The notes under the pieces: generated by a model
Seen by the model: only the letters and a program-made list of their open reading frames with translations
Told to the model about the DNA's origin: nothing
Databases searched by the model: none
Program-made: the position numbers and the translations under genes
NCBI GenBank assembly: GCA_963847185.1
Contig: CAWJYV010000005.1
Location: 1 to 64,000, forward strand
From: an uncultured Methanosarcinaceae archaeon
GTDB taxonomy: Archaea; Halobacteriota; Methanosarcinia; Methanosarcinales; Methanosarcinaceae
Length of the DNA stretch: 64,000 nt
Reading direction: 5' to 3'
Shown: in pieces, positions 1-64,000 of the stretch
Layout of the letters: every line of letters starts with the position of its first letter
How positions within the stretch are numbered: the first letter of the stretch is position 1

Positions 1-443
1 CTATCAATTAATTTGTTTTTAACTTCGTCCCGTGAGTCAAATATTAATGAGCATCCCCACTAACTAATATTAATTTGATTTTATAAATTGCTTTTGTGAT
101 ATTTGTAAAATAAGCCCCAGACGGTTCTTTTATTATTTAATTTGTGTTTGAGTAGTTTATACAGACATCAAGGAATTTATAGGCACAATCTCTCTAAATT
201 ACAGATGCACGAATAAATTTCGCAGAGATTTTTTTGTAATCTTTCTCGCAGAATAGTGGTCTTAGCGCAGTAGTTTAGAGGCTACTTTCCCAGTTCAATT
301 TTAAAACTAAGCTCCGAAGGACAAAAGATATTTTCCTGGGATAGTAATGCTTATTATTCTTTATTGTGAATGTACTATGGTCGTCTTTCTAACCTATAAG
401 TATATAGTATAGTACTATTACTTCTCTAAATGGGAGAAGATAA

Positions 444-1244
444 ATGACTGTTTTGAGTATTTTGAGTTGTAAAATACTTCAGGATGAAATAATTTGGCTT
501 ATTGTAAATGATTCTCAAATAAAGAGAATTCTAATTGTAGCAAATGGGAATATCTCCGAATTTATAGAAAAACTAGATGAACAGCATATCTGTTATGACA
601 TTGTTCCGTTCAAAAAGCTACCACAGGCACTTAATAATGTCGACAAGGATGAACTCGCTGTTGTAATTAACCTTATGGAACTTGGGCTTCATGCAGCACC
701 AAAAATATTGAAATCTGAAGTTTATCAAAATATCAGGGAAATGACACCATTCTCCAATGGAATACTCATTTTTTACGGTCTTTGTGGTAACGTTCTGGGC
801 AATGTGGAGGAAGACTTCTGCCTGGAAAAAGATAGTTGCACGGTGCGGATACTAAGGGATGACGAAAGAATCGTAGATGACTGCATCGGAGCAACGGTGG
901 GAGGTGGTGCAAACTACCTTAAATTGCTTAAAACCCACAGTAAAGAGCCTGCTTTCTTTTTTACACCTATGTATGCCAGTTCATGGAAAGAACTTTTAAA
1001 CATTAATAAACTTCATTCTAATCCTGAAAAGGCAATAAAAATGGCAAAAAAGATCAATAACTTAGCAGGATATTCAAGAGTTGCAAAAGTCAATACAGGT
1101 CTTACATATGTAAAGGACATCGATGCAAAGATTGAAGAATATGCTAAATTGTTTGGATATAGCATGTTCGAGATCAGTGGCAATCAGAAAGTATTCGAGA
1201 ATTGTTATCTCTCGATAAAAAATGAAATACATAATAACGATTAA
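444..1244 (+). CDS. DUF1638-domain protein
   Basis: 266-aa ORF with RBS-like GGGAG; motifs LGLH..P, FYGLCG and VDDCIG are typical of Methanosarcina DUF1638 proteins. Confidence 0.8.
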   Translation: MTVLSILSCKILQDEIIWLIVNDSQIKRILIVANGNISEFIEKLDEQHICYDIVPFKKLPQALNNVDKDELAVVINLMELGLHAAPKILKSEVYQNIREMTPFSNGILIFYGLCGNVLGNVEEDFCLEKDSCTVRILRDDERIVDDCIGATVGGGANYLKLLKTHSKEPAFFFTPMYASSWKELLNINKLHSNPEKAIKMAKKINNLAGYSRVAKVNTGLTYVKDIDAKIEEYAKLFGYSMFEISGNQKVFENCYLSIKNEIHNND

Positions 1245-1256
1245 TAAAAGCTAATT

Positions 1257-1310
1257 ATGCCGGTCTTAAGTATAGTTGCCTGTGAAATGCTTGAAGATGG
1301 ATTTAGATGA
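1257..1310 (+). pseudogene. N-terminal stub of a second DUF1638 paralog
   Basis: ATG CCG GTC TTA AGT ATA GTT GCC TGT GAA ATG CTT GAA GAT = MPVLSIVACEMLED, matching MTVLSILSCKILQD of the upstream gene; stops after 17 codons. Confidence 0.6.
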
Positions 1311-1313
1311 AAG

Positions 1314-2705
1314 TTATAATAACTTTTCAATTTTAAGTAGCTCATCGGCTTCTTCTTTACTTAAAATTCCTCTCATTATTACAATGTCCTTAACAGGCAT
1401 TTTCTTCTTCAGCACTTCTTTTGCGACTTCTGCAGCCTTAAGATACCCGATCTTTGGAGCAAGAAAAGTTACAAGAATAGGATTTAGCTCAAGGTAAGCT
1501 CTGCACCTATCTTCATGAGCCTTAATCCCTTCTACACAACGTTCCTGAAAAACTGGTAGATAATTCGTTAATAGGGAGATGGATACAAGAATATTGGAGG
1601 TCATTACAGGGGTCATAACATTTAGCTCGAGCTGCCCTGCCTGAGCTGCAAGAGCGACTGTTGTATCGTTTCCCACAATCTGGAAGCCTATCATGTCAAG
1701 ACATTCGGCCATTACAGGATTATATTTCCCTGGCATTATGGATGATCCCGGCTGTACAGCCGGAAGTTCAATTTCGGAAATTCCGGTGGTAGGGCCGGCA
1801 TTAAGGAGCCTGAGATCGTTAGCTATTCTTATAAGTTCAAGTGCAAGTTCCCGGAGAGATCCTGAAAAGGCTGCAAGCTGGGATCGGCTCTGCAAAGCTT
1901 CGAAACTGTCAACTGCCCTTTTAAAAGGAAGTTTGCAAAGCTCGGACAGTATTGAGATTACAAGTTCCTGATAACCCGGAAACGTATTTGCCCCTGTTCC
2001 GGTTGCAGTGCCTCCTAATGGAAGCTCGAGAAGATCATCTCTCCGTTCTTTTATCCTGCGCGAAGCCTTCAATAGCGCAAATGAATAAGCTCCGAACTCG
2101 TCACCAAGCGTAACAGGTATGGCATCCATAAGATGTGTCCGGCCTGATTTCGGGATTCCCGAAAATTCCTCTGCTTTTGCCCGAAAAGCTCCAGAAAGAG
2201 AAGAAAGTACATCTTGGAGCCTGTCAGCTGCAAAAATAATGGCTATGTAGGAGGCGGTTGGAAAAGTGTCATTAGTTGACTGAGCCTGATTCACGTGATC
2301 GTTAGGGCTCAGGAAAGTATAATCCCCTCTTTTCTGTCCCAGTATTTCGAGAGCGCGGTTAGCTAGAACCTCATTTATGTTCATATTAAAAGAAGTACCT
2401 GCGCCTGCCTGAAATACGTCCACAGGAAACTGGTCTGAATATCTTCCTCCGAGATCGTTAAGGACTTCCTCGGCTGCTACCACGATTGCATTACCTCTCT
2501 CTTGATCAAGACTTCCAAGCTCAATATTAGCAAGGGTTGCTGCCTTTTTTATTAGAATGTATGCCCTGACGAATTCCGGCCTTGCCATATGCCCGCTGAC
2601 CGGAAAATTAAAGATAGCCCGCTGGGTCTGGATGCCATAATAGGCATTTTCAGGGATTTCCATTTCTCCCAGGGAATCCCTCTCGATTCGGGTTTTCGGA
2701 GTAAT
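1314..2705 (-). CDS. aspA: Aspartate ammonia-lyase / class II fumarase family lyase (aspartase-like)
   Basis: Signature GSSIMPGKYNP; DVFQAGAGTSFNMN, QSTNDTFPT and GRTHLMDA. Conserved TRIERDSLG lies upstream of the 2663 ATG, so the probable start is ATT at 2705. Confidence 0.8.
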   Translation of the reverse strand: MTPKTRIERDSLGEMEIPENAYYGIQTQRAIFNFPVSGHMARPEFVRAYILIKKAATLANIELGSLDQERGNAIVVAAEEVLNDLGGRYSDQFPVDVFQAGAGTSFNMNINEVLANRALEILGQKRGDYTFLSPNDHVNQAQSTNDTFPTASYIAIIFAADRLQDVLSSLSGAFRAKAEEFSGIPKSGRTHLMDAIPVTLGDEFGAYSFALLKASRRIKERRDDLLELPLGGTATGTGANTFPGYQELVISILSELCKLPFKRAVDSFEALQSRSQLAAFSGSLRELALELIRIANDLRLLNAGPTTGISEIELPAVQPGSSIMPGKYNPVMAECLDMIGFQIVGNDTTVALAAQAGQLELNVMTPVMTSNILVSISLLTNYLPVFQERCVEGIKAHEDRCRAYLELNPILVTFLAPKIGYLKAAEVAKEVLKKKMPVKDIVIMRGILSKEEADELLKIEKLL

Positions 2706-2747
2706 AGACTCACCTCAGAAAATTATTATTCAAAAGCTTCAGAATAT

Positions 2748-3515
2748 TTACTCGGGTTCCTTTCTAAGTTCTTTGATTTCCCTTCTGGCCTTCCCGATTC
2801 CTTCAATAGGTGGAACACCTTTCGGGCAGACAGCCTTGCAGTTGGCATGAAACTTACAACCCCACCAGCCGAATTTGCTGTTAGCAAGCATGAGTCTCGA
2901 TTCCTTATCTGCCTCACGCGGATCAATATGAAATCTGTATAGCTTTGCAAGAGCAGCAGGGCCCAAAAATTCGTTTTCTTTTCCCGAGACCGGGCAGGAA
3001 CCCACACAGGCAGCGCAGAGTATGCAGTTTGTATACTTCTCAAGCTCATTTACCGATTCAGGCGTCATAAGCCACTCCTTTTCAGGGAGAGAGGAAGCTG
3101 GTTTTAATGTCGGCTCGACTGCCCTGTAGAACTCAAAGAATTTGTCCATATCCACAATGAGGTCCTTTACTTTAGGCAGAGAAGGGAGAGGTTCCACAAG
3201 GATCTCATTTTCAGGATCCCAGGAGATGGTATCTTCCATTCCCGGAAAAGGCTTCAGTTTTATATTCCCTTTACCTTTAAGAAGGGATTCTATCTGGACT
3301 CTGCAAGCAAGCCTTGGGATCTTATTAATCAGCATTGCGCAACTCCCGCAGACGGCACCCCTACAGGAATAGCGGAAGGCAAGGGAATCGTCGATCTCTT
3401 CCTGAATTTTGAACAGCGCGGAAAGGACCGTCATCCCTGATGAGGGTTCGATTTCAAATATGTCGTAATGGTAATCCCCGGTCTCCCTATCAAAGCGGAA
3501 TATCTTCAATTTCAT
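2748..3515 (-). CDS. sdhB: Succinate dehydrogenase/fumarate reductase iron-sulfur subunit
   Basis: SCRGAVCGSC...LAC (2Fe-2S), CILCAACVGSCP (4Fe-4S), CKFHANCKAVCP (3Fe-4S), FLGPAAL; start overlaps the flavoprotein stop. Confidence 0.9.
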   Translation of the reverse strand: MKLKIFRFDRETGDYHYDIFEIEPSSGMTVLSALFKIQEEIDDSLAFRYSCRGAVCGSCAMLINKIPRLACRVQIESLLKGKGNIKLKPFPGMEDTISWDPENEILVEPLPSLPKVKDLIVDMDKFFEFYRAVEPTLKPASSLPEKEWLMTPESVNELEKYTNCILCAACVGSCPVSGKENEFLGPAALAKLYRFHIDPREADKESRLMLANSKFGWWGCKFHANCKAVCPKGVPPIEGIGKARREIKELRKEPE

Positions 3516-5308
3516 CAGTACACGCGCTCCTTTACCGGGAATTTTCCGAGCCTTACGGGCAGAGATTCAAGAACAGGTTGTCTATCTTTGAGCCTGTAGA
3601 TTGTATGATATAGAAACTTTTCATCATCCCTTTCTGGATAATCAACCCTTGAATGAGATCCACGGCTCTCTTGCCTGGCAATAGCCCCCCTTGCAACAGC
3701 TTCTGCAATATCAAATAGGCCTTCGAGTTCAAGGGTATAGATAAGTGCATGATTGAATAGAGAAGACTTATTGTTTATATAAACTTCAGGATAAGTGGTT
3801 TTGAGTTCAAGGAGTTTTTTCAACCCTTTTTCCATCTTACTCCCTTCCCGAAAGACTCCGAAATACTCAAACATTGTTTTTTTCAGTTCATCCCTGAGAC
3901 TGTGCATCTTTACCCCGGATTTCCTGGCAAGCAGGGCTTTTATTCGTGAGTCTTCTGCTGACAGGCGTTTACGGACAGCCTTTTCAGCCCCCTTTCTATC
4001 CCAGCTTCCAGATGATGGAAAATTTTTCCCAATCTCCTGTCCAGCAAGCTTTCCAAAAACTACAGTCTCAAGCAGTGAATTACCCCCTAGGCGGTTTGCC
4101 CCATGCACGCTGACGCAGGAACATTCCCCTGCTGCATATAAGCCGGGCAGTTCAGTTGCAAGGTCATTTCCTGCAGCCACGCCTCCCATCGAATAGTGCT
4201 GGCCAGGTTGTACAGGAATTGGAGTTTCAACAGGGTCCACACCTGCAAAATCTATGGAAATTAGCCTTATCCCTGGAAGGCGTTCTGCAATTTTCTCCTT
4301 TTTCAGATGCCTGAGATCAAGGAGCACATAACCGCCTTCAAACCCCCTGCCTTCATCAATCTCCTGCTGTGCTGCCCTAGCAACTATATCCCTTGGTGCA
4401 AGTTCCATGGATTTTGGGGCATATTTCTCCATGAAACGTTCGTTTCTGCTGTTTAGAAGGTATCCTCCTTCCCCTCTAGCTCCTTCAGTGATAAGGATAT
4501 TCGTATCGTAAAGGGTAGTTGGGTGGAACTGCACAAATTCCATGTCTTTTAAAGGCACGCCTGCCCTGAGAGCCAGAGAAGCTCCATCTCCGGTATTAAT
4601 CAGGGAATTTGTTGAGCGGGCAAAAAGTCTCCCAAAACCCCCAGTAGCAAGTAGTAGAGAATAGCATGTGAAACCATGCAGGCTGCTGTCAGCGATATTT
4701 ACTGCAATACAGCCTGCACACCTTTTCGCTTTTCTGGAGCCTTTTTCAAAAGAATCATTTCCTACTTTTACCAAGGAGCTTACAAAGAATTCATCATAAA
4801 AGGTAAGTTTTCCCCCCTTTCCTTTTTCATTTTTCTCTCTGCCTACAAGCTGTTCGTAAAGAGTATGCAGAATGTTATGTCCCGTACGGTCTGCAGCATA
4901 GCAGGTTCTTGGAAACATCCCTCCTCCAAAAGACCTCTGGGCGATCCTGCCGTCTGGAAGCCGTGAAAAGACGGTTCCGAAATGTTCAAGTTCTATTATT
5001 GCAGCAGGCGCGTTTTTACACATGATTTCTACTGCATCCTGATCAGCCAGGTAGTCCGAACCCTTGACCGTATCAAATGCATGGTCTTCCCAGGAATCCG
5101 CAGCAGCAGCATTTCCAAGGGCTGCGTTTATCCCGCCTTGGGCTGAAACGGAATGGGAGCGGAGAGGATGAACCTTTGAAATAATAGCTGTATCTAACCC
5201 CTGATCTATAGTCTCAATTGCTGCACGAAGTCCGGTCAGCCCGGCCCCAACGATAATCACGTCATGTGAATGGATAGAATAGCCTGTTTCTGTTCCTTCG
5301 TCTTTCAA
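3515..5308 (-). CDS. sdhA: Succinate dehydrogenase/fumarate reductase flavoprotein subunit
   Basis: [16 protein letters not shown] (covalent FAD His), [45 protein letters not shown]. Confidence 0.92.
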
Positions 5309-5525
5309 TTATCTTCCCCCACATTTGATTTCAATAGTACAAAATTTGTGAAGAATTAACCTGGAAAATCAAAAAGTTTTGAGCATTAGAGATTAGGTAT
5401 TAGAAATTATATATTAGAGATTTGCATTAGAATTTACATGTAAGATTTTTTAGTTCTATCGAAAAACTTTCATTTTGAGTCTCGTAATTTACCGAATATT
5501 CTGTGAGGCATTGATAACGCTTACT

Positions 5526-5805
5526 TTATTCAGAAAAAAACTCTCTCCAGAACTTCTTCAAGATTATCTTCTTTCCTGAAGTTGAAATCTGCAGCCCCAA
5601 TCCGAAACCCCCGGCAAAGAGAGAAAATCCAGGGTTTCTATAGTCCAGCTCGAAATCCTCTAAATTTATCTTTTTCTGCTCCCTTGATAAAACCAAAGAA
5701 CATGTCAGCGATAATAAGGGCAACTATAGAGATTCCATATCAGATTACAGTCTTGAAAGCCTGGAAGTTTCTCGTAAAGCCATAATTTCTATATTGAGTT
5801 CCCAT
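5526..5805 (-). pseudogene. Degraded small membrane-protein gene (family uncertain, VIT1/CCC1-like at best)
   Basis: ATG at about 5805 opens MGTQYRNY...TVI*YGISIVALIIADMFFGFIKG...AGL*; hydrophobic text continues in another frame (GFSLFAGGFGLGL). Confidence 0.3.
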
Positions 5806-5846
5806 CAAATTTTATAAATCTCACGTGTTGCCTTCATTTGTATCCT

Positions 5847-7292
5847 TTATTTATTAACTGTTACAGTTTTGATATTCACAAATTCCTTGATCCCGTAATG
5901 AGAAAGCTCCCTTCCAACTCCGGACTTTTTGATCCCACCAAAAGGCAGCCTTGGATCCGACTTGACCATTCCATTTACAGCTACAAATCCTGACTTAATC
6001 TTCTTTGCCAGCCTCAATGCTCTTCCAAGGTTTTCAGACCAGATTTCAGCCCCAAGCCCGAACTCTGTAGAGTTTGCAAGTTCCACTGCCTCATCTTCAT
6101 CTTTTGCAGTTATTATCGGTGCAACAGGCCCGAAAACCTCAATATTAAACACCTTCATGTCACTGCTAGCTCCAGGAATAATAGTAGGATTGAAGAAAAA
6201 GCCTTTCTCGTGCTCCTCACCATAAGTCTGAGGCTTGGCTCCCTTTTCAATTGCTTCTTTAAGGATTCCATCGAGACTGTCAATAAATTCCTTCTTTGCA
6301 AGTGGCCCTATATCGGTCTCCTCATCCATTGGATCTCCTATTTTCAATTCCTTTGTATAACGTTCAAAAGCTTTGATAAAATCCCCTACTACATCTTCTA
6401 CCACAATGAATCTCTTGGCAGCGATACAACTCTGGCCGGTATTTATAAATCGGGATTTTACAGCTAACCGAGCAGCTTTTTCAATATCGGCATCCTCAAG
6501 CACTATAAATGGATCAGATCCTCCCAGTTCCAGTACAAGCGGTTCAATTGCTTCTCCTGAGAGTTTCCCAATCTCTGAGCCTGCACCTATGCTGCCGGTA
6601 AGCGAAACTCCATTCACTAGGTCAGCTTTAAGAATCTCCATTGCAGTTTTTGAGTCAATTAAAAAACTCTTGAAAACTCCCTCAGGAAGTCCAGCTTCTA
6701 AAAAGACTTTTTCAATCTCCAAGGCTGATCTTGGCACATTTGAAGCATGTTTAAGCACACAGACATTTCCTGCACACATTGCAGGCACTGCAAACCTGAA
6801 AACCTGCCAGAATGGAAAATTCCATGGCATAATCCCAAAAATTACTCCCAGAGGCTCACAAGTAACGTAACTTTTCTCAGATCCGGTATCTACAACCTCA
6901 TCTTTCAAAAATTCAGCTGCATCTTTTGCGTAATAGTTACAGAGCTGAGTACATTTCTCAGATCCTGTATCTACAACCTCATCGTTCAGGAACTCAGGAG
7001 CTTTCTCCGCGTAATAATCACACAGCCACGTGCATTTCTGAATTTCGGCTCTCGACTGCGTGATAGGTTTTCCCATTTCCTTCGTAATGATTTCGGCATA
7101 GGTATTTGTGTTTTGTCGAAGTACTTCCCCAACCTTAGCAAAAAATTTTGCTCTCTCTTCAATAGATAGCGAACTCCAGGTCAGAAAAGCTTTTCTAGAC
7201 TTTTCTATCTGTGCATTACACTCTCCAAAAGAAAGCAAATCATAAGTCCAGTTTACTTCCTCAGTATAAGGATTAATGGATTCTATTTTCAT
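5847..7292 (-). CDS. gabD: NAD(P)-dependent succinate-semialdehyde dehydrogenase (ALDH family)
   Basis: MPWNFPFWQVFR, LKHASNVP, LELGGSDP, NTGQSCIA, EVFGP, PFGGIKKSG; carries an internal 27-aa duplication. Confidence 0.85.
   Translation of the reverse strand: MKIESINPYTEEVNWTYDLLSFGECNAQIEKSRKAFLTWSSLSIEERAKFFAKVGEVLRQNTNTYAEIITKEMGKPITQSRAEIQKCTWLCDYYAEKAPEFLNDEVVDTGSEKCTQLCNYYAKDAAEFLKDEVVDTGSEKSYVTCEPLGVIFGIMPWNFPFWQVFRFAVPAMCAGNVCVLKHASNVPRSALEIEKVFLEAGLPEGVFKSFLIDSKTAMEILKADLVNGVSLTGSIGAGSEIGKLSGEAIEPLVLELGGSDPFIVLEDADIEKAARLAVKSRFINTGQSCIAAKRFIVVEDVVGDFIKAFERYTKELKIGDPMDEETDIGPLAKKEFIDSLDGILKEAIEKGAKPQTYGEEHEKGFFFNPTIIPGASSDMKVFNIEVFGPVAPIITAKDEDEAVELANSTEFGLGAEIWSENLGRALRLAKKIKSGFVAVNGMVKSDPRLPFGGIKKSGVGRELSHYGIKEFVNIKTVTVNK
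6873..7037. repeat. Diverged in-frame 81-bp tandem duplication inside the SSADH gene
   Basis: tttctcagatcc.gtatctacaacctcatc begins at 6873 and at 6954 (period 81). Confidence 0.85.
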
Positions 7293-7617
7293 TATTTCCC
7301 CCCAAAAAAAAGTTGTTTATTAATGTTTAAGCTCCCTGTACTATAATTAAAGGATAAATAAAACCTGAAAAGGAAGAGATTTCATTAATTAATATATTAT
7401 GTACTACAGCTTATTCTCCTGTTTATCCTGGATAACAGACCGGCTAACAGAGAGAATTAAAAGAAAGAAGTTTTAGAATTTTGGATTTATCATATCAATG
7501 ATAGAGTTGACCCAGTAACCATAATTGAAGAACGAAAAGTCAGACAATTTAGGTATTATAGTTACTGGGAGAATACAGGTAGTTAATTGTTTATTGTCTT
7601 TATTACGGATTTCCTTT

Positions 7618-7944
7618 TCAAGTGGCTTTGCCATTCTGGCAGAAGTACATAGAAGGAGTGCCATCTCCGAGATTATATTCTTTCCAGACTGCACAGGTGT
7701 AGCAAATGCACTGCTGGTCAGGGTTAAGGTCCTGACAGGTAGCTTTACCCGTGGAACAATATACGCCAGGAACATTTTGAGGTTCAGGAACATTTCCTTC
7801 TCCTGCACTTTCCAATGCCTTTACCAGGCCGTCAAGTTTATCCATTGCACACTTGCTGTTAGCCTGGACAGGACACTTTGGGCACATGCACCTTTTGATA
7901 TTTTCTAAGGTATACGGAACTTTACTATTTTCACTCGTATTCAT
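7618..7944 (-). CDS. DUF2769-domain Cys-rich protein
   Basis: CMCPKCPVQ...YCSTGKA...CICYTCAV...YFC pattern. Confidence 0.75.
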   Translation of the reverse strand: MNTSENSKVPYTLENIKRCMCPKCPVQANSKCAMDKLDGLVKALESAGEGNVPEPQNVPGVYCSTGKATCQDLNPDQQCICYTCAVWKEYNLGDGTPSMYFCQNGKAT

Positions 7945-8513
7945 TATATCCCCCGAAATAATATTCATAGAAAAATATTCATTTCATATTTTAAGTTTAG
8001 AGAATAAAAGTCTTTTCAGTTTACTGAAAGTTATAACTTATGCAGTTGAACTCAAAAATTAATAATAAGGCTTACCTAGAGCCACAGAAGAATCGCACTA
8101 TATAGAGAATGCAGAGTGAAAAGAGATTAGAGGAAATAGAAATACCGAAGTGGCTAATTAATTAAGCAGCCTATGATATGCAATAAGAGAAGGCAGAAAG
8201 AGCAAGGTAAATTCATTGATGGTTGCATAAAACCAATGCGATGATATCGATTGGAAACAGATTGAGAAATACAACTCCTTATCATAAATATATATGATTT
8301 GATCTTACGGATTCCTGGATATTATTAATTGTTCTCCCAGATGTTCCGAGCTCCAGCACGTCAGCTATAATTATTCGGGAGGTTATCACGATAAGAAAGG
8401 AGTTTCCAATACTGCCCGGCAGTTGGTCTGAAACAAAGTTCTTGCGAAAAGTTAAAGGCTGGCGGCAGAATAGAAAGATAAATTATTAGCTTTGGAACTG
8501 AAAAAAGAATTAG

Positions 8514-8598
8514 TGCGAGAGGTGCGATTCGAACGCACGAACTCCTACAAGACTGGACTCTGAATCCAGCGCCTTTGACCTGGCTGGGCAACTCTCGC
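8514..8598 (-). tRNA. tRNA-Leu(CAG)
   Basis: GCGAGAG...CTCTCGCA acceptor stem; anticodon arm CTGGA-TTCAGAG-TCCAG; long variable arm; GTTCGAAT. Confidence 0.95.
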
Positions 8599-8640
8599 AT
8601 ATTGATGTTTTACTTTGTTAAAATCTAGTTATCTATAAAA

Positions 8641-8676
8641 CTTAGAATCTGTCGCCTTTGGCTGGGCAACCCTCGC
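8641..8676 (-). pseudogene. 5' remnant of a second tRNA-Leu
   Basis: Minus strand GCGAGGGTTGCCCAGCCAAAGGCGACAGA matches the tRNA-Leu 5' half with a D-loop deletion; no 3' half. Confidence 0.65.
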
Positions 8677-8719
8677 ACGATATGGCTTATGTTGCAACAG
8701 CACATAGTAGTGCTCTTTG

Positions 8720-8736
8720 TTTTTATACTTTTTCCT
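8720..8736 (-). promoter_or_regulatory. BRE/TATA promoter of the tRNA-Leu transcript
   Basis: Minus strand GGAAAAAGTATAAAAA about 45 nt upstream of the tRNA remnant. Confidence 0.55.
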
Positions 8737-8858
8737 TGAAAGCCTTTTCTGAGAATGAAATTTGCTATGGGTTTTCGGATGGGTATTTTTTCCGGGAAGC
8801 CGGGTTCTTTATGTCCTTTTATCGTTTATAAAGGAAATTTAGAAATTGATGAAACTTT

Positions 8859-9767
8859 TCATTTCATCAATTTCAGGATAAGGGCTTTTTGAGCGTGAAG
8901 GCGGTTTTCGGCTTCTTCGAAGATGACTGAGTTCGGGCCGTCCATAACCTCGTCCGTAATTTCCAGGCCTCTTCTCGCTGGGAGGCAGTGCATGACTATT
9001 GCGTCCGGTTTTGCAGCCTCCAGGAGTTCAGTGTTGATCTGGAAGGAGGCAAAGTCCTTCAGGCGCTTTTCCTGTTCGGCTTCATCACCCATGGAAACCC
9101 AGACATCGGTGTAGAGAACATCTGCATCTTTTGCGGCAACTTTCGGGTCATCTGTGATTGTGAACTTGCCTCCGAGGGCTTTTGCCTTTTCAAGGAACTC
9201 GGCTTTTGGTTCGTATCCTTTCGGGCAGGCGATGGCAAATTCCATCCCCATGATAGCCGAGCCGAGTAAGGCTGAGTTGCAGACGTTATTTCCGTCACCT
9301 ATCCAGGCGAATTTCAGGCCCTCAAACCTGCTTTTATACTCTATGATTGTCATAAAATCACCAAGTATCTGGCAGGGGTGTTCCCTGTCTGAAAGGGCAT
9401 TGATCACAGGTATGCTTGAGTATTCGGCAAGCTTCTTCACAGTTTCGTGGCTCAGGACCCTGGCCATGATTCCATGCAGGTAGCCGGAAAGAGTTCTGGC
9501 TGTATCTTCGATAGTTTCGCCTCTTCCTATCTGGATATCCTTTGTGCTCAGGTAAAGGGCATGCCCTCCAAAATCTGACATTGCAACTTCAAAGGATACT
9601 CTAGTTCTTGTAGACGATTTCTCGAAAATCATCCCAAGGCTTTTGTTCTTCAAATACTCGGTAGATTCTCCTGCCTTGCGCTTCGCTTTCAGGTCCGCGG
9701 CCGATTCGAGGAGCTCGTAAATCTCCTCTTTCGACAGGTCAGTTATTGAAAGTACGTCTTTCTTCAT
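8859..9767 (-). CDS. argF: Ornithine carbamoyltransferase
   Basis: [36 protein letters not shown]. Confidence 0.97.
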
Positions 9768-9899
9768 CGCTTCAACCCCGGTCATTATAGCTGAACTTAC
9801 TCTATTCTAGCTGAATTAAATTTTATTTACCACATAGCACATTCTATATTCCACATAGTACTTATTTGCACACCGTACTTTTGCAGACTTCTAAAATGG

Positions 9900-11201
9900 T
9901 CAGCCTCTAAGTTCTTTCATATGGTCTATTCTCTTCTGGATGAGGGCAGCAGTGCCAATATCTTTCCGGAAAAATAGCTTGCCTTTGATATTTTCAAGAG
10001 CATTCTGAGCAATTTTTTCGGCTGCACCTATAGTATCCGCACGCCCGACTACAGCAATTGCGCGGGAGCTGGTCGTGTAAACTTTCCCTTCTTTTTCATA
10101 GACACTGGCATAATAAATGGAAGCGTCTCCTATGTCTCCTACAATTACCTCGCTGTCCTTCTCAGGATTCTCAGGATAGCCCGCAGGGACTGCGTACTTG
10201 CAAACCGTGGCTTTTTTGCTGAAGCTTACAGGCAAGTTTCCAAGAGTTCCTTTAACTACTGCAGACATAATTTCTACAAAATCTGTTTCAATGAGGGGAA
10301 TTACATTCATGGCTTCGGGATCTCCGAATCTGGCATTGAATTCCACTACTTTTGGACCTCTGGCAGTAAGGATGAACTGGCCGTAGAGGATGCCTTGATA
10401 TCCTGTCCCTGTTTCTTTGGAAAGCGCCTTTACAGTGTCCTGCATAATCTTTTTTGCTTTTATAATATCTTCCGGGAGCATAAAGGGAAGGATTTCTCCA
10501 GCATCGGTATATGAGCCCATTCCGCCTGTATTTGGTCCCAGGTCGCCTTCATAGGCTCTTTTGTGGTCCTGCACCGCAGGAAAGAAGACAAGGCTTTTCC
10601 CATCTACAAAAGCCTGAAGAGTGAACTCTTCGCCTATGAAACGTTCTTCAATAACCACGGAATCCTTCTGAAGAAGCTCACTTGTATAAGCTTTGGCAGC
10701 CTCGAGATCCGGAAGCTGATCCCCCATTACTTTTACCCCTTTGCCTCCTGTAAGGCCAGAGGGTTTGACTGCAACATCCCCCAGTTTTTCAATGAAAGCA
10801 TGTGCAGGGCCTTCTTCTGTAAAGACCTCATAGGCAGGGCAGCCTTCAATTCCGTATTTTTTCATGAAATTTCTTGCCCAGGCCTTGTCAAATTCAATAA
10901 TTGCACAGGCTTTTTTAGGGCCTACAACTGGAATTCCGGCTTCCCAGAGTGCATCTGCCACTCCTGCTGCAAGCGGAGCTTCAGGGCCTACAAAAGCCAT
11001 TTCTATCTTTCTGGATTTTGCATATTCAATTATTTTTTCAACTTCTGTCTCTTTCTCAAGCAGAAAGTCTTCACAAAGGGCGGCAATTCCGGGATTTTTC
11101 TTTGCCATTAATGCATAGAGGGAAGGGTTATGCTTGCTCTTCTTAATTCCTTCGGCAATTGCGTGTTCTCTTCCACCACCGCCGATAAGCAAAATCTTCA
11201 T
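9900..11201 (-). CDS. purD: Phosphoribosylamine--glycine ligase
   Basis: [37 protein letters not shown]. Confidence 0.97.
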
Positions 11202-11656
11202 TTTTATTCTCCTTGTTCTAAAAATATACTTTATTACTTTAAAATTTAGTTTTTAAATCTAATTGGGGAAATGAACTGAGAAAAGATAGTGAATTTTCAG
11301 TCCTCAAAATTTCTCAATAAAAACCTCTTATATTATTTTAAGCAGCATATATTATTGTTAATTATTTTGTCAGGAATAAACTAAGGGACTTCCTATTTCT
11401 CTATTTCTTCTGATAAATATCTTCTCATTGTTTTCTTATTGTCAACCTTTAGACATGGAAAAAAACAGCAGTTTTATATTTTCATTAATTTTTACTTCTG
11501 AGCTCTCTGTAAGCTTATTTTTCCAATCAGAAGCATTTTTAATGTTTTATGCTGAAAGTCAAAAGATCTTTATTTTCCTGAATTGCAATAACCCTATTTT
11601 TATACGTAAAAACAAGTAAAACCTTTTCAGGAAATAATTTTCAGGAGATCAGGAGT

Positions 11657-11968
11657 ATGAATGAAAACCCATATGAAATATTCCAGAAAGAATGCCCGGA
11701 AGTAGCTGCACGTTTTGGTGATCTGATTGAAGCTCAAAAAGCATTGAAAGGACTTGATACTAAAACAAAACAGCTAATCAATATAGCCATACAGACTGCT
11801 AACCGAAATCCAAAAGGTGTTCAGATGCATGCATTGATGGCAAAAAATGAAGGTGCAACACGTGATGAAGTTATTGGTGCAGTGGTATTAAATCTTCATC
11901 ATTCAGGGTTTGCTAAGGTTCTTGAATGTCTTCCTGCAGCCCTTGAAGGATTTGAAGGCAGGATCTAA
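11657..11968 (+). CDS. Carboxymuconolactone decarboxylase (AhpD-like) family protein
   Basis: LDTKTKQLINIA...H..MAKNEGATRDE pattern; RBS AGGAG. Confidence 0.75.
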   Translation: MNENPYEIFQKECPEVAARFGDLIEAQKALKGLDTKTKQLINIAIQTANRNPKGVQMHALMAKNEGATRDEVIGAVVLNLHHSGFAKVLECLPAALEGFEGRI

Positions 11969-12001
11969 GAATCAGAGAAGGAAGGTGCTGGTGCACTTTC
12001 C

Positions 12002-12565
12002 TTACTTTAAAAGATCACTTGCAGTTACAAGAGGAAGAAGTTCTGCGCTTATTTCTTTTAAGTTTTCTTTTGCTCCTTCTTCTCTGTCTACAACACAAAT
12101 TACGTATCTAACTTCGGCTCCGGTTTCTCTGACAATCTCTATTGCATCTATTACCGAGCCTCCACTGGTGGTTACGTCTTCGAGCATTACAAGTTTGTCT
12201 CCAGGTTTTACATCTCCTACAAACCTGCTCTTTGTACCATAGTCTTTTACAGCCTTTCGAACTATAAGCAGTGGAAGTTCCGTTTCCATGGAGACTGCAG
12301 TAGCCAGTGGAACTCCTCCGAGTTCTACACCTGTAACTGTATCCACATCCATTTCTTTTACCCTCAGGGCTGCCTGCCTGGCTATAAGTTTCAGGGTTTT
12401 TGGATCAGTACTGGCTTTTTTGATATCAATATAATACTTGCTTTTCTTTCCCGAGGCAAGGGTGAAGTCCCCGTAGCGGACAGCTCCGCAGGCTTTAAGG
12501 GCTGTGATAAGCTCCTGTTTTTCCATTTCTAGCTCATTTTTTGTTTTAGATTCTTTTTTGTCCAT
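12002..12565 (-). CDS. pyrE: Orotate phosphoribosyltransferase
   Basis: FTLASGKKSKYYID, ELGGVPLA, EDVTTSGGS, VDREEG. Confidence 0.95.
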   Translation of the reverse strand: MDKKESKTKNELEMEKQELITALKACGAVRYGDFTLASGKKSKYYIDIKKASTDPKTLKLIARQAALRVKEMDVDTVTGVELGGVPLATAVSMETELPLLIVRKAVKDYGTKSRFVGDVKPGDKLVMLEDVTTSGGSVIDAIEIVRETGAEVRYVICVVDREEGAKENLKEISAELLPLVTASDLLK

Positions 12566-12752
12566 ATTCTCACCTGCTGCAGCCTTATGCACCATCTATT
12601 TTATAAAAGCTTGTCAAATCCAATTGTTATCTAATATCGAAATGCACCCATCTTTAATTCACTGGTCTTCAGAATTTTATTGATCTTTAGATTGTGCTAA
12701 TCTTCAAAAATAAAATTTAATTTTGCTTGTTTCCTAAAGTAAATGTGTAAAT

Positions 12753-13313
12753 TTACCAGGGCTCCTTCTTTATTCCTGCAAGGTATCCTATTATGTTTGT
12801 TGTAAGGTGAAGAAGAGGAGTTGTTATTAGAATCGTCAGCATTATTCCTGGAGTAAAATTGCTCACAAACCATTCGGGGGATGTAAGGTATGTGAAAAAC
12901 CAGGCCCCAATGACAAAATCCAGCTGGTCCACCAGAGGAAGGGGAGCACCTCTCTTGAGGCCCATCCGACGCTTGAAAAAGCTCTTGAACATATCTCCGA
13001 AAAGCGAACCGCAGGCAAGAGCAAACACAACTTTGAGGGCGCTGGAGAAATCAGTTCCAAAGGCTGGCATTTCAATCCCTAAAATTTCAAACCCTCTTGA
13101 ATTCAGCCATATTTGAATGCTGCCCGCAAGAACTCCGAAGAAAATGCCTGAAAAGAGCCCTCTGTATGTTTTTCCGTCTCCTATGATTCTTCTCCCGTCC
13201 TTCAGAGTCCTGCCTCCATCAATTGGCTTTCCGCCACCAAAAACAGCTGCAAAAGGATTGGGTAGGTAGGCTGGAATCATCAACCAGAACGCTTTAATTA
13301 TTAGTTCGATCGT
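12753..13313 (-). CDS. carS: CDP-archaeol synthase
   Basis: PAYLPN, PIDGG, GDGKT, GDMFKSFFKRR, DQLDF, KKEPW; N-terminus IELIIKAFWL extends to a possible ACG start at 13313. Confidence 0.9.
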   Translation of the reverse strand, partial: TIELIIKAFWLMIPAYLPNPFAAVFGGGKPIDGGRTLKDGRRIIGDGKTYRGLFSGIFFGVLAGSIQIWLNSRGFEILGIEMPAFGTDFSSALKVVFALACGSLFGDMFKSFFKRRMGLKRGAPLPLVDQLDFVIGAWFFTYLTSPEWFVSNFTPGIMLTILITTPLLHLTTNIIGYLAGIKKEPW

Positions 13314-13596
13314 AGTATCAACTCTTTGTGTCTGTTTTGTTTTTTGAGGCAGATTTAATCTTTTTCTGTATTCCTATATCTTTAGACATCTTTCTTATCT
13401 TTATTTTTTATGTAGTCTGTGTGAACAATAAGTTTGACGGCCGATTATTGCTATCTTATTCTGTAATTCATAACGCTGCTGGGTACGTTTTAATTATTGG
13501 GTACGTTTAAATAATGGGCTTAAGTAAATATTAACTCTATTTAATTGTATTTATTTTATTAAGTTTTAATTTAAATTACGTTTTACAGGGTATCTA

Positions 13597-14255
13597 TGAA
13601 ATATCTCTGTGATATTATTACAACTCGTAACACCATGCTTGCCGCAGTTTTTGTGCTTGTGTTACTCACAGCTCTGATCACGATGAGGTTCTAACTCCTT
13701 TTATCATGAGAGTTGTTGCAGGAAATTAAATTCTGCTTGATGCTGCTTATTTTAATATGCGTGTTGCTTTTCCACCCTTTGTTCTGGTTCTGTTATAACA
13801 TTACGTCTTTCGATTGGAGTTGCAGGTAAAAAAGAACTCTTATTGTGCTTGAGTTCGGAATGGGCGGTTCTGTACTTTTGGTCACTTATTCCCTATTTTC
13901 GAGTTTTCCTGGCTTTTCCTGACACTTGGAATAGGCTTTGGAGCATTCTGGGCATATGAAGTGAATGGGGTGCCTGGTACTAGACCTGGGATCCTGTAGA
14001 GACCTCTTCTCTAACTCCCTGGCTTACAGCAACCGCTTACTTGCATGAAAAACTCAGATTCCGTCATGGATAGTATACTTTAATGCTTCCCATGCTTTCA
14101 TTTGTATCTTTTATTCTGGTTATCTTCTCGACTTTTGTCACAGAAGCGGGCTCTGGGTATCGGTCCACTCATGGCAGGAATTTACGGTAGAAGCGCCTGT
14201 TATTGCTATCTTTCTTCTGGTACTTACAGTCAAGAGCAGATCTTCTTGTTAGAAC
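13597..14255 (+). pseudogene. ccmF: Cytochrome c maturation heme lyase CcmF remnants
   Basis: [40 protein letters not shown] (WWD motif) and STFVT/RSGLWVSVH, with stops and frameshifts; upstream fragment LDAAYFNMR. Confidence 0.85.
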
Positions 14256-15091
14256 GTATTTAACCGAAGAACAATCTCAGCAAGGTTAATGCGAAAATCT
14301 CCAAACTTAATCAAAAATATAATTAAGTTTTCATATTTTCAATTCAGAGGTATTATTATTAAAGCAATAAATATTTTTAAACACATTTGTCCATAGTAAA
14401 CATTCTGCTGTTTCTACTATATTTGAAATACAAAAATTTTAAATTATCTTGAGTCCTGTCTTTCCCGAAGCTTAATGTGAAATTTTAATCAGTTAAATCG
14501 TAATGTTTTTCTTTCTTTCTCCTTAAGCTTGAGGGAAATTATTAATCAGTTAAATTATAATATTTTCCTAATATGGACTTAATATTTTTTATTTCTATTG
14601 GGGTATTATTATGTCTTCGATATTTGATTATATTTCTATACCCATCTGCGTCAAGGGGAATTGAAAGTTTTTCAAATCCCTTTTAATATATACAACTTTA
14701 AATAGTATGAGTACATTATTAATTGTTGAAGATGAATAACCTTCTAATTATATACTTATACAGGTTTTATTTCTAAACTTGTAAAGTCCATCCCATCAAA
14801 CTCACAAAACGGGGCTCTAGTAGCTGGTTATTAACCTGTATAATATTTGTTTTTAATAACCGGTTGTTGGACTTAAAACGGAATCAATCCGCTAATTTAC
14901 GTAAAAACGTTTTTAATAGATTTAAAACGAAAGAGAGTACCGTATAAATAAATTAACTACTCAAAAATTTATACAATGTTTTCAGCTTTAAAAGGTAATT
15001 GTAGATAGATTTCTTGAGGGTCTAATTTAATAATTGCCAAGATATTTTTTAGCTGACAAATTTACCTAACTACAAGTACGAAGGGGTTATC

Positions 15092-15490
15092 ATGAAAGAC
15101 TATGAAGTAAAAGTGCTGGATGAAAACGACCACATTTTTATTGAAACGTTAAGGAATCTAGGGATGTCAAGAAATGTCGCTACAACCATGGCATATCTTA
15201 TGAATGTAGACGAAGCTTCATCCCGTGAAATTGAAATCAGCACCGGATTAAGACAACCTGAGGTTAGTCTTGCAATGAGATTAATGCGCAACCAATCCTG
15301 GGTCAGTGTACGCTCGGAAAAAAAGCCTGGTAAAGGCCGACCAATAAAAATTTATGCTCTTGCAGCTCCCGTTGACGAGATCATAAGTTATTACGAAGAC
15401 AAGATTTACAAAGAATCCCAGGCAACCATCTCAGCAATCAAGAAACTGAAAGTGATGAGCAAGAAGGTGCCTCTTGTTCCTTCAAAGTAA
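15092..15490 (+). CDS. mreA: Winged-HTH transcriptional regulator (ArsR/TrmB-like; probable MreA ortholog)
   Basis: SREIE..TGLRQPEVSLAM...KGRPIKIY; the mreA name rests on recalled M. acetivorans gene order between ccmF and the CoM cluster and is not verified. Confidence 0.6.
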   Translation: MKDYEVKVLDENDHIFIETLRNLGMSRNVATTMAYLMNVDEASSREIEISTGLRQPEVSLAMRLMRNQSWVSVRSEKKPGKGRPIKIYALAAPVDEIISYYEDKIYKESQATISAIKKLKVMSKKVPLVPSK

Positions 15491-15756
15491 AAACTTTAGA
15501 ATCAGGGTTAGTTCCATAATGGCTGATAATCCTTTTGAAATCACCATTATGGAAGTAAAATCCTTCAATATGTCGCTCTCTACTCTTTCTTCCCTTGAGA
15601 CCTCTGCGAAATTCACACGCCTTCATTTTCAGAATATCAGGTTAATTCTTGTTTGGCTTCGCAGGCTTCATAATATAGCTTTTTCATGTTTCCCCTCATT
15701 TTCTCCTCATTTTAGTTTCTCCAAGTCAGTTATCGAGTAGCTAAACTTGGTATAGG

Positions 15757-15869
15757 GAGCCTAGTGTCTAGGAATTTAGTTATGAGCCATTATAATTAAG
15801 AAAGGGGCATGGATGAGGAGTTGTCTATGCATTAACGCCCCATAATTAAGTTGCTTTGACACTAGGCTC
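15757..15869. mobile_element. MITE-like element with terminal inverted repeats
   Basis: GAGCCTAGTGTC at 15757 is the exact reverse complement of GACACTAGGCTC ending 15869; the match extends imperfectly to about 28 bp; no ORF. Confidence 0.55.
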
Positions 15870-16048
15870 TTGCATCAACTCTGCCCAAAATAAAATGGAT
15901 TCTAAAAATTATCTCTGAAAATTAGTTTTGAGTATGTTCGCCAAAAATTAGTCCTCTTGAGCGAAACAGTGAAAAGGACTGCGGGCTCCCGAATCGCAAC
16001 TCGGGGAAAAAATTGTAATAAAGGAGGATTTCCTGCTTATTAAGCAGG

Positions 16049-16261
16049 TTATCCTCCTGTAACAACTTTCAGAATTGTAAGCTTGTCGGAGCTTATTGCT
16101 CCATCTAGGGGTACTGCGTTTTCTCCGTTTAATACAAGCACTGTTTCCTGATTTATTTTCAATGTATCAAGTAGCTCTTCGTAGGTGGCATTTTCGGCCA
16201 CTTCTACAGTATGTTCAGAAATCTCTCCAGCCTTGATCGTTATATGCACTTTTTTGCTCAC
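16049..16261 (-). CDS. ThiS/MoaD-family ubiquitin-like sulfur carrier (SAMP-like)
   Basis: 70 aa, beta-grasp pattern, C-terminal VVTGG. Confidence 0.85.
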   Translation of the reverse strand: MSKKVHITIKAGEISEHTVEVAENATYEELLDTLKINQETVLVLNGENAVPLDGAISSDKLTILKVVTGG

Positions 16262-16386
16262 TCTATAGATCCACCGCCGCTTACCTGAATTTCGCCTACA
16301 ATTTCCTTTATTAACTTCTGCTCCAGTTCATATTCTTTTCTGATGCCTTTCCTTTCTGCATTTCTTTTCTGGAACTTTCCTGTCAT
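16258..16386 (-). CDS. 42-aa small protein coupled to the sulfur-carrier gene
   Basis: RBS AGGAG, ATG, MTGKFQKRNAERKGIRKEYELEQKLIKEIVGEIQVSGGGSIE*; stop overlaps the next GTG start (GTGA). Confidence 0.5.
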   Translation of the reverse strand: MTGKFQKRNAERKGIRKEYELEQKLIKEIVGEIQVSGGGSIE

Positions 16387-16851
16387 TTTCAGATCTCCTT
16401 ATATGACTTTTCAGGTTTGCAACAAAGTTGGATAGATCTCTACAATCAGACTCTTTTGATCTCTCGAGATGTATATCCAATAACTATAATGATTTTATGT
16501 TTTAATTAACTTTTTGGTTAACGTTTGGTTGGTTAACATAATTCTTTTTCTAGAGCTATAGCCCTGTCAGCTTTGAATTTTGATTATCCTTCTATGTTAA
16601 CATTGGGGCCGATGCCGTTCAAAAGATTAACATAATTATTTTAAAGTTATACTTTTAACTCAAAGAAAAGAAAGTTTATTCAGAAACTACATTTTCTCAT
16701 AAATTTCCGGATTTTAAATAGACAATTTAATCAATATCTTAAAAATGAGACAAAAAGTTCTAATACATGGTATGTTCAGGAAAAATTCTAAAAAAATAAG
16801 CAAAAACCTGAATTTTTTCCTAAAAATTTATTTTAATATTTGCTTTTTTCA

Positions 16852-16923
16852 TACATCAGCCGGGACTCGAACCCGGGTTCGAGCGTTGGCAACGCCCGGT
16901 GATGACCGCTACACTACTGATGT
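16852..16923 (-). tRNA. tRNA-Gly(GCC)
   Basis: ACATCAG...CTGATGTA; anticodon arm GGGCG-TTGCCAA-CGCTC. Confidence 0.93.
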
Positions 16924-16927
16924 TCTT

Positions 16928-17002
16928 TGGTGCCCAGACCCGGATTCGAACCGGGGACAACTGCCTCTTCAGGGCAGCGCTCTCCCACTGAGCTACCTGG
17001 GC
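16928..17002 (-). tRNA. tRNA-Phe(GAA)
   Basis: GCCCAGG...TCTGGGCACCA; anticodon arm CTGCC-CTGAAGA-GGCAG. Confidence 0.95.
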
Positions 17003-17098
17003 AGGCAGACATATTTCATTACTTTTTGAATGCTGAGTAAAAATAATATTTTGAATAATGTTTTTGCTTTCCGGAAAAATCTCCGGAAAATTTTGAAG

Positions 17099-17172
17099 TG
17101 GGCCCGCTGAGATTCGAACTCAGGACCTCCGCCATGTCAAGGCGACGTCATAACCGTCTAGACCACGAGCCC
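17099..17172 (-). tRNA. tRNA-Val(GAC)
   Basis: GGGCTCG...CGGGCCCA; anticodon arm TCGCC-TTGACAT-GGCGG. Confidence 0.95.
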
Positions 17173-17269
17173 ATGTTGTTAGTTAATTTTTGTCGCTAAC
17201 TATTTTGTTACTCACATCACAAATAATTAGCAGATAATTAGTTCAAGATGTGAATGTTTAAAAAAGTTA

Positions 17270-17341
17270 TACATCAGCCGGGATTCGAACCCGGGTTCGA
17301 GCGTTGGCAACGCCCGGTGATGACCGCTACACTACTGATGT
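17270..17341 (-). tRNA. tRNA-Gly(GCC), second copy
   Basis: Near-identical to 16852-16923. Confidence 0.93.
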
Positions 17342-17345
17342 TCTT

Positions 17346-17420
17346 TGGTGCCCAGACCCGGATTCGAACCGGGGACAACTGCCTCTTCAGGGCAGCGCTC
17401 TCCCACTGAGCTACCTGGGC
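17346..17420 (-). tRNA. tRNA-Phe(GAA), second copy
   Basis: Identical to 16928-17002. Confidence 0.95.
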
Positions 17421-17511
17421 AGGCAGCATATTTCACTACTTTTTGAAACATTATATAAAAAGCTGTAATGCCTTTTTAACTTTCCGGAAAAATCTCCGGA
17501 AAATTTTGAAG

Positions 17512-17585
17512 TGGGCCCGCTGAGATTCGAACTCAGGACCTCCGCCATGTCAAGGCGACGTCATAACCGTCTAGACCACGAGCCC
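17512..17585 (-). tRNA. tRNA-Val(GAC), second copy
   Basis: Identical to 17099-17172; TATA box (CTTATATAAA, minus strand) at 17641-17650. Confidence 0.95.
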
Positions 17586-17921
17586 ATGCTGTTGTTTCCG
17601 TTTTTCGCACCACAGTGCAACTCCATAGTACGCATCATCATTTATATAAGTTTTGGGTGATTCAGGCTTTTTCCACTCGAATCACTCCTCAAAAAAATAA
17701 AAATTTTATATTTTTTGTTGCCTGTTTTTCACTCTAATCTCAACCTCTCAATGCCTCCTGGCTTGAAGTTTATTTTCTATCCATTTCCCAAAAGTCCCTT
17801 AATTTACTGCTTATGATTCACTTTTATTTGTTTTTAAATCTTATTTTTAAGGCCCTGCAATCTAAATAGAATGAACAAGCCTCTAAAATAGAATGAACTC
17901 AATATTCCGGCTGAGGGTAAC

Positions 17922-19244
17922 ATGAACGGAGAATTCGATACTACAGAAAAGTGTCGTACAATCCCGGAAATCCAGGCTAAAATTGATGCTGGAGATGCCG
18001 TGGTTCTTACGGCTGCAGAGATTTGTGCGAAAGTACGTGCAGGGGAGGAAATAAGGGTTGAAGATGTAGATGTGGTGACTACCGCAACTCGCGGCATTAT
18101 GAGTGGAACATATGCAGTGTTTTCATTCAAAGTTTCCGAACCCGATTCATTCATTAAAGCTTCTAAAGTCCTGCTGAACGGTGTACCGGCAGTTGTTGGT
18201 CCCTGCCCGAATGAAAGACTTGGAGTTCTGGACCTAATCGTACTTGGAACAGCTCACAGCGAGATTGATCCCGGGTATGGAGGCGGGCACTTATTCAGGG
18301 AAATGGTAGAAGGAAAAACAATCAAAGTGGATGTAATTACCAGTGAAGGAAATCACTTCTCAGTGAACACGAAGCTCTCTGAAATTCCCTTCGCAAAACT
18401 TCATGCTACAAGACACGCGTTCAAGAATTACCGGGCATTTGTTAATCCCGGAAAAGAGCCTATAAAAACTATTTTCCACGCTCTGCCTTTTGAAGGTGAG
18501 TTTAAAGAAATGACTTTTTGTGGCTGTGGCGAGTTAAACCCTATTGAAAACGACCCCAAACTCGAAACTATAGGAATCGGGACAAGAGTGCTTCTCAATG
18601 GTGCAGACGGATTTGTTACGGGTGCAGGCACCAGAAGTGTTCCGGATAATCCGAACCTGACGGGATTTGCGGATATGCATGACATGACATCTGAATATAT
18701 GGGAGGTTTTGTAACATCTGCCGGTCCGGAGATCATCAACACCTGGGCGGTTCCGATCCCGATTCTTCATGAGGGGATTTTGAAAAATATTCTGAAGCTG
18801 GACAGGGAAATCCCGCTCAAGTTAGTAGACCTTGCAGGCAGAATTCCTCTTTGTGAGATTACCTACGGCGACGTCTGGGATAATGTAGATCTCAATGTAA
18901 AGTATGAGCCAGAAAATTGCATTGATTGCGCAGATTGTTATGTATTGGAGGCCTGTCCCATGGGTGCTGTAAGCAAAGGGGAAAACGGAGCTGTGCACAG
19001 CGAGGAACTTTGCTTTAATTGCGGACTCTGTATCTCAAGATGCAGAGGGAAAGCATTCAGTGCAAACCTGGGTTCAGTCAAATGTACAACTGGTGGTTGC
19101 CTGAGAGATATTAAAGTAACATTGCGCCAGTCAGATCGTATCAGAGCATTGAGAGCTGCTGAAGAGCTTAAAGGAAAGATTCTCACAGGATCATTCAGAC
19201 TCAGTGAACCTGTAGAAAAAATAAGCTGGAGAGAATCAAAATAA
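17922..19244 (+). CDS. Methanogenesis marker 16 metalloprotein (proposed coenzyme M final-step enzyme)
   Basis: VDVVTTAT..MSGT, GPCPNERLG, YGGGHLF, GCGELNP, ferredoxin-type Cys motifs; next to comDE. Confidence 0.85.
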   Translation: MNGEFDTTEKCRTIPEIQAKIDAGDAVVLTAAEICAKVRAGEEIRVEDVDVVTTATRGIMSGTYAVFSFKVSEPDSFIKASKVLLNGVPAVVGPCPNERLGVLDLIVLGTAHSEIDPGYGGGHLFREMVEGKTIKVDVITSEGNHFSVNTKLSEIPFAKLHATRHAFKNYRAFVNPGKEPIKTIFHALPFEGEFKEMTFCGCGELNPIENDPKLETIGIGTRVLLNGADGFVTGAGTRSVPDNPNLTGFADMHDMTSEYMGGFVTSAGPEIINTWAVPIPILHEGILKNILKLDREIPLKLVDLAGRIPLCEITYGDVWDNVDLNVKYEPENCIDCADCYVLEACPMGAVSKGENGAVHSEELCFNCGLCISRCRGKAFSANLGSVKCTTGGCLRDIKVTLRQSDRIRALRAAEELKGKILTGSFRLSEPVEKISWRESK

Positions 19245-19377
19245 GAGAATATAAAAAGAGAATAGAGAAACAGAGATAAAAATAAAAAAGAAGAAAATTT
19301 CTTTATTATTTTTTTTGCTGACAATTCTCTTATATTCTTAAATTCTCTTTTACTGACAATTCTTTTAATTCTCTTTT

Positions 19378-20541
19378 TTACTGCTTACATGCTTCCAGAG
19401 CTCTTTTAAAACGGTTTGTAATCTCTTCAGGGCTCAGAGGAATATTGGGAGCTTTTGTGTTTCCTGGTTTCAGGATTACATGAATAAAAGAAAGCTCTCC
19501 CATCGCCCGAAAATTTCTAAAAGTTTCTACCAGTCCTTCTTTAGTGTTCACTTTAGCTGTATTCTGGATTCCGCAGGCGTTTGCAAAGATATCGAGGTCA
19601 ATATAGCGAAGAGCACAGGTTTCCTGTGAACCTGTGGATCCGTAGGCCCCATTATCAAGGCAAATGATTATCAGGTTTTTAGGAGCTTCTTTTGCAATTT
19701 CAAGAAGAGCATTGGGGTTCATCAGCAAGCTTCCATCTCCGTCAAAGGAAACTACTGTCCTCTCGGAGCGGAGGGCAAGTCCAAGGCCTATGGAAGAGAC
19801 AAGTCCCATCGAGCCGAACATATAAAAGTTGAGATCTCTGTCCTTGCAGGCATAAAGTTCCTTACAGGGAACTCCGAGGTTTGTAACTGTAATTTCATCC
19901 TCAAGTTGGGATGCAACTGCACAAATTGCATCATTCCTTAGCATTAGTGGCTTGAGGTTTTCCGTTGTAAAACCAAATCTGCATGTCCTTTCCATAGCTT
20001 CAGGTTTTTTCGGCATCCCTGCAGATTCCCAGGCGCAGCAGTTAGAAGCCTCCCAAACTCTTGGAGAAATAAGGGCTATGTGAGGTCTTAAGTTTTCGAA
20101 AGCGTCTCTTATTACGTTTTCAATCATAGAAAGCTGTTCAGGTTCTTCAATTATTGTATACTCCAGTCCTGCCCCTTTCAAGATATCCGGGAGATGGACT
20201 CCAAGGGGAATTTGTGCTTCAATACCCTCGCCGTAAACCCCGCGCCAGCTTGTCAGGATAGGTAAAGGAATTTTGCATATTACATTCAGGGATTCGAGGG
20301 CATTAATCATATTTCCGAGCCCTGTACTCTGGATCAACATCATGGGCTTTCCCCCTGCAAGGTAGGCCCCGGCACAAATTCCCACGCCGTTTTCTTCTCT
20401 TGTTAACTTTATTTCTGGAAAATCTTTTGAAACAAGAGGGAGAAGGTTCTTGATTCTGTCGCATGGTAAAGTTGCAGCAAGGTCAATACCTTCTTTTTTC
20501 ATGATTTCTATGACTTTTTCTTCCGGACTTGCCACGCACAT
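19378..20541 (-). CDS. comDE: Sulfopyruvate decarboxylase, fused ComD/ComE
   Basis: TLPCD, TREENGVGICAGAYL, QSTGLGN; NFYMFGSMG, TPP motif DGDGSLLM...DNGAYGSTG. Confidence 0.92.
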   Translation of the reverse strand: MCVASPEEKVIEIMKKEGIDLAATLPCDRIKNLLPLVSKDFPEIKLTREENGVGICAGAYLAGGKPMMLIQSTGLGNMINALESLNVICKIPLPILTSWRGVYGEGIEAQIPLGVHLPDILKGAGLEYTIIEEPEQLSMIENVIRDAFENLRPHIALISPRVWEASNCCAWESAGMPKKPEAMERTCRFGFTTENLKPLMLRNDAICAVASQLEDEITVTNLGVPCKELYACKDRDLNFYMFGSMGLVSSIGLGLALRSERTVVSFDGDGSLLMNPNALLEIAKEAPKNLIIICLDNGAYGSTGSQETCALRYIDLDIFANACGIQNTAKVNTKEGLVETFRNFRAMGELSFIHVILKPGNTKAPNIPLSPEEITNRFKRALEACKQ

Positions 20542-20708
20542 AGCTCCTTAGATTTCTATTTTTTTTCTATTCCTCTCGTATTTAGCCGTGCTCTATGAGT
20601 TTAGCTGATTTTTCATGTTTAGATGTGCTTTCTGCATTTAGTTATGCTTTCTGCATTAGTTGTTCTCTACAGTTAGCTGTTCTTTGCATTTAGATTAGAA
20701 TTCTGCAT

Positions 20709-21968
20709 TTATAGATTAAGCTCTTCTAAGGAGATATCAGGATTTCTGGCAGTAGCTACTGGCTTTATCTGATAAAGTGTGAAATCTTCTTTCAGGCGTT
20801 TATACCCTCCACCAGCAATGTTAAGAAGAATGGTTTCGTCTGTCCCGACATTTCCGGCTTCCACGGCTTTCATGAGAGAAGCTGCTGCAACTGCTGAAGG
20901 AGGCAGGATATCTATTCCTTCAAGGGATTCGAATAGAGTTTTAGCCTCCAGAGCTTCTTCTTTAGTAATTGCGTACATTATCCCATCGGTCTCGACAAGC
21001 GCATCATAGAGCCCGCCTGTAACGCCGTATGGGGGAGCCCGATTTGTAAGTACAGTAGCATAAGTTTCTTCTATCTGTTTCTTTGCATCCTTCATGTCGA
21101 GCTCAGGAATAATCTGCCTTCTTTTTTCCTGCCAGGCGTTATACATTGGGACAAAAGGCAGGTTCTGGGAAAGCTGAAGTTTTGGAAGCTTTTGTCCGAA
21201 TCGCCCATCAGTTCTTAAGCGTAATGAGGCTTCCCATGCTGAAACTCCCCCAGTGCCGCTACCGACTGCCTGGAAGTAATGGTCAGGCATCTTTCCTATA
21301 GTTACTGCCGCATCCAGCATTACAGTGCCCATTCCTTCCCTCCTGGCGACATTTCTGGCCCCTCCTTCGGAAATCATGCCTGGGAGTTTTGCAACCCTTC
21401 CTGCAAGATTGATAGCATCAGTATAGTCATTTCCAGGGCTCATGCCAATGAGATGAATGGATTCGGTAGGTTCTTCAGGCAACCAGAGCTTCGAAATTCC
21501 GGACTCAGGCACAACTATGTAAACATCTGTTCCTGTCAAAGCCGAGACATGGGCAAAAGCTCTTCCTGTGTTGCCTGCAGAGGCGAGGACGATGGCTTTT
21601 CCCCCGCTTTCTTTTAGGAGCTGCATAGTAGGGTAAGCTTCGAGTTCTTTAAAACTGCAGGTTTTGATAAAAGCCCCTCTTTCGGGCCAGTATCCGCTGA
21701 ACCCTATGTAAAGATTTGAAAGCCCGAGTTCTCGGGCAAGGGCTTCACTTTTGTAGGTGATGGGCCCGGCATCTGTAGTAAGCTCTTCCTGAATTGGAAG
21801 CCAGGAATGGAACCTTCCGATTCCGGGCTGTTTTCTTAGCTCCAGCTTTTTTTCGCTGTAATCCGCCCTCAGAAGTGAGTCATCGTTCTCACAAGTGAGT
21901 CTGTATCGTTGACCGTATTCTGTTCCGCACTTCAAGCATTTTAGTGTGAATCTTCCCATTGCTATCAA
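20709..21968 (-). CDS. Cysteate synthase
   Basis: Threonine-synthase-like PLP enzyme: SGYWPE, TCSFKELEA, ASAGNTGRAF, QAVGSGTGG; upstream of comDE. Confidence 0.92.
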   Translation of the reverse strand: MIAMGRFTLKCLKCGTEYGQRYRLTCENDDSLLRADYSEKKLELRKQPGIGRFHSWLPIQEELTTDAGPITYKSEALARELGLSNLYIGFSGYWPERGAFIKTCSFKELEAYPTMQLLKESGGKAIVLASAGNTGRAFAHVSALTGTDVYIVVPESGISKLWLPEEPTESIHLIGMSPGNDYTDAINLAGRVAKLPGMISEGGARNVARREGMGTVMLDAAVTIGKMPDHYFQAVGSGTGGVSAWEASLRLRTDGRFGQKLPKLQLSQNLPFVPMYNAWQEKRRQIIPELDMKDAKKQIEETYATVLTNRAPPYGVTGGLYDALVETDGIMYAITKEEALEAKTLFESLEGIDILPPSAVAAASLMKAVEAGNVGTDETILLNIAGGGYKRLKEDFTLYQIKPVATARNPDISLEELNL

Positions 21969-22190
21969 AGAAAATTATGTTTCTATTGTTAAATATATAT
22001 TCCTGAATTTTGAATAAAATTTCCTTTTTGTGCTTTCTTTTCAAAGTAATATCCTTAAATGGATATTTGGTTCTTTTAAAAGGAAGAAAATTGCTTTATA
22101 TGATAAATAGAGCAGTAAAAGTAAATAAGGCAGTTAAAGGGAGAGAAGGAGAATTTTAGAGAGGAAATCTAACAAATCTTTTATAATTAC

Positions 22191-22250
22191 TAGAGCTTTA
22201 AAGCTAACTGTAGAGCTTTAAAGCTAACTGTAGAGCTTTAAAGCTAACTG
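22191..22250. repeat. Perfect 20-bp tandem repeat x3
   Basis: (TAGAGCTTTAAAGCTAACTG)3. Confidence 0.9.
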
Positions 22251-22259
22251 ATTTGAGGA

Positions 22260-22766
22260 TTAAACTGATTTTGGGTTGGTCTCATAAAAGATCGGCGGAG
22301 TGGATTTTGCATGCTCACTACTTCTTCTGGAACCGTCAGGGTAAATAATAGTAAGGGTATCCACCTGCACCTCAAATTCTCGAGGTTCATGCAGGTAATA
22401 AATGTCACTTTTTCTAGAGACATTCAACATCTGAAGGGAAGCACTTGATCCTCCTATCTTCTGGATCTTTACTTCCGGAAATTCAGAAAAGATTTCCTTA
22501 ATTTTAGGCTCCAGATTCTTGCTGCCAAAAAGGAATATGTATACCTGGGCGAAGGAGCTGAGATGATAATTTATATTGACAGTTGCATCAGCCTTCTTAA
22601 ACTGCATTACCATGCTGTCTATGTGAATGTATTTCCCTTCCCTGAACTGCTCGGCGTTGTTTCCTGGAGTTACTCTGGCAGCCATTAAAGCAACAGAGAT
22701 GATAAGGGCAATTAAAACTATAGCTTTTATTTTCATAGTCCACTCAGTAATATCTCTTTCCTGCAA
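22260..22766 (-). CDS. Hypothetical secreted/membrane-anchored protein
   Basis: N-terminal hydrophobic segment IKAIVLIALIISVALMA; 168-aa open frame. Confidence 0.65.
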   Translation of the reverse strand: MQERDITEWTMKIKAIVLIALIISVALMAARVTPGNNAEQFREGKYIHIDSMVMQFKKADATVNINYHLSSFAQVYIFLFGSKNLEPKIKEIFSEFPEVKIQKIGGSSASLQMLNVSRKSDIYYLHEPREFEVQVDTLTIIYPDGSRRSSEHAKSTPPIFYETNPKSV

Positions 22767-23063
22767 CTATTTTTCTGTCCGGTTTCTTCCCCTTCAAAAT
22801 AGAAGTCAGCAGGAAATAGGAATCAGTAGGAAATAGGAGTCAGTAGGATTCAGGTCTTATTTTTTCCTTCAAGCTTACCGATTTTAGTGTCAGATACTAT
22901 TCTCGCTCGTGATAAGATTTAACTTTATTTCTGTATATTTCATTGTTGTATATTTTATTTCTCTATATATATTTTGATCTTCTGCAACACAATTAAATAT
23001 CGAAAGAGTAAAACTATCCCAACTCTTTCCAACAATCCGAAAAATCACAATGAGGCCCTAAAA

Positions 23064-23273
23064 ATGAGCAAAAATATTCACTTCACCTGCCCCAAATGCG
23101 GAAACATCTCCTATGAAACCGGCGAGATCCGCACCACCGGGGGCTTTCTCAGCAAACTCTTCGATCTCCAGAACAAGAAATTTACCCACGTCACCTGCAA
23201 ACGCTGTAAATATACCGAATTCTACCAGGCAGACAGCAGTATGCTCGGGAACATTTTCGACCTGTTTACATAA
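23064..23273 (+). CDS. Zinc-ribbon protein
   Basis: CPKCG...GG.LSKLFD.Q..KF..VTCKRCKYTEFY. Confidence 0.8.
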   Translation: MSKNIHFTCPKCGNISYETGEIRTTGGFLSKLFDLQNKKFTHVTCKRCKYTEFYQADSSMLGNIFDLFT

Positions 23274-23494
23274 AGCTGAGCTGACAACAGAGTTTTAGTG
23301 AAAATTACCTTTTCTCCGTTCTCTTTTTTTGACTTTTTGATTGCTTATTAATCGGAACTGGAGAATAGCATCCTTAACGGAGATTTTTCACGCTCGACGG
23401 AGAAGAGCGGCCTGCGAGAGGCAAAAAGCTGAAAGAAATTTTCGTGAATATTTTAATGCAAAAAAGTCACTTCTATTTGTTAGCACCAGTTTTT

Positions 23495-26361
23495 AGTTGA
23501 ATAATACAGACTTTCTTATTCATTGATTGGAATAAATATAGGGCAACATTTCTCTTTTATTTCTTCTGGTTTAAGGTTTGTTAGGTCCTTTGCGTTTTCT
23601 TCATACATTAATGGTGAATATTTTTCTATAATTGAGCAATTTTTTCATTTTCAATTTTATTCGTAATCTATTCTTTCGTAGAATTTCAATAAATCTATTG
23701 ACTTCCTTATTAATTTTCTCGCTTTCTCTTTTTATGAGGGCTGATTGTTCTTCCGGCTCTTCTCCGTGAAGCTCTTTGATCAATGAAACCTTCTTATCAG
23801 TCAGAGTTTTTGCTCTCTCTAATATCTCTCGTTCTTCTATTATTGGCATCCACTTAGTGTCTATTGCCGCCTGTCCCTGAGCGATATCCCTGGCAGAATA
23901 AAATTCTGTATTTATTGAAGCAAGTAAAACAAATTGTTCGTAAATTCCTTCTATTGGTTCTTTGATAGCATTTTTTACTTGCTCCTTATGTGAGTTTTTG
24001 TCGAGAGTCAAAAGTATACCAGAAGAGCCACCGCTTATTTTATCTTCATACGGAAAAATTCCATTTGCCATTATGAATGCCTTATTACCTGGATATTGAG
24101 GATTATTTAGATCTCCTTCAGCGACTTGATAAAAACGTTTTGTGCCTGGATTGGTCTGTGGAACAAGCAATATATCACATTTTTCGATGAAACGTAGCCT
24201 TAATTTGTCAAGATATTCAAAACAGATAAGAATTCCAAGTTTCAATCTCTCACTTACTTTGAATATATATTTCAGTTCTCCACGATTCATGCATTCTTGT
24301 TTACCTTGAGATCTTCAAAATACTCACAAAACTCAATTATTCTAGTAACCGGCTTTTCTTGACCTGTAATTTTAAAAATAATTTGCTCTTCTCTTTTTAT
24401 TGGAATATAAGGAACAAATATTTCTTTTTTGCTGCGTAAAGGTTCATCAAATATCTTCTTTTCCCCTACTATTATTGTTAGTATGCTCTTTATTCTTTCC
24501 GGGTCGTTAAACTTTATTCTGAGTTTCCAGTTACGATATGATATTTCAGGATCAATTAACTCACATTCATTTTTGATTATAAATCTGATTTTTTCAAATA
24601 CTTTATTGTCTATCTCTTTTAAGTCAAGTGATTTTGGAAGTATAGAGCCTTCATGTTCTGATCTCTCATTATCTTCTATTCTTTTGTTAGGGTCGTCTAA
24701 AATTCCTGTATGAGAAGCATTTAATGTGAAATATTTTCCCCTGTATAATATGATGGCAACTTCAGGAGTTATACTACTAGGATCCTCTTAAAACTTTTCA
24801 GCAGGACACCTAAATTGTTAAGTGCTCCTCCTACAAATGATTGGTATACTGCGTTTTCTGGGTCATCATTTAAGAGTTTTTGTCCCATATCAAGTGCCAT
24901 TTCATACCTTTGTTTTGCCTCTTCGATGCGCCCCATCTTTCTAAGCAAGACACCTAAATTGTTAAGTGTCCCTCCTACATATGATTGGTAAGCGACATTT
25001 TCGGGGTCTGTTTTAAGGAGTTTTTGCCTCATTTCTAGCGCTTTTTCATACCTTTGTTTTGCCTCTTCGATGTGCCCAATCATTTTAAGCAAGATACCTA
25101 AATTATTGAGTGTTGTAGCCACATATGATTGGTACGTAACGTTTTCGGGGTCTGTTTTAAGGAGTTTTTGCCTCATTTCTAGCGCTTTTTCGTATTTGTC
25201 CTTAGCATCTTTGACACGCCGCATATCAGAAAGCAAGTTTCCTAAATTGTTGAGTGTTGTTCCTACGTATGATTGGTAAGCAACGTTATCAGGGTCGTTT
25301 TTGAGCAGTTTTTCATAAATCACTAGCGCCTTTTCGTACCTTTGTTTTGCCTCTTCGATGTGCCCCATCTTTTTAAGAAAGTTTCCTAAATTGTTAAGTG
25401 TCATTGCGACATCTGATAGATATACGATGTTTTCGGGGTCATCGTTTAGGAGTTTTTGTCTCATTTCTAGCGCCTTTTCGTATTTGACCTTAGCATCTTC
25501 GATGCACCCCATAGCAGAAAGCAAGACACCTAAATTGTTGAGCGCTGCTCTCACAAATGATTGATATACGATGTTATCAGGGTTGTTCAGAAGCAGTTTA
25601 TCATAAGTATAGAGCGCTTTTTCGTACTTTCCTTTCGCATCTTCAATGAGACCCATATGAGAAAGCAAGGCACCTAAATTGTTATGTGTCTCTGCGACAT
25701 CTGATTGATACACTGCGTTTTAGGGTCTGTTTTAAGTATTTTTTGTCTCATCTCTAGTGCTTTTTCGTAATCTGTCCTTAGCATCTTCGATACACCCATA
25801 TCAGAAAGCAAGGCACCTAAATTGTTGAGTGTCTCTGCGACGACTGATTGGTAAGCTACGTTATCTGGGTCGTTTGTGAGCAGTTTTTCATAAATGTTTA
25901 GCGCTTTTTCGTTATACTTTCTTTCATCCTTGATGCAAATTCGCGTATCAGAAAGCAAGGCACCTAAATTGTTGAGTGTTGTTCCCACATATGATTGGTA
26001 CACTACGTTATCAGGGTCGTTTTTGAGTAGTTAATTGAGAGAGTGAGTTCATAGAAATTTTGCCTGAAGAAACGTCCCATTGTAGAAAATATTCAAGGTG
26101 CCGATAGCCAGATCAGCTGAATATGATAGACTAGTCTTCAATTTTTGAGAGAAGCCTTCACAGCTTTAGGAAAGGATTATTTTAAGGCTTCTTCCACTAA
26201 TCGCATATTTATAGCTGGATGTAGAGAAAATAGCATCAGCTTCTCGCTTGAATTCTTCAGCTTTTGAAGCTTCTCTAAGGCTTCCTTATATTTGCTCTCT
26301 TGCATAGCTCTAAAGCTTCATTTAAGTGATCTACTGCTGAATCTCTCAAACCCTTGGACAT
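23495..26361 (-). pseudogene. Fragmented large TPR + carbon-nitrogen hydrolase (nitrilase-like) gene
   Basis: Start MSKGLRDSAVDHLNEA at 26361; frameshifted 48-aa TPR fragments (25674-26003, 24769-25713); C-terminal fragment with LGILICFEY and DILLVPQTN. Confidence 0.7.
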
Positions 26362-26464
26362 AGCTAAAATATATAATTATTAGTATTTTACTTGCGTGTT
26401 TTATGTTGTAACTGTAACAAAAATCATGCGATTATAACTGATTTTTTTCTTTCTTTTTGTATAC

Positions 26465-26491
26465 AGGAAAGCCCCGCGCCCTAGGCGCGTA
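26465..26491. mobile_element. Isolated IS200/IS605-like end hairpin
   Basis: AGGAAAGCCCCGCGCCCTAGGCGCGTA, a GC-rich hairpin in AT-rich intergenic DNA. Confidence 0.35.
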
Positions 26492-26513
26492 GAAATTCGG
26501 TCTTAGAAGCCTA

Positions 26514-27305
26514 TTATGGTTGCCCAGGGTTCGATTTTAAGTTTTTTAACTTTTTCCGCGTGAAGCTGAGTTCTTCCTCGACCTTTTTGTTTTCGGGATC
26601 ACTTTTGTTCAGATCATCCAGGATTTCAAGGGCTTTTTCGAGATTCTTTTTTGCCTCTTCTTTTTGCCCTTTTTCATAAAACAGAATTCCAAGGTTCTGG
26701 AGGGCCATTACTTTGTCTGAGATGTGCTCCAGATCTCCAGGGTAATCATTGAGGAGCTTTTCATATATTTCGAGGGCTTTTTCGAGATTCTTTTTTGCTT
26801 CTTCGGTTTGGCCCATTTCTGCGAGCAGTTCTCCGAGATTATTGAGAGTGTTTCCGGCGTATGTCTGGCAAAAATCGTTCTCTGGCTGGGATTCGAGCCT
26901 TCTCTGGCAAATTTCGAGGCCTGTTTCATAGCTTTGTTTCGAGGTTTGGAAGTTGCCAATTCTCCGGAATATGTTGCCAAGGTTTCCGATGTTGTTCAGG
27001 TTTGCTTCGAGAATATCGAAGTAAAGTTCGTATTCCAAATCCTTATTGAGGAGTTCTTCGTTGGTTTTCAGGATAAAGGTATAGATTTCCAGGGCTTCCT
27101 TAAATCTGCTTAGAGATTCCAGGATTTTACCTTTCAATTCTAAAATATGTAATAAAACGGCTTCGTCTTTTGCTTCGTATGCAGCTTCTTCGGCTTTTTT
27201 AAGAGGTTCCAGGGCTTCTTCTAGCTTTCCTGTTTGAATCATGTCCAGTGATGCGTTGAAATGAATTACTGCTTCTCCTATCAACTGCTCGGATGTCTCG
27301 GCCAT
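26514..27305 (-). CDS. Tetratricopeptide repeat protein
   Basis: TLNNLGELL...EEAKKNLEKALEI repeats; likely start MAETSEQ. Confidence 0.85.
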   Translation of the reverse strand: MAETSEQLIGEAVIHFNASLDMIQTGKLEEALEPLKKAEEAAYEAKDEAVLLHILELKGKILESLSRFKEALEIYTFILKTNEELLNKDLEYELYFDILEANLNNIGNLGNIFRRIGNFQTSKQSYETGLEICQRRLESQPENDFCQTYAGNTLNNLGELLAEMGQTEEAKKNLEKALEIYEKLLNDYPGDLEHISDKVMALQNLGILFYEKGQKEEAKKNLEKALEILDDLNKSDPENKKVEEELSFTRKKLKNLKSNPGQP

Positions 27306-27354
27306 AATAAAAAAAGGTGCTTGCAACGTTTTAAGGCTATGTTTTAGGCAGTAT

Positions 27355-27460
27355 TTTTTCTTCATGTTGCTTTTTTTTTCATGTTGTTTTTTTTTTCATG
27401 TTGTTTTTTTTTTCATGTTGTTTTTTTCTTCATGTTGTTTTTTTCTTCATGCTGCTTTTT
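27355..27460. repeat. 17-bp tandem repeat x6 with poly-T tracts
   Basis: TCATG(T/C)TG recurs at 27362, 27379, 27396, 27413, 27430 and 27447. Confidence 0.85.
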
Positions 27461-27621
27461 CGAAGTTCTCTACCTCCTTTTTCCCCAACTCCTTTATATA
27501 TTATCAAAAGCTTAAATATAGATGTTTGAAGTTTCATATCTTTCTTTAACCATGTTTTTTGAATATTTTGAAGCTTATCTATATTCAAAAAGGATATTAG
27601 GGAAAGGGAAATGACACGGAT

Positions 27622-28056
27622 ATGGGAACAGAGGGAGAAACAGATAGGGAAAGTCAGGGGAAGGATAGAATCGAGACTTCTAAAAAGAGCAGGCACGAAA
27701 AAACATACTTTATACTTGTGAGCATCTTTCTTGCAATTATTCTTTTTTACACTCTATATATCGGAGAGCTTCTTTGGGGCATAGTAATTGATGTCCTGGT
27801 TCTGAGGCTTTATTTCCTCATGAAGAGGGAAAGGCGCTATTTAGCCGAGTGCGACCAAAATGAAGATGAAGCCGGAATTCCGCATGATCCCGGGATGAAA
27901 AGAAAGATTTGGATTGTGAATATGCTAATCACCCTTTTTGTACTCGGGCTGGTTATTTATTCCTACTTTTCTTTCCAGTTCATATGGGGTGTCGTTGCGG
28001 GTTTGCTGATATTACTTTATATCCACATGCTACTGTTTACAAAAGACAACCTCTAA
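27622..28056 (+). CDS. Small membrane protein with two LonB-membrane-anchor-like hairpins
   Basis: Two hydrophobic hairpins each containing (L/I)WG; the second is 19/33 identical to the LonB anchor in this window. Confidence 0.7.
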   Translation: MGTEGETDRESQGKDRIETSKKSRHEKTYFILVSIFLAIILFYTLYIGELLWGIVIDVLVLRLYFLMKRERRYLAECDQNEDEAGIPHDPGMKRKIWIVNMLITLFVLGLVIYSYFSFQFIWGVVAGLLILLYIHMLLFTKDNL

Positions 28057-28238
28057 CCTCTAATTTCTCAGTTCTTATTCAATTTCCTATTTTCCTTTGA
28101 TTTTCCTTTGGCTTCTAAGTGTTCTAGGTTCCTTATTCTTCTTGGGTTTCAAAATGTTCTCCTGTTTCTTATTTTTCCTGGGCTTCTTAGTGTCTCAGGT
28201 TTCCATATTTTCCAGATCTATCAGTTTTCTTGAATCTA

Positions 28239-29021
28239 TCAGTTTTCTTGGAGGCTTTCCAGTCTTTTTCGAGTTAATTCAATGTCTCCTTTGATTTTTT
28301 CATTTTCAGGTTGTTGAGTAAGCAGTTTCTCCTGTATGGAAAGGGCTTTTTCGAGAGTTTGTTTTGAAGGGTAATTGTTTTCGGGGGATTGCTGAAGGAG
28401 GCAGTTTCCTAAATTGCTGAGCGCGACTGAGAGTTCTGCCTGATAGCCTGGGTTTTCGGGACTGTCTTCGAGGAGCTTTTCGTAGATTTCGATTGCTTCT
28501 TTCTGGATATTGCAGGCTTCTTCAAAAGAAGCAGTTTCGAGAAGAAGGGAGGCATAGTTGTTGAGATTTTCGCCGGCATAGGATTTGAAAACGGCATTTT
28601 TTGGATCCAGGACCATGAGATTTATGTATATTTCGCGGGCGCAGGAATAAGATTCGGCAGCTTTTGAATTTTCGCCTTTCTTTTTAAGCAGGTTTCCAAC
28701 ATTGCTCAGGGTTGTGGCCATATAATGCTGGTAGTTGTTGTTTTCGGGGTCGCTTTCGAGAAGCTCTTCACCTGCTACAAGAGCTTTTTCGTAAGTATTG
28801 AGGGCATCCTCGTATTTTGCTGCGGAATAAAAGATACCTCCGCGGGTGAAAAGAATATAGTACAGGGCGTCAGTAGACTTTGATTTTCTTGCCGAGCTTT
28901 CAGCTTTATCAAGAGTTTCAAGGGCTTTATCCAGGCTACCTTTCTTAATCTGGGATACGGCAGTATTGATTTGCTTCAGAAGGAGAAGATCTTTCACCTT
29001 GCTTCTGGACATTCTGAACAT
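28239..29021 (-). CDS. Tetratricopeptide repeat protein
   Basis: YQHYMATTLSNVGNLL, NLNNYASLL, ALSNLGNCL repeats. Confidence 0.85.
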   Translation of the reverse strand: MFRMSRSKVKDLLLLKQINTAVSQIKKGSLDKALETLDKAESSARKSKSTDALYYILFTRGGIFYSAAKYEDALNTYEKALVAGEELLESDPENNNYQHYMATTLSNVGNLLKKKGENSKAAESYSCAREIYINLMVLDPKNAVFKSYAGENLNNYASLLLETASFEEACNIQKEAIEIYEKLLEDSPENPGYQAELSVALSNLGNCLLQQSPENNYPSKQTLEKALSIQEKLLTQQPENEKIKGDIELTRKRLESLQEN

Positions 29022-29626
29022 AAGAGGAAAATGACCTTTGTTTTTTTAAATAGCTGTCGATATCAGTTTATGACTCTTTATTCAGGCCCGGGTAAGCCTG
29101 CAGGATAAAAATTTTCGAATTTTTTACTGTGGTTAGCTCCGGTTTAAACTCTTTGATTTTATCCGCGATTTCGACATAATGTTAAATGTATATATAGGGG
29201 AGATATCATAGAGAGGTTAAAAAATTCTTGTAGACTTGCTTTAAAACTAAATTTTATCTTAGAGTTTTAAGAAAATGCAATCAACTTTATAGTATAAACA
29301 CAATAGTATAAAATGACAGGAATTATTTAGCAAATTAGTATGACAACAAATTTGCAAATTAATATAATAACAGATTTAGCAAATAGTATATAAAGAAAGG
29401 TTTGTATATACTGTAATGCACATTATAGGTTAATTTTATATACTGCAAGTATATATAATTAGCCGAAGTTTGAATGGGGTTACAGTAACTTCAGGGTTTG
29501 TTATTGTGACATCCGCTTTTTGCCAATCATTCTATAACTAAGTCCTTTATTTTTTTCAAAAGCGTCAAGTATATAATATCGATCAGATAACGACTATTAA
29601 ATAACGTTATAACACGTGAGATAACC

Positions 29627-31726
29627 ATGGTGTATAATAATAACCAGAACATAGACGAGTCTTCTGTAAAGACGGACGAATCCGCCCCAAAATCGGGCGA
29701 TCCTGTTCCGAACGTAGACGAGTCTGTGGCCGACCAGAGAAAGGATGAGTCCGGTGTGGGTATGACCGTGTCTGAATCCAATCCGGCAACGGCCGAGTCT
29801 GAATCCTATAATAATGATATGGATGAAGATATTGATATCGGGCTCCATTTCGAAGATACATCTAATATAGATGTCCCGAAACTTCTTATCGATCAGGTGC
29901 TGGGACAGGAGCATGCAGTCGAAGTCGTAAAAAAGGCAGCCAGCCAGAGACGACATATTATGATGATTGGGACACCAGGGACAGGAAAGTCTCTGCTTGC
30001 AAAGGCAATGGCCGAACTTCTTCCGAAGGAAGAACTCAAAGACATCCTTGTATATCCCAACATGGAAGATCTGAACAATCCCAAAATCAGAGAGGTTCCA
30101 GCCGGTAAGGGTAGAGAAATCGTTATGGCTCACAAGATGGAGGCAAGAAAGAAATCCCAGGCTCGGAACATGCTCATGATGCTCTTTGTAGTGGGTATTA
30201 TTGTTTATTCTTATTTTGTTTACCAATTGCTTTGGGGTGTCATTGCAGGTATCATGATTCTTATGTTAACCCGCCAGTTCCTTCCTAAAGAGGAAATGAT
30301 GATCCCTAAACTGGCCGTTTCCAATTATGACAAGGAGCATGCTCCCTATATTGATGCAACCGGAGCTCACGCAGGAGCTCTTCTTGGTGATGTCAGGCAC
30401 GATCCTTTCCAGTCCGGAGGACTTGAAACTCCTGCTCACGACAGGGTGGAAGCAGGAGATATTCACAAAGCGCATAAGGGTGTGCTTTTTATTGACGAGA
30501 TTAACACTCTCAGGCTGGAATCTCAGCAGAGTCTCCTGACTGCTCTTCAGGAAAAGGAATACCCTATTACAGGGCAGTCCGAAAGAAGTTCTGGAGCTCT
30601 TGTTAAAACCGAGCCTGTACCCTGTGACTTTATTATGGTCTCTGCAGGGAACCTGGATGCTGTGCAGAAGATGCACCCTGCACTCAGGTCAAGAATAAAA
30701 GGTTACGGATACGAAGTCTACATGCGAGACTCCATGGGAGACAGTCCTGAAAACCGGAATAAACTGGTCCGCTTTGTAGCTCAGGAAGTTGTCAGGGACG
30801 GACATATTCCTCACTTTGACGAAGGCGCAGTGCAGGAAGTAATCCGGGAAGCCAGAAGGCGGGCAGGCCGAAAAGGTCACCTCACACTTAAGCTCCGTGA
30901 CCTTGGCGGACTTGTGCGTGTGGCAGGAGATATCGCCCATTCAGATGGCGCTTCAATAACAACTGCAGAACACGTGCTTGCGGCAAAGAGAATTGCCAGG
31001 TCCATCGAACAGCAGCTTGCAGACAGCTATCTGGAACAGCGCAAAGAATACGAATCCTTCAGCAGAAAAGGCTCTGCTGTGGGCCGAGTCAACGGACTTG
31101 CAGTCATGGGTGGAGATTCCGGAATTGTGCTCCCCATCGTTTCAGAAGTTACGCCTGCACTCTCAGGGTCCGAAGGGCGCATTATCGCAACTGGTAAGCT
31201 AAAAACCATCGCAAAAGAAGCAGTTCAGAACGTTTCTGCCGTGATTAAGAACATGACAGGTACGGATATTTCCAAGCATGATGTCCACATCCAGTTCGTA
31301 GGTACCTATGAAGGTGTGGAAGGGGACAGTGCATCGGTCTCCATTGCAACAGCCGTTATATCTGCCATTGAAAGGATCCCTGTGGATCAGACTGTGGCAA
31401 TGACCGGTTCTCTTTCGGTCAGGGGAGATGTCCTGCCTGTAGGTGGAGTTACCTATAAGATCGAAGCTGCAGCCCAGGCCGGTTTGAAGAAAGTTATCAT
31501 CCCTAAGGCAAACGAAGCCGACGTTCTTATCGAAAAGGCATACAGAGACAAGATACAGATCATTCCTGTTTCTACTATTGCGGAAGTAATGGAACACAGC
31601 CTTGTGGGTCCAAGAAAGAACTCAATTATTGAAAGACTCAAAAACATTACAAAATTGAGTTTCGATATTCCTGAAGTTTCACCCGCTTCCGTACAGGCAA
31701 AAAACATTTTCGGGTGCAGGAACTAA
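29627..31726 (+). CDS. lonB: Archaeal membrane-anchored ATP-dependent protease LonB
   Basis: Walker A GTPGTGKS, TM insert, LFIDEIN, catalytic VEGDSAS and GGVTYKIEAA. Confidence 0.95.
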   Translation: MVYNNNQNIDESSVKTDESAPKSGDPVPNVDESVADQRKDESGVGMTVSESNPATAESESYNNDMDEDIDIGLHFEDTSNIDVPKLLIDQVLGQEHAVEVVKKAASQRRHIMMIGTPGTGKSLLAKAMAELLPKEELKDILVYPNMEDLNNPKIREVPAGKGREIVMAHKMEARKKSQARNMLMMLFVVGIIVYSYFVYQLLWGVIAGIMILMLTRQFLPKEEMMIPKLAVSNYDKEHAPYIDATGAHAGALLGDVRHDPFQSGGLETPAHDRVEAGDIHKAHKGVLFIDEINTLRLESQQSLLTALQEKEYPITGQSERSSGALVKTEPVPCDFIMVSAGNLDAVQKMHPALRSRIKGYGYEVYMRDSMGDSPENRNKLVRFVAQEVVRDGHIPHFDEGAVQEVIREARRRAGRKGHLTLKLRDLGGLVRVAGDIAHSDGASITTAEHVLAAKRIARSIEQQLADSYLEQRKEYESFSRKGSAVGRVNGLAVMGGDSGIVLPIVSEVTPALSGSEGRIIATGKLKTIAKEAVQNVSAVIKNMTGTDISKHDVHIQFVGTYEGVEGDSASVSIATAVISAIERIPVDQTVAMTGSLSVRGDVLPVGGVTYKIEAAAQAGLKKVIIPKANEADVLIEKAYRDKIQIIPVSTIAEVMEHSLVGPRKNSIIERLKNITKLSFDIPEVSPASVQAKNIFGCRN

Positions 31727-31728
31727 TC

Positions 31729-33069
31729 ATGACAGGTATTATGCAGGACATTAAGTTTTATGACTGCAGGATGATAGAGGGAAGTTCCACCTCTATAGTC
31801 CTTGATAACGGAAAGATCGAAGAAATTTCCAGAAACTTTTCACGGGGGGCTGGGGTAAGGGCTCTCTGTGGAGGTTCCTGGGGCTATACGGCTGTTGAAG
31901 GGGAAATAGACCTTAAACGTGGGGTAGAAGCTGCCTCAAAACTTGCTTTTTCTATGAATTCGAATACCCCTAAAGAAGAAGTAGAACTTGCAGCCTTGAA
32001 TTCTCCAGAGGTAAAAAATCTTCCTGAAATCAGGATAGATCCGAGAGATATTGCCATCGAGGAGAAAGTTGATCTTTTAAAGACCATTGAAGCCAGTGCG
32101 AACGTCAAAGGAGTCCACAGTACGAAAGTAATGTACCTGGAATCCGAGTTCAAAATCGAATACAGAAGCTCTGATGGTATTGAATGTGAATATGAACTTC
32201 TGAACGTTGGTTTTGCCGTTTCTGCTGTGGCTTCGGAGAACGGTTTGTACCAGGCAGGCAGGGAAAGCCGCTTTGGGTATGGTTATGAGCTTTTTGAGAA
32301 AGAAAACGTTCTCGAGCTCGCAGGCAGGGCAGGAAAAACTGCAATAGAACTCCTTAAAGCAAAAACTCCTAAAGGCGGAGAAATGCCGGTACTGCTTGAT
32401 CAGGAACTGGCTGGAGTCTTTGCTCATGAAGCTGTTGGGCATGCTTCGGAAGCCGATCTTGTCCTTGAGGGAGATTCCATTCTTGAAAACAGGATAGGAG
32501 AACAGATAGCATCTCCTCTTATTACGATTATTGATGATCCGACTCTACACGAGTTTGGGTTTTACCCGTTTGATGCCGAAGGGTCCCGATCAAGAAGGAC
32601 AGAGATCATTAGAGATGGAGTTTTAAACTCCTATCTTCATTCCCGGGAAACTGCAGCTAAACTCGGAGGAACGCCCGGAAACTGCAGAGCTCAGGGTTAT
32701 TCCATGCCCGTTGTCAGGATGAGCAATACCTTCATAGATAATGGTGATGCAAAATTTGAAGAAATGCTTGAGGACGTCAGGGATGGAATTTATCTTATAG
32801 GTTCCAGAGGCGGTCAGGTGAATACAGGGGAAGGGATTTTCCAGTTTAATGCTGAGAAAGGATATCTGATAAAGAATGGGGAACTTTCCGAGCTAATAAG
32901 GGATGTTTCCCTCTCAGGTAAGACCCTTGAGATTCTTAATCATGTGACTCTGGTGGGCAATGACCTGAAAATGACTTCAGGCAGATGTGGAAAAGCCGGG
33001 CAGCTTGTACCTGTATCAGATGGTTCTCCTCATATTTCCATTTCGAAAGCCCTTGTAGGAGGTGCCTGA
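31729..33069 (+). CDS. tldD: TldD metalloprotease
   Basis: HEAVGHASE, FDAEG, VRMSNT, CGKAGQLVPV. Confidence 0.9.
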   Translation: MTGIMQDIKFYDCRMIEGSSTSIVLDNGKIEEISRNFSRGAGVRALCGGSWGYTAVEGEIDLKRGVEAASKLAFSMNSNTPKEEVELAALNSPEVKNLPEIRIDPRDIAIEEKVDLLKTIEASANVKGVHSTKVMYLESEFKIEYRSSDGIECEYELLNVGFAVSAVASENGLYQAGRESRFGYGYELFEKENVLELAGRAGKTAIELLKAKTPKGGEMPVLLDQELAGVFAHEAVGHASEADLVLEGDSILENRIGEQIASPLITIIDDPTLHEFGFYPFDAEGSRSRRTEIIRDGVLNSYLHSRETAAKLGGTPGNCRAQGYSMPVVRMSNTFIDNGDAKFEEMLEDVRDGIYLIGSRGGQVNTGEGIFQFNAEKGYLIKNGELSELIRDVSLSGKTLEILNHVTLVGNDLKMTSGRCGKAGQLVPVSDGSPHISISKALVGGA

Positions 33070-33071
33070 AG

Positions 33072-34382
33072 ATGTACGAGCTTGCAAGAAAAGCCCTCAT
33101 TCTGGCAGAAAAAGCAGGGGCAGAAGAAGCTGAGATCTATTACAATTCAAGTCACTCAACGAGTGTTAATTTCAAAAAGGACGCTCTTGAGAGTGCCAAA
33201 GATCGTTTCTCAGAAGGCATCGGAATCCGGGCAATTGTGAATGGAGCAGTGGGATTTGCCAGCACGAATTCTGCACGAGATCTCGAAAATACTGTAGAAA
33301 TTGCAGTTGCTGAAGCCAGAATACGGGAAAACGATCCAGAATGGATTGGGCTTCCTTCCAATGGCAAATACCCTGTGGTCTCGGGAATTTTTGATAAAAA
33401 AGTTGAAGCTCTTGAACTTGAAAAGTGTATTGACTATGCAATGGATCTTGTCGAGGGCACAAAAGAGACTCCAGGTACACTTCCAACCTCTGGAGGGTTT
33501 AACAGGGGAAAAAGCAGGCGGCTTATCCTGAATACAAACGGGATTGAAATTGAAGAGGAATCCACAGCTATTTCCGGTTTTGTAGATGTTATTACTGTGA
33601 AAGGGCAAACTTCTACAGCATATGATTTTGCAGTTTCCAGGTCTCTTGATATTGATTTTTTTGCTATCGGGAAAAATGCATCAGAACTTGCCCTGAAGTC
33701 CAGTGGTGGAATTAAAATCGAGCCTCAAAAGACTGATGTAATCTTTCATCCTTTTGCCTTTTCAGATATTCTTGAAGAAGCTCTTGCCCCCTCCCTTGAT
33801 GCGGACAATGTCCAGAAGGGAAGATCAGGCCTGAAAGACAAAATAGGGGAAGAGCTGACGGTTCCTGACCTCTCGATCTACGACGATGGGCTTGTTGAAG
33901 CAGGAATTGAGACTTCAGCTTCGGATGACGAGGGAGTGCCCTCACAGCGTACAACTGTTATTGAGAATGGGATACTTGAAACGTATCTATATGACAGTTA
34001 TACGGCAGGTAAAGCAGGTGTGAAAAGCACAGGAAACGGCTCAAGGTCTTCTTATACAAGCCCACCTTCAGTAGGGCTCAGAAACTTCATCATCAAGTAT
34101 CCCAGAACAGATATTATCGCTGATACGGATTCCGGTATTTTCGTAAATACCATTATCGGAGCTCATACTGCAAATTCAATCTCAGGGGACTTCTCCGTAG
34201 AAGCCAGAAACTCTTTTACAATAAAGGATGGAGCTCTTGATAAGCCTGTAAAGTCTCTAATGATTTCGGGAAATGCTTTCGAACTCTTAAAGAGCATCAC
34301 AGGTGCAGGTTTTGATGTCAGGAAAGTGGGAGGTATAATTACGCCTTCTATACGGGTTTCGGATATGAGCGTAATCGGATAA
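33072..34382 (+). CDS. pmbA: TldE/PmbA family protein
   Basis: DDEGVP, TGNG.R, GAHTANSISGDFS, TPSIRV; lacks HExxxH. Confidence 0.88.
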   Translation: MYELARKALILAEKAGAEEAEIYYNSSHSTSVNFKKDALESAKDRFSEGIGIRAIVNGAVGFASTNSARDLENTVEIAVAEARIRENDPEWIGLPSNGKYPVVSGIFDKKVEALELEKCIDYAMDLVEGTKETPGTLPTSGGFNRGKSRRLILNTNGIEIEEESTAISGFVDVITVKGQTSTAYDFAVSRSLDIDFFAIGKNASELALKSSGGIKIEPQKTDVIFHPFAFSDILEEALAPSLDADNVQKGRSGLKDKIGEELTVPDLSIYDDGLVEAGIETSASDDEGVPSQRTTVIENGILETYLYDSYTAGKAGVKSTGNGSRSSYTSPPSVGLRNFIIKYPRTDIIADTDSGIFVNTIIGAHTANSISGDFSVEARNSFTIKDGALDKPVKSLMISGNAFELLKSITGAGFDVRKVGGIITPSIRVSDMSVIG

Positions 34383-34536
34383 AGGCTCTAAAAAGCCTTT
34401 TTAAAGCCTTTTCTCCAAACTTTTGAGTTTCCGTTTTTATAAAATTAGCTTTGTATGGATTTTTCTCTAAAAATCAGAAAATCAGTTTTTTATAAGCTAA
34501 TTTTTTATAAGCTAATTTTTTGTATAATATTATTCT

Positions 34537-34606
34537 TTATCTGTCTGGAGTAGACAATTTTAGTCAATAATTATCTGTCTGGAGTAGACAATTTTAGTCA
34601 ATAATT
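34537..34606. repeat. 34-bp tandem duplication
   Basis: TTATCTGTCTGGAGTAGACAATTTTAGTCAATAA at 34537 and 34571. Confidence 0.85.
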
Positions 34607-34644
34607 TAGTATTTGATATGGCAGAAGATTTCTGTTGTTATTAA

Positions 34645-35106
34645 TTATTCAGGTTTTTCACCTTTAACTACGAGCACAGGTTTCTTTGAATGTCTGACCA
34701 CATTTTCGGCTACACTTCCCAGCAGGAACCTTTCGAGTCCGGTTTTACCAAGTGTCCCCATTACTATCATGTCAATGTCATTTTGCTCCGCAAAATCTAC
34801 TATTCTTTCTGCCGGATATCCTTCTAAAAGCACGGATTCGACCTCTACGTTTACCGCTTTAGCAGCTTCTTCCACAGAAGCTGTGGCTCTTTCTCCTTCA
34901 GTTCTGAAATGCTCCATAGAGGCTTTTTCCCATCCGAAATCTCTGAGAGAATGGGCTGCAGGAATTACCACATATACAGCGTAGAGTTCTGCTCCGCTAA
35001 GTCTGGCAATCTCAATCCCTGCTTCAACCGCCTTTTTACTGAGTTCCGAACCATCGGTAGCAACCATTATCTTTTTAAATCCCCCTCTCATTTTCAAATC
35101 CCTCAA
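34645..35106 (-). CDS. Universal stress protein
   Basis: KIMVATDGS...DMIVMGTLGKTGLERFLLGSVAE. Confidence 0.92.
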   Translation of the reverse strand: MRDLKMRGGFKKIMVATDGSELSKKAVEAGIEIARLSGAELYAVYVVIPAAHSLRDFGWEKASMEHFRTEGERATASVEEAAKAVNVEVESVLLEGYPAERIVDFAEQNDIDMIVMGTLGKTGLERFLLGSVAENVVRHSKKPVLVVKGEKPE

Positions 35107-35535
35107 TTGCCTCTTTTCCTACATGTTCTAAGCTCTGCTTTCTGAAACATTCCTGGGCATGGATCTATTATTATCGTGCAGCTTTTCTATAATGTGTTTA
35201 GCGGCAATTACTGCTCTTATATATTCTATATTATATATTCTATAAATTACTTTTTAATAAATGAATAAATAATTAATGCTATCGTCCACTTATAATTTTT
35301 AAAAGACTATGTAAAATATATTCAGTAAAAGTTGTTTATACTTACTTGAGATATTGTTTATAAATTATAGGGGAATTATTTTAGAGCTTTTAATCAGGTA
35401 ATATCTCCTCCAATTTTCCTTGAAAGGAAAATAAGCTCATATTTCTTCATATATTTCTCTTTTTTTATCACAAAAAGATATCTGCGTTTTCGCGTACCAA
35501 TACACTTATATATTGCTTAATCCTCAGAAGGAGCT

Positions 35536-35633
35536 GGTGAACGGGCATAGCTCAAAATCAAATATTATTGACAATAATTATATCCAACATATTTTAACCT
35601 CCTCCAAAAACCCCGTTCACTGAACTGTTTTTT
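35536..35633 (+). ncRNA. Candidate small RNA
   Basis: TATA at 35506-35512; 5' GGTGAACGGG pairs with 3' CCCGTTCACT; T-tract follows. Confidence 0.35.
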
Positions 35634-35767
35634 AATATCTTTTCTATGTTTATACAAGTAATTCTTAGTTATTCTTTCCCTACTTACATTTAGTTCCAGA
35701 TTCTCTTTTCTTATATTTTTTAGAACTCCTCCTTTCAAAAAAGTTTTTTTGAATATTCTTTTTACTC

Positions 35768-36706
35768 TCAATACGCGATACTCAGCAGTATTAGCAAAAT
35801 GAAGAGTCTGACTAAAACGCTTATGGCCGTTGAATATCCAACAATCTGAATGCCCAGCCTCGTCCCGAAAATTGCCACTTTTCCCGGAAGCTGGCTGCGA
35901 ACTGCAAAAATAGGAAGCATGAACATGCTGCCAAGCATGAGCACGATCATCGCCTGAATATTTGTTATTTCTCCTGAATGTAGCATGGGGCCAAGAAGAG
36001 AGATTCCAAGTATAGGGCTTGCAACATAGCTTGTCAGCGGAACGATGGATTCGGGAGGTATTCTAAAAAGTTCAGCAAGAGGGAGTACACTGAAAATTCC
36101 AAAAGCTCCCTGTTCCTGAAGAACAAAAATAATAGTTGTTGCAATTATGTAGATTCCTGCAATCTTCAAAAAAGCCCTGAATTCTTTTCTAAAAGCCCTT
36201 GTAAAAGCAGTTCTCAGTGATACTTTCTCTTTGTTTTGGGTTTCAGGAGCTCTACAGGAGTTGCCTTTAAGAAATATTTTACTTGCAACTGCAATTAACA
36301 GAATTTTGATTATTGCAGTGATTACAAATACCAGGGAATAAAATCCTCCTACAACAAGCCCAAGGGCTGGCAGAACGATTGGGATCTGGTAAGTAAAAAG
36401 TTCCCGAAAATAAGCAGGGGTAGCGTTCATCATTGCACAGAGCAGGATTTCTCTGTCATCCAGACAATTTTCTTTTTTTCCCTGGATAAGCATGCTGTTT
36501 CCAGCCACTGTAGACCCTATTGATACTACAAAAGCTGAAGCACAGGTTTCAGGCAGATTAGTATGGGCAAAAATGGGGCTTGCAAGCCTGGAGAATTTTT
36601 GCATCAAGCCAAGTTCCATAAGCACACCGGTGCCTATAAGCCCGACAAAAATCATTCCAAGTACCGGGAGTGCAAAGTCCAGCACCTTGAGAAAAAGTTC
36701 TATCAT
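35768..36706 (-). CDS. Nucleoside-recognition (Gate) domain membrane protein
   Basis: Polytopic hydrophobic ORF with an internal repeated architecture (LPETCA..F / IPPESIVP). Confidence 0.7.
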   Translation of the reverse strand: MIELFLKVLDFALPVLGMIFVGLIGTGVLMELGLMQKFSRLASPIFAHTNLPETCASAFVVSIGSTVAGNSMLIQGKKENCLDDREILLCAMMNATPAYFRELFTYQIPIVLPALGLVVGGFYSLVFVITAIIKILLIAVASKIFLKGNSCRAPETQNKEKVSLRTAFTRAFRKEFRAFLKIAGIYIIATTIIFVLQEQGAFGIFSVLPLAELFRIPPESIVPLTSYVASPILGISLLGPMLHSGEITNIQAMIVLMLGSMFMLPIFAVRSQLPGKVAIFGTRLGIQIVGYSTAISVLVRLFILLILLSIAY

Positions 36707-36785
36707 TGGAAGTCATCTGGATAAAAAGGTAAATCAATCTTTTCCGGGAAATTCCGGGACTCTTTGCTTGAAAAATATCAGCGCC

Positions 36786-37253
36786 TTATTTCTCTTTTTC
36801 AACGTTTTCTTCTCTTACAACAAGAGCTGCTTTCCTTGAATGCCTTACTACTTTTTCGGCCACGCTTCCCAGCAGGAGCTTTTCGAGTCCGGTTTTTCCC
36901 AGTGTTCCCATTATTATAAGGTCAATATCGTTTTTTTCTGCAAAATCGACAATTTCATTTGCAGGGCTTCCTTCAAGTATCACGGATTCGACCTCCACGT
37001 TTTGAGCTTTTGCAGCGTTCTCTATATAAGAAACAGCTTCCTTGCCTTCAATTCTGAAATAGTCAAGAGCAGCCTTTTCCCATCCCGCTTCTTTAGGATA
37101 AGCTGTCGATAATCCCGTATACGAAATTACATATACGGCATAAAGCTTTGCCTCACTCAACTTTGCTATCTCAATTGACGTAGCTACTGCTTTTTTGACG
37201 AATTCCGAACCATCGGTTGCAATCATTATCTTCCTGTAAATGTTACTCTTCAT
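36786..37253 (-). CDS. Universal stress protein
   Basis: KIMIATDGS...MGTLGKTGLEKLLLGSVAE. Confidence 0.92.
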   Translation of the reverse strand: MKSNIYRKIMIATDGSEFVKKAVATSIEIAKLSEAKLYAVYVISYTGLSTAYPKEAGWEKAALDYFRIEGKEAVSYIENAAKAQNVEVESVILEGSPANEIVDFAEKNDIDLIIMGTLGKTGLEKLLLGSVAEKVVRHSRKAALVVREENVEKEK

Positions 37254-37471
37254 CCCTGATCCCTTTTCTTCTAAGGTTTGTATATTAATATAAAGATGCT
37301 CCTTTATATATTCTCATTCTGGAGCACGAACAGATAATCGGTGAATAAATTCTTTTTATAAATCAGGAACTAAAAAATAATAACAAATAGGAAATAGCCC
37401 GGAACTCTTAGAATACTGTATTATTCTTTTTGTTCCCTTGAGGCTTAGTTATAGCTCATTCATTTTACTCA

Positions 37472-37981
37472 TTAAGGTTTTTCTATATCTATAAAAATTA
37501 GAGCATGTGTTGGGCAAGCCTCAACACAGGCAGGCAATTCCCTGCCCTGGCAGAGGTCACACTTTACTCCTTTTTCTATTTGTCTGTTGATTACTTCACG
37601 ATTGGAGGCCATGGAGCTGGTCCAGCAGCCTATACCAAGAATTAATTGATATAGGGGAGAAAAGCGGGTACAAACCATGGAGCAGGTCCAGCAGTCTACG
37701 CAGAGATCGGGAGTGTGTTTTACAATTCCTGTAATTTCATCCCGGGAAAGAGCCTTTGTTGGGCAAACTGAGGCACAGGGGGCATTCTCACAGTGGCGGC
37801 AGGTGATTGGAGTGTAGATTTCAAGGCCAGGGCTGCACTCCACATAGATGCGTTTTTTAGGAGCTGGTTTTTCCCCTAAAGCCGAAAAGAGATTTTTACT
37901 CTGTGAATGCTCAACGGCACACGCAATCTCACAGGAGCGACAACCCATGCAGAGTTCATGCCGTATCATCAAATCTTTCAC
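37472..37981 (-). CDS. cooF: CooF-like 4Fe-4S ferredoxin
   Basis: CMGCRSCEIAC, CRHCENAPCASVCP, CVDCWTCSMVC, KCDLC...PACVEACP. Confidence 0.85.
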   Translation of the reverse strand: MKDLMIRHELCMGCRSCEIACAVEHSQSKNLFSALGEKPAPKKRIYVECSPGLEIYTPITCRHCENAPCASVCPTKALSRDEITGIVKHTPDLCVDCWTCSMVCTRFSPLYQLILGIGCWTSSMASNREVINRQIEKGVKCDLCQGRELPACVEACPTHALIFIDIEKP

Positions 37982-37987
37982 TATAAA

Positions 37988-39871
37988 TCACCTCTCTGAG
38001 CTCAAGCCAAGAGCCTTTCTTTTTCCGTCAATGTGCTTAAGCATCAGGTCTGCAGCTTTGAAGGGGTCAGGTTCAACTGCAAAGCTTGCTCCAATAACGT
38101 TATTTAAGTCTCTTGTCAGAAGGGTTGTAACTTCCTGGCTTCCGAGAACAGCGGGAACAGTACCGAGAACTGTGTATACTCCTGAAGAAACCACATAAGC
38201 TCCTATACTAACTGCCTTTTCACTCATCCATTCAGGAGCTGCCCCTGCTACAGGAAGATCGCTAATGTCCACTCCCAGTCTGTTTGCAATCGCTGATGAG
38301 AGCAAGAGAATGCGGCTGATGTCAACACATGAACCCATGTGCAGCACCGGAGGTATTCCAAGGATTTTACAGACAGCTCTTAGCCCTTCTCCTGCAAGTT
38401 CGGAGGCTTCAGGCACGAGCAGTCCGGCTTCAGCACATGCAATTGCATTGCAGCCAGTCGTGACTACAAGCACATTATTTTTGATAAGTTCTTTAACAAG
38501 ATTGACATGTCCATAGTTGTGCGTTATTTTTACATTATTGCATCCGACAACCGCGCCTATTCCCCAAACAGCCCCACTTTTTATCGCTTCTATAAGAGGA
38601 TCAGGACTTCCTCCAAGTGCATTGAGTATGGATTCTGCACTGAAACCTATCATGCATTCCTGCTTTTCTTCCGGGATATTTACCTTTTTTAGATTCCTAT
38701 TCGGGAAATTTTCAATGGCTGTTCTTACAATTTCTTTTGCGGTTTCATAAGCTCTTTCTTCATGGAATTCCATCCGCAAAGTATTCGGAAAATCCGCTTT
38801 TGGTGATGTGGATATGAATTTTGTATGGTAGCAGCCTGTAAGTTCTCCAAGGGATGGCATCACGCACTGGACATCCACAACCATAGCTTCCACAGCTCCG
38901 GTAATCACTGCCAGTTCCTGCTGAAGGAAGGTCCCTGCTATGGGAGTTCCGTGACGCATTAAGGTTTCATTTCCCGTACAGCAGATTCCTGAGACATTTA
39001 TACCATTTGCACCTTTTTCCTGTGCCAGTTTAAGAAGTTCGGGATCCTCTGCAGCTTCTACGATCATTTCTGAGAGGATAGGTTCATGCCCGTGGACGAT
39101 TACATTTACCTTATCCCTGGAAAGTACTCCCAGATTAACGATGCTCTTCTTTGGCTGAGGAGTTCCGAAAAGTATATCCTGGACATCAGTAGCTATCATC
39201 GACCCTCCCCAGCCGTCCGATAGTCCTGTACGCAGTCCCTGCAGCAGGATGTGAGTTGCATTGTTGTCCACACCCATGTGGGTTCTGTGCATGCACTCTA
39301 CAATTTCTCTGTCAATTCCTCTGGGTTCTATCCCAAGTTCGGTCCAGAGTCTTAGCCTCGAATTCGGAGCTCGCCTTGTGCACAGGATAGGTCCATTCTG
39401 TTTTCCAAATTCCATAAGCAGCACATCGGCAAGTTTAGACGCCACTTCCTTCGAGCTTTTTCCTTCTGTCTGAATCCCGTACTCAGAGGCAAGGGCTAAT
39501 AACTTTGTTTCGTCTTTTATTCGGTAACTTGCAGCTTCTCCTTCACTCATTTTCTTAAAGGTTAATACTACATCCCTTGCATGATCAGAGTGTGCAGCTG
39601 CACCCGCGGCAATTGTTCTCAGGAGGTTTCTTGCAACTATAATGTCTGCAGTAGCTCCGCATATCCCTTTTTCAGCTCCCTCTCCGAATGGATCTATTCT
39701 GCATGGGCCCATGTTACAATTCCGACAGCAGACTCCAAGCTGTCCGAAACTGCACTGAGGTAGCTGTTTTTCGTATCTATCCCAGGCAGTCTCTATATTT
39801 TCTTCTTCAGCTTTTCGAAGCATCATCTGGCTTGCAGAGTCAATGCTTTTCTCATACTCCTTCTGTCTCAT
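37988..39871 (-). CDS. cooS: Monofunctional anaerobic Ni,Fe carbon monoxide dehydrogenase
   Basis: D/B-cluster CSFG..GVCCRNCNMGPC; C-cluster ligands GHEP, CCTGNE, DVQC, GCNN, TGC, GSCVD. Confidence 0.95.
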   Translation of the reverse strand: MRQKEYEKSIDSASQMMLRKAEEENIETAWDRYEKQLPQCSFGQLGVCCRNCNMGPCRIDPFGEGAEKGICGATADIIVARNLLRTIAAGAAAHSDHARDVVLTFKKMSEGEAASYRIKDETKLLALASEYGIQTEGKSSKEVASKLADVLLMEFGKQNGPILCTRRAPNSRLRLWTELGIEPRGIDREIVECMHRTHMGVDNNATHILLQGLRTGLSDGWGGSMIATDVQDILFGTPQPKKSIVNLGVLSRDKVNVIVHGHEPILSEMIVEAAEDPELLKLAQEKGANGINVSGICCTGNETLMRHGTPIAGTFLQQELAVITGAVEAMVVDVQCVMPSLGELTGCYHTKFISTSPKADFPNTLRMEFHEERAYETAKEIVRTAIENFPNRNLKKVNIPEEKQECMIGFSAESILNALGGSPDPLIEAIKSGAVWGIGAVVGCNNVKITHNYGHVNLVKELIKNNVLVVTTGCNAIACAEAGLLVPEASELAGEGLRAVCKILGIPPVLHMGSCVDISRILLLSSAIANRLGVDISDLPVAGAAPEWMSEKAVSIGAYVVSSGVYTVLGTVPAVLGSQEVTTLLTRDLNNVIGASFAVEPDPFKAADLMLKHIDGKRKALGLSSER

Positions 39872-40394
39872 TTGATACCCCAGACCTTACTTTTGTCCCT
39901 TCTAAATTACCTAATGTTTCAGTTAGTTTCTGGCATAATAAATTCTGAAACTGTGGTCTGAAACAAGTTTACTCAGATGATTCTTTCTTTTTTATCAGCT
40001 ATATAATTAAAAAAGAGGCTGAAAAACTGAAATTCAGAACATCGTAAAGAGTCATCAACTTCATATTTTATAAACTTTCACAAAAGTTGTTACCTTTTTT
40101 ATATACTCTTATAAAAAAACGTTATTGATTTATATACATTTGTGAAAAAAACAATATGTTAATATATATTTAAGGTTATTACATCCGACAGAATTTCTAA
40201 TAAGTCAAATTTCAGCAATTGTAAATATATAGATTACATTAAAATAGGAGGATGAATTGAATACCGTAGATAGCAGGATAAAGTCCCCATCTGCAGACAA
40301 AGAAACAGTAGCAATTAAAAGCAATTAGTTATCCCGAGTAAAGCAAAATTCGGTTTCCTCCTAATAGTAAAAGTGGTTTTGATGGTGAATTCTG

Positions 40395-40577
40395 GTGAAG
40401 AAAGATCTTATGGATATTCTGGCTTGCCCTGTCTGTAAGGGCGACCTGATTTTGAACGTTGTTGAAGAAAATGAAGAAGAGGTTATTTCAGGAACTCTCT
40501 ACTGCCCTGTATGTAAGGAGCACTATCCTATAGATGAAGGGATTCCCAATTTACTTCCTCCTGACCTCAGAAATTGA
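40395..40577 (+). CDS. Trm112 methyltransferase partner
   Basis: LMDILACPVCKG...CPVC..YPIDEGIPNLLP. Confidence 0.9.
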   Translation: MKKDLMDILACPVCKGDLILNVVEENEEEVISGTLYCPVCKEHYPIDEGIPNLLPPDLRN

Positions 40578-40585
40578 TGTGAGGG

Positions 40586-41350
40586 TTGAACTTGGAGCAG
40601 ATATTCCAGAATGTTATTATAAACCGACAGGAACTGAACTCAATTGAGTTTGAAAAGGAAAGCATTGAGATTCCTCTTTCTCCAGGTGGAGAAGAGACTT
40701 TCGAAATCCTTATCACAAACCATGGATCTCCTACCCATATCCACCTTTCAGTGAGTGAAGATTTAAAGGGCCTTATCACCTTTTTGCGGGATAACCCGTA
40801 TGTGCTTCAAAAAGAATACATTTCCGCAGTTGCAAGAATTCCACAGGAAGGCAGGGTGCTTACAAGAGGCCAGATCTTTATCACAGCAGGTTATGGTTCG
40901 AGGAAGAAAGGTTTTCCTGTACAATTAGGAAAAGCTGTTGAATCAAAGACGCAGACAAAGCCGCAGGTATATACAAGAGAAGAATCTTCTCAGCGGGAAG
41001 AACAGGAAGAGGTGGAGCCTCAAACTTCCTTAGCTGTACAACCTGTAAAGAAGTCTTCTCGCCTAAAATCAGGAAACGGGCTTGGGCTGTCATCTATTTT
41101 TAAAGGCTTTAAAGGGAGCCACTCGGCTTCTACAGGAAGGAAAAGCCAGAAAAATATAGCGCAAAATGAAAAATCTCTTCTGAATATAGCTTTCGGAGGT
41201 TTTTTACTGCTTGTAGCTTTGTTTTTCCTCTATTTCATTCTGCCAGAAAGCCTGCAGTTCAGAATCAGTTTCCCTCAGGCCCTTTTGTTTTCAATCCTTT
41301 TTGTAACATTTATATCATATATCCTGATAAAAATTCTGGAGGAAGCTTGA
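40586..41350 (+). CDS. Hypothetical protein with C-terminal TM hairpin
   Basis: INR...NHG.PTHIHL...GYG N-terminal domain, low-complexity linker, two TM helices. Confidence 0.7.
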   Translation: MNLEQIFQNVIINRQELNSIEFEKESIEIPLSPGGEETFEILITNHGSPTHIHLSVSEDLKGLITFLRDNPYVLQKEYISAVARIPQEGRVLTRGQIFITAGYGSRKKGFPVQLGKAVESKTQTKPQVYTREESSQREEQEEVEPQTSLAVQPVKKSSRLKSGNGLGLSSIFKGFKGSHSASTGRKSQKNIAQNEKSLLNIAFGGFLLLVALFFLYFILPESLQFRISFPQALLFSILFVTFISYILIKILEEA

Positions 41351-41582
41351 AACCCTGGAAACACTGATCATTTTCTGTTTTTTTGTCCGATGAAAGCGGT
41401 CTGAAGATCAAGCCCGTTTTCATTTCTATTTGTTTTATTTTCTTCTTTCTTTGAGTCTATTCTATTCCAGAATTAGAGTAATTTTTATATTATGAGGATA
41501 TTGGTATTGTGTTCGTACAGAAGAACTGATGATAGATTTCACAAATATTATTAATTTGCTACTTTCAGTTGATTTCATGTGA

Positions 41583-43238
<1,656 letters not shown>

Positions 43239-43431
43239 TTTCCCATATTTGAGAAAATTCATTTTTCTCAACTATAAAACCTCACATTCGAGTAAAGAAT
43301 TTTCCTATCGCGGGAAACTGATAAATACTTTTAAAGCTGGAAATAACGGATTATGCGGTATCTATTAAGGCTCTTCACTGAAAAGATGCCTGAAGATATT
43401 GCATTTATCAAGATCTATGAAGGTATACACT

Positions 43432-43566
43432 ATGGCAATGTCTAAAAAAGATATGGATAAGAAGAAGATCGCTAAGAAGGAAAAGATGGGAGAGCTGGAA
43501 AAAATGGCTTCCGCAGGCAGCAAGGACGCAAAGAAGAAGCTTGCAAAGGAAAAGAAGAAAAAATAA
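43432..43566 (+). CDS. 44-aa lysine-rich small protein
   Basis: RBS GAAGGT; MAMSKKDMDKKKIAKKEKMGELEKMASAGSKDAKKKLAKEKKKK*; T-rich downstream. Confidence 0.7.
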   Translation: MAMSKKDMDKKKIAKKEKMGELEKMASAGSKDAKKKLAKEKKKK

Positions 43567-43980
43567 TCCCTTAATATTAATTATATCTCTTTTTATACCA
43601 ATATGGGAAGATCAGGGATCTATTTTTCCCCGATCTGATCACTTTTTATTTTTCAAATTCTATTTCTCTATAATTAGTTAGAAAATATGAATTGAGCCTA
43701 AAGTCCTATTTTGTGCTTGTTGATACCTTATAGTGCAATTTCAATGTTTGATATTTTAATAGAAGCAAAACAAGAGGGCTGCTTACTGTTGCTGTTACAT
43801 CACAACTCCTAGAAAGTCTCCGAGTTCCTGTGATCCCGAAGCGGAACTCGGGAAGCGGAACTCGGATGACAAAACACAGCTACCTGCACTTTTAAGATTT
43901 AAGATTTATCATTTATCATTTATATATTTCTTTAATTTTATTTTTACAAAGTTTTATATACTTGAAAAGAGGGAGTTTAT

Positions 43981-44598
43981 TTGGTGATTATTATAGAAAC
44001 CATAAGTTTGTCAGATGCTTTTAGGTATCCGTTCAAAACACCAAAAAAACTTCTATATGCACTTTTGTTACTCATTCCGATTTTGGGATGGCTTGTACTC
44101 TTTGGTTATGTTGTAAGACTGGTTAATGAGTTTATCGAGGGAAGGTATGAAGAACCCATTGATATCGATTTAGTAGAAGATCTGAAATTTGGAGCTATTA
44201 CTTTCGTGAAAGCTCTTCCTTTCATTATCGCATATATGATTGTAATTTCTGTCATAGGTTATATCAGTTCAACCCTTGGAGATCTCATTGACTTGCTTCT
44301 CAGGTTATTCGTGATACCTATTCTTTCAGTTAACTTCTTCAGAAAGCAAACAATTGAGTCTTTCTTTGAGTTTGACATCTTCAATGTTGCCAAAGAAAAC
44401 CTGGAAGATTTTATTATGGCATCGCTGAAACAGCTTGCCGTTTATATAGTCTTTGCAATCCTTTCAATCATACTGATAGGCATACCAGGATTGTTATTTA
44501 CAAGCTCAATATTCATTGCAAACTTCTATGGAAGGGTTGTTGTACAAAAGAATACCATAGATTTCAAAACCCCGATTAATGAGCCGTCATCAGTCTAA
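43981..44598 (+). CDS. DUF4013-family membrane protein
   Basis: DAFRYPF...LIPILGW...GYVVR pattern; multiple TM helices. Confidence 0.75.
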   Translation: MVIIIETISLSDAFRYPFKTPKKLLYALLLLIPILGWLVLFGYVVRLVNEFIEGRYEEPIDIDLVEDLKFGAITFVKALPFIIAYMIVISVIGYISSTLGDLIDLLLRLFVIPILSVNFFRKQTIESFFEFDIFNVAKENLEDFIMASLKQLAVYIVFAILSIILIGIPGLLFTSSIFIANFYGRVVVQKNTIDFKTPINEPSSV

Positions 44599-44803
44599 AT
44601 ACTACATTATTCAGTTTAAGGCCTGATTTTTCCTGGCCTGATCATATTTTTTTGACTTGTTCCCCGGATTCTTCTATTTGGCTCTTAAAAGAGCCGCTCG
44701 CTTAGGCGAGCGTATGCGGCTAGAAGTTAAACATCGAGTATGGGGGATAACTAGAAAAACGTAAAAAGCCCTTTCCCTATTGAATTCCACCCTCTTCAGC
44801 TTC

Positions 44804-46129
44804 TCAACTCATCTGCAGAGGATCTACTTTCATATACTCCCTCAGCACGGTAGTAGCATAACTTCCCTTGGGAAGCATGAATTCCAGCAATGCTTTTGAT
44901 TTTCCGGGGTTCAGTTCATCTTCTGCAACCTCAAACTTTGGTTCTACCTGCAGGAGAACTTCTCTGCGCATACCTTTTGAACTCATTTCAGGAATTTTTT
45001 CGATATTGAAGCCTTTCAGAGGTACACTGAGTTCCTGAAGAACTTCTTGCTCTATCTCTCCGGGAATCCCGGAAGCAAACTCCGTACTATGACCAGGGAG
45101 TGGAGCAGTTATAAAGGCACGGTTTCTTTTTATCAGACGGTTCATGGCAGCTACTGTTTCAGCTGTAACCTTTTCTGTTTTTGATGAGTCCGGCATTCCC
45201 GCTTCATTTTTGAAACAGACAATGTCGCCTTCTATAGCCTGGTTTAGGGAAATACCTTTTTCGAGCCTGTGGCAGAGAATTATATTGTACATATAGGATT
45301 GGTAGCCATGTACGAACATCTTGTACAGGTTTTTCGGGAGAACAAGGAATGAACCTGCAAAGTCATCAGGATTTGCGATGAGGTGGTTCATCATAGCCCT
45401 TTCGTGGCCCAGGCGAAGAGGATAGCTTTTCAGGCCTTCTTTGAAATCACGGGTCTCTTTGACTAACTGGCGGGCTTTTTTTGTTTCTTCCGGCTCATCA
45501 GGGAATGGTTCGGCAATATAAAGCAGGGCAGCTTTTTCAAAATCTCCTTCAACAATAGCTTTTCCTACCAGATGAGTAACCGGACGGACAGAGCCAAAAC
45601 GCTGGATTCCAAAGAAATTAGGAACCCCTCCCTGGCCCAAAATGCCATCTGTAGTCTTTTCGAGAAGTCTTTTTGTCTCTTCAGGAGAGTAAGCTATATT
45701 CCTGATAGTAATTATGAAATCATTTCCCCAGAGATCTCCAAGTTCTATTGATTTTCGGGAGCGGCCCAGAACTTTCAGCTCGATGTCTTTTAAATGAACT
45801 TTCTCAATTTTAGAGGCATCAAGATCAAAAATACTGATTTTTTGCGTGGTAATAGCGCGTTTGTCTTTTGTACCTGCAACACTGATCCGTTTCTGGCTTA
45901 TCTGCAGGATTTTTGCAAGAGTCCGGGTAAAGTGGTGTGTATCCCAGTCACGCTTTACAAGCTCGAGAATGAGATATTTGCCCTCTTCTCCTTCTTCTCT
46001 ATTTGTAATCTCTTTAACAACAAAGTCCTCCAATTCCTGGCGGAGCTGCCCTCCCAGGCCTTTGGTATCTGTGGAGTAGAGACTAATTCCAATCTTTTTT
46101 TCGATTTCGGGAACTTCCATGAATTGCAA
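44804..46129 (-). CDS. truD: tRNA pseudouridine(13) synthase
   Basis: AGTKDKRAITTQ, LWGNDF, PNFFGIQRFG, LPKGSYAT. Confidence 0.95.
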   Translation of the reverse strand: MQFMEVPEIEKKIGISLYSTDTKGLGGQLRQELEDFVVKEITNREEGEEGKYLILELVKRDWDTHHFTRTLAKILQISQKRISVAGTKDKRAITTQKISIFDLDASKIEKVHLKDIELKVLGRSRKSIELGDLWGNDFIITIRNIAYSPEETKRLLEKTTDGILGQGGVPNFFGIQRFGSVRPVTHLVGKAIVEGDFEKAALLYIAEPFPDEPEETKKARQLVKETRDFKEGLKSYPLRLGHERAMMNHLIANPDDFAGSFLVLPKNLYKMFVHGYQSYMYNIILCHRLEKGISLNQAIEGDIVCFKNEAGMPDSSKTEKVTAETVAAMNRLIKRNRAFITAPLPGHSTEFASGIPGEIEQEVLQELSVPLKGFNIEKIPEMSSKGMRREVLLQVEPKFEVAEDELNPGKSKALLEFMLPKGSYATTVLREYMKVDPLQMS

Positions 46130-46439
46130 ACACTCCTCTATGATATATTCTTTATGGCATATTTATTACAGTTAAAAAAGTAATTCGAATAAAGGTAATA
46201 ATAACTGAAAGCTTTCAAAAATGTTTGATGCAGTTGAACTGCTATTGTCAGTAAAATTCAGATACGGACACTGGTTTACAGGAAAAGTTCATTGATATTA
46301 CTAATTTTCAGTTACTATTTTTAATTACTACTTATATTAATATTTTTAAGTATGATTTTTTTATATTATTATATTATTGTCTTTATTCTCAATTATCACT
46401 TCAATACTATTATTGTCACTGTTGTTGATTATCTTGTTA

Positions 46440-47672
46440 TTATTTCCTGGGATTGATGTCGATAACTTCTACCTTCGTTGTATTTGAGAAGGTCCAGCTC
46501 CTGTGTGTTTCGTTCTCTTCAAAATCCTGAACTTTTGCCTGAGCTGTTTGTCCTGGAAGTCCTCCTGCGTAAAGGCTGGAAGTTGGGTCAAGCATTAGCC
46601 AGGAACCGTATTCATCAGTCAGGTAATTTACGTCAACGTTTCCGTAATAAGCTCTAATCCCTTTGACTGCGGCTTCGATTTCACTCGTTTCATTGCCTAT
46701 ATAGACAGCTGCAAAAGCATGGGTATCTGTCAGGTAAACTCGAGTTGTACCTCCTACGGCTTCGAGCATGGATGAGAGGAGAATTGCCTGGTCTTCGCAG
46801 TCTCCTGCACCTACCTTCAGAGTAACATTTGCAGACTCCCATACATCATTACCTCTCGGATCGCTGACGTATTCGATATTCTCTTTTACCATATCAAAGA
46901 GGGCACAGACCTGATAAATATTATAAGCTCCGGGATATGATCTGGCCACTTCAGCTGCCTCATTCCTTACCTCAGGTTCTGCCGGCTCTACCAGTCGGTT
47001 TATGGTTTCAAAGTAATAAGCAGGATTATGTCTGTATTTCGGGGCAATTTTTTCATGCATAGGCTTCAGATTTGCCGTGAACCCGTCAAGGAAATATGGC
47101 TTGTACTTGTGCCATTTCCCTTCCGAGGTCTCGGCAAGTAGCCAGAGGACTATATTGAAGGTAGCTTTTTCTTCTTCAGGCACTTTAACCGCAATTACTC
47201 CCAGAACCTTCTCTTCGCCTGGGGCAATCAAAGATCCGCAATCTTCAGAATATATCTTTTTTTCTGAAGCATTAACCGAAACCCCGTATCTGTCAATAAA
47301 TATTGAATTTCGGCCTTCATTTTTAATGCTGACTTTAATATAGCTTATTCCTCCCTGGAAAAAATCTGAAGTTTGATAATTACTGCTCAGGGAAAATCCA
47401 GGCTGTAGGGGGGTTCTCAAAATAGGGGTAAGCTCGCTTTTCTGGAGGGAGTATCCGGGTATTGCCGGAAATGTAAATAAAGTCGGTTGAGGTATGAAAA
47501 CTTCTTCCTGGCCTTCATCCGAGTTTAACCCAAGGTAGCTTTTTAAATCGACTGTGAATATTTTCATTGAATCTAGAAATAAAGATCCGGTCATTGTTAT
47601 CAGTACAAGGCATATGCAGAAAATTGCAATCTTCGAGGCTGCTGTTTTTTCTGATACTTCAGTTTCCTTCAT
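46440..47672 (-). CDS. Membrane-anchored transglutaminase-like protein
   Basis: N-terminal TM; GDCEDQA, THAF, LDPT Cys-His-Asp triad. Confidence 0.8.
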   Translation of the reverse strand: MKETEVSEKTAASKIAIFCICLVLITMTGSLFLDSMKIFTVDLKSYLGLNSDEGQEEVFIPQPTLFTFPAIPGYSLQKSELTPILRTPLQPGFSLSSNYQTSDFFQGGISYIKVSIKNEGRNSIFIDRYGVSVNASEKKIYSEDCGSLIAPGEEKVLGVIAVKVPEEEKATFNIVLWLLAETSEGKWHKYKPYFLDGFTANLKPMHEKIAPKYRHNPAYYFETINRLVEPAEPEVRNEAAEVARSYPGAYNIYQVCALFDMVKENIEYVSDPRGNDVWESANVTLKVGAGDCEDQAILLSSMLEAVGGTTRVYLTDTHAFAAVYIGNETSEIEAAVKGIRAYYGNVDVNYLTDEYGSWLMLDPTSSLYAGGLPGQTAQAKVQDFEENETHRSWTFSNTTKVEVIDINPRK

Positions 47673-47807
47673 TTGCGCCCTCCTGAATAAAATATATGCA
47701 GAATATCTTCCTGGCCGGTGGAAAACCTCTGCAGACTTCTTCTGTCTATTTCTCTTTAATGCAGCTTCTAACAATGCATTTTAAATCTCTGGATGACTTC
47801 CAGGCAC

Positions 47808-48155
47808 TTAAACAAGCTTAAGATCCCGCGTGATTTTATCTATAAGCTCCTGTTTTGCAGGTCCGATTCCAAGAACAGTTACTGTACCAGGAGGGATTTC
47901 TGTAAGTCCGGCATCCTGTATTAGAGCTGTTGGAAGTCCTTCTCTTCTTGCCTTCTCCTTAAGTTCATAAAGGTCTTTAAGAGTAGGGACTTTGAGGACA
48001 ACTTTTTTCTGCCCTCCTTCTTTCCATTTTTCAAGGTCTCCTTTACTTGCCCATTCAGCTGCAGAAATGGCAGCATGAGCTACCTGTACTGCAAACTTGC
48101 CTTTGGAAAGTTTCAGATCATCCCTGGTAACTATACACTGTTTGTATTCACTCAT
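47808..48155 (-). CDS. pth2: Peptidyl-tRNA hydrolase Pth2
   Basis: [37 protein letters not shown]. Confidence 0.95.
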
Positions 48156-48346
48156 TCTTTGCCTCGGGCTTATTCAAGGTCAGCTTATATCTTAAACGTT
48201 TTCAGTATGGATTTTCAGTCCTTTTCACAAATTTTTAGAATTTTTTTCCTTAGTTCTTCGCATTTTCAGTAAGATCCGAAAATTCTTTTATTCAAAATCT
48301 TTCTAAAATATAGTCTACTATTTTTCTTCATTATTTATAGTTTTTT

Positions 48347-49318
48347 TCATAAAGATTCTTGCAGGTATTGAAGGATAATTTCTGCAGTGTTTATTCCCCA
48401 TGCATCATAAATTCCTTTTCCTGAAGGCGTTCCGTTTACTTCAAGAACTATGGAATCCTGTTGTATGCTGCTACAGTCTTTATCTTTTTCTTTATTATGA
48501 TCTTTTATAAAACTTTCTATAATATCAACGCCTGCGAATGCTGTACCTATAGCAAGGGAAGTCTTTTCCGCAGTTTCTTTTTGCTCTGAGGTAAGAACAC
48601 ATCGGTCTGCGCTTCCTCCCTGACTGAGATTATTTACCCAGGAACCTGCTGCAGCTTTCCGATAAATTGCACCTACTGCAGTGCCGTCAACAACAAAAAC
48701 CCTAATATCCCTTCCCGGGTTTTCTATAAATTCCTGAATATACAGCACTCCCCTTTCTTCAAGTAACTTTTCAAGTTCTGCTTCAAGGGATAAGGACTCG
48801 ACTTTTCTGTCCGAAAATTGCATTTTCCCATCTATGATCCTTGCAATATCCTTTCCCTTATATCCGAAAACAGGTTTTATGACTGAATCCCCTAGCCTTG
48901 TTACAACTTTGAGGGCAACTTTCAGGTCCTGAACTGCTATGGTCTCGGGTACGGGAACTCCGGCTTTCCTGAGGAGGTAAGAAGCATGATATTTGTTTGC
49001 CGCGTTTCGGATAGCCTCAGGGGAGTTGATAACCGGAATCCCCTCAGCTTCAAGTTCCCTGAGAATATCAAACCTGAAAGATACTCCTTCAAACGCCCCT
49101 GCACCCACATCCCTCACAATAATGGCATCAAGGTCTGAGAGTGAAATTTCTCCTGCTTTAAAATGAACTTTTGATCCCGAATTTCTTGATTTTATGCTGA
49201 CCTCTGCAGTCCTGAGATCCAGAACAAAAGGGGAAAAACCTTTTTCCTTCGCTGCAGTGACAAGCGCCCGAGCTGTCCAGTCTTCGGGATCAGTGATTAT
49301 TATCCCTACTTTTTTCAT
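48347..49318 (-). CDS. mptN: RimK-family ATP-grasp ligase (tetrahydromethanopterin:alpha-L-glutamate ligase)
   Basis: [42 protein letters not shown]. Confidence 0.75.
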
Positions 49319-49515
49319 AAAGTATGATCTCATGTTTTCCAGATCAATTTTACGATAAGGGTCAATAAAACTTATTATGAAGTCAACAAAAAATGGAATC
49401 AAATTTTCTATGAGAAGCTGTAGAGAATATCCGACTTTTTCACTATGTATATGCAAACAGATAATAATTTTTCAATAATTATGTTTTGAGATTATCTTCA
49501 TTTCTCCATTTTTCT

Positions 49516-49911
49516 TCATTCAGAGGCTTGTTCTTCAAGGACTTCAAGTCCCTGCCTTTTACGATAATCATTGATCGCTCTATGGATAGCTTCTCTGGAG
49601 ACGACTGAACACTCCAGTTTTCCTGGAGGCAGGCCTTCAAGAGCCTCAGCAACGGCTTCGTTTGTAAGTTCCCATGCCTCTTTGAGGGTTTTGCCTTTTA
49701 TCATTTCTGTTGCCATGCTGCTGGATGCAATTGCAGCTGCACAACCGAAGGTCTTGAATTTTACATCCTCAACCCGGCCATCCCGGATTTTCAGGAAAAT
49801 TTTCATATGGTCACCATGAGGATTTCCGGCTTCTCCAATTCCATCTGCACTATCAATTTCCCCTACATTTCTCGGGTTCATGAAATGGTCCATGACTTTT
49901 TTATTATACGT
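49516..49911 (-). CDS. iscU: Fe-S cluster scaffold IscU/NifU with altered ligands
   Basis: YNKKVMDHF.NPRNVG, KFKTFGC, LPPGKLECS; first Cys absent (GNPHGD). Confidence 0.85.
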   Translation of the reverse strand, partial: TYNKKVMDHFMNPRNVGEIDSADGIGEAGNPHGDHMKIFLKIRDGRVEDVKFKTFGCAAAIASSSMATEMIKGKTLKEAWELTNEAVAEALEGLPPGKLECSVVSREAIHRAINDYRKRQGLEVLEEQASE

Positions 49912-50084
49912 AAAAACTCCCCCATATTTCTGTATTTTGACCCATATTTTTATATTTTAACTTGTTATTTCTAGCTGATTTTTACCATTCCATCTCAGAT
50001 TCTTATTTTTCCAACCCAGGATGCTTATCTGTTAAATACATCTTTTACGTGCTACTCAAAATTTCTCTATTCTATTGCTTTTCT

Positions 50085-51287
50085 TTATTTTTCACATGCA
50101 GTTGCGGGTTTATAAAATGGAGACATGGCTCTCAGCTTTCCGACAGTTCCAGGCAATACTTCCAGGACATAATCGATATCCTCATCGGAATTTGCATCCC
50201 CAAGAGTCAGACGAAGGGATCCCTGAGCTATTTCAGGAAGCAGACCTATCGCTCTCAATACATGTGAAGGTTCAAGAGATCCGGAAGAGCAGGCGCTGCC
50301 TGTGGAGCAGCAGATTCCCATCTGATCGAGCATGAGAAGTAAGGATTCTCCTTCTATATACTCAAAACTGAAATTCAGATTCCCAACCAGGCGCTTTTCC
50401 GGATGTCCGTTTAACCTGCAGTGGGGAATTTCCAGAACTCCGGAAAGGAGACGGTCCCTCATTCTTCTTATTTTTTCATTGTGCACTTTGATATTTGCCG
50501 TTGCAAGTTCGATTGCCTTTCCCATCCCCACTATACCTGCAACATTCTCGGTCCCTGCTCGTTTTTTTCTCTCCTGGCCGCCTCCATGCATGTAATTGTG
50601 TATCTCTGTTCCTTGCCTGATATAGATGGCTCCAATCCCTTTTGGTCCGTAGAACTTATGAGCGGAAAGTGAAAGCATATCCACATTTCTGTGAATACTT
50701 TTCATCTCCAGGGGAACTGCACCTATTACCTGTACAGCGTCGGTATGGAATGGTACATCGTGCTTCTCTGCTATCTCCTCTATTTCCTGAATAGGTTCTA
50801 TGGTGCCGATTTCATTATTAGCATACATGACCGATATTAAAATAGTGTCCTTCCGGATTGCAGTTTCCAGCTCGGCAGGGTCTATAAGCCCATATTTATC
50901 TACGGAAAGATAGGTTACATCAAAGCCCTGTGTTTCCAGATACTCGCAGGGGTAAAGTACAGCATGGTGCTCTATTGGTGTAGTGATGATATGTTTTCCT
51001 TTCCTTCTTCTGGCAAAGGCTGTCCCTTTGACAGCCCAGTTATCGGACTCGGTTCCTCCTGAAGTAAAATATATCTCTTCAGAGTTAGCTCCAAGAGCCT
51101 TTGCTAATTGCTCACGGGCTGCTTCCACTGCCTCTTTGCTTTCTCTGCCTATTGAATATAAAGAAGATGGATTTCCGAAATGCTCTTTCACAAAGGGCAG
51201 CATAGCTTCAGCCACTTCAGGTTTTGTAAAGGTGGTTGCTGCGTGATCCATGTAAACGAAATGCTTTTCTCCCATCTGAACCCCCAT
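50085..51287 (-). CDS. iscS: Cysteine desulfurase IscS/NifS
   Basis: YMDHAATT, TSGGTES, SAHKFYGPKG, STGSACSS. Confidence 0.95.
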   Translation of the reverse strand: MGVQMGEKHFVYMDHAATTFTKPEVAEAMLPFVKEHFGNPSSLYSIGRESKEAVEAAREQLAKALGANSEEIYFTSGGTESDNWAVKGTAFARRRKGKHIITTPIEHHAVLYPCEYLETQGFDVTYLSVDKYGLIDPAELETAIRKDTILISVMYANNEIGTIEPIQEIEEIAEKHDVPFHTDAVQVIGAVPLEMKSIHRNVDMLSLSAHKFYGPKGIGAIYIRQGTEIHNYMHGGGQERKKRAGTENVAGIVGMGKAIELATANIKVHNEKIRRMRDRLLSGVLEIPHCRLNGHPEKRLVGNLNFSFEYIEGESLLLMLDQMGICCSTGSACSSGSLEPSHVLRAIGLLPEIAQGSLRLTLGDANSDEDIDYVLEVLPGTVGKLRAMSPFYKPATACEK

Positions 51288-51459
51288 AGAAAATAGGAGT
51301 TGGCGAGATATGAATTTATTGTGATTAACTAATGTGATTAACTATTTGCCTTCTATCCTGAATGCTAAAGCCTGTAAAATAGACGATTTTTTGGTATCGG
51401 GAAAGTTATTTATGTGGTTGTTATGTAGTCCCGTTTCAATTAAATGGAGAAAAAAGACT

Positions 51460-51894
51460 TTGCTAAGGCAATTTTCGATTATTCTGGGCATATAATTTCT
51501 GGGAGAATTGATACAGAAAATATTGGGGTTGCCAATACCGGGTAATGTCATAGGAATGCTCCTGCTTTTCTTCGGATTATATACAGGAATAATTAAACTC
51601 GAGATGATAAATAGAATTAGTGACTTTTTACTTGAGAATCTGGCTTTTTTCTTTCTTCCTGCAGCAGTAAGCCTTATGACCTCTTTTGTCCTGCTTGAGG
51701 GAAAATGGACTTCAATTCTTGAAATTTCCCTTATCTCTACTGTAATAATCCTGGTTGTAACAGGGATTACAGTAGAAATTGTAAAAAAACTAATGAATAG
51801 AAATTCAGAAATAGGCTGCAGCAGGAAAGGCGAAACTCATTTGAGTGAAGCTCAAAAAGAACCCAAGAAAGAGTCAAAAAAGGTACACGTTTGA
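51460..51894 (+). CDS. CidA/LrgA-family protein (in-frame TAA at 51493; possibly truncated or pseudogene)
   Basis: LPIPGNVIGMLLL, FFFLPAAV; upstream TTG frame LLRQFSIILGI* interrupted by an ochre codon. Confidence 0.75.
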
Positions 51895-51922
51895 GAAAGC
51901 GAAGGAAAAGTGGTGAACTGAA

Positions 51923-52636
51923 TTGAATATGGATTTTTTGAGTGAGTTTCTTAATACCACTTTGTTCGGGATTTTACTTTCTTTAGTAGCTTTTCAGATA
52001 GGTACCCTGGCGTATAAGAAAATCCGGTTTTCTGCCCTTAATCCTCTACTTGTAGCCTCTGTTCTTGTCATAATCTTTTTACTTATTTTCAAGATAGATT
52101 TTGAGGCCTATAATCTTGGAGGGGACTATATTTCCTTTTTTCTCGGGCCTTCAACTGTAGTCCTTGCAGTGCCCCTTTATAAAAAGATCCAGTTGCTGAA
52201 GAGTAATGTTCTTCCAATTCTTGCAGGTATAAGTGCAGGCTGTGTAGCGGGAATTTCAAGTATTTTAATCCTTTCCAGGCTTTTAGGGCTTGATGAGGTT
52301 ATATCCAAGTCTTTGGTTCCTAAATCAGTAACCACACCTATTGGAATTGAAGTTTCAAAACAAATAGGGGGCCTGCCTGCAGTAACAGTCGCTGCAATAG
52401 TAATTACAGGAATCATAGGTGCTGTCCTTGGTCCAGCCATCTGCCGCTTTTTCCGTATAAAAGACGAGGTCGCGGTAGGGATTGCAATAGGTACAGCATC
52501 CCATGCTCTAGGAACAACAAGAGCAATAGAACTTGGAGATACAGAAGGAGCAATGAGCGGGCTTGCAATCGGGGTAGCAGGCTTAATTACGGTATTTTTT
52601 GTTCCTTTACTGCTTTATCTGTTCAATTCAATCTGA
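51923..52636 (+). CDS. LrgB/CidB-family membrane protein
   Basis: LGPSTVVLAVPLY, PKSVTTPIG, SHALGT. Confidence 0.9.
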   Translation: MNMDFLSEFLNTTLFGILLSLVAFQIGTLAYKKIRFSALNPLLVASVLVIIFLLIFKIDFEAYNLGGDYISFFLGPSTVVLAVPLYKKIQLLKSNVLPILAGISAGCVAGISSILILSRLLGLDEVISKSLVPKSVTTPIGIEVSKQIGGLPAVTVAAIVITGIIGAVLGPAICRFFRIKDEVAVGIAIGTASHALGTTRAIELGDTEGAMSGLAIGVAGLITVFFVPLLLYLFNSI

Positions 52637-52681
52637 AAATTAAATTAGAAAAACAGAAAAATTCGAGTAGAAATCCTGGTA

Positions 52682-52785
52682 GTGGGAGTAAGTTATTGAA
52701 ATCTGCAAGCATAAGAATCTCTACATTTTCCCAATGTGCAGGAATATACTCACTTTTTCGGACTTGATCAATAACTCATACCCAC
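52682..52785. mobile_element. MITE-like element, copy 1
   Basis: Imperfect TIRs GTGGGAGTAAGTTATTGA / TCAATAACTCATACCCAC; second copy at 57232. Confidence 0.6.
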
Positions 52786-52833
52786 GACCGAAATCCTGAT
52801 TAACTAAATAACTCTGAATTAAGCTTCTTGAGA

Positions 52834-53247
52834 TCATCTAAAATTTGTATGCATCCTCATCTGATAATGGCCTGACTCTAGTTTTTTTCTTATGATTTCC
52901 TTTGCTATTCTCACATAGATTTTCCGAATCTGAGGTATGAGCATGGAAAAACCTATAATATCGGTCAGAATGCCAGGAGTTATGAGGGCAAAGCTTCCTA
53001 TTAATACAAAGAGTCCATGCAGGAGTTCGTTTCCTGGCACACGCCCCTGACTGGTTGCTTCCTGAATATGGCGGAGCACGAGCAGGCCCTGGTTCTTTAC
53101 CATGTAGGCTCCCAGGCTTGCAGTAATAAGGATAATGAGTACAGTGTTAAACGCTCCTATTATCCCTCCGATTTTTATGAGCAGATAAAGTTCGACAAAG
53201 GGAACAATAAGGAAAACGGAAAAGAGCTTAAGAAACATGCTGGTCAT
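52834..53247 (-). CDS. fxsA: FxsA family membrane protein
   Basis: PFVELYLLI.IG..IG, TPGILTD. Confidence 0.85.
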   Translation of the reverse strand: MTSMFLKLFSVFLIVPFVELYLLIKIGGIIGAFNTVLIILITASLGAYMVKNQGLLVLRHIQEATSQGRVPGNELLHGLFVLIGSFALITPGILTDIIGFSMLIPQIRKIYVRIAKEIIRKKLESGHYQMRMHTNFR

Positions 53248-53572
53248 TTTCAGAACTTCAGATCTTTTGGATTATTATGAAAATAAGACATAAGTAGTTT
53301 TTACTTTCAACCAACCTACCATTTAGTTAAATCTTCTATCAGTTAACTCTTCTATGGTAGATGATGCAATATGAATATATATGACTATCATATAATAACA
53401 TTCTTCCTAAATTTGAGAGTCTTATAAGCGAATTGTAAGTTCGTTTTTTCCCCCTCACTCCCAATAAGGGCAACCATTCTCCTTTTTTCCCTCCTTTCAA
53501 AAATCCTGGAATCTCCTTTCGGAAAAGCAAGAAACCAACATTACTGGATTTTCTCCAGCGCTGTCTTCCATT

Positions 53573-55021
53573 TTAAGCACCGTATTCCTTACTAACGTTT
53601 AGGTAACTAACCTTTTCTTCTTCCTTCAAGACTTTCGTACCATACAGCATCTGTACAAATGCCTTTAGCTCGGTCTCAGACTTCCGAGGAATCACGACCG
53701 ATGGCCAGCAATCCTCTGGACCGTGGTAAGCAACTCCATTGTAAGCCCCTAATTCGTACTCAGGGAATACGCAAGGGGAATCATCTTTCAACTTGTAATT
53801 TCCAGAGTCTCTATAAAGAGGATCGACATTATATACAGACTGTAAGGTAACGCCGTAGTGGTTGGCTGTTTTATTTCCATACTGGCAATTTTCAATGCAT
53901 TCGATCGTGTTTCTTGTGCCTGTTAGGTTTGCAATACCCGTTCCTGATTTAGTGCCCTTACAAAAGCTCTCGTTAGTTCCGGTAATAATATTTCGTCTGA
54001 CTGTAGTTTTCATTCCTGTCAGAGATGACCTACTTTTCCAACCGGAAGCTACTATAGCATATCCGTAACACTCGTCAAAAGTGTTATACTCGATCAGGCA
54101 GTCAAATCCGTCGTGTGTTATACCTCCTACATCAGGAGTCTTAACCGAGGCAGGCTCTTTCCCACATTCCAAAAATAGGTTATTTCGAACAGTTACAAGC
54201 CCATTACCCGGAACTGTGCCTATTATCCAGATGGCAGGTCCCCAGGTCCCAAAAATTTCGTTGTTATACACTTCAATGTCAGAAGACGTCCTATTTTTGG
54301 CGGTTGATTGAATCTGGATAGCTGGCCCGGTATCTATCCCGGTATCACCGTTCAAAACACAATCATGTATTTTTATATTCTTTGAGGATCTGGTCCGGAC
54401 TGCAGCGTTTACGGCCATATCAATCTTAAGATTGCAGACTTCTCCACCATGCACACCTGCCAAACATACAACATCATGCCCTCCTCGCTTGCCTTTGATA
54501 TTCCAAATTTTGATATTCGTGCCGCCTTCAATCCTGGCAAAATCCCCTAGATTGTTGTTAGCTTCACAGTCATGGATACAAATATCAGTTGCATTTGAGG
54601 TTTGTACATTGCTAATATCTCCGGGACAAAGGGGACCTATAAAATTATGATAGCCATTTCCCCAATTACCCGCAGCGTTTGGATGTTCACGGTTTTTTGT
54701 AGGAACGCATTTCTGATTCTCTCTATTTCCTTCAAAAATTACATTGTGCAGGTCCCAACCTGCCGCACCTTTCGATAATTTTGATCCAATGAGTGGGATC
54801 TGTTCACCAAATATCGAAGTAGATACATTTTCCTGTAGTTCAAAAGTTGAGTTTTTCCCGTCGAGCTCAAAATAATTCCAGAATCGGATACGGGAGTTTA
54901 CGAGAACATGAGTAGTATCTGAAAAAATAAATTTTGCTGGCGTATTTCCCACGTTGTCAATTAGCTTCTGTAATTTTATAGAGTCATCAACAGAGGAACC
55001 TATAGTTATTGTTTGCATCAT
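53573..55021 (-). CDS. Right-handed parallel beta-helix (pectin-lyase-like) protein
   Basis: Repeated I.V.NN.I / I.I.DC strands; WGNGYHN, NLGDFARI; C-terminal DPLY...YKLKDDSP. Confidence 0.75.
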   Translation of the reverse strand: MMQTITIGSSVDDSIKLQKLIDNVGNTPAKFIFSDTTHVLVNSRIRFWNYFELDGKNSTFELQENVSTSIFGEQIPLIGSKLSKGAAGWDLHNVIFEGNRENQKCVPTKNREHPNAAGNWGNGYHNFIGPLCPGDISNVQTSNATDICIHDCEANNNLGDFARIEGGTNIKIWNIKGKRGGHDVVCLAGVHGGEVCNLKIDMAVNAAVRTRSSKNIKIHDCVLNGDTGIDTGPAIQIQSTAKNRTSSDIEVYNNEIFGTWGPAIWIIGTVPGNGLVTVRNNLFLECGKEPASVKTPDVGGITHDGFDCLIEYNTFDECYGYAIVASGWKSRSSLTGMKTTVRRNIITGTNESFCKGTKSGTGIANLTGTRNTIECIENCQYGNKTANHYGVTLQSVYNVDPLYRDSGNYKLKDDSPCVFPEYELGAYNGVAYHGPEDCWPSVVIPRKSETELKAFVQMLYGTKVLKEEEKVSYLNVSKEYGA

Positions 55022-55069
55022 CTCAGAACTCCTATCTTTTATTATCTTTTATTAATTGTATATGTGTAA

Positions 55070-55250
55070 CTGTATGTTAGTGCATTCCTATAAAAATTAT
55101 ATCATTTGTCTAAAACACGTCATAAAAGAAGGAAAAAGGAACTTGGAAATAAACGGAATACTGTATGTTAGTACATTCCTATAAAAATTATATCATTTGT
55201 CTAAAACACGTCATAAAAGAAGGAAAAAGGAACTTGGAAATAAACGGAAT
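55070..55250. repeat. 91-bp tandem duplication
   Basis: CTGTATGTTAGT.CATTCCTATAAAAATT...AAACGGAAT at 55070 and 55161. Confidence 0.85.
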
Positions 55251-56001
55251 GAACTTTTCGGAAGTATCAAATAATGAAAAATTAAATTTCGAGAGACATC
55301 TCCCAAAAAGATGGAGTATATTTCTTGCCACCAGCCCGGTTTATCGGAAATAGTTTAGTATTCTTTAAACAAACTTCGAGCTGATCCTAAAATTCAAAAA
55401 TTACTTCTTTGAATACCAATTTTGAAATATTTAACTGAGCTGCTGGTCAGGAAAGTAATTCTAAAACTTGTAAAGTTAGGACTAAAAATTAGTTCTGGGA
55501 TAGGCTCTTCCTTAATATAGAGTTGCAGACGGATTAACTTTTGGGGATTATGGAACACTTCAGGCAGTTGCGCGCACATTTCTCTTTTTGTTTCATTGGT
55601 CAATATAATGAAAGTTGTTAATTGGAATTTGGGTTCCATGAGGAGTAGCTTTATGGGTCCGGAAATGCTGATCAAAATATATATGCATTTATATAATGAC
55701 GAGAATGATTGATTACCGGGGAATAATACAATGAACGTTTATACTAGGTTATCTACAGACACACAATCAAGAACACTTGTTAATGCAACTCCTGAAGAAA
55801 TTGAGGATACTAAGAAAGAATTAGAAGAAGCAACCTGAAAAACCCCGACGAAAAATGGGCTATGATGACTGGTTAGAATTTAAAATATAAAACTTATTAT
55901 TGTTCTTGCAGTTTTAGGAGTCGAATTGACCCCTGATATTATTACGCGGGTGTAAGTGATTGGACAACATAAAGTCCAGAAAGAAGGAATAAAAGGAAGA
56001 A

Positions 56002-56380
56002 ATGAAAGGAAAAGACCACTAAATAACTAACCATTCCCTTGCTGCAATTTTCTTTTTCTATTTATGGATTACAAAAAGCCTGGAATTTGTCCCACTGGCT
56101 AAGTTTAGGCTGGAGCTATCCCCCTGCATCTTCTTGTAACTCCAGACTTTGATAACTGGAGCAATGCAACAAAAGCCCGGGGATCATTTAGGATCATCTG
56201 GAAAACGCTCAGAAATACAGATTACCGGGAAATTTTACACAACTATGTGGGATCCTTTCACCCTGGTGTGTTTCGTTGCAGTTCCTCTACATTTTTACAG
56301 GTTTGAATTGTGAATGGGGCTCTAGTGGGAATTGTTTGTATGATAGAGGTTCATATAGTAGGAGAGAAAATATCTTTAGG
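56002..56380 (+). pseudogene. Degraded DUF2227-like metal-binding membrane protein
   Basis: MKGKDH*...LVTPDFD.WS...RG.F.IIWK...YREILH...EVHI resembles the H...SPDLD...WG...W...HR..H pattern, with stops and frameshifts. Confidence 0.45.
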
Positions 56381-56390
56381 GTGATGGGAA

Positions 56391-56717
56391 ATGTCATTTT
56401 CAAAAATCCTCCGAGATGCAGATATCAGAATGATGGAGAGACATGGACATATAAGTTCAACTGAAGCAAAAGTCAGAACTCGAAAGCGAGATATGAAGGA
56501 AATGAAGATGAGGTCCTTGTGTTTTGCCATCCTGCTTATGGGGGTTGCCGCTGAGGGGATGTATTTTGGAGTTCACGTTTATCTGGTGGCTGGAATTGCA
56601 TTTTATTTACTGTTAAGGGATGTTTATTCTACTTGGATGAAACTTACGGAGATGGATACTGAAATCAAATATCTTGAAGCGGGGCTTGTGCTGACGAGAC
56701 GTAAGAGATGGGGGTAA
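56391..56717 (+). CDS. Hypothetical membrane protein (virus-like gene array)
   Basis: RBS GGGTGA; 108 aa with TM hairpin; closely followed by another ATG. Confidence 0.5.
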   Translation: MSFSKILRDADIRMMERHGHISSTEAKVRTRKRDMKEMKMRSLCFAILLMGVAAEGMYFGVHVYLVAGIAFYLLLRDVYSTWMKLTEMDTEIKYLEAGLVLTRRKRWG

Positions 56718-56936
56718 AAATGAAAAAAATAACAGAAAAAATATTACAAGAATGAAAAAATAAAAATCATAAAATATAAATACAACTTCTTAACATTAAG
56801 TATAACTGTGTGTAGAGAGGACAAGAAGATTTGAGTTTTTTATTGGCTTTTAGTGATAATCTTATCTCTAAATGTTATTTTATCTCTTTTAAAGCCTTTA
56901 AAAAGGAATTACTAGCCTTGTATGTATTTATTTGTT

Positions 56937-56970
56937 GAATCCCGCCCGATTGCCACATTAGGCGGGATTC
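56937..56970. terminator. Stem-loop
   Basis: GAATCCCGCC-N14-GGCGGGATTC followed by TTTT. Confidence 0.4.
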
Positions 56971-57231
56971 TTTTGCCAACTTTTAAACAACGAGTCGAGT
57001 AATATCTGTTAAAATATATAAATATTCCTGCCGACTGATTGGTACGTTTATACAAATCGATTTCTTTTCAGTATTTATATTCAAAGTTGAAAATTTAGCT
57101 ACAATATTTACTATAATTTACAACAATTTCGAAATCGCACCTCGATTTGAAAGAAAATGATTTCACCATACATTCAAATTGGTCATCCCTGAATATATAT
57201 ATATTTATTTTAACATATTCTCTTTGGGTGG

Positions 57232-57338
57232 GTGGGAGTGAGTCAATGAAAACTGCAAGCATAAGAATCTCTCTACATTTTTCCCAATATAAGGAAAATA
57301 TACTCACTTTTTCGGACTTGACCAATAACTCATACCCA
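57232..57338. mobile_element. MITE-like element, copy 2
   Basis: Direct-orientation near copy of 52682-52785. Confidence 0.6.
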
Positions 57339-57935
57339 AGAGCTAATTTTGTTAGTAGCACTAGATTAGCTATTATAAAGTTTAGCTACTGCTAAAGGAT
57401 TAAATTTTAAAGCCAGCAATTTAAAGTTTACAATTTGAAGCTGGGCAATGAAAAAGCTTCCATATCGTATTAACTTTTAATTTACCATATTTGGCTTATT
57501 TTCTCTTCTTATTCTATTTATATTCTTAACTTCGAATTATTTACGATACTTTTTAATTATATCTATTTCTTCCTTCCTTAAAGGCAAGATAATATTATCA
57601 ATATTTTATAAATAATGATATATTTTAATTGAATTTCTTCTTTTAACTCGTTTGTTTTTTCTCCTGAAAATTCTCCTTTGTCAGAAAGTTTTTGTTATTT
57701 AATGAATATATCTTTTCCATTTAATGGTATACAGGGATAACCTGTTATACGATTAATATAATCCTATATTCGATATCTAACGCACTATTGAAAAACTAAC
57801 GTTATATTTTATATTTTATGAAATACTAACGCACTAATATATCCTATTAGATGTAAAATATAGTCCGGATGTTACACTGATAGTTTCACCTGTCTCCCTA
57901 AAAATATAAAATTTATTTTTCTGAGGTGCCGGATA

Positions 57936-59123
57936 ATGGATTTCGATGCGATCGACGATTTTATATACAATATTGTCGGGATAATAGGATCAGACCAGAA
58001 AAAACTGTGCAATGCAGTTGACTTTGCTCTGGAATATTCGGAAAAAAATTCCTTTTCTCCCAAAACATTGCTTGATATCTCCAATGCATGTAAGCAGCAG
58101 AGAATGCTTATGGAAGAATATGTTTTTGCAAAAGCCTGCTTTATAAAGGCTTCCGGAAAGCTCCATGAAGAAGCCTGCTTCGCTATGGGTACTGCGGCCC
58201 ATGTGCTGGGCTTTTCCTTAGAAGCTGAGGCAAGCTATCTGGAAGTTTTAAAAGAAAATCCGAATAATGGAGATGCCAGATGTGCATATTCAGAGCTTCT
58301 AATAGAACTTGGAAAGATCCAGGAAGCTGAAAATGAATATAAAAAGGTACTTGAAGTCTCTTCAATGCACGCAAAGGCAAATTCCGGATATGCTTATCTC
58401 TTGGCTGAATACGGTTATGTAAGAGAAGCAGAAGAATGTTACTTAAAGGCGCTTGCAGTTGATCCTGATTATGTTCCTGCCAGAGGGGGGTACGCAAACC
58501 TGCTCTTTGAACTTGGAAGACTCAGGGATTCCGAAAAGGAATACAGAAGTGCAATAGAATTGGATCCTGAAGACCCAAGTCTTCACCACAACTATGGAGT
58601 TTTGTTATCTTTCCTTGGACGTTCCTCAGAAGCTGAAGTTGAGTACAGAACAGCTCTTTCCCTTAACCCGAGGCACAGGCGGACTCTCTTTAACTATGGA
58701 AACCTTCTTGCAAGAGAAGGAAGGGTCTCAGAAGCCGAGATACAATATATGGAAGCTCTTGCTATTGACCAGAATGATGCAAAAGTCCATTCCAATTATG
58801 CCAACCTCCTGGCTCGCTTTGGGAGACGGTACGAAGCTGAAATGGAATACAAAAAAGCTCTCAAGCTGGATCCCGAAAGTGCTGAGGGGCATTATAGCTA
58901 TGGAAACCTTCTTTCGGAAATGGGGAGACTCTCCGAATCCGAAGAGGAATATCAGAAAGCTCTTGTCCTAAATCCCTACTATCCTCCTCTACATTACAGC
59001 TACGGCTTGCTTTTGAGAAAAATGAGGCGCTTTGACGAAGCTAAAAATCAGTATATGAAAGCCATGCAGCTTGATCCTGATATCGGAAGCAAAATGACAG
59101 AAACCTGGATTATTCTAGATTAA
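57936..59123 (+). CDS. Tetratricopeptide repeat protein
   Basis: Many 34-aa repeats (EAE.EY.KAL.LDP...H.NYG.LL). Confidence 0.9.
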   Translation: MDFDAIDDFIYNIVGIIGSDQKKLCNAVDFALEYSEKNSFSPKTLLDISNACKQQRMLMEEYVFAKACFIKASGKLHEEACFAMGTAAHVLGFSLEAEASYLEVLKENPNNGDARCAYSELLIELGKIQEAENEYKKVLEVSSMHAKANSGYAYLLAEYGYVREAEECYLKALAVDPDYVPARGGYANLLFELGRLRDSEKEYRSAIELDPEDPSLHHNYGVLLSFLGRSSEAEVEYRTALSLNPRHRRTLFNYGNLLAREGRVSEAEIQYMEALAIDQNDAKVHSNYANLLARFGRRYEAEMEYKKALKLDPESAEGHYSYGNLLSEMGRLSESEEEYQKALVLNPYYPPLHYSYGLLLRKMRRFDEAKNQYMKAMQLDPDIGSKMTETWIILD

Positions 59124-59291
59124 ATCCATCATCTTGGTTGTCAGGTTTCCTGCATAATCCAGCATCCATATTTGGCTACTTCTTTTATTATTTTTATTAT
59201 TCTCATCAGATAGAGATACATATAGGGTTTTCACAAGAAACGACGGTTAATATAATTATCTATCCTTTTTTGCAAGTATTTACGTTCTTTT

Positions 59292-60116
59292 TTATATCTC
59301 TTGATTCCCAAAAATGAAGATTTTCAGCTCTCCATTTTCAAAAAGAGAAAAAGCGGCAGCATTACCGAGCCCTACATAATCAGGGCAAGAAAAAAGGGAA
59401 AGCAACTTTCCATCGAACCACCATTTGTATCCCTTTTCAAGGGCCGTATGTCCTCTTACCATTCTCTTTAAATTGTTTACTTCTAAGAAACCATCTACAA
59501 TATCAGGCCCAAACTCCTTTACTGTGGAGCCCCTAATGGAATTGGTAAGTCCAGGATGTTTTGAGGGATCGTTCCATAGATACGGAAAAGGTTCTTCCTT
59601 TCTGATGGCATCAATGCTCTCTATCCCGTTAATTCCTCCATGCACACAGAAGGTATGCCCTGAAAGTACTGCAGCTATTGGCATCTTCTCGTATGTCAGG
59701 CTGATTCTTATGAGAAAACTCTCATCGTAGCCTATTTCCTCAAAAAAGCCGTAGTAGATATTCATATCTGCACTTTCATGGTTCCCTCTAAGCAGGAAAA
59801 TATTTTCGGGATCCTCAATTTTTAGTTGAAAAAGCCTCAAAAGGACTTCAGTTCCCTCCAGTCCCCTATCTACATAATCCCCCAGAAAGAGAATGTTCTT
59901 ACAGTTCATTTCCTCTCTCATTTTTATCACAAACTCAAGGGTCTGAAAATCCCCGTGAATATCTCCGACAAGCATTATCGGCTCAGTATTAATTCTAAGC
60001 ACTGGAGGCTCTGACTCTAAAATACTGTCTATTTTAGGAAGAAGGAGTAGCAATTCTTCTTTTGCAGTAGTTTTCTTAGAGTTCTCTTCTTCTCCTACTT
60101 CTCCTTTTAATCCCAC
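59292..60116 (-). CDS. PPP-family serine/threonine protein phosphatase
   Basis: GDIHG, GDYVDRG, RGNHE, HGG, LWNDP, RGH, FSCPDY. Confidence 0.9.
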   Translation of the reverse strand: MGLKGEVGEEENSKKTTAKEELLLLLPKIDSILESEPPVLRINTEPIMLVGDIHGDFQTLEFVIKMREEMNCKNILFLGDYVDRGLEGTEVLLRLFQLKIEDPENIFLLRGNHESADMNIYYGFFEEIGYDESFLIRISLTYEKMPIAAVLSGHTFCVHGGINGIESIDAIRKEEPFPYLWNDPSKHPGLTNSIRGSTVKEFGPDIVDGFLEVNNLKRMVRGHTALEKGYKWWFDGKLLSLFSCPDYVGLGNAAAFSLFENGELKIFIFGNQEI

Positions 60117-60443
60117 GAGGTCACCTCTTTAAATTCGATTACGCAAACCGGTTTACAAAACTTCTTTTATTAAGAGGGAATTTTATATGATAAGCCTTTC
60201 TGAAGTCGATACAGAAAGAGAAAGTTCGGAGAAAAAACATTGTGACAGCACCCGATACGCCGTTCTATACTATTTTACTCCGTACTTTAACCAGATCTTA
60301 TAATCTTCAAGGTTCATAAGTTTTTAAAGAAGGAATATAATGTGAAATAATGTGAACGTCTGAAATTAAGTATCGAGAAACTAAAATCCAGAAATAAAAG
60401 CAAATGGAACTGTAATTCAACAATTTAGCGGAAGTGTGGAAAA

Positions 60444-60833
60444 TTGGAACTTGATATCAATGAACAGGATCCTGAAGATATGGATCTGACCGATGTCGTG
60501 ATTGAATATGATGAGCTTGTTTCTGCAATATCTGTTCTGGAAAAGCGGCGAGAGCAGTTGAGAACCAGCATACTGAACGCTTTCACGGAAAAAGGTATTG
60601 ATGTACTTAGAGTAGGAAATGTTGAACTCAGAAAGCGAAAGACGGATTGGAAACTCTGGCGTATTCACAGATTAAAAGCTTATCTTATGAAGAGAGAACT
60701 CTGGGATATGGTCGAATCAATTGACAGGAAAATGCTGAGTAAACTTATAGAAAAAGGAATTTTGACTGAAGATGAACTTAAAGGCATGTATGATGTGGAA
60801 ACAAGATATAGTTTACATGTAGATAGAGTCTAA
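60444..60833 (+). CDS. Hypothetical coiled-coil protein
   Basis: 129-aa ORF with TTG start; heptad N-terminal half. Confidence 0.65.
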   Translation: MELDINEQDPEDMDLTDVVIEYDELVSAISVLEKRREQLRTSILNAFTEKGIDVLRVGNVELRKRKTDWKLWRIHRLKAYLMKRELWDMVESIDRKMLSKLIEKGILTEDELKGMYDVETRYSLHVDRV

Positions 60834-61123
60834 TCTTGGATATGTCTTTTTAGATAATATGGATAGATCTAACGTGTGGATAGAGTATAACTGAGTGTAA
60901 ATTAAAAGATATATACAGGGGAGTAGTCCATCAATAGAGCTTGAAATACATAGTTACCAGGGGGTTTAGTTTTGAGAATCGATATCTTGCAAGTTTTTAT
61001 GTAGTTATTATTGTTTAGTAATGAGATCTCTTTTTGAATTTATTCAACTAATTTAGTACGGCTAATTATTTATATCCGGTAGAGCAGATTCATCTTAAAG
61101 GCAAATTTCAGGAGGTTTTATAC

Positions 61124-62173
61124 ATGGAGATTGATGCCGTAGACAAGCTTGTTTTTAGCATAATCGAACAGGTTGCAGCCGATAATTGTGACCTTGATGA
61201 GGTCACTGAGTTTGCCGTCTCTTATTCAAAAGAACACTCGCTTTCCAGGGAGATTCTTCTGAAAATACTCCATATTTTTGACAAAGAAAAGATGTACAGG
61301 GAAAAATATGTAATTTCCCGGACCTGTGCTTCTCTGTTTTCAGGAGAAACAAAAGAAGAGTTCCTTATAGAAGCAGGTAAAACAGCCTCTTTGCTTGGAC
61401 TTAAAGAAGTGGCCTGCAGGAGATTTGAAGAGACACTGGCGAGAAACCCGAAAAATATCGAAGCCCTTTCAGGATACGGAGTTGCCCTTGCCAAAATGGG
61501 AAAGCTGGATTCTTCAAGGATTCAATTTGGGAAGGCCCTGGAACTTAATCCTTACCATGTTGAGACTCTCTGCAATTACGGATGCCTGCTTTTTGGTCTC
61601 AAAAGAATTGACGAAGCTGAAGAAATGTATAGAAAAGCTCTGATCTTTGATTCAAAAAATGTGGAAGCCCACTGCAAGTATGGGATTCTTCTTTCCAAAA
61701 AAGGGGAAAAAACCGGAGCTAATTATCACTTCGTCCAGGCTCTCGAACTTGACCCTAAACATGTCGAATCTAATTTTCAATATGCTCGTCTTCTGGAAGA
61801 AAAAGGAGAGCCCTATGAGGCTGAAAGATATTACATCGTAGCTCTCAAAGCAGAACCTGAGAATCCAAAACCTCATCTGTTTTATGCCCGCCTGCTTGCA
61901 GAGCACGGGATTGTTTACGGAGCCGGCGTACACTTCAAGTATGCTCTTAGGCTTAACCCTGGCGATATAGAAGCTCACTGTGAGTATGCCAGATTGCTTG
62001 CCAGGTTTGGGCACAGGCACGAAGCCGAGATCCAGTACAAAAAAGCCCTTGAACTTGACCCGGGGCATTTCGGAACCCTCTGCGAGTACGGGGATTTATT
62101 ACAAGAAAAAGGGCAATACGCACGAGCCGAAGAAATATACAGGCAAGCTGAATTCTTTAAACGGCAAGCCTGA
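61124..62173 (+). CDS. Tetratricopeptide repeat protein
   Basis: Paralog of 57936-59123; KALEL.P.H.E...Y..LL repeats; RBS AGGAGG. Confidence 0.9.
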   Translation: MEIDAVDKLVFSIIEQVAADNCDLDEVTEFAVSYSKEHSLSREILLKILHIFDKEKMYREKYVISRTCASLFSGETKEEFLIEAGKTASLLGLKEVACRRFEETLARNPKNIEALSGYGVALAKMGKLDSSRIQFGKALELNPYHVETLCNYGCLLFGLKRIDEAEEMYRKALIFDSKNVEAHCKYGILLSKKGEKTGANYHFVQALELDPKHVESNFQYARLLEEKGEPYEAERYYIVALKAEPENPKPHLFYARLLAEHGIVYGAGVHFKYALRLNPGDIEAHCEYARLLARFGHRHEAEIQYKKALELDPGHFGTLCEYGDLLQEKGQYARAEEIYRQAEFFKRQA

Positions 62174-62191
62174 AAGATTAATAAGGTCTTA

Positions 62192-62902
62192 TCAGTAAAG
62201 CCTTACAGGCTCAATTCCCATTTTTTCCATCAAGCAGGCAGGAATATCCAGCACATGCAGGACCGAATCGATTACTATCCCATCGGAACTTGCCACAATC
62301 AAGTTATTATCAGGGTTTTTGCCGGCTGTTTTCAGATCAAAATCAGCGGTTTTTGAAGTTCTGGCTTCGCCTGAGATTCCTTTTTCTTTCATTTTTCGGC
62401 GGATAAATCCTGTAAGTTCTCCACTTCTGCTTATCTGAGCGTCGAGGAGAAAAGTAACTGATTTAGGGTGAGATTCAGAAAGAAAACTAAGAACTGAATC
62501 CAGAGCTTCCTCAATGTCTTCAGCCTGTTTTGCTTTGCTGAAATAATAACGAGTATCTCTTATATAGCCGTCATCACAGAACCACATAGATTCTTTTTTT
62601 AAAAGACTGTCCACACTAAGAAGAACATTGTACCCGTCAAGAAAAATGTCTCTATCCTTAATGCCTGTGCAGGTTACTTTTTTTCTGATCCTGGTAACTA
62701 CTTTATCAGGAGGCATGATTATTCTTGTTAGGATATGTCGCTCTTCTGCACTGAGCTGGGCATGGTCAGCCACGAAGCGGATAGTTGCAAATTTTGGATA
62801 TCCCCATCGGAGTATGCTCCTTATATCCCGAGCAGGCTTTAGCAATTTCTCTTTCAGATTAAAGCTGGAAGGATTAGTGGAACTTTCATGTGGGTCTATC
62901 AT
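62192..62902 (-). CDS. DUF434 family protein (PIN/NYN-like)
   Basis: RWGYP....RFVADH, LDGYNVL, CDDG..RD, SRSGEL, SSDG. Confidence 0.8.
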   Translation of the reverse strand: MIDPHESSTNPSSFNLKEKLLKPARDIRSILRWGYPKFATIRFVADHAQLSAEERHILTRIIMPPDKVVTRIRKKVTCTGIKDRDIFLDGYNVLLSVDSLLKKESMWFCDDGYIRDTRYYFSKAKQAEDIEEALDSVLSFLSESHPKSVTFLLDAQISRSGELTGFIRRKMKEKGISGEARTSKTADFDLKTAGKNPDNNLIVASSDGIVIDSVLHVLDIPACLMEKMGIEPVRLY

Positions 62903-63101
62903 ACATAAGTCTCTCCTTTTAAGAAGGAAGTTCTTTAAATGAGTGAAGGGATATGTTATATACGTATTTAAGCAATTAAAAATGGTAACATGTGACTGCT
63001 GGCAGTCTACTTGATTCTAGCAGTTTTTATTTCGGTTTTGTTCAAATTTAAGGTAGGTTCTCAGCTACAAGCCATTATGGCTCAGGCTGGAGGTTTATGT
63101 T

Positions 63102-64000
63102 ATGGAAGTATTGTGGTTGACTCAGGAAGAAGTAAAATCTGTTATGGATATGCATTCTGATATGCAGGTTGTTGAGAGCGCTTTCAGGCAGCATGGACTT
63201 GGTAAGGTTCAGATGCCTCCCAAATCTTATCTTTACTATACTTCTTACAATGGAGACCTCAGAACAATGCCTGCATATCTTGAAGAAGAGGATATCACTG
63301 GAGTGAAAATTGTAAATGTCCACCCCGGAAACCCGGCTCGCGGTCTTCCTACTGTAATGGCATTAATTGTTCTTATTTCTCCTGAAACAGGTGCACCTGT
63401 GGCAATTATGGACGGAACCTATCTTACCGATATCCGGACAGGAGCTGCAGGAGGAATTGCCGCAAAATACCTTGCAAGAAAGGATTCAAAAATTATCGGT
63501 ATGGTTGGAACTGGAAATCAAGCAAAGACTCAGCTTGCAGCTCTCTGTGAGGTTTTTGAGCCTGAACTTGTGAAAATCACTTCCAGGACGAAAGCAAGCT
63601 CTAATCAGTTTATTCAGGAAATGGCAGATATCACACCTTGCGAAATCCAATCAAAAGACAAAGTTGAGGATGTCTGCGATTGTGATATTCTTGTAACAAC
63701 CACTCCCACCCGTAAGCCGATTGTAAAGGTTCAGTGGATTAAAGAAGGTACTCACATTAATGCAATAGGAGCCGATGCGGTGGGAAAAGAAGAACTTGAT
63801 CCTGAGCTTCTCATCCGCTCCAAGATTGTTGTCGATGATATTGTTCAGGCTCTTCATTCGGGAGAAGTAAATGTTCCTCTTTCCAAGCATTACATCTCGG
63901 AAAATGATATCCATGCTCAGCTTGGAGAAGTAATTACTGGCCTGAAACCCGGCAGGACAAGTGAAGAGGAAATTACGATCTTTGATTCCACTGGTCTGGC
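63102..64000 (+). CDS. ala: Alanine dehydrogenase (ornithine cyclodeaminase/mu-crystallin family), runs off the window
   Basis: RBS GGAGG; MEVLWL..., GDLRTMPAY, GVKIVNVHP, TDIRTGAAG, HINAIGAD, FDSTGL. Confidence 0.9.
   Translation, partial: MEVLWLTQEEVKSVMDMHSDMQVVESAFRQHGLGKVQMPPKSYLYYTSYNGDLRTMPAYLEEEDITGVKIVNVHPGNPARGLPTVMALIVLISPETGAPVAIMDGTYLTDIRTGAAGGIAAKYLARKDSKIIGMVGTGNQAKTQLAALCEVFEPELVKITSRTKASSNQFIQEMADITPCEIQSKDKVEDVCDCDILVTTTPTRKPIVKVQWIKEGTHINAIGADAVGKEELDPELLIRSKIVVDDIVQALHSGEVNVPLSKHYISENDIHAQLGEVITGLKPGRTSEEEITIFDSTGL

What the first reader, a model, noticed from the sequence alone, without database searches (positions are those of the whole stretch)
1314..7292. Anchorless SdhAB + aspartase-type lyase + SSADH: a soluble C4-dicarboxylate module in a methanogen
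Seen: co-oriented gabD-like, sdhA, sdhB and aspA-like genes, with sdhA/sdhB overlapping. SdhA keeps the covalent-FAD His and all dicarboxylate-site motifs; SdhB has three Fe-S clusters. There is no SdhC/D or FrdC anchor gene, and no CCG domain such as thiol:fumarate reductase TfrB carries. Established: Methanosarcina normally use an incomplete oxidative TCA branch and methanophenazine rather than quinones. Inference: an acquired pathway (succinic semialdehyde to succinate, fumarate, aspartate, or aspartate-derived fumarate as an electron sink) with an unknown redox partner. It lies 3' of tRNA-Leu, like an island.
Basis: partly seen in the sequence, partly recalled or inferred. Interest (0 to 1): 0.75.

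Follow-up and report, generated by a model that had tools for sequence, protein, structure and literature searches.

The report
Anchorless succinate dehydrogenase operon in Methanosarcina
A methane-producing archaeon carries a copy of a gene cluster, shared by about a quarter of its genus, that links 2-oxoglutarate, succinate, fumarate and aspartate through a succinate dehydrogenase with no membrane anchor and no known electron partner.

Summary
Co-oriented aldehyde dehydrogenase (SSADH-type), sdhA, sdhB (1-nt overlap) and an aspartase-type lyase lie at 1314-7292. No Sdh_cyt anchor was found in the 99.8%-complete genome, and SdhB has no CCG domain.

In most relatives a thiamine-diphosphate enzyme of the cyanobacterial 2-oxoglutarate decarboxylase type sits between aldh and sdhA. 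Here only a broken 3' relic remains (5430-5784); an intact copy lies 83 kb away at the ancestral locus.

The cluster is not a foreign island. SdhA occurs in 15 of 58 other Methanosarcina species, with a fragment in one more. The genus sequences form one clade that largely tracks a marker gene, and several genomes hold decaying versions. The window's copy (1310-8062) is nevertheless a relocated cassette from another Methanosarcina lineage, and all four genes are under purifying selection (dN/dS 0.07-0.20).

SdhAB belongs to a clade spanning methanogens, Asgard archaea and one Syntrophomonadaceae bacterium. Its loci lack an adjacent anchor gene, its SdhB carries a ~20-residue insert, and the genes usually sit beside a class-II lyase.

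Most likely function: a cytoplasmic route joining 2-oxoglutarate, succinate, fumarate and aspartate. The direction of flux and the redox partner remain open.

The parts
1314..2663 (-). Class-II lyase of the aspartase type (aspA-like), 449 aa. Last gene of the cluster.
   Evidence: NCBIfam PRK12273 scores 581 bits against a cut-off of 510, while fumC_II scores 464 against 665. The best solved relative is aspartase AspB, 1J3U, at 433 bits. The five full-length solved aspartase chains score 400-433; chains named fumarase score 297-397. The motifs GAGTS, QSTND, GRTHLMDAIP and GSSIMPGKYNPVM align with AspB's substrate and SS-loop residues. dN/dS against three relatives is 0.10-0.16.
2748..3515 (-). 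sdhB, iron-sulfur subunit, 255 aa. It has three cluster motifs, no CCG domain, and a ~20-residue insert at about residues 80-103.
   Evidence: Family matches are. The insert is visible in alignment A1. It is present in 21 of 80 related loci, and none of those 21 has an anchor gene in the locus. In the structural model the insert has low confidence (pLDDT 52-68) and no regular secondary structure.
3515..5308 (-). sdhA, flavoprotein subunit, 597 aa, TTG start.
   Evidence: TIGR01812 scores 733 bits against a cut-off of 567. The best solved relative is E. coli SdhA at 491 bits, against 416 bits for FrdA, with the catalytic and covalent-FAD residues conserved. It is the only SdhA/NadB-family gene in the genome.
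5430..5784 (-). Relic of the 3' end of the TPP-enzyme (2-oxoglutarate decarboxylase-type) gene, with stop codons.
   Evidence: Matches residues 431-544 of the relatives' 544-aa TPP protein at 42-47% identity, with stops. blastn shows collinearity with relatives over 1310-5781 and again from 5842, so about 1.5 kb is missing. DNA contigs of two public runs bridge the same deletion.
5847..7292 (-). aldh, succinic-semialdehyde-dehydrogenase type, 481 aa, with an in-frame 27-residue tandem duplication.
   Evidence: Pfam Aldedh, E 6e-136. The orthologue without the duplication is closest to solved SSADH chains 4IT9/3VZ1-3 at 437 bits. The catalytic Cys motif (GQSC) and the ELGG motif are present. 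dN/dS is 0.09-0.11.
6870..7031 (.). Two 81-nt tandem copies (77% alike) that create the 27-residue duplication in Aldh.
   Evidence: Direct-repeat family D1. The longer Aldh form also occurs in G034 and G042 (1443-nt hits).
7618..7968 (-). Small Cys-rich DUF2769 protein, 116 aa, upstream of aldh on the same strand. It is part of the cassette shared with G034.
   Evidence: PF10967, E 3.6e-7. 86% identical in L093. Two paralogues lie elsewhere in the genome. No functional link was shown.
1310..8062 (.). Extent of the relocated cassette shared with genome G034.
   Evidence: A single collinear blastn match at 85% identity over 6913 nt to L093. The flanks differ on both sides.
8513..8598 (-). tRNA-Leu(CAG), about 450 nt beyond the cassette's right end.
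   Evidence: ARAGORN. It is not part of the stretch shared with G034.
8659..8677 (.). 19-nt near-copy (95%) of the tRNA-Leu 5' end, 78 nt upstream of the tRNA.
   Evidence: Direct-repeat family D2. Possibly a scar of past recombination at this tRNA; not shown.

Best explanation
**What it is.** The region is one copy of a five-gene Methanosarcina operon, aldh-tpp-sdhA-sdhB-aspA. The operon encodes a cytoplasmic route between 2-oxoglutarate, succinate, fumarate and aspartate.

1. The TPP enzyme decarboxylates 2-oxoglutarate to succinic semialdehyde.
2. Aldh oxidises succinic semialdehyde to succinate. Steps 1 and 2 together are the cyanobacterial TCA bypass.
3. An anchorless SdhAB interconverts succinate and fumarate. 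It would exchange electrons with a soluble carrier at the exposed 3Fe-4S end of SdhB, not with methanophenazine.
4. The aspartase-type lyase interconverts fumarate and aspartate.

**State in this genome (shown by sequence comparison).** The work is split over two loci.
- The window cassette supplies Aldh, SdhA, SdhB and the lyase. Its tpp gene is deleted down to a relic.
- The ancestral locus, 83 kb away, supplies the intact TPP enzyme.
- That locus also carries an Aldh whose catalytic Cys reads Arg.
- That locus has lost its own sdhAB and aspA. A 43-residue aspA relic survives on another contig.

**Direction of flux (my commitment, about 45-50%).** SdhAB works as a soluble fumarate reductase fed by aspartase: aspartate to fumarate to succinate. 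The decarboxylase and Aldh form an oxidative arm to the same product. The partner is probably a ferredoxin-, F420- or thiol-linked system. This is inference only.
For: **Gene identities:**

**The TPP enzyme is of the 2-oxoglutarate decarboxylase type.**
- It passes NF006187: 799 bits for L096 and 809 bits for the own-genome copy, against a cut-off of 509.
- It is 44-46% identical to cyanobacterial homologues.
- Three of those cyanobacterial loci have an Aldh (42-46% identity) directly upstream, in the same order.
- The equivalents of Lys386 and Lys471 are conserved. A docking-and-mutagenesis paper on the Microcystis enzyme places both at the substrate (PMC10418658, passages).
- Both lysines are replaced in the genome's two true ALS paralogues.
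- A memorial article reports Zhang and Bryant 2011 as finding closely related genes in some methanogens (PMC12214013, passage).

**Operon structure in relatives:**

**Relic and second locus:**

**No anchor:**

**The anchorless type is a coherent clade.**
- 21 rows (the window and 20 loci) group at 98* on a FastTree SdhA tree of 79 rows.
- 0 of the 21 insert-bearing loci have an Sdh_cyt or CCG ORF, against 33 of 35 short-spacer loci.
- A class-II lyase lies in 16 of those 21 loci, against 0 of the 59 others.

**The genes are maintained:** dN/dS is 0.07-0.20.

**For the reductive direction.**
- Thermodynamics (recalled values): fumarate/succinate about +30 mV. The known Methanosarcina carriers lie at or below about -140 mV.
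- Every soluble SdhA-type enzyme I recall works as a fumarate reductase.
- The pairing of aspartase with fumarate reductase is a known way to feed fumarate reduction in bacteria (recalled).
- A class-I fumarase is already encoded elsewhere, so this lyase is not needed as a fumarase.
Against: **Against the enzyme assignments.**
- No enzyme was assayed.
- The window Aldh misses every NCBIfam equivalog cut-off.
- The lyase misses the aspA equivalog cut-off (513 against 681).
- Three positions near the decarboxylase active site differ from the cyanobacterial enzymes: H385Y, Y465F and L467F.

**Against the reductive direction.**
- SdhA is more like succinate-oxidising enzymes than fumarate reductases. 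It scores 491 bits to E. coli SdhA against 416 to FrdA. It scores 641 on sdhA_forward against 533 on fum_red_Fp.
- The decarboxylase and Aldh steps are irreversible and make succinate. No succinyl-CoA synthetase was found. SdhAB therefore looks like the only outlet for succinate.
- 5 of 5 other methanogen genomes with this SdhAB also keep a true thiol:fumarate reductase B subunit (624-690 bits). A second fumarate reductase there would be redundant.

**Against the whole unit being required.**
- Many species keep aldh-tpp without sdhAB.
- Some genomes carry broken copies.
Confidence: 0.55

Rival explanations
1. **Oxidative closure of the TCA cycle.** 2-oxoglutarate goes to succinic semialdehyde, then succinate, then fumarate, then aspartate (or malate through the class-I fumarase). 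SdhAB would oxidise succinate with an unidentified acceptor. This would give these Methanosarcina a complete cyanobacterial-type cycle.
For: - Gene order matches a linear pathway, and the first two steps are irreversible.
- No succinyl-CoA synthetase was found, so SdhAB is the only visible outlet for succinate.
- SdhA is closer to succinate-oxidising enzymes.
- A class-I fumarase is present.
- The same SdhAB coexists with thiol:fumarate reductase in 5 of 5 other methanogens tested, which argues for a non-redundant role.
Against: - No acceptor with a potential near or above that of fumarate/succinate is known in Methanosarcina (recalled potentials).
- No rubredoxin is encoded in this genome.
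- I recall no soluble SdhAB that oxidises succinate physiologically.
- Species that keep aldh-tpp without sdhAB would then have no outlet for succinate either, which weakens the 'only outlet' argument.
Confidence: 0.28
2. **Decaying remnant.** The cluster is being lost across the genus and has no current role in this genome. The cassette is a neutral hitch-hiker.
For: - SdhA is absent from 42 of 58 other species.
- Relics occur in G012, frameshifts in G042 and an in-frame TAG in G027.
- Partial clusters occur in MSH10X1 and DH2.
- The tpp gene is deleted in the window cassette.
- The Aldh at the ancestral locus has lost its catalytic Cys.
Against: - All four window genes have open frames with dN/dS of 0.07-0.20 over dS of 0.3-1.3.
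- All five enzyme functions are still encoded somewhere in the genome.
- The sdhAB-aspA genes lost from the ancestral locus are present again on a cassette from another lineage.
Confidence: 0.1
3. **Different substrates.** The aldh-tpp pair acts on another 2-oxoacid, for example in cofactor biosynthesis, or the lyase is a fumarase. The apparent pathway would then be a coincidence of neighbouring genes.
For: - The sources' names shown for the TPP protein are acetolactate synthase or generic TPP-requiring enzyme.
- Its best solved relatives are catabolic acetolactate synthases.
- The lyase scores are only moderately higher for aspartases (400-433) than for fumarases (297-397).
- The aldh-tpp pair persists without sdhAB in many species.
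Against: - Both substrate-site lysines of the cyanobacterial decarboxylase are conserved in this TPP enzyme but not in the ALS paralogues.
- The Aldh's nearest solved relatives are all SSADHs.
- The lyase keeps the aspartase-type motifs.
- The five genes stay together in the same order in at least 11 genomes.
Confidence: 0.12

Closest known systems
Cyanobacterial TCA bypass: 2-oxoglutarate decarboxylase plus succinic semialdehyde dehydrogenase (Zhang and Bryant 2011; original paper not held, known from passages of PMC12214013 and PMC10418658)
   Same: - Adjacent aldh and TPP genes in the same order as in three cyanobacterial loci.
- 42-46% identity for both proteins.
- The substrate-site lysines are conserved.
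- The nearest solved Aldh relatives are SSADH chains.
   Different: - Here the pair is fused into one operon with sdhAB and an aspartase-type lyase, in a strict anaerobe without quinones.
- In the window itself the decarboxylase gene is only a relic.
- Three active-site-proximal residues differ.
Thiol:fumarate reductase TfrAB of methanogens
   Same: A soluble SdhA/SdhB-type enzyme in a methanogen, working without a membrane anchor.
   Different: - TfrB carries a C-terminal CCG (heterodisulfide-reductase-like) half. This SdhB has 255 aa and none; NF004898 scores 139 bits against 385.
- The TfrA model scores 466 against 718.
- Other methanogens carry both enzymes side by side.
Type E 'non-classical' succinate:quinone reductase / SdhABE (Sulfolobus; Wolinella and Campylobacter MFR; PMC2754724 and PMC2680327 seen as search listings only)
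   Same: SdhAB without haem-b anchor subunits.
   Different: - Type E has a separate CCG-domain subunit, SdhE, encoded beside sdhB. This is seen here in Chlorobi, Thiotrichaceae and Aquificota relatives.
- No such gene lies near this cluster.
- The one stand-alone HdrD-like CCG protein tested occurs in 59 of 59 genus genomes, regardless of SdhAB.
Classical complex II with Sdh_cyt anchor
   Same: The flavoprotein and iron-sulfur subunits are closest to E. coli and mitochondrial SdhA/SdhB, with the same three clusters.
   Different: - No Sdh_cyt gene was found in the genome.
- SdhB has a ~20-residue insert that is absent from anchored relatives.
Aspartase-fed fumarate reduction in bacteria (AspA with Frd; recalled, no paper read)
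   Same: An aspartase-type lyase is encoded with a fumarate/succinate oxidoreductase.
   Different: In bacteria the reductase is membrane-bound and quinol-dependent. Here it is anchorless and its donor is unknown.

Membership tests
SdhA/FrdA flavoprotein (TIGR01812) | FAD-binding and C-terminal domains, scoring above the curated cut-off | tested here: met
   733 bits against a cut-off of 567. Pfam FAD_binding_2 and Succ_DH_flav_C both match.
SdhA/FrdA flavoprotein (TIGR01812) | Covalent-FAD His and the catalytic His/Arg residues | tested here: met
   All align with the E. coli SdhA residues. The residue numbers are recalled.
SdhA/FrdA flavoprotein (TIGR01812) | Succinate/fumarate oxidoreductase activity | not testable with these tools
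   Needs an enzyme assay.
SdhB/FrdB iron-sulfur subunit | Cys motifs for 2Fe-2S, 4Fe-4S and 3Fe-4S clusters | tested here: met
   The motifs were read. PRK05950 scores 239 against 228, and TIGR00384 scores 213 against 88.
Classical complex II (types A-D) | Membrane anchor subunit(s) of the Sdh_cyt/Frd C/D superfamily | tested here: not met
   PF01127 gave a best E-value of 0.42 in a 99.8%-complete genome. The custom SdhC HMM gave a best E-value of 0.02. The same HMM hit 39 of the 80 related loci. PF02300, PF02313 and PF05328 were not searched separately.
Type E SdhABE(F) | CCG-domain subunit SdhE encoded with sdhAB | tested here: not met
   No CCG ORF lies in this locus or in any of the 21 insert-bearing loci. 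Six CCG proteins lie elsewhere in the genome. One of them is present in 59 of 59 genus genomes. Whether any of them binds SdhB was not tested.
Thiol:fumarate reductase TfrAB | TfrB is an SdhB-like half fused to a CCG half, about 490 aa | tested here: not met
   This SdhB has 255 aa. NF004898 scores 139 against 385 and NF004900 scores 466 against 718.
Aspartate ammonia-lyase | Curated family score | tested here: inconclusive
   The subfamily model PRK12273 is met (581 against 510). The equivalog TIGR00839 is not (513 against 681).
Aspartate ammonia-lyase | Aspartase-type substrate and SS-loop residues (T101, S140-T141-N142, T187-H188, K324 and N326 of AspB; numbering recalled) | tested here: met
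   All are identical in the alignment to 1J3U.
Class II fumarase | Curated family score | tested here: not met
   TIGR00979 scores 464 against 665, and PRK12425 scores 399 against 840.
Succinic semialdehyde dehydrogenase | Curated equivalog score | tested here: not met
   NF006915 scores 518 against 730, matched in two stretches because of the 27-residue duplication. The relatives' shorter form was not scanned against NCBIfam.
Succinic semialdehyde dehydrogenase | Catalytic Cys and Glu; nearest characterised relatives are SSADHs | tested here: met
   The GQSC and ELGG motifs are present. The top seven solved relatives of the orthologue are all named SSADH.
Cyanobacterial 2-oxoglutarate decarboxylase | Intact gene in the cluster | tested here: not met
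   Only a relic covering residues 431-544, with stop codons, remains in the window. An intact copy lies at G000:C5:89114-90745.
Cyanobacterial 2-oxoglutarate decarboxylase | Substrate-site Lys386 and Lys471 (MaKGD numbering, PMC10418658) | tested here: met
   Both are conserved in the genome's intact copy and in L096. Both are replaced in the two ALS paralogues.
tRNA-linked genomic island | Integrase, flanking direct repeats derived from the tRNA, deviant base composition | tested here: not met
   No integrase or transposase lies within about 8 kb to the left. The two genes to the right of the tRNA are argF and purD. No repeat pair flanks 1310-8062. GC is 45-47%, like argF and purD. The cassette ends 450 nt short of the tRNA.

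The most novel reading that the evidence does not exclude
The insert-bearing, anchorless SdhAB of methanogens and Asgard archaea may be a new class of soluble succinate:acceptor oxidoreductase. In Methanosarcina, together with the decarboxylase/SSADH bypass, citrate synthase to isocitrate dehydrogenase, and the class-I fumarase, it would close a complete oxidative TCA cycle in a strict anaerobe. It would hand electrons to a non-quinone partner that docks at the SdhB insert. One possible scheme is a ferredoxin-assisted (confurcating) or heterodisulfide-linked reaction.
Probability: 0.2. Interest if true: 0.8.

Novelty: new variant of a known kind. Interest (0 to 1): 0.55.

Why it matters
**For Methanosarcina physiology.** Methanosarcina is taught as having only the oxidative TCA branch, ending at 2-oxoglutarate. 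On paper, about a quarter of its species encode every further step to fumarate and aspartate. They do so through enzymes otherwise known from cyanobacteria, plus a succinate dehydrogenase that cannot use the usual membrane partner.

**For the enzyme family.** The same anchorless, insert-bearing SdhAB occurs in Methanobacteriaceae, Methanomicrobiales and Asgard archaea, nearly always beside a fumarate-forming lyase. Finding its redox partner would therefore define a cytoplasmic C4-dicarboxylate redox system for a wide group of anaerobic archaea.

**As a test bed.** The genus offers natural controls: full, partial and absent clusters in close relatives. It also includes genetically tractable species that lack the cluster.

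**What is already known.** The gene pair for the bypass was already noted in methanogens in 2011. The individual genes carry routine annotations in public records.

Tried and rejected
**Rubredoxin as the partner.**
- Relatives in Methanobacteriaceae and one Thorarchaeota genome have a rubredoxin-FMN-dehydrogenase fusion next to sdhAB (9 of 21 loci).
- This genome has no rubredoxin.
- It also has no homologue of that fusion beyond a 36-bit match.

**CCG proteins as a split Tfr or type E partner.**
- Six occur in the genome.
- One is part of a GlcD-like cluster, judged from ORF layout only.
- The HdrD-like one occurs in 59 of 59 genus genomes, so it shows no co-distribution.
- The others look like HdrB and HdrD by length and sequence. 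They were not profiled.

**Cupredoxins beside the ancestral locus.** They have lipoprotein-type signal sequences. They are therefore probably outside the cell and unlikely partners.

**DUF2769.** It is part of the cassette only in this genome and G034. It has paralogues elsewhere. No link was shown.

**Complex prediction.** I had no candidate partner worth the single job, so none was run.

**Expression.**
- No RNA run holds more than 5% of the sampled words.
- One oligo-dT RNA library of a food-fermentation metagenome gave eight short contigs (151-217 nt). They carry 5-18 differences each and lie on sdhB, sdhA and aldh.
- The tool warns that this does not show transcription.
- A second RNA run gave only short, poorly matching pieces.

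**Structure.** The SdhB model (pLDDT 80.6) gave no confident shape for the insert.

**Literature.** Six searches for this cluster found no paper describing SdhAB or this cluster in Methanosarcina. A seventh search was for the cyanobacterial enzyme. Subscription journals are mostly not held. The 2011 Science paper could not be read.

**Other checks.**
- An Rfam scan of 1-12000 at gathering scores returned nothing.
- The earlier-findings index held nothing on this.

Full report
**1. What is in the window**

Four co-oriented minus-strand genes fill 1314-7292.
- aldh: 5847-7292, 481 aa
- sdhA: 3515-5308, 597 aa, TTG start
- sdhB: 2748-3515, 255 aa, sharing base 3515 with sdhA
- a class-II lyase: 1314-2663, 449 aa

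- SdhA passes TIGR01812 (733 against 567).
- SdhB passes PRK05950 (239 against 228). It has Fer2_3 and Fer4 domains only, with no CCG domain.
- The lyase passes the aspartase subfamily model (581 against 510). It fails the fumarase model (464 against 665).
- The Aldh is most like NADP-SSADH but falls below the cut-off (518 against 730).

Further detail supports these assignments.
- Against E. coli SdhA (491 bits) the covalent-FAD His and the catalytic His and Arg residues are conserved.
- SdhB has the Cys patterns of 2Fe-2S, 4Fe-4S and 3Fe-4S clusters.
- The lyase is nearest to aspartase AspB (433 bits) and keeps its substrate and SS-loop residues. The five full-length solved aspartase chains score 400-433 and chains named fumarase 297-397.
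- tRNA-Leu(CAG) lies at 8513-8598.

**2. The missing fifth gene**

Most related Methanosarcina loci have about 2 kb between aldh and sdhA, filled by a 544-aa thiamine-diphosphate enzyme.
- This enzyme passes NF006187, which NCBI names 'acetolactate synthase large subunit', at 799 against 509.
- In the window the gap is only 540 nt.
- The gap holds a broken relic of residues 431-544 of that gene, at 5430-5784.
- blastn shows collinearity with relatives over 1310-5781 and again from about 5842. About 1.5 kb has therefore been deleted.
- DNA contigs from two independent public runs bridge the same deletion: 1274-6801 in one, 4688-5964 in the other. It is not an assembly artefact.

**3. What the TPP enzyme and Aldh are**

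*The TPP enzyme.*
- Outside the genus its best relatives share 41-49% identity. They are Desulfuromonadales, Clostridia, Pirellulales and many cyanobacteria.
- Three cyanobacterial loci have an Aldh (42-46% identity) directly upstream, in the same order.
- A paper on the Microcystis 2-oxoglutarate decarboxylase names pocket residues found by docking and reports mutagenesis of some pocket residues (PMC10418658, passages).
- I registered those residues on my alignment through more than ten named positions.
- The two substrate-contacting lysines, 386 and 471, are conserved in the Methanosarcina enzyme and in the cyanobacterial ones.
- Both are replaced in this genome's two true acetolactate synthase paralogues.
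- Three other pocket positions differ: H385Y, Y465F and L467F.

*The Aldh.* The orthologous Aldh is nearest to solved succinic semialdehyde dehydrogenases (437 bits). I recall these entries as the Synechococcus enzyme, but the tool gives no organism.

*Precedent.* A memorial article reports Zhang and Bryant's statement that closely related genes occur in some methanogens (PMC12214013). The original paper is not held.

The pair is therefore the cyanobacterial bypass from 2-oxoglutarate to succinate.

**4. State of this genome**

*The ancestral locus* is recognisable by synteny with a relative: a HAD hydrolase, a TPR protein, a RimK-like ligase and cupredoxins. It lies at G000:C5:81.5-90.7 kb.
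- It keeps an intact TPP gene (90% identical to G040's).
- It keeps a second Aldh, 69% identical to the window's, whose catalytic Cys reads Arg.
- It has no sdhAB or aspA.
- The downstream half of the ancestral locus is on another contig. There an eIF-1A-like gene sits beside a 43-residue aspA relic.

*Other copies.*
- A third Aldh paralogue with the Cys intact lies on contig C7.
- sdhA is single-copy.

All five enzymes are thus still encoded, but over two loci.

**5. Distribution and history in the genus**

*Presence.*
- SdhA matches 16 of 58 other species genomes.
- Thirteen have open frames.
- One has an in-frame TAG.
- One is frameshifted.
- One holds only a 70-residue fragment beside pieces of aldh and sdhB.
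- Among named records there are full clusters, aldh-tpp only, aldh-tpp-aspA without sdhAB, and tpp alone.
- The TPP protein is also listed from M. barkeri, M. vacuolata, M. horonobensis and M. thermophila records.

*Trees.*
- On a single-marker tree (an HdrD-like protein, 54 genomes), genomes with SdhA are scattered. At least 11 changes of state are needed. One gene is a weak species tree.
- The concatenated SdhA+SdhB+lyase tree makes the genus one clade (100*). It recovers the marker tree's pairs. This fits old presence followed by repeated loss.

*The exception is the window's own copy.*
- It groups with G034 (99*), then G014 (98*), then G042 (99*). Its Aldh does the same.
- The marker gene places the genome with G040. 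So does the ancestral-locus Aldh, and the ancestral-locus TPP is most similar to G040's.
- The window and G034 share a 6.9-kb collinear block (1310-8062, 85% identity) set in different flanks.
- I read this as a cassette that moved between Methanosarcina lineages. No integrase, transposase or flanking repeat was found.
- dN/dS is 0.07-0.20 for the four module genes against three relatives.

**6. The anchor question**

*In this genome.*
- PF01127 finds nothing here (best E 0.42). It does ring in 11 of the 14 control genomes.
- In relatives at about 50% identity an Sdh_cyt gene lies just upstream of sdhA. These are Syntrophus, Syntrophorhabdus, Aminicenantes and Sysuiplasmataceae.
- In the five bacterial loci examined a Rieske protein and a cytochrome b follow sdhB. 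Chlorobi have a CCG subunit instead.
- An HMM built from five of those anchors hit 39 of the 80 related loci. On all 18,807 ORFs of this genome its best E-value was 0.02, and that hit looks like a small transporter.

*Across the 80 related loci.* SdhB of this group has an insert of about 20 residues after the fourth 2Fe-2S cysteine.
- 21 loci have the long spacer (31-39 residues). None of them has an Sdh_cyt or CCG ORF in the locus.
- 35 loci have a short spacer (13-19 residues). 33 of them have such an ORF.
- 2 loci gave a regex overshoot.
- 6 loci had no SdhB.
- 16 loci could not be measured.

*On a FastTree SdhA tree of 79 rows.*
- The window and 20 of the insert-bearing loci form one clade (98*).
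- The clade holds Methanosarcina, Methanomicrobiaceae, Methanoregulaceae, Methanobacteriaceae, one Syntrophomonadaceae bacterium, and Thor- and Promethearchaeota.
- The Hydrothermarchaeota locus falls outside the clade.

*Caveats.* Related genomes are not independent samples, and some loci are short.

**7. Company the clade keeps**

Counts for the 21 insert-bearing loci, compared with the 59 other loci:

| Neighbouring gene | Insert-bearing loci (of 21) | Other loci (of 59) |
|---|---|---|
| class-II lyase | 16 | 0 |
| rubredoxin-FMN-dehydrogenase fusion | 9 | 0 |
| 2-oxoacid:ferredoxin oxidoreductase (KorA) | 6 | 4 |
| TPP enzyme | 4 | 0 |

- Of the three lyases scanned, the Methanobacteriaceae (L006) and Syntrophomonadaceae ones are aspartase-type. 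The one from an uncultured archaeon that groups with Thorarchaeota (L015) is fumarase-type.
- Five of five other methanogen genomes with this SdhAB also have a true TfrB (624-690 bits against 385). The anchorless enzyme is therefore not simply their fumarate reductase.
- This genome has no rubredoxin.
- It has no homologue of the rubredoxin fusion.
- It has no succinyl-CoA synthetase beta subunit.
- It does have a class-I fumarase.

**8. How it most likely works**

*Shown by sequence comparison:* the identities of the five enzymes, the lack of an anchor, and the split over two loci.

*Inferred:* the pathway. 2-oxoglutarate goes to succinic semialdehyde and then succinate. Succinate and fumarate are interconverted by a cytoplasmic SdhAB. 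Fumarate and aspartate are interconverted by the lyase.

*Direction.* It is open, but I lean towards fumarate reduction (about 45-50%).
- The fumarate/succinate couple lies far above every carrier known in Methanosarcina (recalled potentials).
- Every soluble enzyme of this family that I recall reduces fumarate.
- Aspartase feeding fumarate reduction is a known pairing.

*Against this:*
- SdhA resembles succinate oxidisers more than fumarate reductases.
- The two irreversible steps make succinate, which has no other visible outlet.
- The enzyme coexists with Tfr elsewhere.

These points support the oxidative rival, a complete cyanobacterial-type cycle, at about 28%. The partner is unknown. The SdhB insert is a candidate docking element, but the model gives it no confident structure.

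**9. Novelty**

- The bypass pair in methanogens was noted in 2011.
- The genes carry routine names in public records.
- Six searches of the held library found no paper describing SdhAB, its lack of an anchor, or this five-gene cluster in Methanosarcina. Most subscription journals are not held.
- I rate it a new variant of a known kind. It is a soluble SdhAB subfamily marked by an SdhB insert. In Methanosarcina it is wired to the decarboxylase/SSADH bypass and an aspartase-type lyase.

Noticed in passing
window 6870-7031: An in-frame 81-nt tandem duplication (77% identity between the copies) adds 27 residues to the N-terminal part of Aldh. It is shared by G034 and G042, so it is old and tolerated.
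   Followed up: partly
G000:C5:87589-88959 (L113:7590-8960): The Aldh at the ancestral locus reads Arg where the catalytic Cys should be (GQSR against GQSC). A third paralogue on C7:781522-782883 keeps the Cys.
   Followed up: partly
window 1247-8605: In one biofilm metagenome a contig joins position 8605 back to 1247 (35 letters on the shorter side). Other contigs of that run diverge from the window after 8604. This could mean a tandem or circular form of the cassette plus tRNA-Leu, or a different arrangement in another strain.
   Followed up: no
window 8659-8677: A 19-nt, 95% copy of the 5' end of tRNA-Leu lies 78 nt upstream of the intact gene.
   Followed up: no
window 1-2003 and G000:C2:2-2004: Contig C2 starts inside aspA and repeats window 444-2003 at 100% protein identity on the opposite strand. 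The two contigs therefore overlap by about 2 kb, and the window's left flank continues on C2.
   Followed up: partly
L006:10856-12163, L013:10912-12162, L017:1553-2821 and others: A fusion of rubredoxin with the C-terminal part of an FMN-dependent 2-hydroxyacid dehydrogenase follows sdhA-sdhB-lyase in Methanobacteriaceae. It also lies near the cluster in one Thorarchaeota genome. It is found in 9 of 21 anchorless loci and 0 of 59 others, which makes it a candidate electron partner there.
   Followed up: partly
L004:4981-6981: In a Methanomicrobiaceae genome a pyruvate-oxidase-like TPP enzyme, with rubredoxin matched twice at its N-terminus, lies between a malic enzyme gene and sdhA. G034 also has a malic enzyme gene next to its cassette.
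   Followed up: no
L101 (G027:C11), sdhA: sdhA has one in-frame TAG, and its ORF stops after 470 residues. In a genus that can read TAG as pyrrolysine, this could be either a pseudogene or read-through.
   Followed up: no
L096:3406-3891 and 4202-4618; L113:5258-5686 and 5954-6436: Two cupredoxin genes with lipoprotein-type signal sequences lie just upstream of the ancestral cluster in several genomes.
   Followed up: no
window 16852-17585: A tRNA trio, Gly(GCC)-Phe(GAA)-Val(GAC), occurs twice in tandem.
   Followed up: no
window 8513-8598: The Rfam scan at gathering scores listed no match in 1-12000, not even the tRNA-Leu that ARAGORN calls. By eye, the acceptor stem of the ARAGORN call pairs.
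   Followed up: no

What the first reader, a model, noticed from the sequence alone, without database searches (positions are those of the whole stretch)
27622..28056. Stand-alone protein made of two LonB membrane-anchor modules, encoded next to lonB
Seen: NMLITLFVLGLVIYSYFSFQFIWGVVAGLLILL (27919-28017) aligns without gaps to the LonB membrane insert NMLMMLFVVGIIVYSYFVYQLLWGVIAGIMILM (30167-30265) at 19/33 identity, including the polar/aromatic YSYF..Q..WG. Many DNA differences are synonymous. The first half (KKS...Y...LLWGIV) is a more diverged copy. The gene lies 1.6 kb upstream of lonB, on the same strand, among TPR genes. Established: LonB is a hexamer anchored by this insert and is the archaeal counterpart of FtsH. 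Inference: an undescribed LonB adaptor, decoy or assembly modulator derived from the protease's own anchor, possibly working with the TPR proteins and TldDE.
Basis: partly seen in the sequence, partly recalled or inferred. Interest (0 to 1): 0.8.

Follow-up and report, generated by a model that had tools for sequence, protein, structure and literature searches.

The report
Stand-alone double copy of LonB's membrane anchor
Methanosarcina archaea keep, just upstream of the gene for their membrane-bound Lon protease, a small four-helix membrane protein built from two copies of that protease's own membrane anchor; it may be the first candidate partner or regulator of this protease, but what it does is untested.

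Summary
ORF 27622-28056 (+, 144 aa) is a real gene. It has orthologs in 26 of 28 genomes of three Methanosarcina-type genera; both misses lie at contig ends. Median dN/dS is 0.15.

It has four membrane helices arranged as two hairpins. Each hairpin is homologous to the membrane-anchoring hairpin inserted in LonB:
- hhalign gives 98.7% (E 4e-16) for the C-terminal hairpin and 98.1% (E 1e-13) for the N-terminal one.
- None of 5000 shuffles reaches the observed scores.
- A LonB-hairpin profile run over the whole 4-Mb genome finds only LonB and these two modules.

The block ORF→ ←TPR gene lonB→ is invariant in 26 of 26 genomes. It is missing upstream of lonB in six other genera.

A second, unrelated two-hairpin copy of LonB's anchor sits 178 nt upstream of lonB on a metagenome contig, so such proteins arose at least twice. 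LonB-like hairpins also occur fused to other domains in this family.

Derivation from LonB is well supported. The function as a LonB partner or modulator is inferred only. The complex prediction gave no answer, RNA evidence is weak, and no paper was found. The protein is not a DUF1673 or PLDc_N member.

The parts
27622..28056 (+). Gene for the 144-aa four-helix membrane protein (two LonB-anchor-like hairpins)
   Evidence: ORF. 167 homologs at E<=0.01, all named ones from Methanosarcina. Orthologs in 26 genomes. Median dN/dS 0.154.
27622..27705 (+). Variable, charged N-terminal tail (res 1-28), predicted cytoplasmic
   Evidence: 7 K/R and 7 D/E. Poorly conserved, with indels. dN/dS 0.51.
27706..27819 (+). 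N hairpin (res 29-66): TM1, tight turn, TM2, with the motif F-Y-T-x-Y-I-G-(Q/E)-L-L-W-G-I-V-I-D
   Evidence: hhalign vs LonB insert 98.1%, E 1.4e-13. Genome-wide profile hit 1.1e-6. dN/dS 0.127. Conserved intramembrane D57 and R62, which LonB lacks.
27820..27909 (+). Conserved about 30-aa loop (res 67-96), predicted cytoplasmic: basic ends and an acidic core (consensus N-E-x-E-A-G-T-P-H-D-P)
   Evidence: Consensus and near-invariant columns. 7 K/R. dN/dS 0.173.
27910..28038 (+). C hairpin (res 97-139): TM3, tight turn, TM4, with the motif I-Y-S-Y-F-x-x-Q-F-I-W-G-V-V-A-G
   Evidence: 19/33 identity to LonB. hhalign 98.7%, E 3.9e-16. Genome-wide profile hit 8.5e-12. dN/dS 0.121.
28239..29021 (-). 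TPR protein gene (260 aa), convergent with the ORF and divergent from lonB; always present together with the ORF
   Evidence: Pfam TPR_12 and other TPR families. Present between ORF and lonB in 26 of 26 genomes. Orthologs at 66-80% identity in g1 8/8 and g13 6/6, and 0 of 46 genomes of other genera at E<=1e-25.
29627..31726 (+). lonB (699 aa), membrane-bound archaeal Lon protease
   Evidence: TIGR00764 at 955 bits against a cut-off of 516.6. Pfam Lon_C, LonB_AAA-LID and AAA families.
30140..30283 (+). LonB membrane-anchoring hairpin (res 172-219), the parent of both modules
   Evidence: 64-73% identical across genera, against 79-94% for the flanking ATPase parts.
26514..27365 (-). Upstream TPR gene (283 aa), divergent from the ORF; a variable neighbour
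   Evidence: Pfam TPR. A close match (score 680 or more) in 9 of 25 other genomes, a weaker TPR relative in 6, none in 10.
31714..34382 (+). tldD (31714-33069) and pmbA/tldE (start 32985 or 33072, end 34382), directly downstream of lonB
   Evidence: PmbA_TldD domains. The same lonB-tldD order on contig L099.

Best explanation
**What it is.** The gene encodes a real, lineage-specific membrane protein with its N and C termini in the cytoplasm. It has four helices arranged as two tight helical hairpins joined by a conserved cytoplasmic loop of about 30 residues.

**Origin.** Both hairpins descend from the membrane-anchoring hairpin that archaeal LonB carries between its Walker A and Walker B motifs.

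**Proposed mechanism (inferred, not shown).** The hairpins keep the sequence that lets LonB anchors pack in the membrane. The small protein therefore packs against, or inserts among, the hairpins of the LonB hexamer. In doing so it would tune LonB's assembly, position or access for membrane substrates, much as a microprotein derived from its target's own interaction domain does. Its conserved acidic loop may dock the co-inherited TPR protein.

**Shown:** a real gene, homology of both hairpins to LonB, linkage to lonB, and recurrence of the design. **Inferred:** topology, contact with LonB, and the effect on LonB.
For: **Real gene under selection.**
- Orthologs in 26 of 28 genomes of genera g1, g13 and g2.
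- dN/dS is 0.12-0.13 on both hairpins and 0.17 on the loop.

**Specific homology of both hairpins to LonB.**
-.
- Every stand-alone hairpin is nearer to LonB than to the other stand-alone hairpins.

**LonB's hairpin is unusually conserved for an anchor.**
- 86% mean column identity in the family.
- 64-73% identity across genera.
- Recognisable in 299 of 301 genomes of the phylum.
- This points to a role beyond hydrophobic anchoring.

**Invariant gene block.**
- ORF-TPR-lonB occurs in 26 of 26 genomes, while the upstream neighbour varies.

**Independent second case.**
- P0128 (163 aa) consists of two LonB anchor modules, each 67% identical to the resident LonB.
- It lies 178 nt upstream of that lonB.
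- Its reading frame is open at dS 0.6-0.7, and dN/dS is 0.28-0.40.

**RNA (weak).**
- Contigs from RNA libraries of two studies cover 27727-27938 and 27833-27977. DNA carry-over is not excluded.
Against: - No interaction evidence of any kind was obtained.
- The gene is a separate transcription unit from lonB; a convergent TPR gene lies between them.
- Linkage among close genera may be inherited from an origin by local duplication and need not reflect function.
- Other proteins carrying LonB-like hairpins lie far from lonB in their genomes (coordinates). This fits a reusable general anchor.
- The protein has acquired conserved intramembrane D57, R62 and H135, which LonB lacks. That suggests a new function of its own.
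- The AlphaFold2 model is only moderate (pLDDT 71.6) and did not resolve the hairpin turns.
- The second case, P0128, is a singleton cluster seen on 2 contigs. It has no ortholog in 121 family genomes.
Confidence: 0.4

Rival explanations
1. It is an autonomous small membrane protein. The LonB hairpin is simply a self-inserting, self-associating membrane module that was copied and reused. The protein forms its own oligomer (three copies would give six hairpins) and does something unrelated to LonB. Its position next to lonB is a relic of its birth by local duplication.
For: - LonB-like hairpins are fused to unrelated parts in other proteins that lie far from lonB: types i, ii and iii and a 184-aa protein in another family of the phylum.
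- It is a separate transcription unit.
- It has acquired conserved D57, R62 and H135, which LonB lacks.
- Synteny was only tested among close genera.
Against: - The block with lonB is kept in 26 of 26 genomes at saturated dS (about 1.2), while the other flank varies.
- A second two-hairpin protein also sits next to a lonB.
- The hairpins keep LonB's polar and aromatic motif under dN/dS of about 0.12.
Confidence: 0.3
2. It is a membrane receptor for the neighbouring TPR protein. The conserved acidic cytoplasmic loop is the ligand of the TPR domain, and the hairpins only provide membrane attachment. This could place the TPR protein near LonB and may be combined with the main explanation.
For: - The TPR gene and the ORF share the same phyletic pattern and are adjacent in 26 of 26 genomes.
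- Neither is found upstream of lonB in six other genera.
- The loop is conserved, with dN/dS 0.17.
- That TPR domains bind short acidic peptides is general knowledge (recalled).
Against: - No test of binding was possible.
- TPR genes are abundant paralogs around this locus, so adjacency is weak evidence.
- G037 has the TPR gene, but no ORF remnant in the 406 nt before its contig ends.
Confidence: 0.15
3. It is a diverged member of the DUF1673 / PLDc_N-type small membrane proteins that are expanded in Methanosarcinaceae. Its likeness to LonB reflects an older shared hairpin and not derivation from LonB.
For: - Weak DUF1673 hits: 21 bits for the ORF, and 15 of 26 orthologs at E<=10.
- Small proteins of genera g10 and g4 (83-139 aa) match residues 11-116 at 33-40% identity. 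They carry PLDc_N above cut-off, and one carries DUF1673 above cut-off.
- The N module groups with these in a 44-column tree; no support values were printed.
Against: - All tested orthologs score below the DUF1673 cut-off (17-28.7 bits against 30.4).
- There is no MGWCP motif.
- The genuine DUF1673 genes of this genome (189-201 bits) lack the LonB-like motif.
- No PLDc_N hit in 26 of 26 orthologs, even at E<=10.
- Both modules are nearer to LonB than to those proteins.
Confidence: 0.08
4. It is a chance or compositional similarity between hydrophobic segments, or a non-coding ORF.
For: Membrane segments often give spurious matches. AlphaFold2 confidence is only moderate.
Against: - 0 of 5000 shuffles reach the observed scores.
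- The genome-wide profile search finds nothing else below E 0.1.
- dN/dS is 0.15 over 26 orthologs.
- 167 homologs were found.
Confidence: 0.02

Closest known systems
Membrane-anchoring (MA) insert of archaeal LonB (TIGR00764; described in PMC9569914 and PMC9263693, passages read)
   Same: Both hairpins are homologous to it (98-99% hhalign). By inference they share the tight-turn hairpin with both ends in the cytoplasm.
   Different: The protein has no ATPase or protease domain and carries two hairpins in tandem. It has a new conserved loop and new intramembrane D, R and H residues.
MicroProteins: small proteins derived from the interaction domain of a larger protein that act by joining its complexes (concept recalled; the search turned up no prokaryotic AAA+ protease example in its listing)
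   Same: It is a small paralog consisting only of a self-associating part of a multidomain oligomeric enzyme, and it is encoded beside the parent gene.
   Different: Heteromer formation and any inhibitory effect are untested. The protein is membrane-embedded and archaeal.
Membrane modulators of the bacterial AAA+ protease FtsH (HflK/C, YccA, SpoVM; recalled. YqgP as an FtsH adaptor is cited in the reference list of PMC9263693, seen)
   Same: They are candidate membrane partners of the membrane-bound AAA+ protease of the cell.
   Different: None of them derives from the protease's own anchor. No sequence relation to any of them came up in the family or fold-free searches run here.
[quoted passage not shown]
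   Same: There are weak profile hits. Some members in genera g10 and g4 carry a LonB-like first hairpin that resembles the N module.
   Different: Scores are below the family cut-offs, the MGWCP motif is absent, and there is no PLDc_N hit.
Stand-alone CoxII membrane hairpin before ctaA-ctaB
   Same: The design is the same: a stand-alone copy of the membrane hairpin of a larger membrane enzyme, encoded beside related genes.
   Different: It concerns a different enzyme, organism and fold context. That report is unchecked and was not examined here.

Membership tests
LonB MA-hairpin homologs (the hairpin module itself) | Significant profile similarity to the LonB insert hairpin, including the Y-S-(Y/F)-(F/Y)-x-x-Q-L-L-W-G core | tested here: met
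   hhalign gives 98.7% for the C module and 98.1% for the N module. Own-genome profile hits are 8.5e-12 and 1.1e-6.
LonB protease (TIGR00764 / MEROPS S16) | AAA+ ATPase module and Lon_C protease domain | tested here: not met
   The ORF has no AAA or Lon_C hit and no TIGR00764 hit at E<=0.1. The protein is 144 aa long.
DUF1673 (PF07895) | Score at or above the gathering cut-off of 30.4 bits | tested here: not met
   The ORF scores 21.0 bits and 17.9 bits in the genome scan. Orthologs score 20.7-28.7 bits. Best E-value among 26 orthologs is 1.3e-4.
DUF1673 (PF07895) | N-terminal MGWCP motif (PMC4158269) | tested here: not met
   The motif is absent from the ORF and from the 26 aligned orthologs. 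It is present in the genuine members of this genome.
PLDc_N (PF13396) | Pfam hit at or above 23.3 bits | tested here: not met
   No hit at E<=10 in any of the 26 orthologs. The related small proteins of g10 and g4 score 29.6-32.5 bits.
MicroProtein-type regulator | Derived from an interaction domain of a larger oligomeric protein | tested here: inconclusive
   Derivation from the LonB anchor is shown. That the anchor mediates subunit contacts is not known.
MicroProtein-type regulator | Forms mixed complexes with the parent protein and alters its activity | not testable with these tools
   This needs co-purification or a membrane interaction assay.

The most novel reading that the evidence does not exclude
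The protein is a trans-acting subunit of the LonB membrane ring. Its LonB-derived hairpins intercalate with or cap the twelve-helix anchor ring of the hexamer. This would control assembly or the lateral entry of membrane substrates, with the TPR protein docked on its loop as a substrate selector. It would be the first regulator known for archaeal LonB. It would also be a prokaryotic case of a protease regulated by a copy of its own anchor, a solution that evolved at least twice.
Probability: 0.25. Interest if true: 0.85.

Novelty: new variant of a known kind. Interest (0 to 1): 0.62.

Why it matters
LonB is the main membrane-bound ATP-dependent protease of archaea and is essential in Haloferax (PMC9263693, passages read).

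- **No partner known.** No partner or regulator acting through its membrane anchor turned up in the listings of the LonB searches or in the passages read of two LonB papers (PMC9263693, PMC9569914).
- **The anchor's role is open.** What the anchor does beyond tethering is not known.
- **A concrete handle.** A conserved protein made only of that anchor, present in genetically tractable Methanosarcina species, gives a testable way into both questions.
- **A wider pattern.** The LonB hairpin is a mobile module that has been copied into several other proteins of the family.

Tried and rejected
- **Complex prediction.** LonB MA region (A3) with the ORF (A1): the queue was full three times, then the job ran. 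The verdict was 'no answer', score 0.00, and controls were not run. This counts neither for nor against binding.
- **AlphaFold2 of the ORF alignment.** pLDDT 71.6, pTM 0.43, two long helices with no turn resolved. It was too weak to use and no fold search was made.
- **AlphaFold2 of the type-ii protein.** pLDDT 49. The C-terminal beta domain is not interpretable and no fold search was made.
- **ESM Atlas.** Best score 0.85, with no named family.
- **RNA evidence.** Only metatranscriptome contigs of related strains were available, and no pure-culture run. Parts of the stretch without cover say nothing.
- **Bacterial promoter and terminator scan.** Not applicable to archaea; it gave nothing useful.
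- **Literature: LonB membrane anchor and Methanosarcina LonB.** Nothing on stand-alone anchor proteins appeared in the listings.
- **Literature: DUF1673.** Two papers, both describing the family only as uncharacterised.
- **Literature: M. mazei locus tags near lonB (MM0128).** One search was swamped by mouse probe ids. One search gave 0 papers. The supplements of PMC4350412 gave 0 occurrences.
- **P0128 orthologs.** Sought in 121 family genomes and in the species-representative genomes; only LonB matched.
- **Weak own-genome hit on C4.** It is an unrelated 2-TM protein.
- **Co-variation between the ORF modules and the resident LonB hairpin.** Not attempted, because LonB hairpins of these genomes are 96% identical, which leaves no power.

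Full report
**1. What is there**

The ORF 27622..28056 (+) encodes 144 aa. Read directly from the sequence, it has:
- a charged N-terminal tail (res 1-28, 7 K/R);
- a 38-residue hydrophobic stretch broken by G-E (res 29-66);
- a 30-residue loop with 7 K/R and 7 D/E (res 67-96);
- a second hydrophobic stretch broken by S-F-Q (res 97-139);
- five terminal residues.

By the positive-inside rule, the tail, the loop and the C-terminus are cytoplasmic. Each hydrophobic stretch would then be a tight helical hairpin. This topology is inferred.

LonB (29627..31726, 699 aa) is a bona fide archaeal LonB: TIGR00764 at 955 bits against a cut-off of 516.6, plus Lon_C and LonB_AAA-LID. Its membrane-anchoring insert lies between the Walker motifs. 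Both of its ends must therefore be cytoplasmic (PMC9569914 and PMC9263693, passages read).

**2. Is the likeness more than chance?**

Yes.
- BLASTP gives E 2e-14 for the C half and 2e-7 for the N half.
- The 33-residue ungapped match is 19/33.
- None of 5000 shuffles of either module reaches the observed score. The z-scores are 15.7 and 8.6.

Shuffles are a weak control for membrane segments, so I also used real sequence. A profile of 26 distinct LonB inserts (A2) was searched over all six frames of the organism's own 4.04-Mb genome. It finds:
- LonB (9e-39);
- the C module (8.5e-12);
- the N module (1.1e-6);
- nothing else below E 0.1.

Profile-profile comparison of 26 orthologs (A1) with A2 gives:

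| Comparison | Probability | E-value |
|---|---|---|
| C half vs LonB | 98.7% | 3.9e-16 |
| N half vs LonB | 98.1% | 1.4e-13 |
| N half vs C half | 96.3% | 1.8e-9 |

At the DNA level only 67/99 bases agree. Ten of the 19 conserved residues use other codons. The likeness is therefore kept at the protein level and is not a recent gene conversion.

**3. Is it a real gene?**

Yes.
- The large protein collection holds 167 homologs at E<=0.01 among 232 candidates. The 120 listed are 112-202 aa long, and every named one is from Methanosarcina.
- Among 121 genomes of the family, a full-length ortholog occurs in 19 of 20 genomes of g1 (own genome included), 6 of 6 of g13 and 1 of 2 of g2.
- The two misses are G037 and G001. 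In G037 the contig ends 406 nt past the TPR gene, with no remnant of the ORF. In G001 the contig ends about 300 nt upstream of lonB.
- No full-length ortholog was found in the 13 other genera sampled.
- Over 1.84 billion representative proteins, the ortholog profile finds only 11 proteins at E<=1e-3. The family is narrow.

Nei-Gojobori dN/dS over the 26 orthologs (pairs with dS>0.05):

| Region | Median dN/dS |
|---|---|
| Whole protein | 0.154 |
| N hairpin | 0.127 |
| C hairpin | 0.121 |
| Loop | 0.173 |
| N-terminal tail | 0.51 |

The loop has a conserved core (consensus R-Y-F-R-E-C-D-L-N-E-x-E-A-G-T-P-H-D-P). The hairpins carry conserved polar residues that LonB lacks: D57 (nearly invariant), and the invariant R62 and H135.

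RNA evidence is weak. Contigs from RNA libraries of two studies cover 27727-27938 and 27833-27977. They come from related strains, and DNA carry-over is not excluded.

**4. Context**

- In all 26 genomes the order is ORF (+), a 254-318-aa TPR gene (-), then lonB (+). One genome has an extra 553-aa ORF inserted.
- The upstream neighbour varies. A close relative of the window's 26514-27365 TPR gene is present in 9 of 25 other genomes, a weaker TPR relative in 6, and none in 10.
- The TPR gene between the ORF and lonB has orthologs (66-80% identity) in 8 of 8 g1 and 6 of 6 g13 genomes sampled. It has none in 46 genomes of other genera at E<=1e-25.
- Six complete genomes of other genera have neither gene upstream of lonB.
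- lonB is followed by tldD and pmbA.
- The ORF lies between two minus-strand genes, so it is its own transcription unit.

**5. Where did it come from?**

LonB's hairpin is strongly conserved:
- 86% mean column identity in the family;
- 64-73% identity across genera, against 79-94% for the neighbouring ATPase parts;
- detectable in 299 of 301 genomes of the phylum.

Identity over 36 membrane columns:

| Module | vs Methanosarcina-type LonB | vs LonB of other genera |
|---|---|---|
| C module | 0.47 | 0.36 |
| N module | 0.38 | 0.42 |

N against C is only 0.27. The C module shares the lineage-specific states Y-S-Y-F and A-G. Both modules therefore look like offshoots of LonB, with the C module the younger one.

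Extra LonB-like hairpins are almost confined to this family. Genomes outside it nearly always give one match, which is LonB itself. Five exceptions were inspected. They are second Lon paralogs or weak hits, plus one 184-aa protein with an N-terminal LonB-like hairpin.

Within the family the hairpin is also found in three other kinds of protein:
- **Type i.** At the C-terminus of a 261-aa protein, together with LonB's soluble flank (TIGR00764 partial hit, 5e-7).
- **Type ii.** At the N-terminus of 154-206-aa proteins that have a small C-terminal domain.
- **Type iii.** As the first hairpin of 83-139-aa proteins that also carry PLDc_N. One of them carries DUF1673 above cut-off.

None of these lies near lonB (coordinates).

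**6. An independent replicate**

The representative search returned P0128 (163 aa).
- It has an N-terminal tail resembling that of LonB, followed by two LonB anchor modules. Each module keeps the soluble flank that precedes LonB's hairpin.
- On metagenome contig L099 it lies 178 nt upstream of lonB on the same strand, and lonB is followed by tldD.
- Both modules are 67% identical to the resident LonB (E 1e-29 and 4e-26).
- At dS 0.6-0.7 the frame is still open, and dN/dS is 0.28-0.40.
- Its hairpins group with its own LonB and not with the Methanosarcina protein (44 columns, no support values printed).

A two-hairpin, anchor-only protein beside lonB therefore arose at least twice.

The caveats are that P0128 is a singleton cluster seen on 2 contigs. 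It also has no ortholog in the 121 family genomes or in the species-representative genomes.

**7. What it is not**

- **Not DUF1673.** Scores are 17-28.7 bits against a cut-off of 30.4, and there is no MGWCP motif. The two genuine DUF1673 genes of this genome lack the LonB-like motif.
- **Not PLDc_N.** No hit in 26 of 26 orthologs at E<=10.
- **No NCBIfam family**.

The N module does resemble the first hairpin of the type-iii proteins, and the two share a 12-residue identical run. The ancestry of the N half may therefore pass through such a protein.

**8. How it most likely works**

The homology, the selection, the linkage and the recurrence are shown. Everything about function is inference.

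My preferred reading (0.4) is that hairpins which keep LonB's own conserved packing surface associate with the LonB anchor ring in the membrane. They would modulate assembly, position or substrate entry, and the acidic loop could serve as a docking site for the co-inherited TPR protein.

The main rival (0.3) is an autonomous membrane protein that merely reuses a good hairpin, with linkage left over from its birth. Two things favour this rival: the dispersed hairpin fusions, and the newly acquired D, R and H residues.

**9. Novelty**

- No paper on stand-alone LonB-anchor proteins appeared in the listings of the searches.
- Only passages of PMC9263693, PMC9569914, PMC4158269, PMC4390880 and PMC4350412 were read.
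- Supplements of other Methanosarcina omics papers were not examined. They may hold expression data for the orthologs.

The nearest concept is the microprotein, a small paralog of an interaction domain. The nearest functional analogs are the membrane modulators of FtsH. Both comparisons are recalled.

Noticed in passing
L099:483-974 (+), metagenome contig Ga0209386_1002302: P0128 is a second, independent stand-alone protein made of two LonB anchor modules. It has a LonB-like N-terminal tail and lies 178 nt upstream of lonB (1152-3173), which is followed by tldD (3177-4508).
   Followed up: yes
L040:989-1774 (-) (G062, genus g4): A 261-aa protein whose C-terminus carries LonB's soluble flank plus the hairpin (partial TIGR00764 hit, 5e-7). 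It lies far from that genome's lonB.
   Followed up: partly
L039:587-1183 (-), L041:965-1549 (+), L043:938-1558 (+), L042:953-1417 (+): Proteins of 154-206 aa in genera g13 and g1. They have an N-terminal LonB-like hairpin, a Ser/Glu/Gly-rich linker and a small C-terminal domain. There is no Pfam hit, and the AlphaFold2 model is too weak to interpret (pLDDT 49).
   Followed up: partly
L033-L038, L044 (genera g10, g4): Small proteins of 83-139 aa with a LonB-like first hairpin followed by a PLDc_N domain (29.6-32.5 bits). One also has the MGWCP N-terminus and scores above the DUF1673 cut-off. Several copies occur per genome.
   Followed up: partly
L116:134-688 (-) (G321, another family of the phylum): A 184-aa multi-helix membrane protein with an N-terminal LonB-like hairpin. 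It is the only such case seen outside Methanosarcinaceae among 301 genomes.
   Followed up: partly
P0127 (86 aa) and P0125 (169 aa): P0127 joins the N module directly to a piece of the LonB protease domain; this may be a deletion or an assembly chimera. P0125 keeps the N module and loop but then runs into unrelated sequence, which looks like a frameshifted copy.
   Followed up: no
window 24769-26003 (-): Two overlapping TPR reading frames (24769-25713 and 25674-26003) look like one TPR gene split by a frameshift or a mis-set start. They belong to a cluster of paralogous TPR genes.
   Followed up: no
window 31714-34382 (+); L099:3177-4508: tldD overlaps the end of lonB by 13 nt and is followed by pmbA. 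The same lonB-tldD order is seen on the unrelated contig L099, which suggests a conserved lonB-tldD(-pmbA) unit.
   Followed up: partly
L066 (G114:C1:2943460-2948980): A 553-aa ORF is inserted between the small gene and the TPR gene in one genome. It is probably a mobile element and was not identified.
   Followed up: no
G000:C7:636211-637701 (L085-L087): Two tandem genuine DUF1673 genes (189 and 201 bits), followed by a third fragment that contains three TGA stops.
   Followed up: partly
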